A model generated the notes under the pieces. The model searched no databases and was not told the origin of the DNA. It saw nothing but the letters and a program-made list of their open reading frames with translations. A program made the position numbers and the translations under genes. This document shows, piece after piece, positions 1-31,434 of a stretch of DNA of 31,434 bases. This DNA is from Candidatus Heritagella caecorum (lineage in GTDB: Bacteria > Bacillota > Clostridia > Oscillospirales > Acutalibacteraceae), in contig CAJFQL010000026.1 in the NCBI GenBank assembly GCA_904419035.1, forward strand, positions 1 through 31,434, in the 5' to 3' direction. Position 1 is the first letter of the stretch; the number at the start of each line of letters is the position of its first letter.

Positions 1-33
1 AGTCCCCTGCTCTACCAACTGAGCTACAGAGGC
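1..33 (-). tRNA. partial tRNA, 5' half only (acceptor stem and D-arm present, anticodon off-window); possibly tRNA-Phe
   Basis: Reverse complement of 1-33 is GCCTCTGTAGCTCAGTTGGTAGAGCAGGGGACT, a canonical tRNA 5' end with D-loop TAGCTCAGTTGGTAGAGC. Phe is only guessed, from the Asp-Phe adjacency common in Firmicutes tRNA clusters. Confidence 0.5.
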
Positions 34-38
34 AAAAG

Positions 39-115
39 TGGCGACCCGGAACGGGCTCGAACCGTCGACCTCTAGCGTGACAGGCTAGCGTTCTAACCAG
101 CTGAACTACCGGGCC
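39..115 (-). tRNA. tRNA-Asp (anticodon GTC)
   Basis: Reverse complement is GGCCCGGTAGTTCAGCTGGTTAGAACGCTAGCCTGTCACGCTAGAGGTCGACGGTTCGAGCCCGTTCCGGGTCGCCA. It has a cloverleaf, anticodon loop CTGTCAC, T-loop GGTTCGAGCC and an encoded CCA. Confidence 0.85.
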
Positions 116-121
116 ACTTTT

Positions 122-198
122 TGGTGGAAACAATAGGACTCGAACCTATGACCCCCTGCTTGTAAGGCAGGTGCTCTAACCAGCTGAGCTATGCTTCC
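122..198 (-). tRNA. tRNA-Val (anticodon TAC)
   Basis: Reverse complement is GGAAGCATAGCTCAGCTGGTTAGAGCACCTGCCTTACAAGCAGGGGGTCATAGGTTCGAGTCCTATTGTTTCCACCA. It has anticodon loop CTTACAA, T-loop GGTTCGAGTCC and a 3' CCA. Confidence 0.8.
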
Positions 199-267
199 GT
201 GTTTGCCGCTGTCTCTCAGCGGCGTTATTAAATATACTACAATTGGAAGGAAAAGTCAACCCTTTTT

Positions 268-1161
268 TCAAATTTTCTTTTTTCTTTTTTCTTCGGCCAG
301 CTTTTCCAGCTCTTCTTTGGGAATCCGATAGGTGCGTCCGCAGTACTGGCACGCCGCTTCCGCAAAACCATCCTCCCCCGCGAGGGAAACAATTTCGTCC
401 GGATGCAGGGTGGAAAACGCGCGCAGCACCCGTTCCCGGCTGCAGTTGCAGGCGTAGGTCAGGGGCGTTTCGTCCAGCTTTTCCCATTCCATCCCGTCAA
501 ACAACTGGCCACAGATGTCTTCCATGTTCATGCCTTTGGCCAGCATGGTGGTCATGGGCGGCATCTTCTTCAGGTTTTCTTCCACTTTCGCGGCCGCCTC
601 GTCCCCGGCGCCGGGCAGTACCTGCAGCAAGAAGCCCCCCGCCAAGGTGGGTTCCCCGGTCTCTTTATCCACCAGCACCCCCAACGCACAAGCCGTGGGA
701 ATCTGCTCACTGGTGGCGTAATAGGACGTGATGTCTTCGGCCACTTCCCCCGATACCAGCCGGGCCTGGCCGATATACGGTTCGCCCTCGCCCCTATCGC
801 GGATCACAGCCAGCAGCCCCGTGTGGCCCACAGCGCCGCCGACATCCAGCTTGCCGTCGCTGCGCAAAGGCAGCGTCACCGACGGGTTCTGTACATAGCC
901 GCGCACATGGCCTTTGCCGTCGCCAATAGCCACCACATTGCCCAGCGGGCCGCCGCCGTTCATTTTCAATGTGACGGAAGCCCCGGGGCTTTTGATCAGG
1001 GCTGCCATCAGTGCCGCGCCGGTCAGCAGCCGCCCCAGCGCTGCCGATGCCACCGGCGACGTGTGGTGTACCTGGTAGGAAATCAGGGCCATATCGCTGC
1101 TTTCCGCCGCAATGGCCATTAAGCTGCCGTCTTTTGTAATCGTACGGATCAATCGATCCAT
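268..1161 (-). CDS. hslO: Hsp33 redox-regulated chaperone (33 kDa chaperonin)
   Basis: 297-aa ORF with an ATG start at 1161. The C-terminus carries the Hsp33 zinc centre, CxC...CxxC (CNCS...CQYCG), followed by a lysine-rich tail. The N-terminal domain is globally similar to the HslO family. Confidence 0.85.
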   Translation of the reverse strand: MDRLIRTITKDGSLMAIAAESSDMALISYQVHHTSPVASAALGRLLTGAALMAALIKSPGASVTLKMNGGGPLGNVVAIGDGKGHVRGYVQNPSVTLPLRSDGKLDVGGAVGHTGLLAVIRDRGEGEPYIGQARLVSGEVAEDITSYYATSEQIPTACALGVLVDKETGEPTLAGGFLLQVLPGAGDEAAAKVEENLKKMPPMTTMLAKGMNMEDICGQLFDGMEWEKLDETPLTYACNCSRERVLRAFSTLHPDEIVSLAGEDGFAEAACQYCGRTYRIPKEELEKLAEEKRKKKI

Positions 1162-1168
1162 GCAGGGA

Positions 1169-1933
1169 TCATTCCTTTCTGTTGATGCATGTTGTCAGCC
1201 GCGCCACAAACAGCGCCCGCTGGGTGGTGTCGCCGGCGGGGTCACTCCCGTTTTCGTCCAGCACTTCCAGCACGGTAAAGCCCGCTTTTTCCAGCATGGC
1301 GGAAATCGTTGCAAGCGGATACGCCCGCTCGGTAAAATGCTCGCTGCTGCGTTGATACATGGCGCCTGTTTTTTCGAAAAAGTCCAAATCAATGTGCACC
1401 CGCCCGGTCGCCGGTTCATACCGGTTTTGCCACGCGCAGAACACGTCCCCGGTATCATAGATAAACACATTGTGGCCCAGTACCGTTTCGTGCTTATAAA
1501 GGGTATTGACGTCAAACAGAAACAGCCCGTCCTGCTCCATAAACAGGGCCACCCGGTTAAACGTGCGCTGTACCGCGTTGGCATCGGGCAGGTGATTGAG
1601 GCTATCCAAGGTACAAAAGCACGTGTTAATCGTGCCGTACAGGTCGATCTGCTGCATTTTCTGGCACAAAAACAGAATTGACAGCCCCTCTTCGGCCGCC
1701 TTTTCCTGGGCTTTTGTCAGCATGTCGGGGGAAGCATCGATGCCGTAAACATCCAGGCCCCGTTTTTTCAGTTCGCACGTCAGGCTGCCGGTCCCACAGG
1801 CCAAATCCAGCGTAATGCCCGCCGGATGGTGCCATTTATCCAACAGCCGGCACAGCAAATCCGCCCGGTCCTTATACCCCACATTCTGGGTCAAAGCATC
1901 GTAGTATTGGGAAAAAGCCGCATAGGCGCTCAT
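1169..1933 (-). CDS. class I SAM-dependent methyltransferase
   Basis: 254-aa ORF with SAM-binding motif I, LDLACGTG, followed by acidic D/E residues. Its ATG start overlaps the stop of the upstream yerC-like gene by 4 bp. Confidence 0.7.
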   Translation of the reverse strand: MSAYAAFSQYYDALTQNVGYKDRADLLCRLLDKWHHPAGITLDLACGTGSLTCELKKRGLDVYGIDASPDMLTKAQEKAAEEGLSILFLCQKMQQIDLYGTINTCFCTLDSLNHLPDANAVQRTFNRVALFMEQDGLFLFDVNTLYKHETVLGHNVFIYDTGDVFCAWQNRYEPATGRVHIDLDFFEKTGAMYQRSSEHFTERAYPLATISAMLEKAGFTVLEVLDENGSDPAGDTTQRALFVARLTTCINRKE

Positions 1934-2226
1934 GACGTCTTTTCCTCCATCCGGGTAAAGACCAGTTCATACCCGTCACTGCCGTAATCCAGTGCCCGTT
2001 TCACCCGGCTGATGGTGGCGGTAGAGGCGCCCGTTTTGGCCACGATGTCATTATAGACCATCTTTTTTCGCAGCATGTCGGCCACCACCAACCGCTGGCT
2101 GATGGCTTTCAGTTCCGGCACCGTGCACAAATCTTCAAAAAAGCGGTAGCATTCTTCCCGGTTTTGCAGTGATAAAACCGCATCAAAGAGGAAATCTGTG
2201 TATTCGTCCTGAATTTTTCTGTTCAT
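1930..2226 (-). CDS. YerC/YecD-family TrpR-like DNA-binding protein
   Basis: About 98 aa from the ATG at 2226, preceded by GGAAAGG. This is the small Trp-repressor-like fold family, with ...ISQRLVVADML...TGASTATISRVKRAL. The track's longer form starts at a TTG without an RBS. Confidence 0.6.
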   Translation of the reverse strand: MNRKIQDEYTDFLFDAVLSLQNREECYRFFEDLCTVPELKAISQRLVVADMLRKKMVYNDIVAKTGASTATISRVKRALDYGSDGYELVFTRMEEKTS

Positions 2227-2258
2227 TCCACGGTTTCCTTTCCACAAATCTTTGCCCT

Positions 2259-2287
2259 ATTGTAGCACAGTAATGCATAAAAGTAAA
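2259..2287 (-). promoter_or_regulatory. sigma-A-type promoter for the yerC-like/methyltransferase/hslO/tRNA transcription unit
   Basis: On the minus strand the sequence reads TTTACT, then a 17-nt spacer, then TACAAT. It lies about 30 nt upstream of the ATG at 2226. Confidence 0.45.
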
Positions 2288-2327
2288 GAAAAAGCCTCCG
2301 TCCCGCCAACGCGGGCCAAAGGCTTTT
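2288..2327. terminator. bidirectional rho-independent terminator (terminates lysA on the minus strand)
   Basis: The sequence is AAAAAGCCTCCGTCCCGCCAACGCGGGCCAAAGGCTTTT. It is a GC-rich hairpin flanked by an A-run and a T-run, and on the minus strand it is followed by TTTTTCTTTACTTTT. Confidence 0.6.
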
Positions 2328-2346
2328 CCCATTTTACCGCTCAGGG

Positions 2347-3642
2347 TTACAGATCGTTGCGCACCAGGTCTTCATAGCTTTCCCGGCGGACTACCACCCG
2401 GGGTGTTCCACCGCGTACCATGATGACCGGCGGCCGGTTGACCCGGTTGTAGTTGCTGGCCATGGAATAGTTATACGCGCCCGTCGCCAACACCGCCACC
2501 AGATCTCCGGCTTTGGGTTTCACCATTTTGACGTTTTCCTGAATCAGGTCGCCGCTTTCGCAGCAGCGGCCCGCAATCGTAGCCGTATAATCGGGTGCTT
2601 TATCCGCATGGTTGGCCAGCAGCACATCATACGAAGACTGATACAGGATGTACCGGGGGTTATCGGTCATGCCGCCGTCCACCGACACATAATTGCGCAC
2701 ACCGGGGATTTCCTTGACGGAGCCCACCGTATACAGCGTAAGCCCGGCTTCGCCCACAACGGAGCGGCCCGGTTCAATGTAGATATACGGTACCGGCAGC
2801 GACAGTTCCCGGCACGTATCGTGAACCACTTTCGACACCTGCTGCATGTAATCCCGGTAGGGAACCGGTTCGTCCGCATCGGTATACCGGATGCCAAAAC
2901 CGCCGCCCAAATCCAGCAGTTCGATGGTGTAGCCGGTTTCTTTGCGCACATCATCCATGAAATGCAGCATCACCCACGCCGCTTCCTCAAACGGTGCAAT
3001 GTCGAAAATCTGGGACCCAATATGGCACTGTACGCCGCGCAGCTGCAAATTCGGCAGCGCCAGCGTCTCTTTGACCGCCTGCATCGCTTCACCGGTTTCC
3101 AGGGCAAACCCGAACTTCGAGTCAATCTGCCCGGTACGGATGAACTGGTGGGTGTGGGCGTCGATGCCGGGTTTAATCCGCAGCGAAACGGGCGTAACAC
3201 GGTCCATCACTTCGCCGTATTTCTGGATCATGTGGAGTTCTTCGATGTTGTCCACCAGAATATGGCCCACATTCTGTTCCAGGGCATACCGGATTTCGTC
3301 GCAGGTTTTGTTGTTGCCGTTAAAATGGATGTGCGCCGGGTCAAAGCCCGCCGCCAGCGCCGTATACAGTTCGCCGCCGGACACGATTTCCAGATCGAGC
3401 CCTTCGCTTTTCACAATGCGGCACATCTCTTTGCAGCAGAACGCTTTGCTGGCATATACCGGCGTCCCTTTCCCCTGGTAGTACATGGCAAAGGAATCTT
3501 TGTAATCCCGGCAGATGCGGCGGATGAGGCTTTCATCCATCACATACAGCGGCGTGCCGAATTGTTCGGCCAAATCCACGGTATCGCACCCGCCGATTTC
3601 CAAGTGGCCTTCTTCGTTCACCTTCAAATGTTCGGGAAGCAT
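2347..3642 (-). CDS. lysA: diaminopimelate decarboxylase (PLP-dependent, fold-type III)
   Basis: 431-aa ORF with an ATG start. It has the Orn/DAP/Arg decarboxylase family architecture, with the PLP-lysine region ...VYASKAFCC... and the C-terminal ...GAYNYSMASNYN... motif. Confidence 0.85.
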   Translation of the reverse strand: MLPEHLKVNEEGHLEIGGCDTVDLAEQFGTPLYVMDESLIRRICRDYKDSFAMYYQGKGTPVYASKAFCCKEMCRIVKSEGLDLEIVSGGELYTALAAGFDPAHIHFNGNNKTCDEIRYALEQNVGHILVDNIEELHMIQKYGEVMDRVTPVSLRIKPGIDAHTHQFIRTGQIDSKFGFALETGEAMQAVKETLALPNLQLRGVQCHIGSQIFDIAPFEEAAWVMLHFMDDVRKETGYTIELLDLGGGFGIRYTDADEPVPYRDYMQQVSKVVHDTCRELSLPVPYIYIEPGRSVVGEAGLTLYTVGSVKEIPGVRNYVSVDGGMTDNPRYILYQSSYDVLLANHADKAPDYTATIAGRCCESGDLIQENVKMVKPKAGDLVAVLATGAYNYSMASNYNRVNRPPVIMVRGGTPRVVVRRESYEDLVRNDL

Positions 3643-3658
3643 GGCAAATTACCCTCTT

Positions 3659-4267
3659 TCATTCAGTCTTTTCTTCTATGGGGGAAACGGCCTCACAGGC
3701 CTGCTCCAGCAGCTGTTTCAGTTCCGGAAGGCCTTCGCCGTTTTGGGCGGAAAAGGGAAGCACCGTCACCGGCACTTCGCTAAAATAGTTTTCAAACCAC
3801 GCCTGTTGTTTCTGGCGCTGGGTTTTGTTGAGCTTGTCCACTTTGGTGCCCACCACCAAAAACGGAATGTCCTGTTCGATCAGGAATTGCAGCATGTTCT
3901 GGTCTTCGGCTGTCGGAGCGTGGCGGTAGTCCAGAATCTGCACCACGGTGGCAATAGGGCGCCCCGCGGCAAAATAGCCTTCCATCAGTTCGCTCCAGCG
4001 CTTTTTTTCCGCCTGGGATACTTTTGCGTACCCATACCCGGGCAAGTCCACCAGCCGTGCCTGGGGCAGACGGAAAAAGTTGATGGTAGTGGTTTTCCCC
4101 GGTGTGGCACTCACCCGCGCCAACGCCTTGCGGTTGACCAGTTTATTGATCAGGGAGCTTTTGCCCACGTTGGATTTTCCGGAAAACACGATCTCCGGCA
4201 CATCGGCCCGGGGCAGCTGGCTGGACACCCCAGCCGACATTTCAAATTCCACTTGCTGAAAATTCAT
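3659..4267 (-). CDS. engB: ribosome biogenesis GTP-binding protein YsxC/EngB
   Basis: 202-aa ORF with Walker A GKSNVGKSS, a DLPGYG switch and TKVDK (G4). It sits in the conserved position immediately downstream of lon. The RBS is AAAGGAG. Confidence 0.85.
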   Translation of the reverse strand: MNFQQVEFEMSAGVSSQLPRADVPEIVFSGKSNVGKSSLINKLVNRKALARVSATPGKTTTINFFRLPQARLVDLPGYGYAKVSQAEKKRWSELMEGYFAAGRPIATVVQILDYRHAPTAEDQNMLQFLIEQDIPFLVVGTKVDKLNKTQRQKQQAWFENYFSEVPVTVLPFSAQNGEGLPELKQLLEQACEAVSPIEEKTE

Positions 4268-4292
4268 GGTGTTCTCCTTTTATACGCCGGGC

Positions 4293-6728
4293 TTACAGCA
4301 CGCTGGCACCCGGGGCCGCCGGACGGTTCCCACCGGCCACCGCCGGAGCGCTGGCCTTCGTATGTACCACGCTGTGCTCCTTTTTCGGGCCCGGCTTTTC
4401 CGTCAAGGCCTTGGGCAGCACCTCATTGACATGAGAAACCGGCACAAACGTCACGGCTTCCCGCACCACCGCATCCACCTCGCTCAGGTCGGGAACATTG
4501 TCGGCGGGGAACAAAACCGTGTGAATCCCCGACCGGTAGGCCGCCATGGATTTTTCCCTTAGGCCGCCAATAGGCAGTACCCGGCCGCGCAGCGTCACTT
4601 CCCCGGTCATGGCCACATCGTGGCGCACCGGAATGCCTGTGAGTGCCGACGTAATCGCCGTCACCATGGCAATCCCGGCCGACGGCCCGTCTTTCGGTAC
4701 GGCGCCTTCAGGGCAGTGTACATGAATATCCTTTTTGGTATAGAAATCGGTGGGCACGCCCCAGTCCTTGGCGTGGGTGCGGATGCAGCTAACCGCCGTG
4801 CGGATGCTCTCTTTCATCACATCGCCCAGGGAGCCTGTCAGTTCCATTTTGCCGGTACCGTCCATGACGGCCACTTCGATGGGCAGCATTTCGCCCCCCA
4901 CCGACGTCCAAGCCAGGCCGTTGACCAGACCGATCTCGTCTTTTTTCGCGTTTTCGTCGCGCTTATACCGGCGCGGCCCCAACAGTTCTTCCATGTTTTT
5001 GGGCGAAACCGTCAGGCACATGTCCTCGCCGGGATTTTCCACCACATTTTTGGCGGCTTTCCGGCACAAATCGGCAATGCGGCGTTCCAGCGTCCGCACA
5101 CCGGCTTCCCGGGTGTAGTTTTCGATCAGATCCCGCACACCGGCCGGGGTAATACGCAGCTGTTTTTTGGTCAGCCCGTTTTTCGCCAGCTGCTTCGGGA
5201 TCAAATGACGTACGGCAATCTGGTACTTTTCTTCCGACGTGTAGCTGGGCAGTTCAATCACGTCCATCCGGTCATACAGCGGGCCGGGGATGGTAGACGC
5301 ATCGTTGGCCGTGGTGAGGAACATCACCTGGCTCAGGTCAAACGGCATATCGATAAAATGATCCTGGAAGGCATTATTCTGTTCGGTATCCAGCACTTCC
5401 AGCAGGGCCGATGCCGGGTCACCGCGGAAATCTTTGCTGAGTTTATCGATTTCGTCCAGCAAAATCAGCGGGTTGCGGGTGCCGGCCTGTTTGACGGCCG
5501 CCATGATGCGCCCGGGCATGGAGCCCACATAGGTGCGCCGGTGGCCCATGATTTCGCTTTCATCGTGGACGCCGCCCAGGGATACCCGCACGTATTTGCG
5601 CCCCAGCGCTTCCGCGATGGAGTGGGCAATCGAGGTTTTGCCCACACCGGGCGGCCCCACCAGGCACAAAATCTGGCCGTTGCTCTGAGGCGCCAGCTTG
5701 TGCACCGCCAGAGCTTCGATAATACGGTCTTTTACTTTCGTCAGGCCGTAGTGGTCCCGGTCCAGAACCCGGCGGGCTTTTTTCAGGTCCACGCTCTCTT
5801 TCGAGAGCGTATTCCACGGCAAATCCAGGCAAGTTTCCAAATACCCGCGGATTACGCTGCCTTCCTGGGAACCAAACGGCATTTTAGCCAGCCGGTCGCA
5901 TTCCCGCAGGAGTTTCTTTTCCTGCAGTTCGGGCAGATGCAGGTCCATGACCTTTTTGCGGAATTCTTCCGATTCCTGCAGCGGGTTATCATCTTCGCCC
6001 AGTTCGTCGGCTATGGTCTTCATCTGTTCCCGCAGGTAATAATCCCGCTGGTTTTCGTCCACGGACTTCTGGGTTTTTTCGTTGATTTCGGCTTCAATCG
6101 CCAGCACTTTCAGCTCTTCATCCAGAATTTCGCTCAGGAGCCGGATACGGGCCAAAGGATCGTGTTCATCCAGAATTTCCTGTTTTACGGCATAATCCAG
6201 CTGGATATTCGCAGCGACAAAATCCGCCAACCGGCCGCAGTCTTTTTCACTGATCACCCGCATGATCACATCGGGGGACATAGGATGATACAGCCGCACG
6301 TACTCTTCAAACTGGTTTTGGATCCGGCGCAGGTAGGCTTCCGCCCGGTAGGACTGGGGGCCTTCCACCTCTTCGTATTCTTCCACCATGGCGCACAGAT
6401 ACGGGTCTTCGGTCTTCATTTTTACAATGGACGCCCGGGCGCCGCCTTCTACATAGACGCGCACCGCTTCGTCCCCGGCTTTGAGCACCTGTTTGATGGA
6501 AGCGACCACCCCTGTTTCATAGAGGTCGTCCACCTTGGGTTCCGCTTCGGTCAAATCCTTCTGCGCCACAAGCAGAATCAGCTGATTTTTTTCCATGGCG
6601 GCGCGCAAAGCCGCAATCGAGCGGCGGCGTCCCACTTCAAACTGGAGCGACATGCCCGGGAATACAACCAACCCCCGCAGGGCCAGTACCGGCATATCGT
6701 TATGTACCACATGAATGTCTCGGGCCAT
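4293..6728 (-). CDS. lon: ATP-dependent Lon protease (LonA)
   Basis: The Lon N-domain begins [25 protein letters not shown]. The AAA+ Walker A is GPPGVGKTS and the S16 protease catalytic motif is PKDGPSAG. The ATG at 6728 is preceded by GGAGGG, and the track's 29-aa 5' extension has no RBS. The protein carries a Pro/Ala-rich C-terminal tail of about 35 aa. Confidence 0.9.
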
Positions 6729-6801
6729 ATTTGAACCCTCCTTTTCTTTTCTATACAAAAATATTTTGAAAATTCGACAAAAAACAGAAAAATAACCAAA
6801 A

Positions 6802-6860
6802 CAAGGCCGCTGCACAGCCGAGGAACTTTTCCTCTTTTGCCGCAGCGGCCTTGTTTTTTA
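6802..6860. terminator. hairpin terminator between clpX and lon
   Basis: CAAGGCCGCTGC (6802-6813) pairs with GCAGCGGCCTTG (6843-6854). The stem is followed by GTTTTTT on the plus strand and by GTTTTGGTT on the minus strand. Confidence 0.5.
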
Positions 6861-6908
6861 AAAAACAGATTTTTACCCCTACGGGCAAAGAGGTTTAAAA
6901 GTACCGAA

Positions 6909-8198
6909 TCAGGCCCCGCGCTTACTCTGGACCCCTACCCGGATTTTCACCGGTTTGCGGTCCGCATTGCGCTCTAAGAGGGGCGGCTCGCCCTTTTCCA
7001 CCGTGTCGCCGGTGATCGTGATCTTTTCGATCTCGTATTCACTGGGCACGTTGAACATCAAATCCTGCAGCAGCCCTTCCATAATGGACCGCAGCCCACG
7101 GGCGCCGGTATGGCGCTCCAGGGTTTTGCGAGCAATGGCATGCAGTGCGTCATCGGTAAAGCACAGTTCCACCTGGTCCAGCTGGAATAGCTTGCGGTAC
7201 TGCTGCACCAAACTATTCTTCGGTTCCGTCAGAATGCTGACCAGTGCGTTTTCATCCAGCCCATCCAAAGCGGTGATCACCGGCAGACGGCCTACCAGTT
7301 CGGGGATCAGCCCGTACCGGACCAGGTCCTGGGAAATGACCTCTTTGGCCCACGCCGTGGTGGCCAGTTCTTTTTTGCTCTTCACATCGGCGCCAAAACC
7401 CAGGGCCGACGAATCTTCCCGGCGGCTGATGACCTTTTCCAGTCCGTCAAAGGCACCTCCGCAGATAAAGAGGATGTTTTTCGTATTGATTTGAATAAAT
7501 TCCTGCTGGGGATGTTTGCGTCCACCCTGGGGCGGCACATTGGCTACGGTCCCTTCCAGGATTTTTAAGAGCGCCTGCTGCACGCCTTCGCCGCTGACAT
7601 CCCGCGTAATGGACGGGTTTTCGCTCTTGCGGGCAATCTTGTCGATCTCATCCACATAGATAATGCCCCGTTCGGCGCTTTCCACATCGAAATCGGCCGC
7701 CTGGATCAGACGCAGCAGAATATTTTCCACATCTTCGCCCACGTACCCGGCTTCCGTCAAGGTCGTGGCGTCGGCAATGGCAAACGGCACATCCAAAATA
7801 CGGGCCAGGGTCTGGGCCAGCAGGGTTTTCCCTACGCCGGTGGGCCCCAGCATCAGAATGTTGCTCTTGCCGATTTCCACCCCTTCGTCGCCGTAATACA
7901 GGCGTTTGTAGTGGTTGTACACCGCCACCGAAAGGGCTACTTTGGCCTGATCCTGCCCGATGACATATTCATCCAGCATGGCTTTGATCTCCCGCGGTTT
8001 GGGAAGGACCATCGAGCTCTCCTTCTTCCCGGAAGAGCGGTTGGCCGAAGGATTTTCATCGGCCAGAATGGAGCTGCACAGTTCAATGCAGCTGTCGCAA
8101 ATGAATACGCCCGGGCCTGCGATCAGGCGGCGGACCTGGCTCTGCGGTTTCCCGCAAAAGGAACAGCAAAGCTCTTTTTCGTCATTGGTATTGGCCAC
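6909..8198 (-). CDS. clpX: ATP-dependent Clp protease ATP-binding subunit ClpX
   Basis: The N-terminal zinc-binding domain is CSFCGK...CDSCIELC. The Walker A is GPTGVGKT and the protein contains an IGF-like loop. GTG at 8198 has AGGTGA 5 nt upstream and leaves 12 aa before CSFCGK, as in B. subtilis. The track's start at 8207 is also GTG but lacks an RBS. Confidence 0.85.
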
Positions 8199-8214
8199 AA
8201 CTATCACCTACCGG

Positions 8215-8799
8215 TTATCTTTTTTCAATCACCTTGTCGATCAGCCCGTATTCCATGGCCTGCTGCGCGCTCATAAAGTTGTCGCGCTCCGTGTCGCGCT
8301 GGATGACTTCCAGCGGCTGCCCGGTGTTTTTGGCCAGGATCTCATTCAGGCGCTGTTTGATGTCCAGGATATGCTGGGCGTGGATGTTGATATCCGTCGC
8401 CTGGCCCTGGGCGCCGCCGCTGGGCTGATGGATCATGATGTCGCTGTTGGGCAGTGCAAAGCGCTTGCCCTTGGTGCCCGCCGCCAGCAGGAAGGCGCCC
8501 ATGCTGGCCGCCATCCCCATGCAAATGGTGGAGACATCGCAGCGAATGTACTGCATCGTATCGTAAATCGCCAAACCGGAGGTCACCGAACCGCCGGGGC
8601 TGTTAATATACACGCTGATATCTTTTTCCGGATCCTGCCCTTCCAAATACAACAGCTGGGCCACCACCACGCTGGCCATGGCGTCGTTCACTTCGCCCGT
8701 CAGCATAATGATCCGGTCATTGAGCAGACGGGAAAAAATATCATAAGACCGTTCGCCGTGTCCCGTCTGTTCGATTACATAAGGTACCAAACTGCTCAT
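8215..8799 (-). CDS. clpP: ATP-dependent Clp protease proteolytic subunit ClpP
   Basis: The ATG at 8799 is preceded by GGAAGGAAA, giving 194 aa. The catalytic region [14 protein letters not shown] contains the active-site Ser, and the His and Asp are also present. The track's 13-aa upstream extension is unlikely. Confidence 0.85.
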
Positions 8800-8949
8800 T
8801 GTACATTTCCTTCCTTTCATGCACGCATACACAATCAAAAAATCACGAACCGATCCTCTGCTCCTGCCCCTCCTCCGCTAAAAGAGGAAAAAGGAAGATT
8901 TGCCCGCCGCAGACAAACCGTTCACGGCGGGCAAACACAAAACAAAGTC

Positions 8950-8985
8950 TATGCCAAAACCCCTGCTTTTATGCAGGCTGTTTTT
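8950..8985 (-). terminator. candidate rho-independent terminator of tig
   Basis: The hairpin CCTGC-ATAAAA-GCAGG is followed on the minus strand by GGTTTTGG, immediately after the tig stop codon (TAA at 8989-8991). Confidence 0.35.
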
Positions 8986-8988
8986 GGT

Positions 8989-10281
8989 TTATTCCGCAGC
9001 TTTTACCACAGCACTGTCGCGTACCAGGTCGATCGCCTTCTGTACCACGATATCCTTCTTCAATTCTTCGGCCGGGATAAAGCTCTTTACTTTGTCAGCT
9101 TCCATTTTGTACGCTTCGGCGAGCTTGTTGTACTCGTTTTCTACGTCTTCATCGGTTGCTTCCACGTTTTCCAGCGCGGCAATCTTTTCCAGAGCCAGGC
9201 GGATCTTGACCTGACGTTCAGCCTGGGGACGGAACTGTTCGCGGATGCTGTCTTCCGTCTGGCCGGTGTACTGCATGTAGGTCTTCATATCCAGGCCCTG
9301 GGACTGCAGACGGTAGGCAAATTCCTGCACATCTTCGTTCATGCGGTTGACATACATGGCTTCGGGGATTTCGCCCTGCAGTTTTTCCACCAGCTGGTCG
9401 ATGATCTGGTTGTCGGCGTCATCGTTCACTTTGTTCTGGCGGGCAGTGGTGAGCTTGTCCTTCAGGTCGGCGCGATATGCGTCCACGGTGTCAAATTCGC
9501 TGACGTCTTTCACAAAGTCATCATCCACCTGGGGCAGTTCTTTTTTCTTGATTTCGTGCAGCTTAATGGCGAACACGGCATCTTTGCCCTTGAGGTCTTC
9601 GGCATGATAATCCTCCGGGAACTTCACGTTCACGTCGAATTCGTCGCCGGTGTGATGGCCCACAACCTGTTCTTCAAAGCCGGGAATGAAGGAGCCGGAG
9701 CCCAGTTCCAGGCTGTAGTTTTCGGCTTTGCCGCCGTCGAAGTGCACGCCGTCTACGCTGCCGTCAAAATCGATCACGGTGATGTCGCCGTTTTCCGCAG
9801 CGCGGTCTTCCACCGTTACCATACGGCTGTTGCGTTCCTGCACCTTTTTCACTTCGTTGTCGATGTCTTCATCGGTGACAACCACTTCGGGCTTCGTGAC
9901 TTCCAGGCCCTTGTAGCCTTCGATGGAAACTTCGGGCTTTACGGTGATCTTTACTTTGAATTCCAGATCTTTGCCTTTGCCGATCTGTACCAGGTCAAAG
10001 TCGATTTTATCTTCAATCATGTCCAGCCCGGATTCTTTCACGGCTTCTTCCAGCGCCGCAGGATACAGCATATTGACCGTATCTTCATAGAAAGCGGACT
10101 CGCCGTAATACTTTTCAACGAAAGCACGAGGAGCCTTGCCCTTCCGGAAGCCGGGGATGGTGATCTTCTTGTTTTCTCTCTGGAAAACCTTCGTCATGGC
10201 CGCGTCAAAATCAGCAGCCGGCACAACGATGGTAAGTTCGTAGCGGTTGGTCTCAACCTTATTGGACTCTTTCAGACTCAT
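8989..10281 (-). CDS. tig: trigger factor (ribosome-associated PPIase chaperone)
   Basis: 430-aa ORF with an ATG start and a GGAGGA RBS. The ribosome-binding signature GFRKGKAP is in the N-terminal domain, and the protein has an FKBP-like middle domain. Confidence 0.9.
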   Translation of the reverse strand: MSLKESNKVETNRYELTIVVPAADFDAAMTKVFQRENKKITIPGFRKGKAPRAFVEKYYGESAFYEDTVNMLYPAALEEAVKESGLDMIEDKIDFDLVQIGKGKDLEFKVKITVKPEVSIEGYKGLEVTKPEVVVTDEDIDNEVKKVQERNSRMVTVEDRAAENGDITVIDFDGSVDGVHFDGGKAENYSLELGSGSFIPGFEEQVVGHHTGDEFDVNVKFPEDYHAEDLKGKDAVFAIKLHEIKKKELPQVDDDFVKDVSEFDTVDAYRADLKDKLTTARQNKVNDDADNQIIDQLVEKLQGEIPEAMYVNRMNEDVQEFAYRLQSQGLDMKTYMQYTGQTEDSIREQFRPQAERQVKIRLALEKIAALENVEATDEDVENEYNKLAEAYKMEADKVKSFIPAEELKKDIVVQKAIDLVRDSAVVKAAE

Positions 10282-10377
10282 TATAATGGTTCCTCCTGTA
10301 AAATTACAGATTATCTACATGATTATAGCATGGTTTTGCAGAATATACCATACCTAAATCAAAATATTTTCACCCTG

Positions 10378-11067
10378 TTAAAAAATCCGCTGGGGTAAAA
10401 ACCGCACATAGTCGCAGGAAAGCAAATGCATGCGGATGCCCTCGTATTCGCCCATAGGGGCGCGCTGGGCCGCCTGCTTCCCGTGAATATGGCCGTAATA
10501 GCAGTCGGTGATTTCGTACTCCCGCAGTAAATCCAGAATGGGCTGGCAGCGGGCCCCGTCATAAATCGGCGGATAATGCAGAAACACCAGCGGGGACAGG
10601 TCCTGCCGCAGCGCTTCATCCAGGGACGTTTTCAGCCGTCCCACTTCCCGGTTGACGATTTTCTGGTCTTCTTCGCTCATGGCGCCGGCCAGCCAGCCCC
10701 GGGTGCCGCATACGGCGCATCCCTGCACGGGTACGGCGCTGTTGTGGACAAAGGTGATATCCGTAAACCCCTCGGTTTCCAAATACCGTTCCATCTTCCG
10801 CCGGGTGGTCCACCAGTAATCGTGGTTGCCTTTGAGCAGCAGTTTTTTGCCCGGCAATGCGTGTAAATACGCAAAATCCTCCCGGGTATCTTCCAAACGC
10901 ATGGCCCACGAGATATCCCCCGCGATCACCACCGTATCGTCCGGTTTGACCAGACGGCGCCAGTTTTCCTGCAGGCGCCGGGTGTAATCTTCCCATCCGG
11001 GAAACACATCCATGGGCTTATCGGCCCCCAGCGACAGATGGACATCGGCAATTGCATACAAAGCCAT
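10378..11067 (-). CDS. metallophosphoesterase (calcineurin-like phosphoesterase family)
   Basis: 229-aa ORF with the motifs DVH, GDISWA, GNHDYW and GHIHG. The ATG start has an AAGGGAG RBS 23 nt after the thrC stop, so it is probably co-transcribed with thrC. Confidence 0.75.
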   Translation of the reverse strand: MALYAIADVHLSLGADKPMDVFPGWEDYTRRLQENWRRLVKPDDTVVIAGDISWAMRLEDTREDFAYLHALPGKKLLLKGNHDYWWTTRRKMERYLETEGFTDITFVHNSAVPVQGCAVCGTRGWLAGAMSEEDQKIVNREVGRLKTSLDEALRQDLSPLVFLHYPPIYDGARCQPILDLLREYEITDCYYGHIHGKQAAQRAPMGEYEGIRMHLLSCDYVRFLPQRIF

Positions 11068-11090
11068 AGGATCGGTACTCCCTTCGCCGT

Positions 11091-12581
11091 TTACACGCCC
11101 GAAAGGCGGCGCACCGCCTCTTTCATGCCGCTGACGGCACAGCTTTCGGTAAAGCGCACGGGTTTATCCTGCAGCGCTTTCAGCGGGGCCGGCATGGGTT
11201 CCCCGGTCTTTTCGCACAGGGTTTCCGCCATGGCAAAGCCGTCGCCTTCGGGCTTTTCGCCCAGCGCTTCCAAGACGCTCTGGGGGAACTTGTACGCGCT
11301 GGCGGTGGAAGCGATCACGGTTTTGTGGGTGTCGCCGGTCTTTGCCCGGTACGCTTCATACACCGATGCCGCTACAGCCGTATGCGTATCACACAGATAC
11401 CCTTTTTCGTTTTCCAGCCGGGCAATCATATGGGCAGCGTCTTCGTCGGAACACCAACCGGCCGCAAAGGCCTTTTCGATGGCCTCACGGGTTTTGTCAT
11501 CCACCGTATATACGCCGTTTGCCGCTAAATCATGCATCCAGGCTTTCACTTTTTCGTCGTCGCACCCGCTCATCTGATACAGCAGCCGTTCCAGGTTGCT
11601 GGAAACCAGAATATCCATGGAAGGCGACGTGGTGCAATGGAAGGGGCGGCGTTTATCGTACACCCCGGTGTTCAGGAAATCCGTGAGCACGTTGTTCGCG
11701 TTGGAGGCGCACACAAATTTGTGCACCGGCAACCCCATTTGCGAGGCATAATAGGCCGCCAGGATGTTGCCAAAGTTCCCCGTGGGCACCACAACATTGA
11801 TGTCATCGCCCATGGTGATGGCGCCGCTTGCCACCATATCGCAGTAGGCCGAAAAATAGTACACAATCTGCGGCAGCAGCCGGCCCCAGTTGATGGAGTT
11901 GGCCGACGAGAACATCATGCCATTTTCGGCCAGTTCCCGTTTCATCCCGTCATCGGTGAAAATGGTTTTCACCGCCGTCTGGGCGTCGTCGAAGTTTCCT
12001 TCAATGGCGCACACGCCCACGTTCTTCCCTTCCTGGGTGACCATCTGGCGCTTTTGCATATCGCTGACGCCGTCGCAGGGGTAAAACACCAGCACTTTGG
12101 TCCCCGGCACATCCCGGAACCCTTCCAGAGCCGCTTTGCCCGTGTCGCCACTGGTCGCCACCAGGATCACCGCCGTGCGGTCCGGGTGTACCCGCTTCAT
12201 GCTGCAGGAAAGCAAATGGGGCAGGATCTGCAGCGCCATATCTTTAAACGCGCAGGTCGGGCCGTGCCACAGTTCCAGCATATAGGTGCCATCGTCCAGT
12301 TTGTGCAGCGGCGTGGGGTTGCTGCCCCCGAATTTTTCGTCGCGGTAGGCATTTTCCACACAGGCGTCGATTTCGTCCGCCGTAAAGTCACCGAGGAAAT
12401 CGCCCAGCACTTTTTTAGCGCGCTGCCGGTAGCTCATGGGCACCATCGCTGCGAGCGTATCCGCCCCGTAATGGGGCAGGCTCTCGGGCACATACAGCCC
12501 GCCGCTGGGGGAAATCCCACGGCAAATGGCCTCGCTGGCGGTGATATGTTCGTTGTGGTCGCGGGTACAGGTATACAACAT
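11091..12581 (-). CDS. thrC: threonine synthase (long form)
   Basis: The ATG at 12581 (MLYTCTRD...) is preceded by GAGGTG. The sequence belongs to the PLP-dependent tryptophan-synthase-beta superfamily, with the lysine motif ...CAFKDMALQ... and the N-terminal ThrC_N region. The track's start is a GTG 5 codons upstream. Confidence 0.8.
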   Translation of the reverse strand: MLYTCTRDHNEHITASEAICRGISPSGGLYVPESLPHYGADTLAAMVPMSYRQRAKKVLGDFLGDFTADEIDACVENAYRDEKFGGSNPTPLHKLDDGTYMLELWHGPTCAFKDMALQILPHLLSCSMKRVHPDRTAVILVATSGDTGKAALEGFRDVPGTKVLVFYPCDGVSDMQKRQMVTQEGKNVGVCAIEGNFDDAQTAVKTIFTDDGMKRELAENGMMFSSANSINWGRLLPQIVYYFSAYCDMVASGAITMGDDINVVVPTGNFGNILAAYYASQMGLPVHKFVCASNANNVLTDFLNTGVYDKRRPFHCTTSPSMDILVSSNLERLLYQMSGCDDEKVKAWMHDLAANGVYTVDDKTREAIEKAFAAGWCSDEDAAHMIARLENEKGYLCDTHTAVAASVYEAYRAKTGDTHKTVIASTASAYKFPQSVLEALGEKPEGDGFAMAETLCEKTGEPMPAPLKALQDKPVRFTESCAVSGMKEAVRRLSGV

Positions 12582-12608
12582 TTGGTTACACCTCACATGG
12601 TAAAGTCT

Positions 12609-13544
12609 TTAAGAAAACCTTTGAAAAAAGGTATAGGCATTGCGGTAAAAAAGGGCGTCGAGCTGGCTGTCTGACAGCCTAAGTTCCTTTTGGAACCACT
12701 CCATCAGGAGCGGGATGCCCGCCACACCTTGGAGGTCCGGCGGAACCTGGCAGCCGTCAAAATCACTGCCCATACACAAAATGTGTTCGCCGCCCCGGCC
12801 GAGAAAATAGTCGGCGTGGCGCAAAATATCGGTTATGCGCGCTTTGTCCCCAGGATCCCGTAAAAAATCCCGGCAGAAATTTAATCCCACTAGGCCTCCC
12901 CGGCGCACAATTTCATCAAACTGACCATCGGTCAAATTGCGCACCGCGCTACAAATCGTACGGCTATTACTGTGGCTGGCCACAAACGGCTGATCGGAAA
13001 ACGCGCACAAATCCCAAAATAGGGCTTCACTGGCGTGGGATACATCCATCACGCACCCGCCCTGGGTGAGTTTCTTTACGGCCTGCCGGCCAAATTCCGT
13101 CAGCCCGGTGTTCTGTTCATCCAAAATGCCGCCGCCCAGTTCGTTTGCGCCGTTCCACGTCAGGGTAAACAGCCGCACGCCCCGATTCAGCAGGTCATCC
13201 ACATGGGCGAGCGTCCCGCCCAGCGCCGCGCCGCCTTCCACCGTGAGGATGGCCGCACAGACGCCCTTCTTTTCGGCTTTTCGGATGTCCTCCCCGGTGC
13301 GGCACAGTGTTAGTTTTTCGGGATGCTGCGCCGCTTCCCGTATGAGTACATCGCTCAGTTTTTCAAAATACCGGAACGCTTCTTCACCCCGCAAAGTATC
13401 GGGGATAAACGCGGCAAAACACTGGGCCCACGCCGAAAAATCGTGCCCGGCCGGTAAGGATAATTGCCCCTCAGGGGCTAACAGCGATACCCCTGTTTCG
13501 GTACACCGCGACAGGGTATCACAATGTAGATCAAAATACCGCAT
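12609..13544 (-). CDS. membrane dipeptidase (peptidase M19 family, renal-dipeptidase-like)
   Basis: The N-terminus reads YFDLHCDT, matching the M19 HxD metal-binding motif. About 311 aa with an amidohydrolase-like TIM barrel. The ATG start is preceded by GAGGAGGAGG. Confidence 0.7.
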   Translation of the reverse strand: MRYFDLHCDTLSRCTETGVSLLAPEGQLSLPAGHDFSAWAQCFAAFIPDTLRGEEAFRYFEKLSDVLIREAAQHPEKLTLCRTGEDIRKAEKKGVCAAILTVEGGAALGGTLAHVDDLLNRGVRLFTLTWNGANELGGGILDEQNTGLTEFGRQAVKKLTQGGCVMDVSHASEALFWDLCAFSDQPFVASHSNSRTICSAVRNLTDGQFDEIVRRGGLVGLNFCRDFLRDPGDKARITDILRHADYFLGRGGEHILCMGSDFDGCQVPPDLQGVAGIPLLMEWFQKELRLSDSQLDALFYRNAYTFFQRFS

Positions 13545-13559
13545 AAATCCCCTCCTCCT

Positions 13560-13922
13560 CTACAGCCGGGCGTCAAACGCCCCCGGCACATACGTAAACG
13601 CGCACACTTTGCCGCTTTCTCCCAGCCACACGGCCGCCACATCGAACCGGGGTTGGTACGACCTCCATTCCTGCTTTTGCAGCAGAAAAGCCTGGGCCGT
13701 GCATATAAGGCGCCGCTGTTTGCCTTTAGTCACCGCTTCCAGCGGATCCGATTCGCTGCCCTGATGCCGGGTTTTCACTTCTACAAACAAGAGCAGCTTT
13801 TGATACTGCGCGATAATATCGATTTCCCCGTACCGGCTGTGCCAGTTGCGGGCCAAAATACGGGCGCCTTTCTTTTCCAGCCGCCAGGCGACATACGCTT
13901 CGCCAAACTGTCCGCTGTTCAT
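13560..13922 (-). CDS. yraN: YraN-family (UPF0102) predicted endonuclease
   Basis: 120 aa from the ATG at 13922, in an ATGA overlap with the rnhB stop. It contains the conserved ...[14 protein letters not shown]...LLFVEVKTR...[11 protein letters not shown]... core. The track's longer 138-aa form would overlap rnhB. Confidence 0.8.
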
Positions 13923-14563
13923 GACCCCAGGATTTTGCCCAAAAAGCTCTTCCGGTGTAACGGGCACGGCCCCCATTCCCTTAGTGCCTGCACATGGGCG
14001 GCGGTGCCGTATCCCTTGTGTTTTTCAAACCCATACTGGGGGTATTCTTTCGCGGCTTCCAACATCACCCGGTCCCGGCTGACTTTTGCCAGGATCGAAG
14101 CCGCCGCAATGCTCATACTCAGCGCGTCGCCTTTTATAATGGTTTCCCCGGGAATGGAAAGGGGCGGCATGCGGTTGCCGTCAATCAGCGCGTAATCCGC
14201 CGGAACCGGCAGCGCTTCCACTGCCCGGCGCATGGCCATGTAGGTGGCCTGCAAAATATTATGGGTATCGATTTCTTCCTCGGTGGCGTATCCAATGCCA
14301 AAAGCCAGCGCCTGCTCACAAATAACAGGGAACAGTGCTTCCCTCTTTTTTTCCGACAGTTTTTTCGAATCGTTTACGCCTTCAATGACCAGCCCCGGGG
14401 GCAGAATCACGGCGGCAGCGTACACCGGCCCAGCCAGCGGCCCGCGCCCGGCTTCATCCACGCCGCAAACGGCGGTAAAGCCCTTTTCCCTGGCTTGCCT
14501 TTCAAATTGGAACCATTCTTCGGCCGTACGAACCGGCTTTTTCATTTTCTCACTCATGGGCAT
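13919..14563 (-). CDS. rnhB: ribonuclease HII
   Basis: The catalytic N-terminus is ...[23 protein letters not shown]... There are three in-frame ATGs at 14563, 14557 and 14545. The one at 14563 has GGAG 7 nt upstream and overlaps the rbgA stop, while the track start at 14647 is too far into rbgA. Confidence 0.8.
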
Positions 14564-15434
14564 GTACCTGCTCCAGGGAAATACGGCCGATCTTGCCTCC
14601 CCGGAATTCGTCCAGTACGGTAATGGCGGCGCGTTCGGTATCCACATCCCCGCCCCGCACTAAAAAGCCGCGCTTACGGCCAATTTTTTCCAGCATGGCA
14701 AACCCGTCCAGCCCTTCCAGATCCTGGGGGGTGAGCTTATACCGTTCACACACTTTCGGCAAATAGCCTTTTAGCTGTAAACATTCCAGCAGCCGGGCCG
14801 CCAAATGCTCCCGGTCTAAAATATCGTCTTTCACGGCGCCGGTGAACGCCAACCGTTCGCCGACCCGCCGGTCTTCAAATTTAGGCCACAACACACCGGG
14901 GGTATCCAGTAGTTCGAGTCCGTTGCCGATGGTAAACCACCTGTTTTCGCGAGTAACGCCGGGCCGGTCCTGCACGTCGGCTTTGCCCTTAGCTCCACGG
15001 CACAGTTTATTGATCAGGGACGATTTGCCCACGTTGGGAATACCCACCACCATAATGCGAATGGGACGGCCAATCATGCCTTTCGATTCCCACACGGCAA
15101 TGCGGTCTTTGAGCACTTCCCGCACGGCGGGGGCAAACCGGTTCACGCCGCGCCCGGTTTTACAGTCCACTTCCAGCGCCATGATCCCTTTATCCCGGTA
15201 TTCTTTGATCCACCGGGCGGTTTCGGCCGGGTCGGCCATATCGCATTTATTCAGCAGGATCAGCCGGGGTTTGCCGCGAACCAGCTGCTGCAAAACGGGG
15301 TTGCGGCTGCTCACAGCCACCCGGGCGTCGACAATTTCCGCCACCAGGTCCACTTTGGGCAGGCATTTTTCGATCTGCCTTTTGGTACGGGTCATATGCC
15401 CCGGGAACCACTGGATCGATTGAATTTCACTCAT
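14550..15434 (-). CDS. rbgA: ribosome biogenesis GTPase A (YlqF/RbgA)
   Basis: A circularly permuted GTPase with the motifs LLNKCDM (G4), [14 protein letters not shown] (G1) and DTPG (G3). Its ATG start overlaps the lepB stop by 1 nt (TGATG). Confidence 0.85.
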
Positions 15435-16009
15435 CAGCCAATCACCCCCATTTGATCAAACGGATAAATCCGAAAGAATACTTTGCCTAAAATATTGTCG
15501 GTGGAAATCATGCCCACCGCCATGTACCGGCTGTCTTCCGACACCAGGCGGTTGTCCCCCAGGACAAACACGCACCCCGGGGGCACGGTCTGGGGGAACG
15601 AGATCATCTCTTCGCTGGTATTCACCTTCACGGTGATCCCGTTTTCCAGCCCGAACTGGGTTTCATCCAGGGGCTGGCCATCCACATACACCGTGCCGGT
15701 ATCAAAATCGATATCCACCGTCTGGTTCTCCGTGGCGATCACCCGTTTGATGATCGGTTCTTCCAGTACGTTCACGGCCACCACCACGTCGCCTTGTTGC
15801 AAATCGCCGTGGATATTGGTCACCAACAGCCGGTCGCCCCCCGTAAAATTGGGCAGCATCGAAATCCCGTTGACGGTCACCACCCGAAACAGGAACGTAA
15901 AAACCAGCACCACAATGGTCACAGCCACCGCGATTTCTTCCACCCAATCAAAACAGGAACAGACCCGCTTGCCTGCTTTCCGGCTATGTATACGGTTTAC
16001 TTCCTTCAT
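15434..16009 (-). CDS. lepB: signal peptidase I
   Basis: 191-aa ORF with an N-terminal TM helix, the catalytic Ser box ...GISMLPN..., and the catalytic Lys region ...GDNRLVSEDSRY... Confidence 0.8.
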   Translation of the reverse strand: MKEVNRIHSRKAGKRVCSCFDWVEEIAVAVTIVVLVFTFLFRVVTVNGISMLPNFTGGDRLLVTNIHGDLQQGDVVVAVNVLEEPIIKRVIATENQTVDIDFDTGTVYVDGQPLDETQFGLENGITVKVNTSEEMISFPQTVPPGCVFVLGDNRLVSEDSRYMAVGMISTDNILGKVFFRIYPFDQMGVIG

Positions 16010-16050
16010 ATTTTTGTCCTCTGCTCCCGAACATTCTTTTACTTATGAAA

Positions 16051-16078
16051 AAAAGGGACACTCACATGTCCCTTTTTC
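16051..16078. terminator. rho-independent terminator downstream of rplS
   Basis: AAAAAGGGACA-CTCACA-TGTCCCTTTTT forms an 11-bp perfect stem with a T-run on both strands, 10 nt after the rplS stop. Confidence 0.7.
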
Positions 16079-16088
16079 CACTCGATTA

Positions 16089-16430
16089 TCAAACCTGTTC
16101 TTTAACTTTGGCGGCCTTACCGACTCTGTCGCGCAGGTAGTAGAGCTTCGCTCTGCGAACTTTACCGCGACGAATCACTTTCACTTCTTTGACATTGGGG
16201 GAATGAATCGGGAAGACTCTTTCAATGCCTACGCCGTAGGATACGCGGCGTACCGTGAACGTTTCGCCAATGCCGGAACCCTTGCGGGCGATAACCGTGC
16301 CTTCGAACATCTGAACTCTTTCCTTGTCACCTTCGCGGATATTCACGCCGATGCGGACGGTGTCGCCCACTTCGAACTTGGGAAGATCCTGTTTGACCGA
16401 GTCAGCCGAAATGATTTTCAGTGCATCCAT
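16089..16430 (-). CDS. rplS: 50S ribosomal protein L19
   Basis: 113-aa ORF reading ...[58 protein letters not shown].... It has an ATG start with a GGAGG RBS. Confidence 0.95.
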
Positions 16431-16581
16431 GTTTGTTCCTCCTAAATTTCAGACATTCTTGCCGGGCGGGGCCATCCCACAAACCCGCAGAGGACTGTCC
16501 GCTTCAATGTATCGGATGTTCCGCACATTGAACCCCATCGGCAGGTATTGATGGGAGCCGACGGTTTCCAAATGCTTTACT

Positions 16582-16610
16582 ATGATACCACACCCGGGGG
16601 GATTATGCAA
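16582..16610 (-). promoter_or_regulatory. sigma-A-type promoter of rplS (followed by a ~145-nt structured leader, 16431-16575)
   Basis: On the minus strand the sequence reads TTGCAT, then a 17-nt spacer, then TATCAT. The downstream leader contains several stable hairpins, for example TTCAATGT...ACATTGAA and CCCATC...GATGGG. Confidence 0.45.
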
Positions 16611-16697
16611 GCGTTTTTTGCCGTTTTCCACCGGTTTTTCACCGTCATTCCGCCGTTTTCTGCGGCTATTCGGAGCGGTTTTCGTACACCTTGCCAC

Positions 16698-17357
16698 TTA
16701 CCGGTAGGGAATCATCTGGTCGTTATATAAACAGGTGCGGGTGGGCCGGTCAAATAGCTTTAAACCCGCATATTTTTCCGCCGCCTGTTTTACCAGCGAC
16801 GGGTTTACCCCACCGGAAAGGCCCGTGGGCAGCGTAATGGAAAGCCGCAGCCAGCCGTTTTCCATCCGGCGCAAAGACCAATCCGATAGATACGGCGCCA
16901 GCTCAAACTCTTTCGGGCCCTTTTTCGTGTGCTTTTCTACAATCAGGGAATCCCGTCCCATTAGTTCCCGCAGCGTCTGTTCCGCCTGTTTTACCGGGAC
17001 CGGCGACGGGTCATAATCAATTTCATAATGGGCAAACGCAATTTCGTGGGTGGCCATCACCGGTTCCGTTACGTCATACACGTGGATATCCAACGGCAGG
17101 GCCCCGTTTAATTTCTGCATGAGCAAAAAGGGGTCCATGTCTTCCGTTAAACGCACATCCATGCATTCCCGCACCCCGTTCATGCCCAGCGACAGGGGCA
17201 TCGCAAAGCTGACGAACACATGGGGGTTAAACCCCTGGGTGTACCACAGGGGCAGCCGTGTTTTGTGAAACGCCCTGGACATGCACCGGTTCAAATCCAA
17301 ATGGGAAATATACCGGGCCGTGTCCTTTTTTTCAAACCAGATTCGTACGTTTTTCAA
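16698..17357 (-). CDS. DUF2344 'radical SAM-linked' protein (TIGR03936-like)
   Basis: The conserved core is ...ARYISHLDL...RAFHKTRLPLWYTQGFNPH... The probable start is TTG at 17357 with GGAGGA 7 nt upstream, which overlaps the radical-SAM gene by 26 nt. The track's ATG at 17441 would overlap by more than 100 nt. Confidence 0.65.
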   Translation of the reverse strand: MKNVRIWFEKKDTARYISHLDLNRCMSRAFHKTRLPLWYTQGFNPHVFVSFAMPLSLGMNGVRECMDVRLTEDMDPFLLMQKLNGALPLDIHVYDVTEPVMATHEIAFAHYEIDYDPSPVPVKQAEQTLRELMGRDSLIVEKHTKKGPKEFELAPYLSDWSLRRMENGWLRLSITLPTGLSGGVNPSLVKQAAEKYAGLKLFDRPTRTCLYNDQMIPYR

Positions 17358-19188
17358 AACAGATTCCTCCCCCGTAGCACGCGGCCCCGCACCCCGAGCA
17401 CGCTTCCCGGCAGTTAGGCGTGGTGGCGGCGGCGTAGGCACGGCGGCATTCTTCGATCAAAAACGATTTTTTCACCCCGTAATCCAGGTGATCCCACGGC
17501 AGCACCTCGTCAAAGCTGCGGCGGCGGTTGGCATAAAACGTGGGGTCTACCTGCAAATCCCGGAACGTATCCATCCACGTTTTCATGGAAAAGCACGTGT
17601 CCCATCCGTCAAACCGGCATCCCCGGCGCCACGCTTCTTCCAGCACGGCGCACAGCCGCCGGTCGCCCCGGGCGAATACCGCTTCCAAAAAGCCGCCGTC
17701 GGCGGCGTGGTAATTCACCTGTAATTTGCGGCTGTGGTTGGCGTGCACCAGGTGCTGCTGCTTTTCCCGGAAACTCTCCATGGTGTCCTGGGGCTCCCAC
17801 TGGAAGGGGGTAAAGGGCTTGGGCACAAACGCAGCGGCGCTCACCGTTACGCTCACCGCCGGGCCCTTGGGCCGGTCTTTGCAGGCGTAAAACGCGTCGA
17901 TCACCTTTTGCCCCAGGGCGGGAATCCCTTCCACGTCTTCCATGGTTTCCGTGGGCAGGCCGATCATAAAATACAGTTTGACCCGGCTCCACCCAGCCCG
18001 GAACGCAATGTCGACGGTTTTCATCAGTTCGTCTTCCCGCACGTTTTTATTGATCACATCCCGCAGCCGCTGGGTACCGGCTTCGGGGGCAAACGTCAGC
18101 CCGCTTTTGCGCACGGTTTTGATTTTTTCCGTCAGTTCGGTGGAAAACCCGTCCACCCGCAAAGACGGCAGGGAAATGCCCACTTTCCGCTCTTTCGTCC
18201 AGGTGAGCATGGTATCAAGCAGGCCATTGAGTTCACTATAATCGCTAGTGCTCAGCGACGAAAGGGATACTTCATCGTACCCCGTGGATTCACACAGCGC
18301 CCGGCACTGTTCATTGATCACCGGCACGCTCTTTTCCCGCAAAGGCCGGTACAAAAAACCCGCCTGGCAGAACCGGCATCCCCGGATGCAGCCGCGCATG
18401 ACTTCGCTCACGGCCCGGTCGTGCACAATATCGATAAACGGCACCACAAATTTATCGGGATAGTAGGACTTGTCCATGTCCATCATCACCCGCTTGTGTA
18501 CTACGGCGGGCGCCCCCTCTTTGGGGGTAACGGCATGAATCACGCCGCTTTCTTCATAACTGACGTCATACAGGGCCGGTACATAGCACCCGGGCACCTT
18601 CGAAGCCCGGCGCAAAAATCCCCGGCGGCTCACGCCTTCCTTCCGGCAGGCGCGATAGAGGTCCATGACTTCCAGGTCGACTTCTTCGCCTTCCCCCAAA
18701 AAGAAAATGTCGATAAAATCGGCCAAAGGTTCCGGGTTGCAGGCGCACGGCCCCCCTGCCACCACAATGGGGTCCTGTTCCCCGCGGTCTTCACTGCGCA
18801 CCGGAATCTGCCCCAGATCCAGCATATTGAGCACATTGGTATAACTGAGCTCATACTGCAACGTAAACCCAATAAAATCAAAGCAGCGCAGTGGGTCGCC
18901 GCTTTCCAGCCCATACAGCGGAATATGGTGCTGCCGCATCAGGTCTTCCATATCCACCCAGGGGGCGAAGACCCGCTCGCACCAGATGTCGTCCCGTTCG
19001 TTAAAAAGGCTATACAAAATTTTCATGCCCAAATGGGACATGCCCACTTCGTACGTGTCGGGAAAACAAAAGGCAAACCGCAGCAGCCCTTCCCGCTTTT
19101 CTTTGACAACACTGTTCATTTCGCCGCCTACATAGCGGCCCGGTTTGGTAACCAGCGGCAACAGCCGCTCGATCTGCTGATTGATCAT
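17332..19188 (-). CDS. B12-binding-like/radical SAM protein (TIGR03960 family, uncharacterized)
   Basis: The radical SAM cluster is CIRGCRFCQAG (CxxxCxxC), and an N-terminal B12-like domain begins LLPLVTKPGRYVGGE. The ATG at 19188 is preceded by GGGAG. The track's 58-aa N-terminal extension, MGDCWNK..., is unlikely. Confidence 0.7.
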   Translation of the reverse strand: MINQQIERLLPLVTKPGRYVGGEMNSVVKEKREGLLRFAFCFPDTYEVGMSHLGMKILYSLFNERDDIWCERVFAPWVDMEDLMRQHHIPLYGLESGDPLRCFDFIGFTLQYELSYTNVLNMLDLGQIPVRSEDRGEQDPIVVAGGPCACNPEPLADFIDIFFLGEGEEVDLEVMDLYRACRKEGVSRRGFLRRASKVPGCYVPALYDVSYEESGVIHAVTPKEGAPAVVHKRVMMDMDKSYYPDKFVVPFIDIVHDRAVSEVMRGCIRGCRFCQAGFLYRPLREKSVPVINEQCRALCESTGYDEVSLSSLSTSDYSELNGLLDTMLTWTKERKVGISLPSLRVDGFSTELTEKIKTVRKSGLTFAPEAGTQRLRDVINKNVREDELMKTVDIAFRAGWSRVKLYFMIGLPTETMEDVEGIPALGQKVIDAFYACKDRPKGPAVSVTVSAAAFVPKPFTPFQWEPQDTMESFREKQQHLVHANHSRKLQVNYHAADGGFLEAVFARGDRRLCAVLEEAWRRGCRFDGWDTCFSMKTWMDTFRDLQVDPTFYANRRRSFDEVLPWDHLDYGVKKSFLIEECRRAYAAATTPNCREACSGCGAACYGGGICFEKRTNLV

Positions 19189-19270
19189 CCGGTCATTCTC
19201 CCTTTTTCCTGTCCCACAAGGGCGGTTTTGCTGTTTATTATACCGGGTTTTGGCCCGCAATGCAACCGCC

Positions 19271-19870
19271 CTACCCCACTGGGCGGGCAAGCAGGCACAA
19301 AAGTAAGTATCCGCACAATAGTAGTAGCGATACATTGCCGTTTTGTTCCAGCAGTCCCCCAAACCCCAGCGTCATGAGTAAAAACAGGAACAAAAACGAA
19401 AGCCACCGGGTGACCGTTTCGGCTAGAAGCGGGCGGCACCGGCTACTGAGAAGCGCAAACAGCGCCTGGCCGCCATCGAGGGGCCACACCGGTAGTAAAT
19501 GGAAAAGGCTCAGCCCCCCAAACACTGCGCCCCCTATCCGAAGGACCGGTTCCCACGTCCCCAATAGCCACAAAAGCGCCCCCACCGGCAGCGGGAAAAG
19601 CGGCCCGCTCAATGCACAGGCCGCCTGCTGCCAAAAGGAAGCAAACGCCCGGCTCCGGCGCATTTGCACCCCGAACGCCGACAATTTAATCTCCCGGACG
19701 GGGATGTGCTGGGCTTTTAGGCATAACCAGTGCCCCCCTTCGTGTACCGGCACATAGAGGGCCGCAAAAGCCCCTACCGCCCCGGCTCCCAGGGTGAGAA
19801 AGGCCGCCATGAGAAAAAAGCCGCCGGTGACGGCCAGACGTCCTCCCCGGCGGCTTTCGATAACGATCAT
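19271..19870 (-). CDS. M50-family zinc metalloprotease (site-2 protease/SpoIVFB-like, short form)
   Basis: The HExxH motif (VHEGGHWL) lies in a TM helix and there is a downstream LDGG motif. The protein is polytopic. The ATG at 19870 forms an ATGA overlap with the stop of the upstream small membrane ORF. It lacks the CBS domain of canonical SpoIVFB. Confidence 0.6.
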   Translation of the reverse strand: MIVIESRRGGRLAVTGGFFLMAAFLTLGAGAVGAFAALYVPVHEGGHWLCLKAQHIPVREIKLSAFGVQMRRSRAFASFWQQAACALSGPLFPLPVGALLWLLGTWEPVLRIGGAVFGGLSLFHLLPVWPLDGGQALFALLSSRCRPLLAETVTRWLSFLFLFLLMTLGFGGLLEQNGNVSLLLLCGYLLLCLLARPVG

Positions 19871-20142
19871 GCCCATTGCTTTATCTGTACGGCCACTTCT
19901 TCGCCCCATTCCTGCCACAGCTCGCTGCCCATAATCAGCTCCTCCTGCTGCTGGGCCCGGTACCAGTCGATCACCGTTTCGCCCCAAGCGCCGCCCACAT
20001 ACCGCAGGCACAGCCCTCCAAGGAGCAGCAATAGGCATGCGATCAGCTGCACCAAAATCACCCGCCCCCCGGCCGCCCGGTCCAAGTCCGGCCGGGCCCT
20101 TTCTTCGGGCGGCGCACTTTCATACCCCTGTTGCGGTTCCAT
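19867..20142 (-). CDS. small membrane protein (91 aa, one TM helix, acidic/Trp-rich C-terminus), function unknown
   Basis: The ATG at 20142 has AGGAGG just upstream. The predicted TM segment is ILVQLIACLLLLLGGLCL. It is translationally coupled to the M50 protease gene and lies 10 nt downstream of the spoIVA stop. Confidence 0.45.
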   Translation of the reverse strand: MEPQQGYESAPPEERARPDLDRAAGGRVILVQLIACLLLLLGGLCLRYVGGAWGETVIDWYRAQQQEELIMGSELWQEWGEEVAVQIKQWA

Positions 20143-20151
20143 ACGTCCTCC

Positions 20152-21630
20152 TTACAGAATAATGCAGATCAGCCCGTTACAGCCGTCATTGATGATCCGT
20201 TCGATGGTTTCCCGCACTTTATCCCGGGCATCTTCCGGCATGCGCAGCAGTTTGTTGTGCAGCCCTTCGTTTACCAGTTCGTGCAGGCTCTTGCCGAACA
20301 AATTGGATTCCCAAATTTTGGTGGGGTCGTCTTCGAATTCCTGCAGCAAATAGTGGATCATCTCTTCCGACTGCTGTTCGTTCCCCACAATGGGCGTCAG
20401 TTCGGTACAAATCTGGGTTTTCATAAAATGGATGCTGGGGGCGGTTGCCTTCAGGCGCACCCCATATTTGCCGCCCTGGCGGAAAATCTCCGGTTCCTGC
20501 AAGGTGAGTTCCTCCTGCTCCGGCATGACAATCCCGTACCCGGTTTGCTGCACATCCCGGTAGGCCTGGCGGATGCGGCCGTATTCCTTCTGGACCGCCG
20601 CAAACTCCTGCAAAGCCCGGAACAGGTCGTTTTCATCCCGCACGGTCAGGCCGGTACTTTCGCTGAGCACCTGGAAAAACAAATCCCCCCGCAGCGTCAG
20701 CCGGGCCGTGGTGCACCCGTCCCCCAGCCGGAATTCCTCTACCCCCGCCGCTTCGATGTACTCGCACCTGGTGCAGCGCTGCAGCATAGGGGCGATCTGC
20801 CGCAAGCATTCGATGGAACCCGCTTCCCGGCGCACCGCCGAAAACACCGCCGTGCGCAGCCAGTGGTCCCGCGGTAGGGACGTAACCCAGCCCGGCAGAT
20901 GGAACCGGATTTCCCGAACGGGGAACTGATATAGAATTTGCCCCAACACGTCGATAATATCTTCTTCCGTCAGCGTCAGGCAGCTCATGGGCAGCACCGG
21001 CACACCGTATTTCTGCGAGAGCGAAGCGGCCAGTTCCCGGCTGGCCGTGGTACCGGGTTCCACACAGTTGAGGATCACCACAAAGGGCTTGTGGATTTCT
21101 TTGAGCTCATCGACAACCCGCTCTTCCGCTTCTTCGTATTCCTCCCGGGGGATATCGCTGATGCTGCCGTCGGTGGTGACCACCAGCCCAATGGTGCTGT
21201 GTTCGGTGATGACTTTGCGGGTGCCGATTTCCGCCGCCATATTGAACGGCACTTCTTCTTCAAACCAGGGGGTCTGCACCATGCGGGGCTGATCCTCTTC
21301 GATGTACCCCAGCGCACTGGGCACAATGTATCCCACGCAGTCAATGAGCCGGGTGCGAAATGTAATGTTATCTCCCACTTTAACCGGCACGGCGGTTTCG
21401 GGGATAAATTTCGGTTCGGTGGTCATAATCGTGCGCCCCGCCGACGATTGGGGAAGCTCATCCACAGCCCGGGTCCGCTGGTCTTCGTTTTCCATGCGCG
21501 GCAGAACCACCTGATCCATGAATTTTTGAATAAAGGTGGATTTTCCCGTGCGCACCGGCCCCACCACGCCGATATAAATATCGCCCTGGGTACGGGTGGC
21601 CATATCTTCGTATATTTTGTAATTTGCCAT
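20152..21630 (-). CDS. spoIVA: stage IV sporulation protein A (spore coat basement-layer ATPase)
   Basis: 492-aa ORF whose N-terminal Walker A is DIYIGVVGPVRTGKSTFIQKFM, characteristic of SpoIVA. It is collinear with SpoIVA over its full length. The ATG start is preceded by GGAGGA. Confidence 0.9.
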   Translation of the reverse strand: MANYKIYEDMATRTQGDIYIGVVGPVRTGKSTFIQKFMDQVVLPRMENEDQRTRAVDELPQSSAGRTIMTTEPKFIPETAVPVKVGDNITFRTRLIDCVGYIVPSALGYIEEDQPRMVQTPWFEEEVPFNMAAEIGTRKVITEHSTIGLVVTTDGSISDIPREEYEEAEERVVDELKEIHKPFVVILNCVEPGTTASRELAASLSQKYGVPVLPMSCLTLTEEDIIDVLGQILYQFPVREIRFHLPGWVTSLPRDHWLRTAVFSAVRREAGSIECLRQIAPMLQRCTRCEYIEAAGVEEFRLGDGCTTARLTLRGDLFFQVLSESTGLTVRDENDLFRALQEFAAVQKEYGRIRQAYRDVQQTGYGIVMPEQEELTLQEPEIFRQGGKYGVRLKATAPSIHFMKTQICTELTPIVGNEQQSEEMIHYLLQEFEDDPTKIWESNLFGKSLHELVNEGLHNKLLRMPEDARDKVRETIERIINDGCNGLICIIL

Positions 21631-21772
21631 TGTGATTCCTCCGCCGTCTGTTCGTTTTCTTTGCTACAGGATACGAGCCATCGGCGGAAATTATGACCAC
21701 CGGGGCAAAAAGAGCCAAAAAGAAAAAGCGGCCCCGCGTTTTCACGCGGAACCACCCGGTAAAATTTTAGGC

Positions 21773-22723
21773 TTATATCTCGCCGGCTTTTTGCAAATAG
21801 GAACGAAGCACATCGCACGACGCGTGGAAGGCCTCTTTTTCGTCCGGCGTCAGGGATAACGTGACAATGCCTTCCATCCCACCGGCGCCAATCACCGCCG
21901 GTACCCCGGCCGCCACATTTTCTTCGCCGTATTCGCCCTGCAAGGCGGTGGAAACCGGCAGCACCACTTTTTCATCATGGAAAATCGCCGTTATGAGCCG
22001 CGCCGCCACGGTGCCAATACCAAATTCCGTGCAGGATTTGTGGGTGACTTCGAACATACCGGCGTCTTTCCCCCGGCGGGTCAGCTCATCAAGCGGCGTT
22101 TTCCCCCATCGCTCCGGTTCCTGCTGCCGCAGGGTCAAAAAAGGCTGTCCACCTATGCACACTCTTGACCAGGGCACCATGTGGGAATCCCCGTGTTCGC
22201 CCATGCACAGCGCGCTGACACTGTGGGTGCTCACGCCGCCATCCTGGGCGATCACCCGCCGCAGACGCAGACTGTCAAGCCCCGTACCGGTGGAAAACGC
22301 CTTCTCCCGGGGAAACCCAATCCCCCGCCGCAGCAGTTCGCCCACTACGTCGGCCGGGTTGGAAATGCTGATCAATATCCCGGAAAAGCCGCTTTGCTTT
22401 ATACGGGGGATGATGTCGTTTTTCAGCATGCGCACCGAATCATAAAATAGGTCGAGCCTGGTTTCGCCTTCTTTGCGGCCCCGGCCCGCCGCCATAATCA
22501 GGATGCTGGCGTCTTTCATATCGTCATCCGTGCCCGCCCGGATCACCGGGGCAAACCCCATGGAAACCGCCGCGTCGCTTAGATCCATCGCCTGGCCCGC
22601 CGCTTTCTTTTCCAGGATATCCAATAGTACAATTTCTTCGCACAATCCGCCGAACAGCAGACTCAGCGCACAGTGGGACCCCACGTGACCGGCGCCCAAA
22701 ATCACAACTTTTCTTTTTTGCAT
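21773..22723 (-). CDS. ldh: L-lactate dehydrogenase
   Basis: The ATG at 22723 (MQKRKVVILGAGHVGS...) is followed by a Rossmann GxGxxG, and the L-LDH catalytic-His signature GEHGDS is present. The track's 37-aa 5' extension is unlikely. Confidence 0.8.
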   Translation of the reverse strand: MQKRKVVILGAGHVGSHCALSLLFGGLCEEIVLLDILEKKAAGQAMDLSDAAVSMGFAPVIRAGTDDDMKDASILIMAAGRGRKEGETRLDLFYDSVRMLKNDIIPRIKQSGFSGILISISNPADVVGELLRRGIGFPREKAFSTGTGLDSLRLRRVIAQDGGVSTHSVSALCMGEHGDSHMVPWSRVCIGGQPFLTLRQQEPERWGKTPLDELTRRGKDAGMFEVTHKSCTEFGIGTVAARLITAIFHDEKVVLPVSTALQGEYGEENVAAGVPAVIGAGGMEGIVTLSLTPDEKEAFHASCDVLRSYLQKAGEI

Positions 22724-22856
22724 GGCAAGTGCCCCCTTTTTGACGACCTTTCTTTCCAGTATAGCACGTCTGTTTTCGCCGTCAAGAGCCAGCAAAAGGC
22801 CCGGCGGTTGTTTCCACAAATAGTACCCCCCCACCGGGCCCTTTTTCCCCCAAGTA

Positions 22857-24407
22857 TTAGCCGCCGGGAATCAGCAGCATCCCTCCGGACGCATAATCCC
22901 CGGTCATCTCATTTTCTTCGCAAATGGCCTTCACCGACGACGCGTACCGCTTGGCGATATTCCACAGCGGTTCCCCGCTTTGGGCAAAATAGAGGATCAG
23001 CGGCGTATCTTTGCGCAGCGGTTCATCCCCGCTGCGGTGCAGCCCCTGCAGCACCCGGCACACCGTCTTGCCCTGCAGCCGGGTACTCACCTGTACATCG
23101 GCCCGCACTTCCACCGAAGAAGCCGACACAATGCGGTATTGCAGTTTCAGCATGGAAAGGCTGGGGAAAGCTTCCACATCCCCTTCCGCCTCCATGGGGA
23201 AGGCTGCCGAAAAATCCATGACTTTTTCCCGGTAAAACGGTACCCCTTCCCGGTTTACCGCCAGCAAACACACATTCATTTTGCCCGTGTACATCAGCTG
23301 CCCCGAAACCACCTGGGCCGAAACCGAGGCAATTTCGTTCCACAGATCGACCACCCCCGTCAGCAGTTCACTGCCCGATTCCACCGACGTGGTCTGCGAA
23401 AAGGCATCCATCCGTACCCCCATGGGCCGCTGCAAGGTCAGCGTTTCGTATTCCGGGGCGGTGGCATACCGGGTGGAATAGGCGTCTTCCACCAGCGGAA
23501 TATCCATGCGCTTTTCCACTGTAACGAGGGCGCTTAGCTGTAATTTGGCTTCCAGCCGGGTGGCTTCGCCCAAATTGTCGCTGCGGGGCAGTAGGTCCGG
23601 TTCCATCACCGACAAGTCCACCTGGCACGTGCCGTCCTCCCGGGCGCCGGGGGCTTCCACCATTTGGGAAAACGGGATGGAAAATTCCATCTTTTCCGGT
23701 AACGGGGATTCGTTTGCGGGGGTATACAGCACTTCCAGCAGCACCCGCCCCCTCAGCAACAGCGAATCGGATACCACCCGGGTTTCTTCACACAAGCACT
23801 GGGCCCGGCTGCGCAGGATGTAGGCAATGGGCGGTTTGCCGCCCCCCAGTTCCAGCGTCTCCCGCAAAGGGAAGCTCTCCAGGCACAGGCATTGCAATTC
23901 GCTCCCCGGTACGTTCAGCCGCCGCTGCTGCACATCGTCGCCGCATAGCGCCGCCGTTGCCGGCCGGCATTCCTTTTGCAGCAGCTGCACACAAAGGGAG
24001 AAAGAGCCCCGCACCGAAAAACGCCGCGGCCCTGTGAGCGTGCAGCTGACAAATTCCAGCCGCGGTTTGACCACACATACCACATTGTCCCCGCCGGCCA
24101 TGCCCTCATTCCCCAGGCCCTTCACGGGGATGGACGCGGTAAAGGGCGCCGTCTCTTCCCGGCAGCACAGTTTGCCCGATTCTTTCCCGACAAACAATAC
24201 CCGCAATAGCAGCGTGCCCGTACACTCCACCCGTTCCCCGGACACACCGTGCTGCACCACCTGGGGGAATAGCTGGCATTTGAGCACTTTGGCCGCTTCT
24301 TCCCCGCCTTCCGGCAGAGAAACTTCCTGTTCCACCGATTGTTCGGCGCAGCCTTCCCACAGCAGCCGGCGGGTACACAGGGTTTGGCGTTCACATGTAT
24401 AATCCAT
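22857..24407 (-). CDS. DUF3794-like N-terminal domain protein with C-terminal LysM (SipL/SpoVID-like candidate spore coat morphogenetic protein)
   Basis: The C-terminal ~45 aa, ILYFAQSGEPLWNIAKRYASSVKAICEENE, fit a LysM fold. A large Cys-rich N-terminal region precedes it. The ATG at 24407 is preceded by AAGGAG, and the track's TTG at 24491 lies inside a terminator hairpin. The gene is near spoIVA. Confidence 0.45.
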   Translation of the reverse strand: MDYTCERQTLCTRRLLWEGCAEQSVEQEVSLPEGGEEAAKVLKCQLFPQVVQHGVSGERVECTGTLLLRVLFVGKESGKLCCREETAPFTASIPVKGLGNEGMAGGDNVVCVVKPRLEFVSCTLTGPRRFSVRGSFSLCVQLLQKECRPATAALCGDDVQQRRLNVPGSELQCLCLESFPLRETLELGGGKPPIAYILRSRAQCLCEETRVVSDSLLLRGRVLLEVLYTPANESPLPEKMEFSIPFSQMVEAPGAREDGTCQVDLSVMEPDLLPRSDNLGEATRLEAKLQLSALVTVEKRMDIPLVEDAYSTRYATAPEYETLTLQRPMGVRMDAFSQTTSVESGSELLTGVVDLWNEIASVSAQVVSGQLMYTGKMNVCLLAVNREGVPFYREKVMDFSAAFPMEAEGDVEAFPSLSMLKLQYRIVSASSVEVRADVQVSTRLQGKTVCRVLQGLHRSGDEPLRKDTPLILYFAQSGEPLWNIAKRYASSVKAICEENEMTGDYASGGMLLIPGG

Positions 24408-24471
24408 GGCTTTTTTCTCCTTTTCATGGTTTCTGCTCCATGTATATGGCCGTGATGCCCCCCCTATGACC

Positions 24472-24512
24472 ATAAAAAACAGGAGGTCCAAAAAAGACCT
24501 CCTGTTTTTTTA
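24472..24512. terminator. bidirectional rho-independent terminator ending the TIR/SPFH operon
   Basis: AGGAGGTC-CAAAAAA-GACCTCCT forms a perfect 8-bp stem. It is flanked by AAAAAAC on one side and GTTTTTTTA on the other. Confidence 0.65.
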
Positions 24513-24617
24513 TTCCGGCTGTACCGCTTCGCGCCGGATGCCAAAAACACGGCGCAGCAAAAAGCCCACAAGACCTTTCCCCCGAACCACGACCACTTTC
24601 ATGCCGAAGCACTCCTT

Positions 24618-24782
24618 TCAGCGGTGGGCCAATGTAAAGCCCATGGCTACAATGATGACCGCTGCCAAAAACAGCGTGAGCCCATACGGACAAAAACAGG
24701 AAAGGGTCAGCCCCAAACCAAACGCCGTGGCCCAACGGCCGCACCGGCGGCACACCGGGCGGGGCACACAGTGTTGTTTCAT
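24618..24782 (-). CDS. small Cys-rich membrane peptide (54 aa; below the ORF-track cutoff)
   Basis: Translation by eye gives MKQHCVPRPVCRRCGRWATAFGLGLTLSCFCPYGLTLFLAAVIIVAMGFTLAHR. The ATG is preceded by AAAGGGGG 7 nt upstream. The peptide has an N-terminal CxxxxxCxxC and a C-terminal TM helix, and it is the last gene before the terminator. Coordinates are +/-1 nt. Confidence 0.35.
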   Translation of the reverse strand: MKQHCVPRPVCRRCGRWATAFGLGLTLSCFCPYGLTLFLAAVIIVAMGFTLAHR

Positions 24783-24845
24783 GGTTTTCGCCCCCTTTCC
24801 TTCCCATTGTATACGAAAAGGGGCAAAAAGGTTCCGCCGGGTTTT

Positions 24846-26687
24846 TTATACCCGTACGGTCACGGGATTTTGCACTTCATGGCCAATAAACGCCCAGGCG
24901 TTGCTATACTGGCCGCTACGCACTTCATTTTTCAAATTTGCGCACTGCTTTTTCAGATTCACTACCTGCTGCGCCAACTCTGTCAGCTTCCTGTCCTGTT
25001 GCTCATAAAACTGGATCATTTGATCCATTTCACCCTGTACAGACCGGCACTGAGAAAAAATCGTGCGCAGGGTGGAAGCGTCCTGGCTGTTCTGGCAGTA
25101 ATTTAAGTATGCATTGAGCGCATCGTCCAACGCTTTGCGCTGCTGCTGCAAAGTGCCCAGCATGTTGTAAGCCACGGGAATTTCCTTTTGCTGGTTAAAC
25201 TGATTCACCGACAGGTTGTACTGGTTCTGCAAATTGTTCATCTGGGTGCGCAAAGTCTGGGACTGGGCTGTCACTTTCTGCATCTGCTGCTGCATGGCAG
25301 TTAACTTCTGCTGCATGCTCTGCCCGATGTTTTGAACCTCCGGCGCCCGCTTTTTCATGTTTTCTTCGATGGCCCCGGCTTTTTGCAGGAAATTTTCGTC
25401 ACGGAGCTGACGGCTCAATGCCTGGTCCAGCATACGGCACACCGACTGGATCCATTCGTCAATGGCCGTATTCACAGCCTGGTACGCCTTTTTCAGATCC
25501 GGTGACGCAAACCGGATGGCGTTTTTATAGGCGATTTCGCCGCTGATTTGTTGGCCCTTGCGGATCATTTCATCGGCTGTGCGGCACTTCAGCTTGCACA
25601 GTAGCTGGCCCCAATAGGCCTGTGCATTTTCGGGGTCTTTATCCAGCACGCGGTTATAATAAGTGGCGGCGTCGGAAAGCTGGCCGTTATCCAGGAAAAT
25701 GTCGGCCCGTTTGAGCAAACTGCGGGCTTCCTGCTGCATCACACTGCCCGCTGAAACGGCAGCAGCCGCGGCGGCCGGTTGGGTGGTTTTCCCGTTTTTC
25801 GCATTGACCAATTTTTGGACATATTCAATCAGCTGCAGTTCGCCGACAGGCGTACCCATATTGACAGCCTGCAACGACGACAGTTCCCGGGGCAAATCCA
25901 TATCAGGCAACAAATCCCAGTACGCCGGGATCAGTGTTTTTTCTTCGCCGTTATTGATCAGTTCCAAATACCGCGCCCATTCGTTCTTCACCCAGGGCGC
26001 CGTAAAGTATTCCGGTTTGGAGCCCATCAGCACCATCACCCGGGACGTGTGCAGCGCCGAAAAGATGATGGGTTCGTAATTTTTCCCCAGGGGCAGGGAT
26101 TCCGGGGCATAGAAGGTGCGAATCCCCTTGGCCGTCAATTTTTCATACAGCGAGCGGGCCCGGAAGCTATCCAGGGTACGTTCGCCGTTATCCTGCTCCT
26201 TATAGCTGATAAACACATCATATTTTTCCTGCTTGGCCGCAATGGAGAGAATCTCCTGCATAATGGTGTTGATCTCCTGGGCCTGGGCTTCGTAACGGCC
26301 CTTAGCGCCGGGTTCGGCCCGGCGGATGACCTCCTGAAAATCGGGGTCATTTAAAATGGAACCATATTTGGCCCGGTGACAGGTGGGCACATACCGTCCG
26401 GTGGCCGGGTCTTTTACGTATTCAATACCGTATTTGCAAAGGAGCAGGCCCCAATATGCTTCGGCGTCGCCGCTGTCTTCCGCAATCACTTTTTCGTAAA
26501 CCGAAATGGCCCGGTCAAATTCGCTGTGCATACGCAGATCGTTGGCGCGGTTGTGCATGCTGATAAGCCGTTCGTCATGATCGTTTGGTAAATCCGAAAT
26601 CGAATCGCACGAATCGCACACCGCTGTCTTCCCGTCCGGGTTGGGGATCAAATTGCCGCCGCACATTTTGCATTTAAAAACTGCCAT
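24846..26687 (-). CDS. TIR-domain protein with N-terminal zinc ribbon, two TPR-like modules flanking the TIR, and a Q/N-rich C-terminal coiled coil
   Basis: The N-terminus has CKMCGG...CDSCDS. The TIR core motifs are YDVFISYKEQD ... SRVMVLMGS ... PWVKNEWARYLEL. Two repeated TPR-like units, AEAYWGLLLCKYG and AQAYWGQLLCKLKC, flank the TIR. The C-terminus is a QSMQQKLTAMQQQMQK...NNLQNQYN coiled coil. The ATG start has a GGAGGAAAGA RBS. Confidence 0.7.
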   Translation of the reverse strand: MAVFKCKMCGGNLIPNPDGKTAVCDSCDSISDLPNDHDERLISMHNRANDLRMHSEFDRAISVYEKVIAEDSGDAEAYWGLLLCKYGIEYVKDPATGRYVPTCHRAKYGSILNDPDFQEVIRRAEPGAKGRYEAQAQEINTIMQEILSIAAKQEKYDVFISYKEQDNGERTLDSFRARSLYEKLTAKGIRTFYAPESLPLGKNYEPIIFSALHTSRVMVLMGSKPEYFTAPWVKNEWARYLELINNGEEKTLIPAYWDLLPDMDLPRELSSLQAVNMGTPVGELQLIEYVQKLVNAKNGKTTQPAAAAAAVSAGSVMQQEARSLLKRADIFLDNGQLSDAATYYNRVLDKDPENAQAYWGQLLCKLKCRTADEMIRKGQQISGEIAYKNAIRFASPDLKKAYQAVNTAIDEWIQSVCRMLDQALSRQLRDENFLQKAGAIEENMKKRAPEVQNIGQSMQQKLTAMQQQMQKVTAQSQTLRTQMNNLQNQYNLSVNQFNQQKEIPVAYNMLGTLQQQRKALDDALNAYLNYCQNSQDASTLRTIFSQCRSVQGEMDQMIQFYEQQDRKLTELAQQVVNLKKQCANLKNEVRSGQYSNAWAFIGHEVQNPVTVRV

Positions 26688-26702
26688 GGTTCTTTCCTCC
26701 GT

Positions 26703-27404
26703 TTATTTCAGGATCTTGCACTTCATGTTGCGCTCTTTGAGCTGGTTGCGCACCAGTACACAGGCCTGCCAGGCTTCGGTCTCCCGTCCGGCCCGCACAC
26801 AGGAGCCGATATAGGCAATCCGCTCCGCAATAAACTGTTCCAGCGACGAAAGCGCTTCGTGGCTCATGGGGTCGCTATAGCGCAAATCTTCCGCCAGCGA
26901 CAGCATTTCCTTTTTGACCGTCTCATCTTTCACGCTCAGGGCATACCCCTGCACATCGGTCATCAAATTGCGCACAAAAAAGACCTTTTGGTTTTCGGTC
27001 TCTTCCATTTTTTCGGCGTGATCTTTGGCGATCAGCCCCGAAATCAGGAAGATCACTTCCACCGCCAAAATCAGGATTTGAATAATAAACGCCAGTTTTA
27101 CATCGCAAGCGGGAATCAACATGATCACCGTACCAGCAATCAGTTCCACCACCAGGTACACTGCGGCGCTGCGGCTGATGGGATACCCCAAAAAGAGATC
27201 CCGGGGCCGGATCCCCTCACGGCCATAGGTCAGGCAGGTGACCAGAATCTGCATCAAAAACGCCACCAGCACAAAAATGTACGAACACCAGAACGACGGC
27301 GTCATCTGCCAGTTCCCGATGAGGACAAACAGAATCAGGTTGTAAACCAGAAAGCCGGTCAGCCATCCGACCGCCCCCAAGATATATTTCTTATCCACTT
27401 TCAT
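26703..27404 (-). CDS. 4-TM integral membrane protein with C-terminal cytoplasmic helical domain, function unknown
   Basis: 233-aa ORF with four hydrophobic helices in the first ~130 aa, followed by a charged helical C-terminal domain. The ATG start is preceded by GGAGGA and lies 15 nt upstream of the TIR gene. Confidence 0.5.
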   Translation of the reverse strand: MKVDKKYILGAVGWLTGFLVYNLILFVLIGNWQMTPSFWCSYIFVLVAFLMQILVTCLTYGREGIRPRDLFLGYPISRSAAVYLVVELIAGTVIMLIPACDVKLAFIIQILILAVEVIFLISGLIAKDHAEKMEETENQKVFFVRNLMTDVQGYALSVKDETVKKEMLSLAEDLRYSDPMSHEALSSLEQFIAERIAYIGSCVRAGRETEAWQACVLVRNQLKERNMKCKILK

Positions 27405-27456
27405 TGTGCCATTCCTCCCAGAATGGGGCTGTGCCCTTTTATGTTCTCAACCGTCT

Positions 27457-27987
27457 TTACGGTTCCGCTTTGTTTTGCAGCGCCGTTACCTCGCGCCGGA
27501 AGGCGTCCAGCCGCTGCTGTAAAGCGCCCTCGTAGTGATTTATTTGCTCCCAGCTTTTTTGCATGGAAGGGAGATACCCTTCAAACCGGTTCAGCGCATC
27601 GGCTTTTTGCAGCTTTTCGGTCATCTCAGCTTGGAACTGGAGTTCCTGTTCCCGCTCCGCTTCGTTTTTGGCCTGCTGACTAGCGAGACGCGCCGCCTTT
27701 TCGGCCGACGAGCCTTGCGCGATCCCCACGCACAAACCGATCACCGAACCGATCACCAATAAATAGAGGCCCGCCTGCATCAGCGCTTCATCACTGGGGA
27801 AGTACGTATCCAACGCATTCACCGCCATATCGCACACGCCAAATACGCAGCGTGTCCCGATGATGCCATCACAAGCATCGCCAAAACACTGGCCCAGCCC
27901 CAAGGCAAGCAAAATCACCAGCGTCCATACAACGGTATAGATGCACCCTTTTATCAGCCCTTTTATGGCGCCCGAAACCATTCTCAT
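27457..27987 (-). CDS. Cys-rich two-TM protein with cytoplasmic coiled coil (paralog A), function unknown
   Basis: 176-aa ORF organised as TM1, then a Cys-rich loop (GQCFGDACDG...RCVFGVCD), then TM2, then a coiled coil. Its ATG overlaps the stop of paralog B (ATGA). Confidence 0.5.
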   Translation of the reverse strand: MRMVSGAIKGLIKGCIYTVVWTLVILLALGLGQCFGDACDGIIGTRCVFGVCDMAVNALDTYFPSDEALMQAGLYLLVIGSVIGLCVGIAQGSSAEKAARLASQQAKNEAEREQELQFQAEMTEKLQKADALNRFEGYLPSMQKSWEQINHYEGALQQRLDAFRREVTALQNKAEP

Positions 27988-28505
27988 TGTGCGCTCCCGC
28001 CTTTCGGTGTGCCGCCTTGGCCTTTTTCGATCAGCTGCCGGATCTCACTCTGCAACACATGCAGGTGCTTGTCCGTTTCCCTCTGGTGGGCCATCATCGT
28101 CTCGTGGGTTTTGGAAAGCCCCGTACGGATTTTTACACTCTCATTAGGCATTTCACTACACTTTAATAGCGTTTCACGAATCGTACCTGCAAAATTTTCC
28201 TGGTTTCGGTGCTCGTCCTCCACCTGGTTCGACTGGATGTGCAAAATTTGCGCCTTTTGCTTGGAAACACCTGTCGCCATACCGATTAAGAACCCAAGCA
28301 CGGCCCCAATAATCCCGCCGTAGATGAAGGTACTGGCTGGCAATTGGTCAATTCCCCGGGTACAATCTCCCACGCAGTTATTCTCACCAATAAAGCAGGT
28401 ACACAGTTCTCCCACGCACCCCAAAATTCCAATGGCCAGCACCACAGCCAGCCCGGCGAGTGCGCCGATGAATATCCCGGCGATTGAATATTTTACGACT
28501 TGCAA
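27984..28505 (-). CDS. Cys-rich two-TM protein with cytoplasmic coiled coil (paralog B), function unknown
   Basis: 173-aa ORF with the same architecture as paralog A; its Cys-rich loop is GCVGELCTCFIGENNCVGDC. A TTG start at 28505 has GGAGGA 6 nt upstream and overlaps the lgt 3' end by 13 nt. Confidence 0.5.
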   Translation of the reverse strand: MQVVKYSIAGIFIGALAGLAVVLAIGILGCVGELCTCFIGENNCVGDCTRGIDQLPASTFIYGGIIGAVLGFLIGMATGVSKQKAQILHIQSNQVEDEHRNQENFAGTIRETLLKCSEMPNESVKIRTGLSKTHETMMAHQRETDKHLHVLQSEIRQLIEKGQGGTPKGGSAQ

Positions 28506-29308
28506 AATGATTCCTCCTCAGGTTTGGGGGCATGCCGTCCCCGGTATCGATACCAGCCGCCCCACAGGGCCAAAGCCACAAGCAGCCCCATGCTGACAAG
28601 CTGGCTAAAAGAAAATACCCCATACACGCCCCGTACCGCGTCGCCCCGCAAAAATTCCAGGCAGAACCGGCACACGGCGTAACTGGCCATATAGATAAAG
28701 ACCAATTGCCCCGAAAACCGCTTTTTTCGGTACAAAAGCAGCATACAAAGGCACAGCAGAAAAAGGCACACAGCTTCCAGCAGCTGTACCGGAAAGCACC
28801 ACCGTTCGCTGCCGTCCGGAAGGATATAATGCACCGCCAAAAAGCCGTGCCATTCCTTCCCATAACAACACCCGGCAAACAGGCACCCAAACCGGGCGAT
28901 CCCGTGAAACAGCGGGATCACGATGGCCAAGGTATCCATCTGCACCGTCAGGTGGGCAAAGGTCTGCCGGTGTTTGATAATCCAGCCCGTCACCAGCCGG
29001 TACACGAGCACAAAACCGAGCAGCCCTCCATACGCCACAAACGCGCTGCGTCGCACATCGGTAAAGGTCAGCGCCCGGCCTTCCTGCAGGCAATTGGCCA
29101 CTTCAACCAAAAAGCCGAAAAAACGCCCGCCCAGTAGCAGACCCAACGCGGCCAGCCCGAACTGCCATCCGAACCAGCGCAGGTCTTCGCTTTTTTTCAG
29201 CAGGACCGCCACAAACGGGATTAAGGCCGCCACAGTAGCGATTCCCGCAAAAAACAGGTACGGAGTCACGCCCGCGATGCGGGTGGTTTCGGTATAAACG
29301 GTGATCAT
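28493..29308 (-). CDS. lgt: prolipoprotein diacylglyceryl transferase
   Basis: About 271 aa from the ATG at 29308 (MITVYTE...), in an ATGA overlap with the SPFH gene stop. The protein is polytopic, with Lgt-like motifs ...HGIARFGCLFAGCCYG... and ...CRFCLEFLRGD... (the Lgt RxxExxRxD signature). The track's 27-aa N-terminal extension is unlikely. Confidence 0.6.
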   Translation of the reverse strand: MITVYTETTRIAGVTPYLFFAGIATVAALIPFVAVLLKKSEDLRWFGWQFGLAALGLLLGGRFFGFLVEVANCLQEGRALTFTDVRRSAFVAYGGLLGFVLVYRLVTGWIIKHRQTFAHLTVQMDTLAIVIPLFHGIARFGCLFAGCCYGKEWHGFLAVHYILPDGSERWCFPVQLLEAVCLFLLCLCMLLLYRKKRFSGQLVFIYMASYAVCRFCLEFLRGDAVRGVYGVFSFSQLVSMGLLVALALWGGWYRYRGRHAPKPEEESFCKS

Positions 29309-31179
29309 ACGCTCGGTTCCTGGCCATTCCCGGCATCCGGCGCCGCGGTGTCCACCGCTTGGGTCACAGCCGGGCGGGGGTTGCCGCATTCGTCACAGAA
29401 TTTGCCCCGGTTGCCGGTTTTGCCGCATACACAGTTCCAGGTGTCGTCCTTTTGCGGGCGGGGCTTACCGCAATTCTGGCAGAATTTGCCCCGGTTGCCT
29501 TTTTGCCCGCATTCACAGTCCCAGGTATCCTCTTTTTGTGGACGGGGCTTGCCGCAATTCTGGCAGAACTTGCCCCGGTTCCCCTTTTGGCCGCATTCAC
29601 AGTCCCAAGTATCCTCGGGCTGAGGCTGAGGCTTGCCGCAATTCTGACAGAATTTGCCCTGGTTCCCCTTTTGGCCGCATGCGCAATCCCATCCGGTTGT
29701 CAAAACCGGCGGCGTTTCGGTGAAGGTTTCCATCATGGGATTGAGCGCATCTTTTGTCATGTGGATCACACCGCCCATCATGCCAAGGCCCATGCCCAAA
29801 TTGGCAATATCGGCCATACCGCCGGCGCCGCCCGCCGATGAGTTGGTAGCGATACCCACGCCCACCTGCCGGGCCGTTTCCTGCTGGTAGGTATACCCTT
29901 TCATGCGCATCTCTTCCGCTTCGGCCTGGGCCTGCATGCGGTAGCTTTCCGCTTCGCCCTGGGCCCGCGCCACTTTCATGCGGGCTTCCGTTTCGGCGCG
30001 CAGCACCTGGCGTTCCATATCCACCTTTTCCCGTTCCAGCGCCGCCGTGCTGGTTTCTTTTTTGATCTGTTCTTCCCGCACATTCAGGAAGCGGTCGGCG
30101 TACTGCTGGCGCAGGCGGTTGAAGTTTTCGTCATCCGGCAGCACCACCGTGGTGACGAAAAATTCCGGCATTTCCAGGCCGTAATCGGCTAAGTATTCGT
30201 TCAGGCTCTTGCGCAGGCCTTCGGAAAGCAGCGCAAGCTGCTCGTCGATTTCCAGAATATTGATCTGGTTCTGCTTGATAATCTGGGGCAGGCGGCTTTT
30301 CACCTGGGTCAGGATCAGCGGCTTAAACGAAGCCTGGAACGACATCACGCCGCTGTCCTGGCTTTCCTGGCGCAGCCCCATGCTGGTGCCCACCATTTTC
30401 AGCACCAGTTTGCGGGAATCGATGACCCGCACATTGTATTGGCCGCTGGCCCCGATTTCAATATGCATCCCGGTGGCCGGGTCGAACAGCCGTACTTTGC
30501 TGTCGGTCCCCCAGCGCAAGCCCATTTGCACGGCCATATTGATAAAGTAGACTTCCGAATGGAAGGCGCCTTCGGTACCGGCCGGCAGCTTATAGAATTC
30601 ATTTAATATGGGCAGTTTTTCGGTTTCCAGCGTATACCGGCCCGCCGGGAACAGATCCAGCGCCCGCCCGTTGCGGAAGAGCAAAGCTTCCTGGGATTCA
30701 TGGACAATCAGCTGCGAACCCAAATTAAAATCTTCCAGCGGGTGTTTCCACACAAAAACCGTGTTGTCGCCTTCGTATTTGATCAAGCTGGCTACGCCCG
30801 CTTTGGCTACTTTGGCTTTTCCCAACTGCTGCTGTACATCCACCACCGTGTCGCACAGCGGACAGGTATACGTCGATGTACTGCGGTCTGCCGTCAGCGT
30901 ACAGGCGCAAGTCGGGCATGTGAACGAAACCACCGTTTTTCCGTCGCCCACGCTGAGCTTTTGTTTACATACCGGGCATACGGCGTTTTTCGCCTTCGAC
31001 TGGTCATACACAATGGTATTGCCGCAATGGGGGCACACCTTCGTCGTAACTTTATCCGTTTTTACATGGATGGTATACCCGCAGTCGCAGTCGATGGTCC
31101 TTTTTGTAAAGAAGAAAAACCTTTTTTGTGTCATATGATATTTGCCGCAGTTGGGGCACTCAATGACAAATCCCGCCAT
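29305..31179 (-). CDS. SPFH/band-7 (flotillin-/YdjI-like) domain protein with three N-terminal and four C-terminal zinc-ribbon modules
   Basis: The ATG at 31179 (MAGFVIECPNCGK...) has a GGAGAGGAG RBS. The N-terminus has three CxxC...CxC ribbons. The central SPFH domain reads GDNTVFVWKHP...LFRNGRALDLF...NVRVIDSRKLV. It is followed by an EA-rich coiled coil and a Gly/Met-rich linker, then four 28-aa repeats DCxCGQKGNxGKFCQNCGKPxPQ. The track's 41-aa 5' extension is unlikely. Confidence 0.7.
   Translation of the reverse strand: MAGFVIECPNCGKYHMTQKRFFFFTKRTIDCDCGYTIHVKTDKVTTKVCPHCGNTIVYDQSKAKNAVCPVCKQKLSVGDGKTVVSFTCPTCACTLTADRSTSTYTCPLCDTVVDVQQQLGKAKVAKAGVASLIKYEGDNTVFVWKHPLEDFNLGSQLIVHESQEALLFRNGRALDLFPAGRYTLETEKLPILNEFYKLPAGTEGAFHSEVYFINMAVQMGLRWGTDSKVRLFDPATGMHIEIGASGQYNVRVIDSRKLVLKMVGTSMGLRQESQDSGVMSFQASFKPLILTQVKSRLPQIIKQNQINILEIDEQLALLSEGLRKSLNEYLADYGLEMPEFFVTTVVLPDDENFNRLRQQYADRFLNVREEQIKKETSTAALEREKVDMERQVLRAETEARMKVARAQGEAESYRMQAQAEAEEMRMKGYTYQQETARQVGVGIATNSSAGGAGGMADIANLGMGLGMMGGVIHMTKDALNPMMETFTETPPVLTTGWDCACGQKGNQGKFCQNCGKPQPQPEDTWDCECGQKGNRGKFCQNCGKPRPQKEDTWDCECGQKGNRGKFCQNCGKPRPQKDDTWNCVCGKTGNRGKFCDECGNPRPAVTQAVDTAAPDAGNGQEPSV
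29360..29700 (-). repeat. four tandem ~84-bp direct repeats (coding; zinc-ribbon repeats of the SPFH protein C-terminus)
   Basis: The unit CTTGCCGCAATTCTGGCAGAATTTGCCCCGGTT... recurs four times with a period of ~84 nt and >85% identity. It encodes TWDCECGQKGNRGKFCQNCGKPRPQKED. Confidence 0.75.
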
Positions 31180-31372
31180 ATTCTTCTCCTCTCCCTTCTT
31201 TTCGATCCTGTTCTGCCCTTTTCCCGATTCTTTTCTATAGAAATTCGGATGGGAAGATTCCCGCTCTTTCATACAGGCTGCCGCTTTCATAAGGGCAGGC
31301 ATACTCTAATTATAATAGAAAAGGCTCCTGTATGACATGAACAGGTCCAGTAAAAACGGACAATAGACAAAG

Positions 31373-31415
31373 TACCCCCTGATGTAGGAAAATGGAAGTA
31401 CTACATCAGGGGGTA
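31373..31415. promoter_or_regulatory. perfect 13-bp inverted repeat (CCCCCTGATGTAG / CTACATCAGGGGG) whose 3' arm contains the Shine-Dalgarno of a plus-strand gene starting at 31421
   Basis: The sequence is TACCCCCTGATGTAG-gaaaatggaagta-CTACATCAGGGGGTA followed by ttact-ATG. AGGGGG is the only RBS-like element for the ATG at ~31421. Confidence 0.4.
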
Positions 31416-31420
31416 TTACT

Positions 31421-31434
31421 ATGGGAAAAAGGAA
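31421..31434 (+). CDS. 5' end of an unidentified plus-strand CDS (truncated by the window edge)
   Basis: ATGGGAAAAAGGAA... (M G K R ...) with AGGGGG 8 nt upstream. It is the only plausible plus-strand gene start in the window. Confidence 0.25.

Follow-up and report, generated by a model that had tools for sequence, protein, structure and literature searches.

In Bacillus subtilis, YdjI requires YdjG and YdjH for its membrane localisation (PMC8581546), and YdjH is a TPM-domain protein (PMC11237479). The operon in this study was found in a window of 31,434 nt (the whole stretch of DNA that was analysed) and resembles the PspA-YdjG-YdjH-YdjI system in that its SPFH protein is of the Band_7_1 type, has C-terminal zinc ribbons and has no predicted TM helix of its own, and in that the SPFH gene adjoins genes for membrane proteins, which are plausible tethers; YdjG too bears N-terminal zinc ribbons. 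Unlike in that system, the SPFH protein itself carries the zinc ribbons as fused domains (three N-terminal and three to seven C-terminal), the membrane partner TM233 is described as a four-TM helical bundle without a Pfam match, which sets it apart from the TPM-domain YdjH, and a TIR protein, not reported in the Psp literature consulted, is the obligate third partner. No PspA_IM30 match was obtained with Pfam in the operon, and none was seen in the related clusters inspected. The pspA-ydjGHI analogy of the original prediction holds for the YdjI-type SPFH protein and fails for PspA and the TPM-domain YdjH.

To our knowledge, bacterial TIR systems that have been described detect infection from within the cell. 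The TIR domain of this operon, like those of Thoeris, AbTir, SPARTA TIR-APAZ and TIR-STING, carries a conserved catalytic-type Glu in a predicted fold of the NAD-cleaving kind. As in Thoeris and other TIR NADase systems, tandem TIR paralogues occur in related loci, a few of which contain SIR2-like genes. In contrast to Thoeris, the ThsA effector (SIR2/SLOG or Macro) was absent from the window according to PADLOC and Pfam analysis of the operon, and the ThsB model scored 23 bits. The TIR domain also differs from these systems in being set in a fixed ZnR-TPR-TIR-TPR arrangement with links to an SPFH scaffold and to the membrane. The novelty first claimed for this architecture is consistent with the lack of a PADLOC model and with a full-text literature search, which returned no paper linking SPFH and TIR. 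The operon is one version of a widespread and apparently undescribed gene module of gut Clostridia, which couples a flotillin-like membrane scaffold to TIR proteins and looks like a membrane-based sensing or immune device. We assign a probability of about 0.55 to the reading that the operon is a membrane-associated TIR signalling module working by the split-receptor mechanism proposed below. We infer that its function is immune or envelope signalling by NAD+ cleavage, and a phage-sensing or membrane-damage role is hypothesised.

All seven minus-strand genes of the original prediction were recovered as ORFs with unchanged coordinates, from 31179 down to 24618. The ATGA stop/start overlaps (29308-29305 and 27987-27984), the 13-nt overlap between the Lgt-like gene and the 173-aa gene (28493-28505) and the 15-nt gap on the upstream side of the TIR gene were each confirmed in the sequence. 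The genes had also been said to run without gaps, which was incorrect, since a 52-nt gap precedes the 4-TM gene and a 63-nt gap precedes the 54-aa gene. Judging from the lengths and N-termini of orthologues, 31179 is preferred over 31302 as the start of the SPFH gene, and 29308 is consistent with them as the start of the Lgt-like gene. The 173-aa gene has a TTG start preceded by a GAGGAGG ribosome-binding site. A minus-strand hairpin upstream of the operon (31365-31434; dG -26.7 kcal/mol, z = -7.0, 0/200 shuffles as stable) is probably the terminator of the preceding gene. A sigma-70-like promoter candidate, a consensus match only, lies at 31309-31338 of the minus strand (ATGTCA, 18 nt, TATAAT; 10/12 in a consensus scan), with a leader of ~125 nt and a GGAGAGGAG ribosome-binding site downstream. 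The transcription unit is closed by a bidirectional intrinsic terminator at 24474-24510, in which a 16-bp stem stands between an A-run and a U-run (dG -25.7 kcal/mol, z = -5.6, 0/200 shuffles as stable). Scanning for consensus and fold energy gave no convincing terminator within the operon, and none of the conditions that the original prediction named for its refutation came true. The locus is surrounded by housekeeping and sporulation genes, and its synteny extends to relatives with TIR proteins of 66% identity. Therefore, it is not an obvious defence island.

The SPFH protein (29305-31179, minus strand; 624 aa) matched Band_7_1 (PF13421) with 125.9 bits against a cut-off of 24, over positions 9-198 of the 211 in the profile. 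Three N-terminal zinc ribbons (aa 8-109) precede the SPFH domain (aa 149-350), after which come a coiled coil rich in E and A, a hydrophobic stretch rich in Gly, and four C-terminal WDCxCG...FCxxCG zinc-ribbon repeats. The Cys pairs of these ribbons were invariant in the alignment, so the earlier description of an SPFH domain fused to seven zinc ribbons is borne out. More than 6,900 homologues were found, with 50-57% identity across orders; this conservation is unusual for an immune gene and counts against an immune reading. TM233 (26703-27404, minus strand; 233 aa) is the near-universal partner of the SPFH protein. It is modelled with four TM helices and a cytoplasmic helical bundle, and its conserved motifs are RYSDPMS and a C-terminal ERNxKCKxLK.

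With the SPFH gene as anchor, the linkage of these genes was evaluated in 80 species-level loci. TM233 was present in 76 of them (directly downstream in 72), and 70 had a ZnR-TPR-TIR gene on the same strand at a distance of no more than 4 kb. In each of the other 10, the contig ended less than 2 kb from the SPFH gene on one side. The conserved core of the module is three genes, encoding the SPFH-ZnR protein (a peripheral scaffold), its 4-TM partner TM233 and the ZnR-TPR-TIR protein(s), the last with one to five paralogues per locus and hypervariable C-termini. The SPFH gene occurs in at least 570 species, gut and rumen Clostridia account for most occurrences of the module, and the genes that flank it differ from species to species. 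Because the linkage recurs in dozens of species and in unrelated genomic contexts, it is far beyond chance, and the orthologues, whose order in relatives it had been suggested to check, are co-localised rather than scattered. The module was essentially absent from viral contigs, which is neutral as to a role in host defence.

The TIR protein of the window (24846-26687, minus strand; 613 aa) has the order ZnR-TPR-TIR-TPR-coiled coil. Its TIR domain, at about aa 155-298 (nt 25794-26225), scored 48.3 bits with the Pfam TIR_2 profile (cut-off 28), and TPR matches were also obtained. The AlphaFold2 model had a pLDDT of 88, with long helices at residues 396-601. Foldseek gave a probability of 1.00 to L7, AbTir, SARM1 and SPARTA TIRs, with a TM-score of 0.76 to AbTir, so that both profile and fold agree with the TIR assignment made at the outset. 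In the model, the fold is closest to NAD-cleaving TIRs. The putative catalytic Glu236 (nt 25980-25982) lies within W232-V-K-N-E-W, a WxxxE motif in the alpha-C helix, aligns with the Glu of WCLDEL/WCLEEL in AtTIR and Roq1, which we take to be the catalytic residue of plant TIRs, and is conserved in 97% of 236 relatives. Judging by this conservation, the TIR domain is probably catalytic. No TM helix was predicted in the protein, which is soluble and ends in a coiled coil. PADLOC called no system at the locus, and its TIR matches were weak (PDC-S66, 33.4 bits; ThsB1, 23.3 bits, E = 7e-6).

The lack of a match to known defence systems in PADLOC would also suit an envelope-stress or membrane-homeostasis system of the Psp/YdjGHI type, in which SPFH and TM233 monitor or repair the membrane and the TIR proteins are NAD-linked regulators or oligomerising adaptors, with no anti-phage role. 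YdjI, a Band_7_1 protein with a C-terminal zinc finger, is the closest characterised SPFH relative, needs membrane partners and works in envelope stress; SPFH and TM233 are highly conserved, and the locus of the window is chromosomal and syntenic. However, neither PspA/IM30 nor TPM-domain proteins were found in any cluster inspected, multi-copy arrays, hypervariable C-termini and DGR-type domains are atypical of housekeeping stress systems, and the conserved catalytic-type Glu favours enzyme activity over a pure scaffold. We consider such a system rather unlikely.

The SPFH stop codon overlaps the start of a gene (28493-29308, minus strand; ATGA) for a divergent Lgt-family protein of 271 aa with seven TM helices. 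With 84.8 bits against PF01790 (cut-off 24.9), the match upholds the earlier Lgt assignment at the level of the Pfam family, but the equivalog cut-offs were missed (NF000778, 99 vs 334 bits; TIGR00544, 55 vs 119 bits). Residues Y26, H103, R143, N146, E151, G154, Y235, R239 and E243 are presumably essential or important in E. coli Lgt. Like E. coli Lgt, the protein retains Y26, R143, G154, Y235, R239, E243 and R246; unlike it, it has no head domain, and in all eight members of the subfamily Y takes the place of H103, and C that of both N146 and E151. Because of the Cys residues at N146 and E151, lipid transfer by this enzyme is uncertain. It also differs from Lgt in forming a dedicated pair with one substrate-like gene instead of being a housekeeping gene.

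The Cys-rich membrane/coiled-coil protein A (27984-28505, minus strand; 173 aa) is predicted to begin with a signal-peptide-like helix, which ends in the lipobox-like AIGILG|C30; an outer loop rich in Cys follows, and a TM helix connects this loop to a coiled coil in the cytoplasm. Protein B (27457-27987, minus strand; 176 aa) is likewise a Cys-rich membrane/coiled-coil protein, and BLASTP (25% identity, E = 4e-13) supports the paralogy proposed for the two; its first loop Cys, C34, is preceded by the non-canonical GLGQ. From the TM/Cys-loop/TM/coiled-coil order given to them originally, the Cys loop, the second TM helix and the coiled coil can be kept, whereas "TM1" resembles a lipoprotein-type signal peptide. 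Besides the 173-aa protein (C30) and the 54-aa peptide (C29), the relatives of the former in loci L001, L013 and L006 matched a PROSITE-like lipobox rule (basic N-terminus, hydrophobic stretch and [LVI..][..][AGS]-C at positions 15-35; background 26/1,864 ORFs); the relative P0252 in L100 matched a slightly relaxed rule at C34, and the 176-aa paralogue did not match the rule. Like Lgt substrates, the small proteins beside the Lgt-like gene are basic at the N-terminus, with a hydrophobic stretch and a Cys at positions 27-35. The first Cys is preceded by G, A or S in 6 of 11 members of the Cys-rich family, and, in contrast to Lgt lipobox substrates, about half of the partner proteins lack a canonical lipobox.

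In all 10 distinct contexts found, the Lgt-like gene is directly upstream of a Cys-rich gene. Both are missing from most versions of the module; the Lgt-like enzyme and the Cys-rich proteins are a separate, rare cassette, distinct from the core. Downstream of the cassette, L107 and L108 encode a ZnR-TPR-coiled-coil protein without a TIR domain, which matches residues 328-489 of the TIR protein of the window, and then an FtsK/nSTAND NTPase. Lgt is missing from L003, where the loop of the analogous small protein contains no Cys. These contexts favour the split receptor proposed below. The rarity of the cassette would fit a composite in which an orphan TIR gene came to share a transcript by chance with a housekeeping lgt and genes for unrelated membrane proteins, as would the 54-aa gene and the SpoVM-like ORF described below, which are probably unrelated passengers. 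However, SPFH, TM233 and TIR are linked in 70 of the 80 species, the Lgt-like and Cys-rich genes stay adjacent among unrelated flanks, and the Lgt-like protein is far under the equivalog cut-offs and has subfamily-specific substitutions. Chance juxtaposition is largely refuted because the neighbourhoods are conserved, and we regard it as highly improbable.

The TIR proteins of other loci differ in their C-termini. Among 240 relatives, 105 (~44%) have one TM helix with at least 100 aa beyond it. The K+R count was 6.2 before the TM helix and 2.1 after it, and the positive-inside pattern was seen in 98% of proteins. When 100 C-termini were typed, 32 were RCC1, 15 DUF6273 and 3 LRR. The topology prediction indicates that many relatives are single-pass proteins with the TIR domain inside and a variable binding domain (RCC1, DUF6273 or LRR) outside (N-in and C-out), which is the topology of a receptor. 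DUF6273 is a target domain of diversity-generating retroelements (DGR). A DRT UG26 reverse transcriptase (545 bits) is encoded inside one TIR array, and weak SIR2-like and HEPN-like matches as well as Schlafen and DUF559 genes are present in others. Together with the arrays of up to five TIR paralogues and their hypervariable C-termini, these features lend the loci the character of a conflict system. The embedded defence genes could be unrelated insertions, and the majority of the matches are weak.

Outside domains of these types, which are known from surface proteins of Firmicutes, would also be expected if the module organised surface receptors or adhesins, where RCC1, LRR and DUF6273 bind glycans or cells, the SPFH lattice clusters them and the TIR domain relays a non-immune signal, e.g., for sporulation, dormancy or kin recognition. 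The strong N-in, C-out topology, the prevalence in gut and rumen Clostridia and the spoVM-like, sipL and spoIVA genes adjoining the copy in the window speak for this organiser. However, the sporulation neighbours are confined to close relatives of the window, defence-type genes are embedded in several arrays, and every bacterial TIR enzyme that we know to have been studied acts in conflict with phages or hosts. We believe that such a role is unlikely.

Animal Toll-like receptor signalling relies on flotillin and raft microdomains too. Like Toll-like and interleukin-1 receptors, many members of the family place a variable domain (LRR among others) outside the cell and a TIR domain in the cytoplasm, joined by one TM helix. 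They differ in that the TIR domain is N-terminal (type II), which reverses the orientation, the ectodomains are mostly RCC1 or DUF6273, and the TIR domain looks catalytic and not like a pure adaptor; the TIR protein of the window also departs from the Toll-like topology, having no TM helix. The resemblance does not imply that the whole architecture shares an ancestor with animal receptors. We tentatively entertain the possibility, though a doubtful one, that the module is a bacterial counterpart of Toll-like receptor signalling in gut Clostridia, in which RCC1, LRR or DGR-diversifiable DUF6273 domains outside would signal across the membrane to a catalytic cytoplasmic TIR domain within an SPFH/TM233 microdomain, their place being taken in the window by Cys-rich sensor subunits that are maybe lipid-modified by the dedicated Lgt paralogue; the cell would thereby detect phages or other threats at its surface, whether ahead of entry or in the course of it.

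The soluble, coiled-coil TIR protein of the window and its neighbouring Lgt/Cys-rich cassette suggest a split receptor. In the mechanism that we propose, the Cys-rich proteins would be the outward-facing sensor and anchor subunits, the first Cys of which is possibly lipid-modified by the dedicated Lgt-like enzyme, and would bind the TIR protein via their coiled coils. TM233 would tether the SPFH protein to the membrane, in the manner of YdjG and YdjH for YdjI in B. subtilis, and the SPFH lattice would concentrate the receptors. An envelope event (phage attachment or injection, membrane damage or an external ligand) would trigger TIR clustering, the clustered TIR domains would cleave NAD+ or produce an NAD-derived signal, and the outcome would be growth arrest or abortive infection. 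With its TIR proteins hard-wired to a membrane scaffold of the SPFH type, the module would indicate immune or stress sensing that takes place at the cell surface, and the fusion of TIR in many members to outside-facing hypervariable binding domains is a sensing mode associated with animal Toll-like receptors. Because it is common in abundant gut and rumen Clostridia and has no PADLOC entry, the module would add a large and testable family to the map of bacterial immunity. It would also supply SPFH/flotillin proteins with a concrete client. Private lipoprotein-modifying enzymes are rare, and the dedicated Lgt-like/Cys-rich pair would provide one.

The original prediction counted seven genes in the operon. 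The seven ORFs are real, but the core comprises three of them and an eighth ORF was missed. The last of the seven (24618-24782, minus strand) encodes a very highly conserved, Cys-rich membrane peptide of 54 aa with a lipobox-like GLTLS|C29. It is kept in L001, L002 and L013, where the C-terminal 36 aa are almost identical, and is absent from the non-syntenic versions of the system; its membership in the system is doubtful. The overlooked ORF of 30 aa (MKVVVVRGKGLVGFLLRRVFGIRREAVQPE; 24510-24602, minus strand) begins 15 nt after the 54-aa gene, has an AAAGGAG ribosome-binding site and is followed by the SipL and SpoIVA genes. It gave no Pfam or NCBIfam match, and we take it to resemble SpoVM. 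It is kept in the same three loci (E = 7e-12), and the 54-aa gene probably belongs with it.

The SPFH-zinc-ribbon protein, the 233-aa four-TM protein TM233 and the TIR protein form the core of the module. An SPFH alignment scan with one genome per species gave at least 570 positive stretches, mostly from species of Oscillospirales and Lachnospirales together with Flexilinea, and 80 of them were kept as loci. TM233 was present in 76/80 loci and lay immediately downstream of the SPFH gene in 72/80, and a gene for a zinc-ribbon-TPR-TIR protein was found on the same strand within 4 kb in 70/80. In each of the 10 loci without a TIR gene, the contig broke off within 2 kb of the SPFH gene on one side. 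The number of TIR copies per locus was one in 38, two in 22, three in 7, four in 2 and five in 1. The TM233 family was recovered by phmmer and jackhmmer on the fetched loci, and a word-indexed search gave only 8 relatives. Co-localisation in related genomes was the check set by the original prediction, and the orthologues were indeed linked: TIR-protein orthologues at 66%, 40%, 39% and 33% identity all had SPFH, TM233 and/or Lgt-like genes as neighbours, with genomic surroundings that differed among the loci, and independently picked SPFH homologues adjoined TM233 and TIR genes as well. Because the SPFH-TM233-TIR linkage recurs in most of the 80 loci, chance juxtaposition is largely refuted. 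Taking this observed linkage together with the topology, the conservation of a catalytic-type residue and the behaviour of the Lgt-like/Cys-rich cassette, we infer an immune or sensing role of the module with a probability of about 0.55. The module was also seen in Flexilinea and in uncultured Chloroflexi MAGs (L037 and L069), where the SPFH proteins share approximately 55% identity with their clostridial counterparts, suggesting that the module has passed between phyla in the gut and the rumen.

The SPFH, Lgt and TIR assignments held in Pfam, with matches to Band_7_1 (126 bits), LGT (85 bits) and TIR_2 (48 bits) plus TPR. The SPFH protein carries zinc ribbons at both ends, three N-terminal and four C-terminal, whose Cys pairs are invariant, and no TM helix was predicted in it. 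Four TM helices were predicted in TM233, which matched no family in Pfam or NCBIfam; NCBIfam also returned no specific match for the SPFH protein or for the Cys-rich proteins, the 54-aa peptide and the 30-aa ORF. PADLOC, run on all seven products, returned weak TIR matches alone and called no system. A scan of viral_contigs found only 7 distant SPFH proteins, all without N-terminal zinc ribbons, so the module does not appear to be phage-borne. In the relatives of TM233 (26703-27404, minus strand), a YSDP motif is invariant (RYSDPMS in the window), and the C-terminus forms a basic ERNxKCKxLK tail whose Cys is conserved.

Like YdjI, the SPFH protein of the module is a Band_7_1 member, and a Psp-like stress role has to be considered on this account. 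However, the operon contains neither PspA nor the TPM-domain protein YdjH, and the identification of TM233 with YdjH, itself a TPM-domain protein, was rejected; we regard a Psp-like role as unlikely. Membership of the TIR protein in Thoeris was also rejected, since the operon has no ThsA and the ThsB model scored only 23 bits on the TIR protein. No description came up when full texts, mostly from outside subscription journals, were searched for SPFH with TIR, Band_7_1 with TIR, TIR with RCC1 and bacterial TIR with flotillin, and two conflict-system papers of the Aravind laboratory do not cover an SPFH-TIR architecture. The claim that the architecture is undescribed thus agrees with the searched full text. 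We see in the module a form of TIR-based signalling or defence whose membrane architecture is new; an earlier description may exist.

The TIR protein begins with a conserved module of approximately 400 aa, comprising a zinc ribbon (C6/C9/C24/C27), TPR, TIR and TPR, which was highly conserved and N-terminal in 217/236 relatives. Its motifs are D157-x-F-I-x-Y-K-E and W232-V-x-N-E236-W. E236, the putative catalytic residue, was 97% conserved among the 236 relatives. In an alignment with AtTIR and Roq1 it falls on the Glu of their WCLxEL motif, the catalytic residue of plant TIRs. The AlphaFold2 model of the TIR protein had a pLDDT of 88, and its top fold matches were the NAD-cleaving TIRs L7, AbTir (TM-score 0.76), BtTir, SARM1 and SPARTA.

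Beyond the module, 105/240 relatives had one strong TM helix followed by at least 100 more residues; the others were multi-pass (31), tail-anchored (17) or without a TM helix (87). The K+R count was 6.2 before the helix versus 2.1 after it, a bias present in 98% of the proteins, which places the TIR domain inside and the C-terminus outside. A Pfam scan on the C-termini alone, 100 from the species sample, found 32 RCC1 propellers, 15 DUF6273, 3 LRR, 1 Flg_new and 1 ankyrin domain. According to the literature, DUF6273 is among the domains targeted by diversity-generating retroelements (DGRs). In five paralogue C-termini (L012-L091 set), weak Pfam matches to CIDE-N were also observed (best E = 2e-5). 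Proteins with this topology could be surface receptors of a non-immune kind; we consider this slightly less likely than a Psp-like role, and the genes embedded in the arrays of relatives point the other way. In one array there is a DRT UG26 reverse transcriptase of full length (545 bits); DUF559 nucleases, a Schlafen/AlbA_2 protein and weakly matching SIR2-like proteins were found in others; the DRT UG26, SIR2-like and Schlafen/AlbA_2 genes lie at L070:8350-9591, L031:11634-12557, L085:8397-9719 and L037:5378-6706. Two families of small soluble proteins with RX4H motifs (RNKIIH and RNSFAH; L004:12056-12520, L011:10595-11179 and relatives), which matched HEPN models only weakly, turn up repeatedly in the interval separating TIR from SPFH/TM233 genes. 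With these defence-type genes the loci resemble a conflict system, although the genes may have been inserted there as into a hotspot.

In the window, all seven minus-strand ORFs predicted in 24618-31179 were found, along with the ATGA stop/start overlaps at 29308-29305 and 27987-27984, the 13-nt overlap of the 173-aa gene with the Lgt gene, and the 15 nt separating the four-TM gene from the TIR gene. The 173-aa gene starts with TTG at 28505 behind a GAGGAGG ribosome-binding site. The statement that seven genes run without gaps stood only for the seven ORFs themselves, as there are gaps of 52 and 63 nt and an eighth, 30-aa ORF at 24510-24602. Upstream of the unit lie a strong hairpin at 31365-31434 (dG -26.7 kcal/mol, z = -7) and a candidate sigma-70-like promoter at 31338-31309 (10/12 consensus matches), and the unit ends at a bidirectional terminator at 24474-24510 (dG -25.7 kcal/mol, z = -5.6). 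The hairpin in the gap between the TIR and 54-aa genes was not significant (z = -1.9).

The two small Cys-rich proteins proved to be paralogues, as predicted (E = 4e-13). In both, a basic N-terminus is followed by a hydrophobic stretch, a first Cys at residue 30 or 34, a loop rich in Cys, a TM helix and a coiled coil in the cytoplasm. Such proteins are rare: 1.84 billion proteins yielded 13 representatives of the family. An Lgt-family gene lay directly upstream of the Cys-rich gene, often overlapping it, in 10/10 distinct readable contexts (the window, the L001/L013 clade and the related contigs L006, L100, L102, L103, L105, L107 and L108), and SPFH, TM233 and/or TIR genes were present too in L100, L102, L103 and L105. 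In L103 (4621-9974), a 483-aa SPFH protein ending in a SHOCT domain replaces the SPFH-zinc-ribbon protein; the TM233, Lgt-like, Cys-rich and TIR genes come after it, and a gene for a cNMP-binding protein adjoins. In L107:1395-7153 and L108:554-6444, the Lgt-like/Cys-rich pair occurs without SPFH or TIR after an HTH gene, and is followed by a zinc-ribbon-TPR-coiled-coil protein and a large FtsK/nSTAND1-type NTPase; the former aligns with residues 328-489 of the window TIR protein and has no TIR domain. This looks like a second, separate system sharing the same membrane cassette. From this pattern of contexts, the Lgt-like, Cys-rich and zinc-ribbon-TPR-coiled-coil parts act as a single unit, to which various effectors can be coupled. 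L003 lacks an Lgt gene, and there the loop of the analogous TM-loop-TM-coiled-coil protein contains no Cys. In L006:93-8078, the genes after TM233 encode an 810-aa HerA-like DUF87 ATPase, an acidic protein of 383 aa with an HExxH motif and a 98-aa protein; the Lgt-like, Cys-rich and TIR genes come next, and the truncated upstream gene has a SHOCT-like end.

The Lgt-like enzyme was aligned directly to MG1655 lgt, as phmmer against PDB sequences missed E. coli Lgt. It keeps Y26, R143, G154, Y235, R239, E243 and R246 of the E. coli enzyme, the positions of H103, N146 and E151 are Y, C and C in 8/8 subfamily members, and it scores far under the NCBIfam equivalog cut-offs. A PROSITE-like lipobox was found in the 173-aa protein and its relatives in L001, L013 and L006 (background 26/1,864 ORFs), and in slightly relaxed form in P0252, the L100 relative. 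It was absent from the 176-aa paralogue, and G/A/S precedes the first Cys in only 6/11 family members, which makes it less likely that all Cys-rich proteins are canonical lipoproteins. On this evidence, we consider lipid modification of the Cys-rich proteins by the dedicated Lgt-like enzyme to be plausible only.

For the immune or sensing role, we propose that TM233 would tether an SPFH/zinc-ribbon lattice to the membrane and that this lattice would concentrate TIR receptors. A precedent for tethering is that YdjI needs YdjG and YdjH (PMC8581546). The window TIR protein has no TM helix and ends, in the AlphaFold2 model, in long antiparallel helices (residues 396-601); the receptor may here be divided between a soluble subunit, the TIR-coiled-coil protein, and membrane subunits, the Cys-rich and possibly lipidated proteins. 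An event at the surface or envelope would then cluster the TIR domains and lead to NAD+ cleavage or signalling. A Toll-like-receptor-type reading is a more radical possibility.

The 54-aa peptide (24618-24782, minus strand) is far better conserved than the neighbouring genes, its C-terminal 36 aa being near-identical in relatives whose TIR proteins share 66% identity. The N-terminus is CxxC-like, GLTLS|C29 conforms to the lipobox rule, and the gene is restricted to the syntenic clade. The 30-aa ORF (MKVVVVRGKGLVGFLLRRVFGIRREAVQPE, beginning MKVVVVRGKGLVGFLLRRVFG...; minus strand) follows it tightly, has an AAAGGAG ribosome-binding site, is unannotated and is kept in L001 and L013; next come the SipL, lactate dehydrogenase and SpoIVA genes. 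The 30-aa product had no profile match; it resembles the spore morphogenetic peptide SpoVM. The 54-aa gene probably functions in sporulation or is a passenger. In the window, the lactate/malate dehydrogenase gene (21773-22834, minus strand) lies between sipL and spoIVA, and in the related contig L001 spoIVA directly follows sipL.

What the first reader, a model, noticed from the sequence alone, without database searches (positions are those of the whole stretch)
24846..26687. Unusual TIR protein architecture: zinc ribbon, TPR, TIR, TPR, then Q/N-rich coiled coil
The TIR core (approx. 25817-26228) has YDVFISYKEQD, a central hydrophobic beta strand and a C-terminal PWVKNEWARYLEL. It is bracketed by two internally repeated TPR-like modules that share an AxAYWGxLLCK motif. 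An N-terminal CxxC...CxxC ribbon precedes it and a ~100-aa glutamine/asparagine-rich coiled coil follows. TPR-flanked TIRs suggest ligand- or partner-gated oligomerisation. The protein has no TM helix, so it is probably recruited to the membrane proteins encoded upstream. Whether a catalytic glutamate for NADase activity is present cannot be settled by eye.
Basis: partly seen in the sequence, partly recalled or inferred. Interest (0 to 1): 0.75.

Follow-up and report, generated by a model that had tools for sequence, protein, structure and literature searches.

The report
TIR protein docked to SPFH platform
The gene encodes a real, probably enzymatically active TIR protein, and it belongs to a very large, unstudied family from gut Clostridia that is almost always encoded next to a membrane-scaffold protein and a new four-helix membrane protein, which looks like an undescribed membrane-linked immune system.

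Summary
Window 24846-26687 (-) is a 613-aa ORF with these parts:
- a conserved CxxC...CxxC zinc ribbon
- a TPR-like module
- a TIR domain (Pfam TIR_2, 1.8e-12; the AF2 model's best PDB matches are TIR domains)
- a second, homologous TPR-like module (pairwise E 2e-9)
- a Q/N-rich helical tail of about 170-190 aa
- no TM helix

The catalytic glutamate is present. E236, in the motif W-V-K-N-E-W, aligns with Roq1 E86. The motif occurs in 99 of 99 family members checked.

The architecture is not rare. More than 7,800 homologues share the first ~410 residues. About 81% of those checked add a TM helix, usually followed by an outward-facing variable domain (DUF6273, LRR, RCC1).

Only two neighbouring genes are conserved: a YdjI-type SPFH protein and an unannotated 4-TM protein (M233), usually in the order SPFH-M233-TIR(1-4 copies). 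Searching from M233 recovers the same cassette.

Several features mark this as a conflict system:
- Three relatives carry diversity-generating retroelements that target the TIR gene's 3' end.
- Recombinase genes flank some cassettes.
- Small defence-type genes are inserted within some cassettes.

My best reading is a membrane-docked TIR NADase surveillance system. The window holds a "split" variant that lacks its own TM helix. The function is inferred, not shown.

The parts
24846..26687 (-). TIR protein ORF, 613 aa plus stop. NCBI HIW15300.1, annotated 'TIR domain-containing protein'.
   Evidence: ORF listing, GGAGG ribosome-binding site, exact match in the public collection, gene call of the same length.
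26586..26687 (-). N-terminal zinc-ribbon head, residues 1-34. It contains C6, C9, C24 and C27.
   Evidence: CxxC motifs. C9, C24 and C27 are invariant and C6 is >=90% conserved in A1. The AF2 model shows three short strands. The same head occurs on TIR-less proteins in the same gene slot elsewhere.
26232..26582 (-). TPR-like module 1, residues 36-152. It has three helices ending in AEAYWGLLLCK, then an invariant beta-hairpin GIEYV..P..PT.HR (residues 86-105, window 26373-26432), then two helices.
   Evidence: Sub-threshold TPR hits. Invariant residues E76, W79, C84, G87-V91, D93, P101, T102 and R105. AF2 secondary structure. This module alone finds 4,648 representative clusters.
25803..26228 (-). 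TIR domain, residues 154-295. The catalytic-type motif W232-V-K-N-E236-W237 lies at 25977-25994, and the E236 codon at 25980-25982.
   Evidence: Pfam TIR_2 and TIR. PDB sequence hits to AtTIR and Roq1. Top Foldseek hits are TIR domains. Invariance of the motif.
25743..25793 (-). Ala-rich disordered linker, residues 299-315.
   Evidence: AF2 pLDDT below 50 across 299-315.
25398..25742 (-). TPR-like module 2, residues 316-430. It is a paralogue of module 1 without the hairpin and contains AQAYWGQLLCK.
   Evidence: TPR_1, TPR_2 and TPR_16 above cutoff at 321-363. Pairwise E 2e-9 to module 1.
24885..25397 (-). Q/N-rich all-helical tail, residues 431-601. It replaces the TM helix and outer domain found in most relatives.
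   Evidence: Q+N is 27-32%. Long helices with pLDDT >90. Weak coiled-coil-type hits to SMC and DndD.
26703..27404 (-). M233: four TM helices followed by a cytosolic four-helix bundle. The motif E..[RK]YSDP and the C-terminal RN.KC..LK are invariant. It matches no Pfam, NCBIfam or PADLOC family. It is the universal partner gene.
   Evidence: no family. (motifs). (AF2 model, pLDDT 76.6). (no PDB fold match). Synteny.
27457..27987 (-). M176: two TM helices with a Cys-rich outer loop, then a cytosolic coiled coil.
   Evidence: Homologues were found only beside TM-less, coil-tailed TIR genes (L001, L002, L039).
27984..28505 (-). M173: a paralogue of M176 with two TM helices, a Cys-rich loop and a coiled coil.
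   Evidence: Called as a 173-aa gene in L167.
28493..29308 (-). Divergent Lgt-like membrane protein, 271 aa.
   Evidence: Pfam LGT scores 84 bits. NCBIfam lgt scores 54 bits, below its 118.9 cutoff. Gene call of 271 aa. It also occurs in L001, L002 and L039.
29305..31179 (-). SPFH (Band_7_1, YdjI-type) protein, 624 aa. It has N-terminal CPxC ribbons and four C-terminal tandem zinc-ribbon repeats, and no TM helix.
   Evidence: Band_7_1 at 2.5e-36. No hydrophobic segment. CxxC map. Gene call of 624 aa. Synteny.
31309..31338 (-). Sigma-70-like promoter match upstream of the SPFH gene. It is the candidate operon promoter.
   Evidence: ATGTCA-18-TATAAT, 10 of 12 positions. This is a consensus match only.

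Best explanation
The ORF encodes a cytoplasmic TIR protein with an intact catalytic-type site. It is the TM-less, helical-tailed member of a very large Clostridia-specific family whose conserved core is: zinc-ribbon head, TPR-like module with an invariant beta-hairpin, TIR domain, second TPR-like module.

The family works as a 'client' of a two-gene membrane platform encoded immediately upstream. The platform is a soluble YdjI-type SPFH scaffold and the family-specific 4-TM protein M233.

The most likely role is the effector or sensor arm of a membrane-associated conflict system of the anti-phage, abortive-infection type. The proposed mechanism has three steps:
1. The head and TPR modules, and here the helical tail, dock the protein at the SPFH/M233 platform. 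In this lineage the tail probably pairs with the coiled coils of the 2-TM proteins M173 and M176.
2. While docked, the TIR domains are kept apart.
3. A trigger sensed at the envelope brings TIR domains together, and they cleave NAD+, either depleting it or producing a signal. In most relatives the trigger would be sensed by an outward-facing variable domain. Here it would be sensed by the partner membrane proteins.

Shown here: the architecture, the fold, the conserved Glu, the family size, the synteny, the topology of relatives, and the diversification machinery in relatives.

Inferred: NADase activity, docking, clustering-based activation, and the immune role.
For: Domain, fold and active site:
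- TIR profile and fold.
- E236 aligns with Roq1 E86, and WV[KR]NEW is present in 99 of 99 family ORFs.

Conserved cassette:
- Only TIR, SPFH and M233 recur across loci (81, 58 and 54 loci). All other flanking genes differ between loci.
- Of 32 loci with room on both sides, 26 carry SPFH+M233. SMT is the commonest gene order.
- In M233-seeded loci, SPFH lies immediately upstream in 48 of 52, and a TIR-family gene lies within 1.5 kb downstream in 38 of 52, with 3 more upstream.

Membrane link:
- 80 of 99 family members have at least one TM helix after the core.
- K+R counts are 6.4 before versus 1.9 after the TM helix, with more before in 69 of 70.
- The YdjI-type SPFH protein of B. subtilis is soluble and is recruited by adjacent membrane proteins (PMC8581546, bioRxiv 10.64898/2026.02.06.704340).

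Conflict flavour:
- Up to four tandem TIR paralogues occur with different C-termini.
- DGR cassettes (VR, bAvd, TR, RT) target the DUF6273 end of the TIR gene in L048 and L032. Mismatches fall on TR adenines in 15 of 16 and 20 of 20 positions. L038 has a third TR-like repeat.
- A tyrosine recombinase (7 loci) or a resolvase (3 loci) sits directly upstream of SPFH.
- Standalone TIR_2, ThsB_TIR, HEPN, DUF4365 and DUF2971 genes are inserted inside cassettes.

Split variant:
- Cys-loop 2-TM coiled-coil genes homologous to M173/M176, together with an Lgt-like gene, occur only next to TM-less, coil-tailed TIR genes (window, L001/L002, L039).
- L003 also has a TM-less TIR gene with a non-homologous 168-aa TM plus coiled-coil gene in the same slot.
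Against: - There is no experimental datum for any family member.
- PADLOC matches only the TIR domain (PDC-S66 at 7.8e-9, ThsB at 7e-6). It matches none of the partner proteins.
- The window cassette sits in a housekeeping region, between an IS-flanked DUF4317 gene and sipL-ldh-spoIVA, with no other defence genes nearby.
- The family is essentially absent from phages, plasmids and viral contigs.
- The SPFH homologue in B. subtilis serves envelope-stress signalling, not immunity.
- A conserved Glu does not prove catalysis.
- Some relatives carry 'outer' type domains without any TM helix, so sensing need not be extracellular.
- I could not inspect inter-domain contacts in the AF2 model (pTM 0.45).
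Confidence: 0.5

Rival explanations
1. An envelope-stress or membrane-homeostasis module rather than immunity. Like B. subtilis PspA-YdjGHI (SamGHI), the SPFH protein and its membrane partners would monitor membrane or cell-wall state. The TIR protein would couple that state to NAD+ metabolism or act as an assembly scaffold.
For: - The SPFH partner is of the Band_7_1, zinc-ribbon, soluble YdjI type (PMC8581546; PMC11237479).
- The window cassette lies among housekeeping and sporulation genes.
- The family is chromosomal and not carried on mobile elements.
- An Lgt-like gene in the operon points to envelope biochemistry.
Against: - No PspA or TPM partner is present.
- Tandem arrays of paralogues with swapped sensor domains, DGR hypermutation, adjacent recombinases and inserted HEPN, TIR and nuclease genes are hallmarks of conflict systems, not housekeeping.
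- The genomic context outside the cassette is not conserved.
Confidence: 0.2
2. A Thoeris-like signalling system. The TIR domain makes a cyclic ADPR-type messenger. The invariant 4-TM protein M233 is the effector: its cytosolic four-helix bundle (E..[RK]YSDP motif) binds the messenger and the protein breaches the membrane. SPFH acts as regulator or scaffold.
For: - M233 is the tightest partner. In the window it ends 15 nt before the TIR start, and it is present in 54-58 of 83 loci.
- Its invariant residues lie in the cytosolic domain.
- TM effectors are common in Thoeris-type systems (bioRxiv 10.64898/2025.12.03.692087).
- Small extra TIR or ThsB_TIR genes occur in the cassette.
Against: - M233 has no recognisable nucleotide-sensing domain and no structural match.
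- SPFH-M233 also occurs with TIR-less, zinc-ribbon-headed proteins in the client slot. This fits a platform role better than a role as a TIR-signal receptor.
- The TIR proteins themselves carry sensor-like domains, as expected of self-contained sensor-effectors.
Confidence: 0.15
3. A host-directed TIR mimic, like TcpB, TcpC or TirS, that a gut bacterium uses to interfere with animal TLR signalling.
For: - The source is a gut-associated Clostridia MAG.
- Bacterial TIR proteins with coiled coils are known immune modulators (from my own knowledge of the Tcp literature).
Against: - There is no signal peptide or secretion-system context.
- A zinc ribbon and an NAD+-site TIR domain fit the cytoplasm.
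- In relatives with a TM helix, the positive-inside rule places the TIR domain in the bacterial cytoplasm.
- The strict linkage to SPFH/M233 would be unexplained.
Confidence: 0.03
4. A sporulation accessory protein, suggested by the adjacency to sipL and spoIVA.
For: The window and the 66%-identical orthologue locus both place the cassette directly upstream of sipL-spoIVA.
Against: - The 40%-identical orthologue (L003) and more than 80 other loci lie in unrelated contexts.
- Only 2 of the 83 fetched loci, L001 and L002 (copies of one orthologue), have SipL and SpoIVA nearby.
Confidence: 0.02

Closest known systems
Bacterial TIR NADase defence proteins (ThsB of Thoeris, AbTir, SpbK, TIR-STING, SPARTA TIR-APAZ)
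   Same: - The TIR fold and the WxxxE-type motif are shared, with the Glu at the catalytic position.
- There is a weak PADLOC ThsB hit and a PDC-S66 hit.
- TIR is fused to repeat or coiled-coil regions that could control oligomerisation.
   Different: - No ThsA-type or other known effector or sensor partner is present.
- The TIR domain is embedded between two paralogous TPR-like modules behind a zinc-ribbon head.
- The obligate neighbours are an SPFH protein and a novel 4-TM protein.
- Most members are single-pass membrane proteins.
B. subtilis PspA-YdjGHI (SamGHI) SPFH membrane-stress module
   Same: - The SPFH protein is soluble, of the Band_7_1 type, and has zinc ribbons.
- It is encoded next to membrane proteins that would recruit it (PMC8581546; PMC11237479).
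   Different: - There is no PspA and no TPM-domain YdjH.
- M233 has no Pfam or NCBIfam match, and its profile finds nothing significant among PDB sequences. I did not compare it directly with YdjG or YdjH.
- A TIR client is present.
Animal Toll-like receptors and plant TIR-NLRs (architectural analogy)
   Same: - Family relatives combine an outward-facing LRR or other ligand-binding domain, one TM helix and a cytoplasmic TIR domain.
- The closest PDB sequence matches are plant TIR domains and TLR15.
   Different: - The topology is inverted, with the TIR domain N-terminal.
- The catalytic Glu is retained, unlike most animal TLR TIR domains.
- The window protein itself has neither a TM helix nor an LRR.
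- There is no evidence of common descent beyond the TIR domain.
DGR-diversified 'antigen sensor' conflict systems of multicellular bacteria (STAND/CLec targets, some with TIR effectors; PMC10907252, PMC7159879)
   Same: In three relatives a DGR rewrites the C-terminal ligand-binding domain of a TIR-bearing protein.
   Different: - There is no STAND NTPase.
- The hosts are gut Clostridia.
- The target is a TM protein with a DUF6273 domain.
- The link to an SPFH/M233 platform is new.
- The window gene has no VR or DGR.

Membership tests
TIR domain superfamily (Pfam TIR_2 PF13676 / TIR PF01582) | Profile match above the curated cutoff | tested here: met
   TIR_2 scores 48.3 bits (cutoff 28) and TIR scores 29.2 bits (cutoff 21.3). 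All 58 aligned homologues match TIR_2.
TIR domain superfamily (Pfam TIR_2 PF13676 / TIR PF01582) | Flavodoxin-like alpha/beta TIR fold | tested here: met
   The AF2 model has pLDDT of about 90 across residues 158-295. The top Foldseek PDB hits are TIR domains: L7, AbTir (TMt 0.79), RPP1, TIR-STING, Roq1 and SARM1.
Catalytic (NADase-type) TIR domains | Glutamate at the catalytic position of helix alphaC (Roq1 E86, RUN1 E100, SARM1 E642, AbTir E208) | tested here: met
   E236 aligns with Roq1 E86 in both phmmer and profile alignments. It is invariant in A1, and WV[KR]NEW occurs in 99 of 99 family ORFs. The residue numbers for proteins other than Roq1 come from my own memory.
Catalytic (NADase-type) TIR domains | Measured NAD+ cleavage or cyclase activity | not testable with these tools
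   This needs a biochemical assay.
TPR repeat proteins | TPR profile matches above cutoff | tested here: met
   Module 2 (residues 321-363): TPR_2 scores 38.1 (cutoff 27), TPR_1 scores 37 (cutoff 27.8) and TPR_16 scores 41.5 (cutoff 32.7). Module 1 (residues 36-75) is just below cutoff (TPR_12, 29.5 vs 30.1) but is homologous to module 2. Each module holds only about one and a half TPR units.
Thoeris defence system | ThsB-type TIR protein | tested here: inconclusive
   PADLOC ThsB1 scores 23.3 bits, E 7.2e-6, over the TIR region only.
Thoeris defence system | Adjacent ThsA-type effector (SIR2-SLOG, Macro-TM, or another described effector) | tested here: not met
   None of the five upstream operon proteins matches PADLOC. 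Their only Pfam matches are LGT and Band_7.
PspA-YdjGHI (SamGHI) module | Band_7_1 SPFH protein with a zinc ribbon and no TM helix | tested here: met
   Band_7_1 at 2.5e-36. No hydrophobic segment. C-terminal zinc ribbons.
PspA-YdjGHI (SamGHI) module | PspA and a TPM-domain YdjH encoded in the operon | tested here: not met
   Neither appears in the window operon, and neither is among the recurrent neighbours in 83 loci.
DGR target proteins | A VR at the 3' end, with a cognate TR, avd and RT nearby, and mismatches at TR adenines | tested here: not met
   This is met for the relatives L048 and L032. The window gene ends in a helical tail. The Pfam annotations of the called genes in the 10 kb on either side show no RT or avd. 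I did not run a dedicated repeat search on the window.
Unnamed SPFH-M233-TIR cassette family (defined here) | Core made of a zinc-ribbon head, a TPR-like module with a GIEYV hairpin, a TIR domain with WVxNEW, and a second TPR-like module | tested here: met
   All invariant columns of A1 are present in the window protein. E-values to family members fall between 1e-100 and 1e-279.
Unnamed SPFH-M233-TIR cassette family (defined here) | Encoded downstream of a Band_7_1 SPFH gene and an M233-family 4-TM gene on the same strand | tested here: met
   The window order is SPFH, Lgt-like, M173, M176, M233, TIR. The family-wide pattern is shown.

The most novel reading that the evidence does not exclude
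The family is a prokaryotic, TLR-like 'outside-in' immune receptor system. Single-pass TIR receptors carry outward-facing ligand-binding domains that are interchangeable and, in some genomes, hypermutated by a DGR. These receptors are organised on an SPFH microdomain scaffold with the 4-TM protein M233.

Ligand-driven clustering would switch on the cytoplasmic TIR NADase. The window would hold a split version in which the sensing membrane part is supplied in trans. That part would be two 2-TM proteins with Cys-rich outer loops, possibly modified by a dedicated Lgt paralogue, which pair with the helical tail of the TIR protein.
Probability: 0.25. Interest if true: 0.9.

Novelty: new variant of a known kind. 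Interest (0 to 1): 0.72.

Why it matters
TIR domains are central to immunity in animals, plants and bacteria. The bacterial systems characterised so far are cytoplasmic sensors, or signal-producer and effector pairs.

This family is different in several ways:
- It is very abundant in gut and rumen Clostridia.
- It couples a catalytically intact TIR domain to the membrane.
- It is linked to an SPFH scaffold, a protein class whose bacterial functions are still poorly understood.
- In most members it carries outward-facing variable domains, some of them rewritten by DGRs.

If the immune reading is right, three things follow:
- It would be the first TIR system built on an SPFH platform.
- It would be a bacterial analogue of transmembrane TIR receptors.
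- It would give a testable function to thousands of 'TIR domain-containing' and 'hypothetical' proteins in the human gut microbiome.

Even if the role is envelope-stress signalling, it would link NAD+ chemistry to SPFH microdomains.

Tried and rejected
- M233 identity. Pfam, NCBIfam and PADLOC found no family. A PDB profile search gave nothing below E 0.2. Foldseek of its AF2 model against the PDB returned only generic helical bundles, with E above 0.09.
- M233 word-indexed homologue search. It found only 8 proteins, because the family is divergent. phmmer on the fetched loci showed that it is widespread.
- Literature. Searches for TIR+SPFH, Band-7+TIR, PF13421/COG4260, DUF6273 and DGR+TIR found no description of this cassette. 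The eLife 2020 hit was irrelevant to SPFH. The 2025 Thoeris survey does not mention this architecture.
- Mobile-element origin. tblastn of the core against phage and plasmid collections found nothing. Only 2 of 2.9 million viral contigs carry it.
- Sporulation link. Rejected because the flanking genes differ between loci.
- N-terminal module joined to other effectors. Among the top 143 representative hits, 141 carry TIR motifs. TIR-less proteins with a zinc-ribbon head appeared only when seeding from M233, and they share little with the window protein beyond the head.
- Technical failures. The first metagenome scan with a 45-sequence M233 alignment failed for lack of a conserved stretch, and I repeated it with 6 closer sequences. 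Exact look-ups of the SPFH and Lgt ORFs failed because the longest-ORF starts are not the called starts.
- Inter-domain contacts. I could not examine them in the AF2 model, because no coordinates are exposed.
Full report
**1. The observation**

Window 24846-26687 on the minus strand is a single 613-aa ORF. Its ATG lies 8 nt after a GGAGG and 15 nt after the stop of the upstream gene. Public gene calls give the same length, and the exact protein is deposited as HIW15300.1, 'TIR domain-containing protein [Firmicutes bacterium]'.

- CKMC at 6-9 and CDSC at 24-27
- AEAYWGLLLCK at 75-85 and AQAYWGQLLCK at 355-365
- YDVFISYKEQD at 156-166
- PWVKNEWARYLEL at 231-243

Profile searches confirm the domains. 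Pfam TIR_2 matches residues 158-278 with E 1.8e-12 (48.3 bits, cutoff 28). TPR_1, TPR_2 and TPR_16 match residues 321-363 above their cutoffs. The N-terminal TPR is just below cutoff.

The two flanking modules are true paralogues. Residues 41-150 and 320-420 align at 26% identity over 104 columns, with pairwise E 2e-9. Most relatives also match an N-terminal-module query twice.

There is no TM helix: the highest 19-residue hydropathy mean is 0.9. The tail is Q/N-rich, at 27.5% over residues 421-613 against about 7% in the N-terminal domains. It is about 170-190 aa rather than about 100 aa. AF2 models it as several long helices, so it may be an antiparallel bundle rather than one coiled coil.

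**2. TIR fold and catalytic residue**

An AlphaFold2 model built on a 58-sequence alignment has mean pLDDT 87.9. The only disordered stretch is the Ala-rich linker at 299-315.

Foldseek against the PDB puts TIR domains first: L7 TIR, AbTir bound to 3AD (TMt 0.79, rmsd 3.3), RPP1, TIR-STING, Roq1, SARM1 and SPARTA.

Sequence searches against the PDB align W232-V-K-N-E236-W237 with the W-C-L-E-E-L motif of Roq1. Counting along that alignment puts E236 opposite Roq1 E86, the catalytic glutamate.

W232, N235, E236 and W237 are invariant in the 58-sequence alignment. WV[KR]NEW occurs in 99 of 99 family ORFs taken from species-representative genomes. Activity itself is not shown.

**3. The architecture is a large family, not a one-off**

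The N-terminal 152 residues alone find 4,648 clusters at 50% identity, of which 2,009 score at E<=1e-30. Of the top 143 of these, 141 carry the TIR motifs.

Conservation covers residues 1 to about 410:
- the four ribbon cysteines
- a strikingly invariant hairpin, GIEYV.DP....PT.(H/N)R
- the TIR motifs
- the second TPR unit

After this core the proteins diverge. Full-length relatives with the same Q/N-rich tail number only a handful (P0001-P0009, 39-97% identity).

Of 99 family ORFs from 83 GTDB genomes, 80 have at least one TM helix after the core, and 70 have exactly one. In those 70, K+R residues number 6.4 before the helix against 1.9 after it, with more before in 69 of 70. This places the core in the cytoplasm and the C-terminus outside.

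The C-terminal domains in 96 members are DUF6273 (53), BspA-type LRR (9), RCC1 propeller (9) and Listeria-Bacteroides repeats (5), with single cases of MORN and ankyrin repeats. FGE-sulfatase and RHS domains occur in other homologues. A minority carry such domains without any TM helix.

Hosts are almost all gut or rumen Clostridia, including Oscillospiraceae, Acutalibacteraceae, Lachnospiraceae and Christensenellaceae.

**4. Genomic context**

In the window the TIR gene is the last gene of a tightly packed, same-strand run:
- a soluble SPFH protein of the Band_7_1 type, with zinc ribbons (29305-31179)
- a divergent Lgt-like protein (28493-29308)
- two paralogous small proteins, M173 and M176, each with two TM helices, a Cys-rich outer loop and a cytosolic coiled coil
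- the 4-TM protein M233 (26703-27404)
- the TIR gene

A promoter-like site lies upstream of the SPFH gene.

Across 83 loci seeded with the TIR core, an all-against-all clustering of neighbouring genes finds only three recurrent families: TIR (81 loci), SPFH (58) and M233 (54). Everything else varies.

Of the 32 loci with at least 3.5 kb on both sides, 26 have both partners. The commonest order is SPFH-M233-TIR, with up to four tandem TIR paralogues.

The reciprocal test used 80 metagenome loci seeded with M233. SPFH lies immediately upstream in 48 of 52 loci that have room. A TIR-family gene lies within 1.5 kb downstream in 38 of 52, and three more have one upstream.

In the remaining loci, the gene right after M233 encodes a TIR-less protein with the same N-terminal zinc-ribbon head, usually followed by a weak TPR match and then a coiled-coil or TM tail. 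The head is 52% identical over 27 residues to the window protein. One locus has a ThsB_TIR gene there instead.

I read this as a conserved SPFH+M233 platform with variable zinc-ribbon-headed clients, most of which carry TIR.

M233 matches no Pfam, NCBIfam or PADLOC family and no PDB sequence or fold. Its model is four TM helices plus a cytosolic four-helix bundle. It has an invariant E..[RK]YSDP motif and a C-terminal RN.KC..LK.

**5. Signs of a conflict system**

- Tandem TIR paralogues carry different C-terminal domains.
- In L048 and L032 the TIR-DUF6273 gene is followed by a bAvd-like gene and a 126-127-nt repeat of the gene's own 3' end. In L048 an RVT_1 reverse transcriptase follows as well. 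The repeat mismatches fall on adenines of the downstream copy in 15 of 16 and 20 of 20 positions, which is the signature of a diversity-generating retroelement. L038 has a third such repeat.
- A tyrosine recombinase sits directly upstream of SPFH on the same strand in 7 loci, and a resolvase in 3.
- The slot between M233 and the TIR gene holds small genes typical of defence islands: standalone TIR_2, DUF4365, HEPN pEK499_p136 and DUF2971.

Evidence against an immune role:
- PADLOC recognises only the TIR domain.
- The window cassette lies among housekeeping genes: Hsp33, Lon, ClpX, trigger factor and sipL-ldh-spoIVA. An IS3 element lies upstream in the source genome.
- The family is absent from the phage and plasmid collections.

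**6. The window's own variant**

The TM-less, helical-tailed subfamily comprises the window, L001/L002 at 66% identity, L003 at 40% and L039 at about 35%. In each case the operon has one or two extra small TM plus coiled-coil genes. In the window, L001/L002 and L039 these are M173/M176 homologues and an Lgt-like gene is also present. L003 has a non-homologous 168-aa TM plus coiled-coil gene in the slot and no Lgt-like gene. No M173/M176 homologue or Lgt-like gene was found beside a TM-bearing relative.

This co-occurrence suggests a split design, in which the membrane-spanning and outward-facing part is supplied in trans and pairs with the TIR protein's tail. That is an inference from co-occurrence only.

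**7. Mechanism and comparison with known systems**

What is known elsewhere:
- TIR NADases are activated by self-association (general knowledge of SARM1, AbTir, plant TNLs, TIR-STING and SPARTA).
- The YdjI-type SPFH protein of B. subtilis is soluble and is recruited to foci by adjacent membrane proteins (PMC8581546; bioRxiv 10.64898/2026.02.06.704340; PMC11237479).
- DGR-diversified sensors fused to conflict effectors, TIR among them, have been described in multicellular bacteria, built on STAND NTPases (PMC10907252, PMC7159879).

The system here resembles each of these in part but fits none. It has no ThsA-type effector, no PspA or TPM partner, and no STAND NTPase. I found no paper describing the cassette.

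The best-supported reading is a membrane-docked TIR surveillance system that consumes NAD+ when triggered (confidence about 0.5). The rivals are an envelope-stress module (0.2), a Thoeris-like system with M233 as effector (0.15), a host-directed TIR mimic (0.03) and a sporulation role (0.02).

**8. Verdict**

The gene is a new variant of a known kind. It has a TIR effector in a previously undescribed but very widespread architecture, with undescribed partners.

Interest is fairly high because the family is large, specific to gut Clostridia, experimentally untouched, and connects TIR chemistry, SPFH scaffolds and targeted hypermutation. All functional statements remain inferential.

Noticed in passing
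L048:12424-14477; L032:2676-3508; L038:13129-13247: Diversity-generating retroelements sit directly downstream of TM-bearing TIR-DUF6273 paralogues. The layout is VR at the gene's 3' end, then a bAvd-like gene, then TR, with an RVT_1 reverse transcriptase in L048. VR/TR mismatches fall on TR adenines in 15 of 16 and 20 of 20 positions. L038 has a third TR-like repeat.
   Followed up: yes
L009, L011, L012, L037, L048, L058, L081 (e.g. L058:5287-6126); L020, L052, L054 (e.g. L052:1708-2349): A 279-aa tyrosine recombinase (7 loci) or a resolvase (3 loci) lies directly upstream of the SPFH gene on the same strand. This hints at inversion or shuffling, or at mobility of the cassette. I did not search for inverted repeats.
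   Followed up: partly
L004:2063-2488, L078:9515-9967, L011:6206-6715, L081:9486-10001, L038:9408-10001, L046:1927-2724, L048:9114-10004, L111:7118-7690: Small defence-type genes are inserted in the slot between M233 and the TIR gene: standalone TIR_2, ThsB_TIR, DUF4365, HEPN pEK499_p136 and DUF2971.
   Followed up: partly
L087:6718-8103, L123:3010-4239, L119:6665-8539, L158:5538-6374: TIR-less proteins occupy the client slot after SPFH-M233. They have the same N-terminal zinc-ribbon head, usually followed by a weak TPR match and then a coiled-coil or TM tail. This suggests the head is the docking element and TIR is only one possible cargo.
   Followed up: partly
window 28493-29308 (-): This is a divergent Lgt paralogue inside the operon. 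Pfam LGT scores 84 bits, but NCBIfam lgt scores 54 bits, below its 118.9 cutoff. The sequence reads YGGLLG and ARFGCLFAGCCYG where, from my memory, canonical Lgt has HGGLIG and GRxGNFxNxE. It co-occurs with the Cys-loop proteins in the window, L001/L002 and L039.
   Followed up: partly
window 27457-28505 (-): Two tandem paralogous small proteins (M176 and M173) each have two TM helices flanking a loop with 4-5 cysteines, followed by a cytosolic coiled coil. Homologues were found only beside TM-less TIR genes. They are possible substrates of the Lgt-like gene or partners of the TIR tail.
   Followed up: partly
window 29371-29691 (-): The C-terminus of the SPFH protein has four tandem zinc-ribbon repeats, W(D/N)C.CG..GN.GKFC..CG.P(R/Q)P. 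Its N-terminal 150 residues hold five CPxC motifs. Most homologues are shorter (about 380 aa) and have fewer ribbons.
   Followed up: partly
L166:4097-5268 (source genome, about 240 bp upstream of the SPFH gene, beyond the window end): An IS3-type transposase pair (rve) is inserted between DUF4317 and the SPFH gene. In the 66%-identical orthologue locus L001, DUF4317 directly abuts SPFH.
   Followed up: no
window 21773-22834 (-): An L-lactate dehydrogenase gene lies between sipL and spoIVA. The related locus L001 has sipL directly followed by spoIVA.
   Followed up: no
P0065 (713 aa): This family member has a C-terminal ribosomal L7/L12 C-terminal domain and several TM helices. NCBI names it 'ribosomal protein L7/L12', which is probably a misleading annotation.
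   Followed up: no
L073, L053, L015, L072: Some family members carry DUF6273 or other 'outer'-type C-terminal domains without any predicted TM helix. The sensor domain is therefore not always extracellular.
   Followed up: no

Follow-up and report, generated by a model that had tools for sequence, protein, structure and literature searches.

The usual view of Lgt is that of one housekeeping enzyme responsible for lipidating every lipobox protein, and the literature searched does not describe any Lgt paralogue associated with SPFH, TIR, HerA or defence systems. Transmembrane (TM) effectors of the Thoeris, CBASS and Pycsar systems make membrane lesions. In Bacillus subtilis, two small integral membrane proteins of the pspA-ydjGHI operon, YdjG and YdjH (SamG/SamH), are both needed to bring YdjI (SamI) to the membrane (PMC8581546; bioRxiv 10.64898/2026.02.06.704340). 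Additionally, Skillet-1 proteins of the Lipocone superfamily have been predicted to carry out a non-canonical lipidation of neighbour-encoded lipobox-like (G-S) substrates (Burroughs et al., eLife 2025, PMC12419801). Here we analysed a window of 31,434 nucleotides from Candidatus Heritagella caecorum (the whole stretch of contig CAJFQL010000026.1 under study), in which two tandem ORFs encode paralogues from an undescribed family of small membrane hairpins. The features of the locus are the following:

31309..31338, minus strand: sigma-70-like promoter match ATGTCA-18-TATAAT upstream of the SPFH gene, from a consensus scan only
29305..31302, minus strand: SPFH protein (Band_7_1 at 2.5e-36)
28493..29308, minus strand: Lgt-like gene (PF01790), 271 aa, ATG at 29308; Pfam 84.4 bits (cut-off 24.9 bits)
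28512..28519, minus strand: Shine-Dalgarno GAGGAGGA of the 173-aa gene, with a 6-nt spacer to the TTG; conserved in L001
27984..28505, minus strand: 173-aa gene, the transcriptionally upstream paralogue, TTG start at 28505
27984..27987, minus strand: ATGA stop/start overlap of the 173-aa (TGA) and 176-aa (ATG) genes; conserved in L001
27457..27987, minus strand: 176-aa gene, the transcriptionally downstream paralogue, ATG start
26703..27404, minus strand: 233-aa polytopic membrane protein with a helical C-terminal domain; conserved in SPFH/TIR-type operons
24846..26687, minus strand: 613-aa soluble Zn-ribbon-TPR-TIR protein; 37% identical orthologue in L174

Like pspA-ydjGHI, the operon of the window combines a Band_7_1 SPFH protein, which lacks a TM segment and bears a low-complexity stretch and C-terminal Zn finger(s), with a pair of small integral membrane proteins. 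Unlike pspA-ydjGHI, it has no PspA gene and encodes instead an Lgt paralogue, the 233-aa TM protein and the TIR protein, and its Lgt + 2TM cassette is also found in operons without any SPFH; no relationship of the small proteins to YdjG/YdjH was detected, as judged only by absent Pfam/NCBIfam matches at E<=0.1. With Skillet-1 the locus shares a putatively dedicated membrane lipid transferase beside predicted substrates and conflict-type neighbourhoods. The two differ in the enzyme (Lipocone superfamily there, Lgt here), in the acceptor (Ser there, Cys here) and in the substrates (secreted domain proteins there, 2TM hairpins here), and the Skillet-1 case is also prediction only.

The two small genes and their products

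The first-pass annotation had described two adjacent ORFs of 176 and 173 aa fused by an ATGA, and both are present on the minus strand, the TGA of the 173-aa gene overlapping the ATG of the 176-aa gene at 27984-27987. It had also assigned a TTG start with a GGAGGA ribosome binding site (RBS) to the downstream copy; start and RBS exist, but they belong to the transcriptionally upstream 173-aa gene, whose Shine-Dalgarno sequence sits within the 3' end of the Lgt-like gene and which overlaps the stop of that gene by 13 nt. The ATGA overlap is a translational coupling of the two small genes, in agreement with the co-expression that had been proposed for the pair. TTG start, RBS and ATGA overlap are all kept in a relative of 74-84% protein identity (L001), and dN/dS against this relative is 0.18 and 0.15 for the two genes, so both ORFs are real, constrained genes that are under purifying selection. 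Their small size and the absence of a database annotation for either frame might be taken to indicate chance ORFs or a misannotation, a reading to which we give practically no weight: length, start, RBS and overlap are conserved in relatives, dN/dS is well below 1, and remote homologues occur at the same genomic position (about 19 loci). These conservation data refute it.

The two products align over their full length with 44/176 identical residues (25%, pairwise E=4e-13), which bears out the paralogy and identical domain order noted earlier, since both consist of TM1, a net-acidic Cys-containing loop, a glycine-zipper TM2 and a hydrophilic helical tail. The 173-aa protein has hydrophobic segments at about 7-29 and 57-81, a short basic N-terminus (MQVVK), a GxxxG in TM1, the glycine zipper IIGAVLGFLIGMATG in TM2 and 5 Cys in the acidic loop, with a lipobox-like ILG before Cys30 at the TM1 exit. 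In the 176-aa protein the hydrophobic segments lie at about 12-32 and 68-93 and the loop Cys are Cys34, 39, 47 and 52; with Q/H/K at -1 of Cys34, the protein lacks a canonical lipobox. The conserved Cys spacing that had been reported for the loop holds in part. C-x-G-x-x-C (C34, G36, C39) is common to both paralogues and invariant in 16 sequences, but the full GxCxGxxCxG is literal in the 176-aa protein only (GQCFGDACDG), the 173-aa protein reading GCVGELCTC, and the later loop Cys are offset between the paralogues (C-x7-C-x4-C versus C-x-C-x7-C-x3-C).

AlphaFold2 models from 16-sequence alignments reached a pLDDT of 52.6 and 42.3 for the two small proteins and left the Cys loop unmodelled. 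Both models show long C-terminal helices, with a pLDDT of 57-83 over the final 60 residues for the 176-aa protein and of <60 for the 173-aa protein. Because these models are of low confidence, they lend no structural support to the loop structure or the coiled coil, and a PDB sequence search with the family profile returned generic coiled-coil chains alone (E>0.05).

Extent and variation of the family

No Pfam, NCBIfam, PHROGs or PADLOC model meaningfully matches either small protein, so neither receives a family assignment from these libraries, in line with the first-pass annotation, which had not recognised the family. The matches returned were weak (Gly-zipper_YMGG in the Pfam search and one PHROG of unknown function, E 0.0067), and LeoB of PADLOC matched a small-protein tail at E 0.011. 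We regard this 2TM-Cys family, which is absent from the libraries and literature searched, as undescribed. Word-indexed homologue searches found relatives of at least 72% identity only, which for the 173-aa protein form 10 homologue clusters of 72-98% identity. Remote family members were reached only by an exhaustive profile search, which recovered 11 proteins only from 1.84e9 representatives, P0135-P0143 being the sole remote homologues there.

In all members the N-terminus (MKxxK) is followed by a hydrophobic stretch and then a Cys at position 27-36. The loop, predicted to lie on the outer side, is net acidic, and basic residues come after TM2. What is conserved in the family is the 2TM module, while tail length varies from 90 to >550 residues. 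The Cys at the TM1 exit is the only invariant Cys family-wide, while loop Cys total 1 to 23 and the loop spans 7 to 123 residues. These figures bear on the earlier suggestion that the Cys clusters bind a metal or form disulphides on the outer face of the membrane. As an extracytoplasmic redox or metal sensor, the small proteins would bind metal or Fe-S or form disulphides through their Cys loops and signal via TM2 to the tail, with the Lgt-like protein merely a structural partner; taken as a whole, we consider this explanation unlikely. It would account for the 4-5 loop Cys of both paralogues and their invariant C-x-G-x-x-C, the at least three loop Cys of most members (23 in one), the predicted extracytoplasmic position of the loop and the GC...GCC motif borne by the partner Lgt clade. 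However, Cys count, Cys spacing and loop length all vary, L095 having a single loop Cys and L174b two, and in 3 of the 10 homologue clusters of the 173-aa protein (P0005-P0014) Tyr takes the place of its final loop Cys. Furthermore, no metal-binding family or structure was matched in Pfam or in the PDB sequence search, the Lgt GCC motif is not specific to the linked clade, and this reading would not account for so strict a linkage to an Lgt that looks catalytically intact. With only the TM1-exit Cys constant, the proposal of a metal or disulphide cluster is weakened.

The gene is present in single copy in the closest outgroups (L004/L012, L008, L010 and L172), and the 176-aa protein is orthologous to this single-copy gene of related operons. 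Since these outgroups carry one copy, the ancestral state works without a second paralogue, which weakens the view of the pair as an obligate heterodimer. An independent tandem duplication in L174 is compatible with hetero-oligomers, although it is no proof of them. The gene was duplicated in this lineage and independently in one other, probably giving a hetero-oligomer.

Linkage to one clade of Lgt-like genes

Every recovered family member (about 19 distinct loci) lies directly downstream of an Lgt-like gene, usually overlapping it, and 6/6 placeable remote homologues have a PF01790 Lgt or its C-terminal fragment directly upstream. Among the 168 Lgt ORFs of the fetched loci, only the 22 best-scoring have a 2TM-Cys ORF after them. 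When 151 distinct Lgt sequences were placed in an NJ tree, those with the linkage grouped in a single clade of 23 with diagnostic substitutions of its own; a 2TM-Cys ORF follows 22/23 of the Lgt genes in this clade and 0/127 outside it. In genomic terms the family is bound to one Lgt-like clade as an obligate partner, with the genes arranged head to tail.

The Lgt-like neighbour had been absent from the first-pass annotation, and its strict coupling to the family is the strongest functional lead of the locus.

The longest Lgt-like ORF of the window extends to 29389, and the ATG at 29308 forms an ATGA overlap with the stop of the SPFH gene. Its product, which contains the motif R-F-G-C-L-F-A-G-C-C-Y-G, does not reach the NCBIfam equivalog cut-offs (99 versus 334 bits for NF000778 and 54 versus 118.9 bits for TIGR00544), and phmmer searches with it reached no Lgt structure in the PDB at E<=0.01. 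As in the canonical Lgt pathway, it keeps the equivalents of R143, R239, E243, Y26 and Y235 of E. coli Lgt, together with those of G154 and R246; unlike canonical Lgt, it carries N146C, E151C and H103Y. We take R143 and R239 to be essential in the E. coli enzyme, and also Y26, G154, Y235, E243, N146, E151 and H103. The same three substitutions are present in >580 species beside housekeeping-like genes, so they are unlikely to abolish Lgt activity. The GC...GCC motif was also considered as the mark of a special Lgt and rejected: it occurs in >580 species, often beside rluD- or rsmI-like genes, and because Lgt genes with housekeeping-like neighbours carry it too, the GCC variant is uninformative on Lgt specialisation.

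This linkage could also be read the other way round, with the Lgt-like enzyme as the effector. The small proteins would then regulate or specify it by gating lateral substrate entry, and the activated paralogue would lipidate phage or competitor proteins or consume phosphatidylglycerol. The retained catalytic residues and the clade's own substitutions are consistent with this, as are the strict one-to-one linkage and the translational coupling, which recall enzyme-regulator pairs, and the integrase, RepA_N and HTH genes that adjoin some cassettes suggest mobile-element conflict systems. All the same, these data do not tell a regulator from a substrate, purifying selection is ordinary (dN/dS 0.058 for the Lgt-like gene and 0.15-0.18 for the small genes), and the literature searched holds no precedent; as a whole we judge this reading improbable.

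Candidate functions and operon settings

The layout of a lipoprotein precursor (Cys window 15-35), with a basic n-region, an uncharged hydrophobic stretch and a Cys, is seen in both small proteins (K5 and Cys30 in the 173-aa protein; R2, K9, K13 and Cys34 in the 176-aa protein) and likewise across 21 family members. A lipobox of the PROSITE PS00013/PS51257 type, tested as [LVI][ASTVI][GAS]-C, is found in the 173-aa protein (I-L-G-C) and not in the 176-aa protein (L-G-Q-C), and in all it occurs in 4/17 lineages (the 173-aa, L004, L006 and L008 proteins). G/A/S at -1 of the interface Cys is seen in about 10/21 family members, and a canonical lipobox was rejected as a family-defining rule, only about half of the members having such a residue. 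In resemblance to prolipoproteins, then, the small proteins have the basic n-region, the hydrophobic stretch and the Cys at 27-36, with the ILG-C of the 173-aa protein fitting a lipobox. Unlike prolipoproteins, they have a second TM helix and a predicted cytoplasmic tail, position -1 often holds a residue other than G/A/S (Q in the 176-aa protein), and the hydrophobic stretch is long enough for a retained TM helix. The putative substrate would also be encoded next to its dedicated enzyme, unlike in the canonical Lgt pathway.

Our preferred reading, held tentatively and with somewhat less than even confidence, is that the small proteins are membrane adaptors and obligate partners of a dedicated Lgt paralogue, and probably its S-diacylglyceryl substrates. 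Each would have a cytoplasmic N-terminus, TM1, a short acidic extracytoplasmic loop that starts from the interface Cys, the glycine-zipper TM2 and a helical cytoplasmic tail. The Lgt paralogue would act on, or form a complex with, these hairpins, and the likeliest reaction would be diacylglyceryl transfer to the interface Cys (Cys30 of the 173-aa and Cys34 of the 176-aa protein), which occupies the place of the prolipoprotein lipobox Cys. The lipidated hairpins may oligomerise via their GxxxG and glycine-zipper helices, here as a 173/176 hetero-oligomer, and their cytoplasmic helical tails could dock the soluble Zn-ribbon SPFH and Zn-ribbon-TPR-TIR-coiled-coil proteins at the membrane, by analogy with the recruitment of the soluble SPFH protein YdjI by YdjG/YdjH in B. 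subtilis. The six-gene operon might in this way couple a membrane or envelope signal to a TIR (NADase-type) output and act as a membrane-linked defence or stress module.

The neighbouring genes supply the candidate cargo of such adaptors. The SPFH protein carries Zn ribbons at its N-terminus, four Zn-finger repeats at its C-terminus and a low-complexity, Gly-rich stretch; its maximum 19-residue hydropathy is 1.19, so it has no TM segment, and its true start is likely the ATG at 31179 with the RBS GGAGAGGAG. The 613-aa protein, likewise without a TM segment, is built of an N-terminal Zn ribbon, TPR-like modules (YWxLLLC), the TIR domain, a second TPR and a long C-terminal coiled coil. Its TIR domain aligns with plant TIRs, with a putative catalytic Glu236 in WVKNEW, at what we take to be the position of the catalytic Glu of TIR domains. 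The 233-aa protein has no Pfam or NCBIfam match at E<=0.1, and its gene shows a dN/dS of 0.045 and a 32% identical orthologue in L172, there located upstream of Lgt. The SPFH protein has a 39% identical orthologue in the same locus, where each of the five component types has a counterpart of 32-39% identity. The pair recurs beside SPFH and TIR genes in relatives, a recurrence that had been put forward as a check of the first-pass annotation.

The TIR protein also brings in holin-like pore formation, in which the hairpins would oligomerise via their glycine zippers when triggered by a TIR product or by partner ATPases. The small proteins resemble the two-TM effectors of TIR/CBASS/Pycsar systems (e.g. 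SLATT-type) and class II holins in being small N-in/C-in hairpins with oligomerisation motifs, and two-TM effectors of TIR systems in being encoded beside a TIR protein. Two TM helices with GxxxG and a glycine zipper, a charged tail, the weak Gly-zipper_YMGG match and a TIR with a putative catalytic Glu in the same operon all point in this direction, and TIR systems with TM effectors are common (bioRxiv 10.64898/2025.12.03.692087). Nevertheless we find it quite unlikely. Unlike such effectors and holins, the small proteins match no holin PHROG, PADLOC effector or Pfam TM-effector family, and they are always paired with an Lgt, even in the TIR-less settings in which the cassette is equally present; pore formation would leave this constant paralogue unexplained. 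In addition, their helical tails are long and variable, some exceeding 550 residues, and fit adaptors better than minimal pore formers.

Returning to lipidated adaptors, the settings of the Lgt + 2TM cassette are diverse and include SPFH + TM protein + Zn-ribbon-TPR-TIR, as in the window, FtsK/HerA ATPases and AAA+ ATPases. Since the cassette is also found without SPFH or TIR, the anchoring targets must differ between systems. Among the loci examined in which the next gene is complete, a Zn-ribbon/TPR/coiled-coil gene comes directly after the 2TM gene in L006, L010, L013, L092, L094 and L174; in the window the corresponding (TIR) gene comes after the 233-aa gene. Some cassettes adjoin integrases, RepA_N and HTH genes. 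The operon context suggests, short of proof, that proteins are lipidated in a step of their own within a defence or stress system linked to the membrane. A broader proposal, which we regard as possible but doubtful, is that lipidation of a 2TM adaptor, distinct from classical cleaved lipoproteins, by a specialised Lgt paralogue forms the conserved core of unrecognised membrane-associated conflict or defence systems, in which the adaptor would organise Zn-ribbon/TPR proteins whose outputs swap (SPFH + TIR NADase, FtsK/HerA or AAA+); within it, the 173/176 tandem would be the heteromeric form of the adaptor. In PADLOC-DB 2.0, there was no match for the SPFH, Lgt-like or 233-aa protein and the TIR protein alone matches, weakly (PDC-S66, 7.8e-9; ThsB, 7.2e-6), and the block is located among housekeeping genes, so a defence role is only inferred.

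If the lipidated-adaptor reading is true, the locus would be the first sign that the Lgt family includes a private pair of enzyme and substrate (or enzyme and partner), the linked clade being found inside TIR/SPFH, FtsK/HerA and AAA+ operons, of which some lie on mobile elements. It would also link protein lipidation to bacterial immunity or envelope-stress signalling, offer a candidate route by which soluble Band_7_1 SPFH and TIR proteins are positioned at the membrane of Clostridia, and define a new, easily testable protein family with one Cys and one enzyme.

Lastly, no terminator-like site with a T-run was found between the six minus-strand genes, and the sigma-70-like match at 31309..31338 is a candidate for the promoter of the operon.

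The tandem pair and its operon

The two adjacent ORFs of 176 and 173 aa that the first-pass annotation had described are genuine co-translated paralogous genes. Both are present on the minus strand where it had placed them and they are fused, as it had noted, by an ATGA; the TTG start and the ribosome binding site (GAGGAGGA, 6-nt spacer) had been assigned to the downstream copy and belong instead to the transcriptionally upstream, 173-aa one. Pairwise alignment of the two products confirmed their paralogy, with a whole-length match at 25% identity (E=4e-13). The TTG, the ribosome binding site and the ATGA overlap are all kept in a relative of 74-84% protein identity, against which the pair has dN/dS values of 0.18 and 0.15. 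The operon consists of six genes in the following order:

29305..31302, minus strand: SPFH/Band_7_1 gene, first in the operon; likely start 31179, with a GGAGAGGAG ribosome binding site
28493..29308, minus strand: Lgt-like gene; ATGA overlap with the SPFH stop
27984..28505, minus strand: 173-aa gene, transcriptionally upstream copy; TTG start
27984-27987, minus strand: ATGA overlap of the 173-aa gene stop and the 176-aa gene start
27457..27987, minus strand: 176-aa gene, transcriptionally downstream copy; ATG start
26703..27404, minus strand: gene for a 233-aa polytopic membrane protein
24846..26687, minus strand: gene for a 613-aa soluble Zn-ribbon-TPR-TIR-TPR-coiled-coil protein, last in the operon

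The SPFH gene has a promoter-like site in front of it, and between the six genes no terminators with a T-run were seen. The 173-aa gene overlaps the Lgt-like gene by 13 nt, so with the Lgt start at 29308 three successive junctions overlap, by 4, 13 and 4 nt. The longest Lgt ORF (28493-29389, minus strand) is 298 aa long and reaches 85 nt into the SPFH gene; calls in relatives give 271 aa, the length obtained from the ATG at 29308. The longest SPFH ORF is probably over-extended as well, 31179 being the better start. The SPFH protein has no TM segment; it carries at least two CxxC...CxxC ribbons at its N-terminus (residues 90-150) and, at its C-terminus, four tandem 28-residue repeats (29377-29691, minus strand), each with a WDCxCGxxGNxGKFCxxCGxP zinc-finger motif. 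The TIR domain of the 613-aa protein aligns with plant TIRs and is the only part of the operon recognised by PADLOC; Glu236 lies at what we take to be the catalytic Glu position.

An undescribed family of two-helix membrane proteins

Hydropathy analysis gave two TM segments for each protein of the pair, as had been expected. The N-termini are basic, the loops have net charges of -3 and -5 and basic residues follow TM2, which by the positive-inside rule indicates an N-in, loop-out, C-in topology, with the Cys loop predicted outside. AlphaFold2 models were of low confidence (pLDDT 52.6 and 42.3), only TM1, TM2 and the long C-terminal helices being visible. In an alignment of both proteins with 14 close homologues, a C-x-G-x-x-C motif at the TM1 exit and a glycine zipper in TM2 (I79, G80, G84, G88, A90, G92) were invariant. 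The conserved Cys spacing previously claimed for the loop thus stands for the TM1-exit motif but not beyond it, because the positions of the later Cys differ between the paralogues and, in 3 of its 10 homologue clusters, Tyr takes the place of one Cys of the 173-aa protein.

The first-pass annotation had not recognised the family, and in agreement with this Pfam, NCBIfam, PADLOC and PHROGs gave no meaningful match for either protein, while a profile search of PDB sequences returned generic coiled coils only. Word-indexed searches of 5.8 billion proteins recovered only relatives of at least 72% identity, in 4 clusters (176-aa protein) and 10 clusters (173-aa protein). When 1.84 billion cluster representatives were searched exhaustively with a HMMER profile, 11 proteins reached E<=1e-3, nine of them new (clusters P0135-P0143) and, except for one spurious repeat protein, of the same architecture. 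The pair therefore belongs to a family, here termed 2TM, that we defined from 21 members. Each begins with a basic N-terminus, MKxxK as a rule, and then has TM1 with a Cys at its exit (position 27-36), a loop that is mostly acidic, TM2 with IIGAxxGxxxG and a charged helical tail; the length of the loop (7-123 residues) and of the tail (about 90 to >550 residues) and the number of Cys (1-23) differ from member to member. The earlier proposal that the Cys clusters bind a metal or form disulfides, and with it a reading of the loop as a metal or redox sensor, is weakened by this variation, since neither Cys number nor spacing is conserved across the family. The residue before the first Cys is G, A or S in about half of the members; the 173-aa protein (ILG-C30) and the proteins of loci L004, L008 and L006 fit a PROSITE-type lipobox rule, and the 176-aa protein (LGQ-C34) does not. 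We found no description of this TM-Cys-TM-tail family in the literature searched.

Linkage of the 2TM family to a single clade of Lgt

A PF01790 Lgt gene lies directly upstream of the 2TM gene, often overlapping it, in P0135, P0138, P0140, P0141 and P0143, and in P0142 (locus L174) an Lgt C-terminal fragment occupies this position at the contig edge. We then considered 160 loci with the Lgt motif C[LF][FT][AGS]GCCYG, among the matches listed from genome and metagenome collections. A TM-Cys-TM-tail ORF followed 22 of 168 Lgt ORFs, precisely the 22 top scorers against the profile, and none of the other approximately 145. A neighbour-joining tree of 151 distinct Lgt sequences, with E. coli Lgt as the root, placed the linked genes in one clade of 23 with four diagnostic substitutions; linkage was 22/23 inside this clade vs 0/127 outside, for loci picked by similarity to the window's Lgt and a heuristic downstream test backed by HMM. 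Three clade members had at first scored negative: L110 and L099 have the start of a TM-Cys-TM-type ORF at the contig end, leaving L015 as the sole true exception, and the linkage of L095 was confirmed by eye.

The Lgt-like protein scores above the Pfam threshold and below the NCBIfam equivalog cut-offs. When mapped to E. coli Lgt, including positions that we take to be essential, it keeps Y26, R143, G154, Y235, R239, E243 and R246 and carries H103Y, N146C and E151C. The three substitutions are found in all of its best 120 homologues (120/120) and in Lgt genes with housekeeping-like neighbours from many phyla, a spread that suggests a variant of the lineage and neither loss of activity nor specialisation, and the enzyme looks catalytically competent from its residues. 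The variant motif, R-x-G-C-x3-G-C-C-Y-G, gave more than 580 confirmed matches per scan, with hosts among the matches listed in Clostridia, Nitrospirota, Acidobacteriota, Bacteroidota and Spirochaetes; many of these genes adjoin what by eye are rluD-like and rsmI-like genes, and MAG CALWSG01 (L014, L062) has two of them.

We infer an enzyme-substrate, or at least obligate-complex, coupling between the Lgt-like and 2TM proteins, because the invariant Cys is placed like a prolipoprotein lipobox Cys relative to the hydrophobic segment, the enzyme seems competent and the genes are translationally coupled. The Lgt-like enzyme would thus act on, or complex with, the 2TM hairpins. A rival arrangement, compatible with the same data, would make the Lgt-like protein the effector and the hairpin its regulator. 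Closest in concept is a prediction, the Skillet-1 Lipocone with its lipobox-like substrates (PMC12419801); no paper in the literature searched connects SPFH, TIR, HerA or defence systems to a paralogue of Lgt.

Operon types and genomic setting

In the search of relatives that the first-pass annotation had proposed, the pair lies beside SPFH and TIR genes, the whole six-gene block being present in a relative of 74% identity (L001-L003). In the next outgroup (L004, L005 and L012, 'Clostridia bacterium SUG159'), whose Lgt is 63% identical to the window's, a single 205-aa gene replaces the pair; its product is orthologous to the 176-aa protein (42% over the 2TM region), and the 173-aa protein is equidistant from everything. 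Tandem 2TM paralogues of 200 and 190 aa also occur at L174/L175 (282-1501), between Lgt and a Zn-ribbon-TPR-TIR gene, so that duplication took place independently in at least two lineages. The L174 copies share a near-identical tail segment, ANR[IT]E[VI]L[ND]AISEF[LM]NSSE, a sign that they duplicated recently and separately from the window's pair. The cassette, an Lgt-like gene with 2TM gene(s) directly downstream, is found in several types of operon that centre on soluble Zn-ribbon proteins.

Operon types carrying the cassette
Type A: SPFH, 232/233/241-aa TM protein, Lgt, 2TM, Zn-ribbon-TPR-TIR
Type B: Lgt, 2TM, 336-378-aa Zn-ribbon/TPR-like/coiled-coil protein, then 1095-1167-aa FtsK_SpoIIIE-like ATPase, 159-163-aa acidic protein, ~1330-aa HerA-like protein
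Type C (L095-L097, L111): HerA-like ATPases upstream; 2TM module fused to a >550-residue tail
Type D (L013 7959-12743, Treponema sp. MAG RGIG9108): 658-aa TPR/coiled-coil protein, linked Lgt, 230-aa 2TM member, 862-aa Zn-ribbon protein; also a 241-aa Zn-ribbon protein

Type A was found in the window, L001, L004/L012, L172, L174 and L010, where the SPFH and downstream Zn-ribbon-TPR genes are cut by contig ends and no TIR domain was confirmed; L008 is probably of this type, its 2.3-kb contig showing only Lgt, a 2TM gene and a 233-like TM gene. In a direct comparison of L172 with the window the SPFH proteins are 39% and the TM proteins 32% identical, its Lgt and TIR were identified by Pfam, its 2TM protein is P0138 and its TM-protein gene lies on the opposite side of Lgt; the TIR protein with 37% identity to the window's is that of L174, not L172. 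The full type B set is present in L006/7, L094 and L178, while L176 has the 1095-aa FtsK followed by 163-aa and 242-aa genes and the partial L092 only Lgt, a 2TM gene, the 378-aa Zn-ribbon protein and an 868-aa ORF, without annotation, that is cut by the contig end. With integrase genes at L094 and L176, RepA_N at L178 and HTH genes at L176 and L178, type B looks like a mobile-element-borne system. Its FtsK_SpoIIIE-like ATPase has weak nSTAND1/NACHT similarity, and its ~1330-aa protein a HerA/FtsK-like P-loop. The 2TM fusions of L095-L097, L111 and L099 are 621-631-aa proteins with a >550-residue cytoplasmic region; in front of them are encoded HerA-like ATPases (741-877 aa), small acidic proteins and a 161-166-aa coiled-coil protein. 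In the L095 member the loop has one Cys only (LFGS-C). In type D the 2TM member has a 123-residue extracytoplasmic loop with 23 Cys, and the 862-aa protein at least two AAA+ ATPase domains (three AAA stretches by Pfam).

In all types the next gene after 2TM, wherever visible, encodes a Zn-ribbon protein with TPR-like or coiled-coil regions, and a YWxxLL...C TPR module is common to the type B Zn-ribbon protein and the window's TIR protein (E 3e-4). The N-terminal module comprises a Zn ribbon and then TPR-like repeats with [AT]YW-x-LL-x(2,4)-C, seen twice in the window's TIR protein (24846-26687, minus strand); it also occurs in Zn-ribbon proteins encoded after 2TM in other operon types, at L006 2538-3563, L174 1498-2682 and L010 2815-4293. 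This module may read the 2TM tail. The hairpins could be adaptors whose tails would hold the SPFH and TIR proteins, both soluble, at the membrane, a reading supported by the contrast between a constant 2TM module and variable tails. The analogy behind it is B. subtilis YdjG/YdjH with YdjI, a TM-less Band_7_1 protein as is the window's SPFH protein (PMC8581546; bioRxiv 10.64898/2026.02.06.704340). The hairpins could instead form holin-like pores, but the lack of any family match, the presence of the cassette without TIR and the long, variable tails argue against it. The role may lie in TIR NADase defence or in an envelope-stress response. SPFH-anchor operons, TIR systems and Lgt-lipobox chemistry are already known and the 2TM family is new; conflict systems with private protein lipidation at their core would, if true, be a new principle, although we regard it as rather unlikely.

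Lastly, the window lies on the chromosome of a spore-forming bacterium of the Clostridia, and its housekeeping genes place the operon within the core chromosome, with no obvious island:

1-22834, minus strand: run of housekeeping genes (Hsp33, methyltransferase, Orn/DAP decarboxylase, Lon, ClpX, trigger factor, threonine synthase, M19 dipeptidase, GTPase, radical SAM protein, SpoIVA, Ldh, SipL)
24480-24510: hairpin and T-run terminator, after the 30-aa ORF
24510-24602, minus strand: 30-aa peptide MKVVVVRGKGLVGFLLRRVFGIRREAVQPE, downstream of the TIR gene
24618-24782, minus strand: 54-aa protein, rich in Cys and with a single TM segment, MKQHCVPRPVCRRCGRW..., next to the TIR gene on its downstream side

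The 30-aa peptide resembles SpoVM. Both small ORFs are called in L001 and L003 too, and a DUF4317 gene is the upstream neighbour in relatives.
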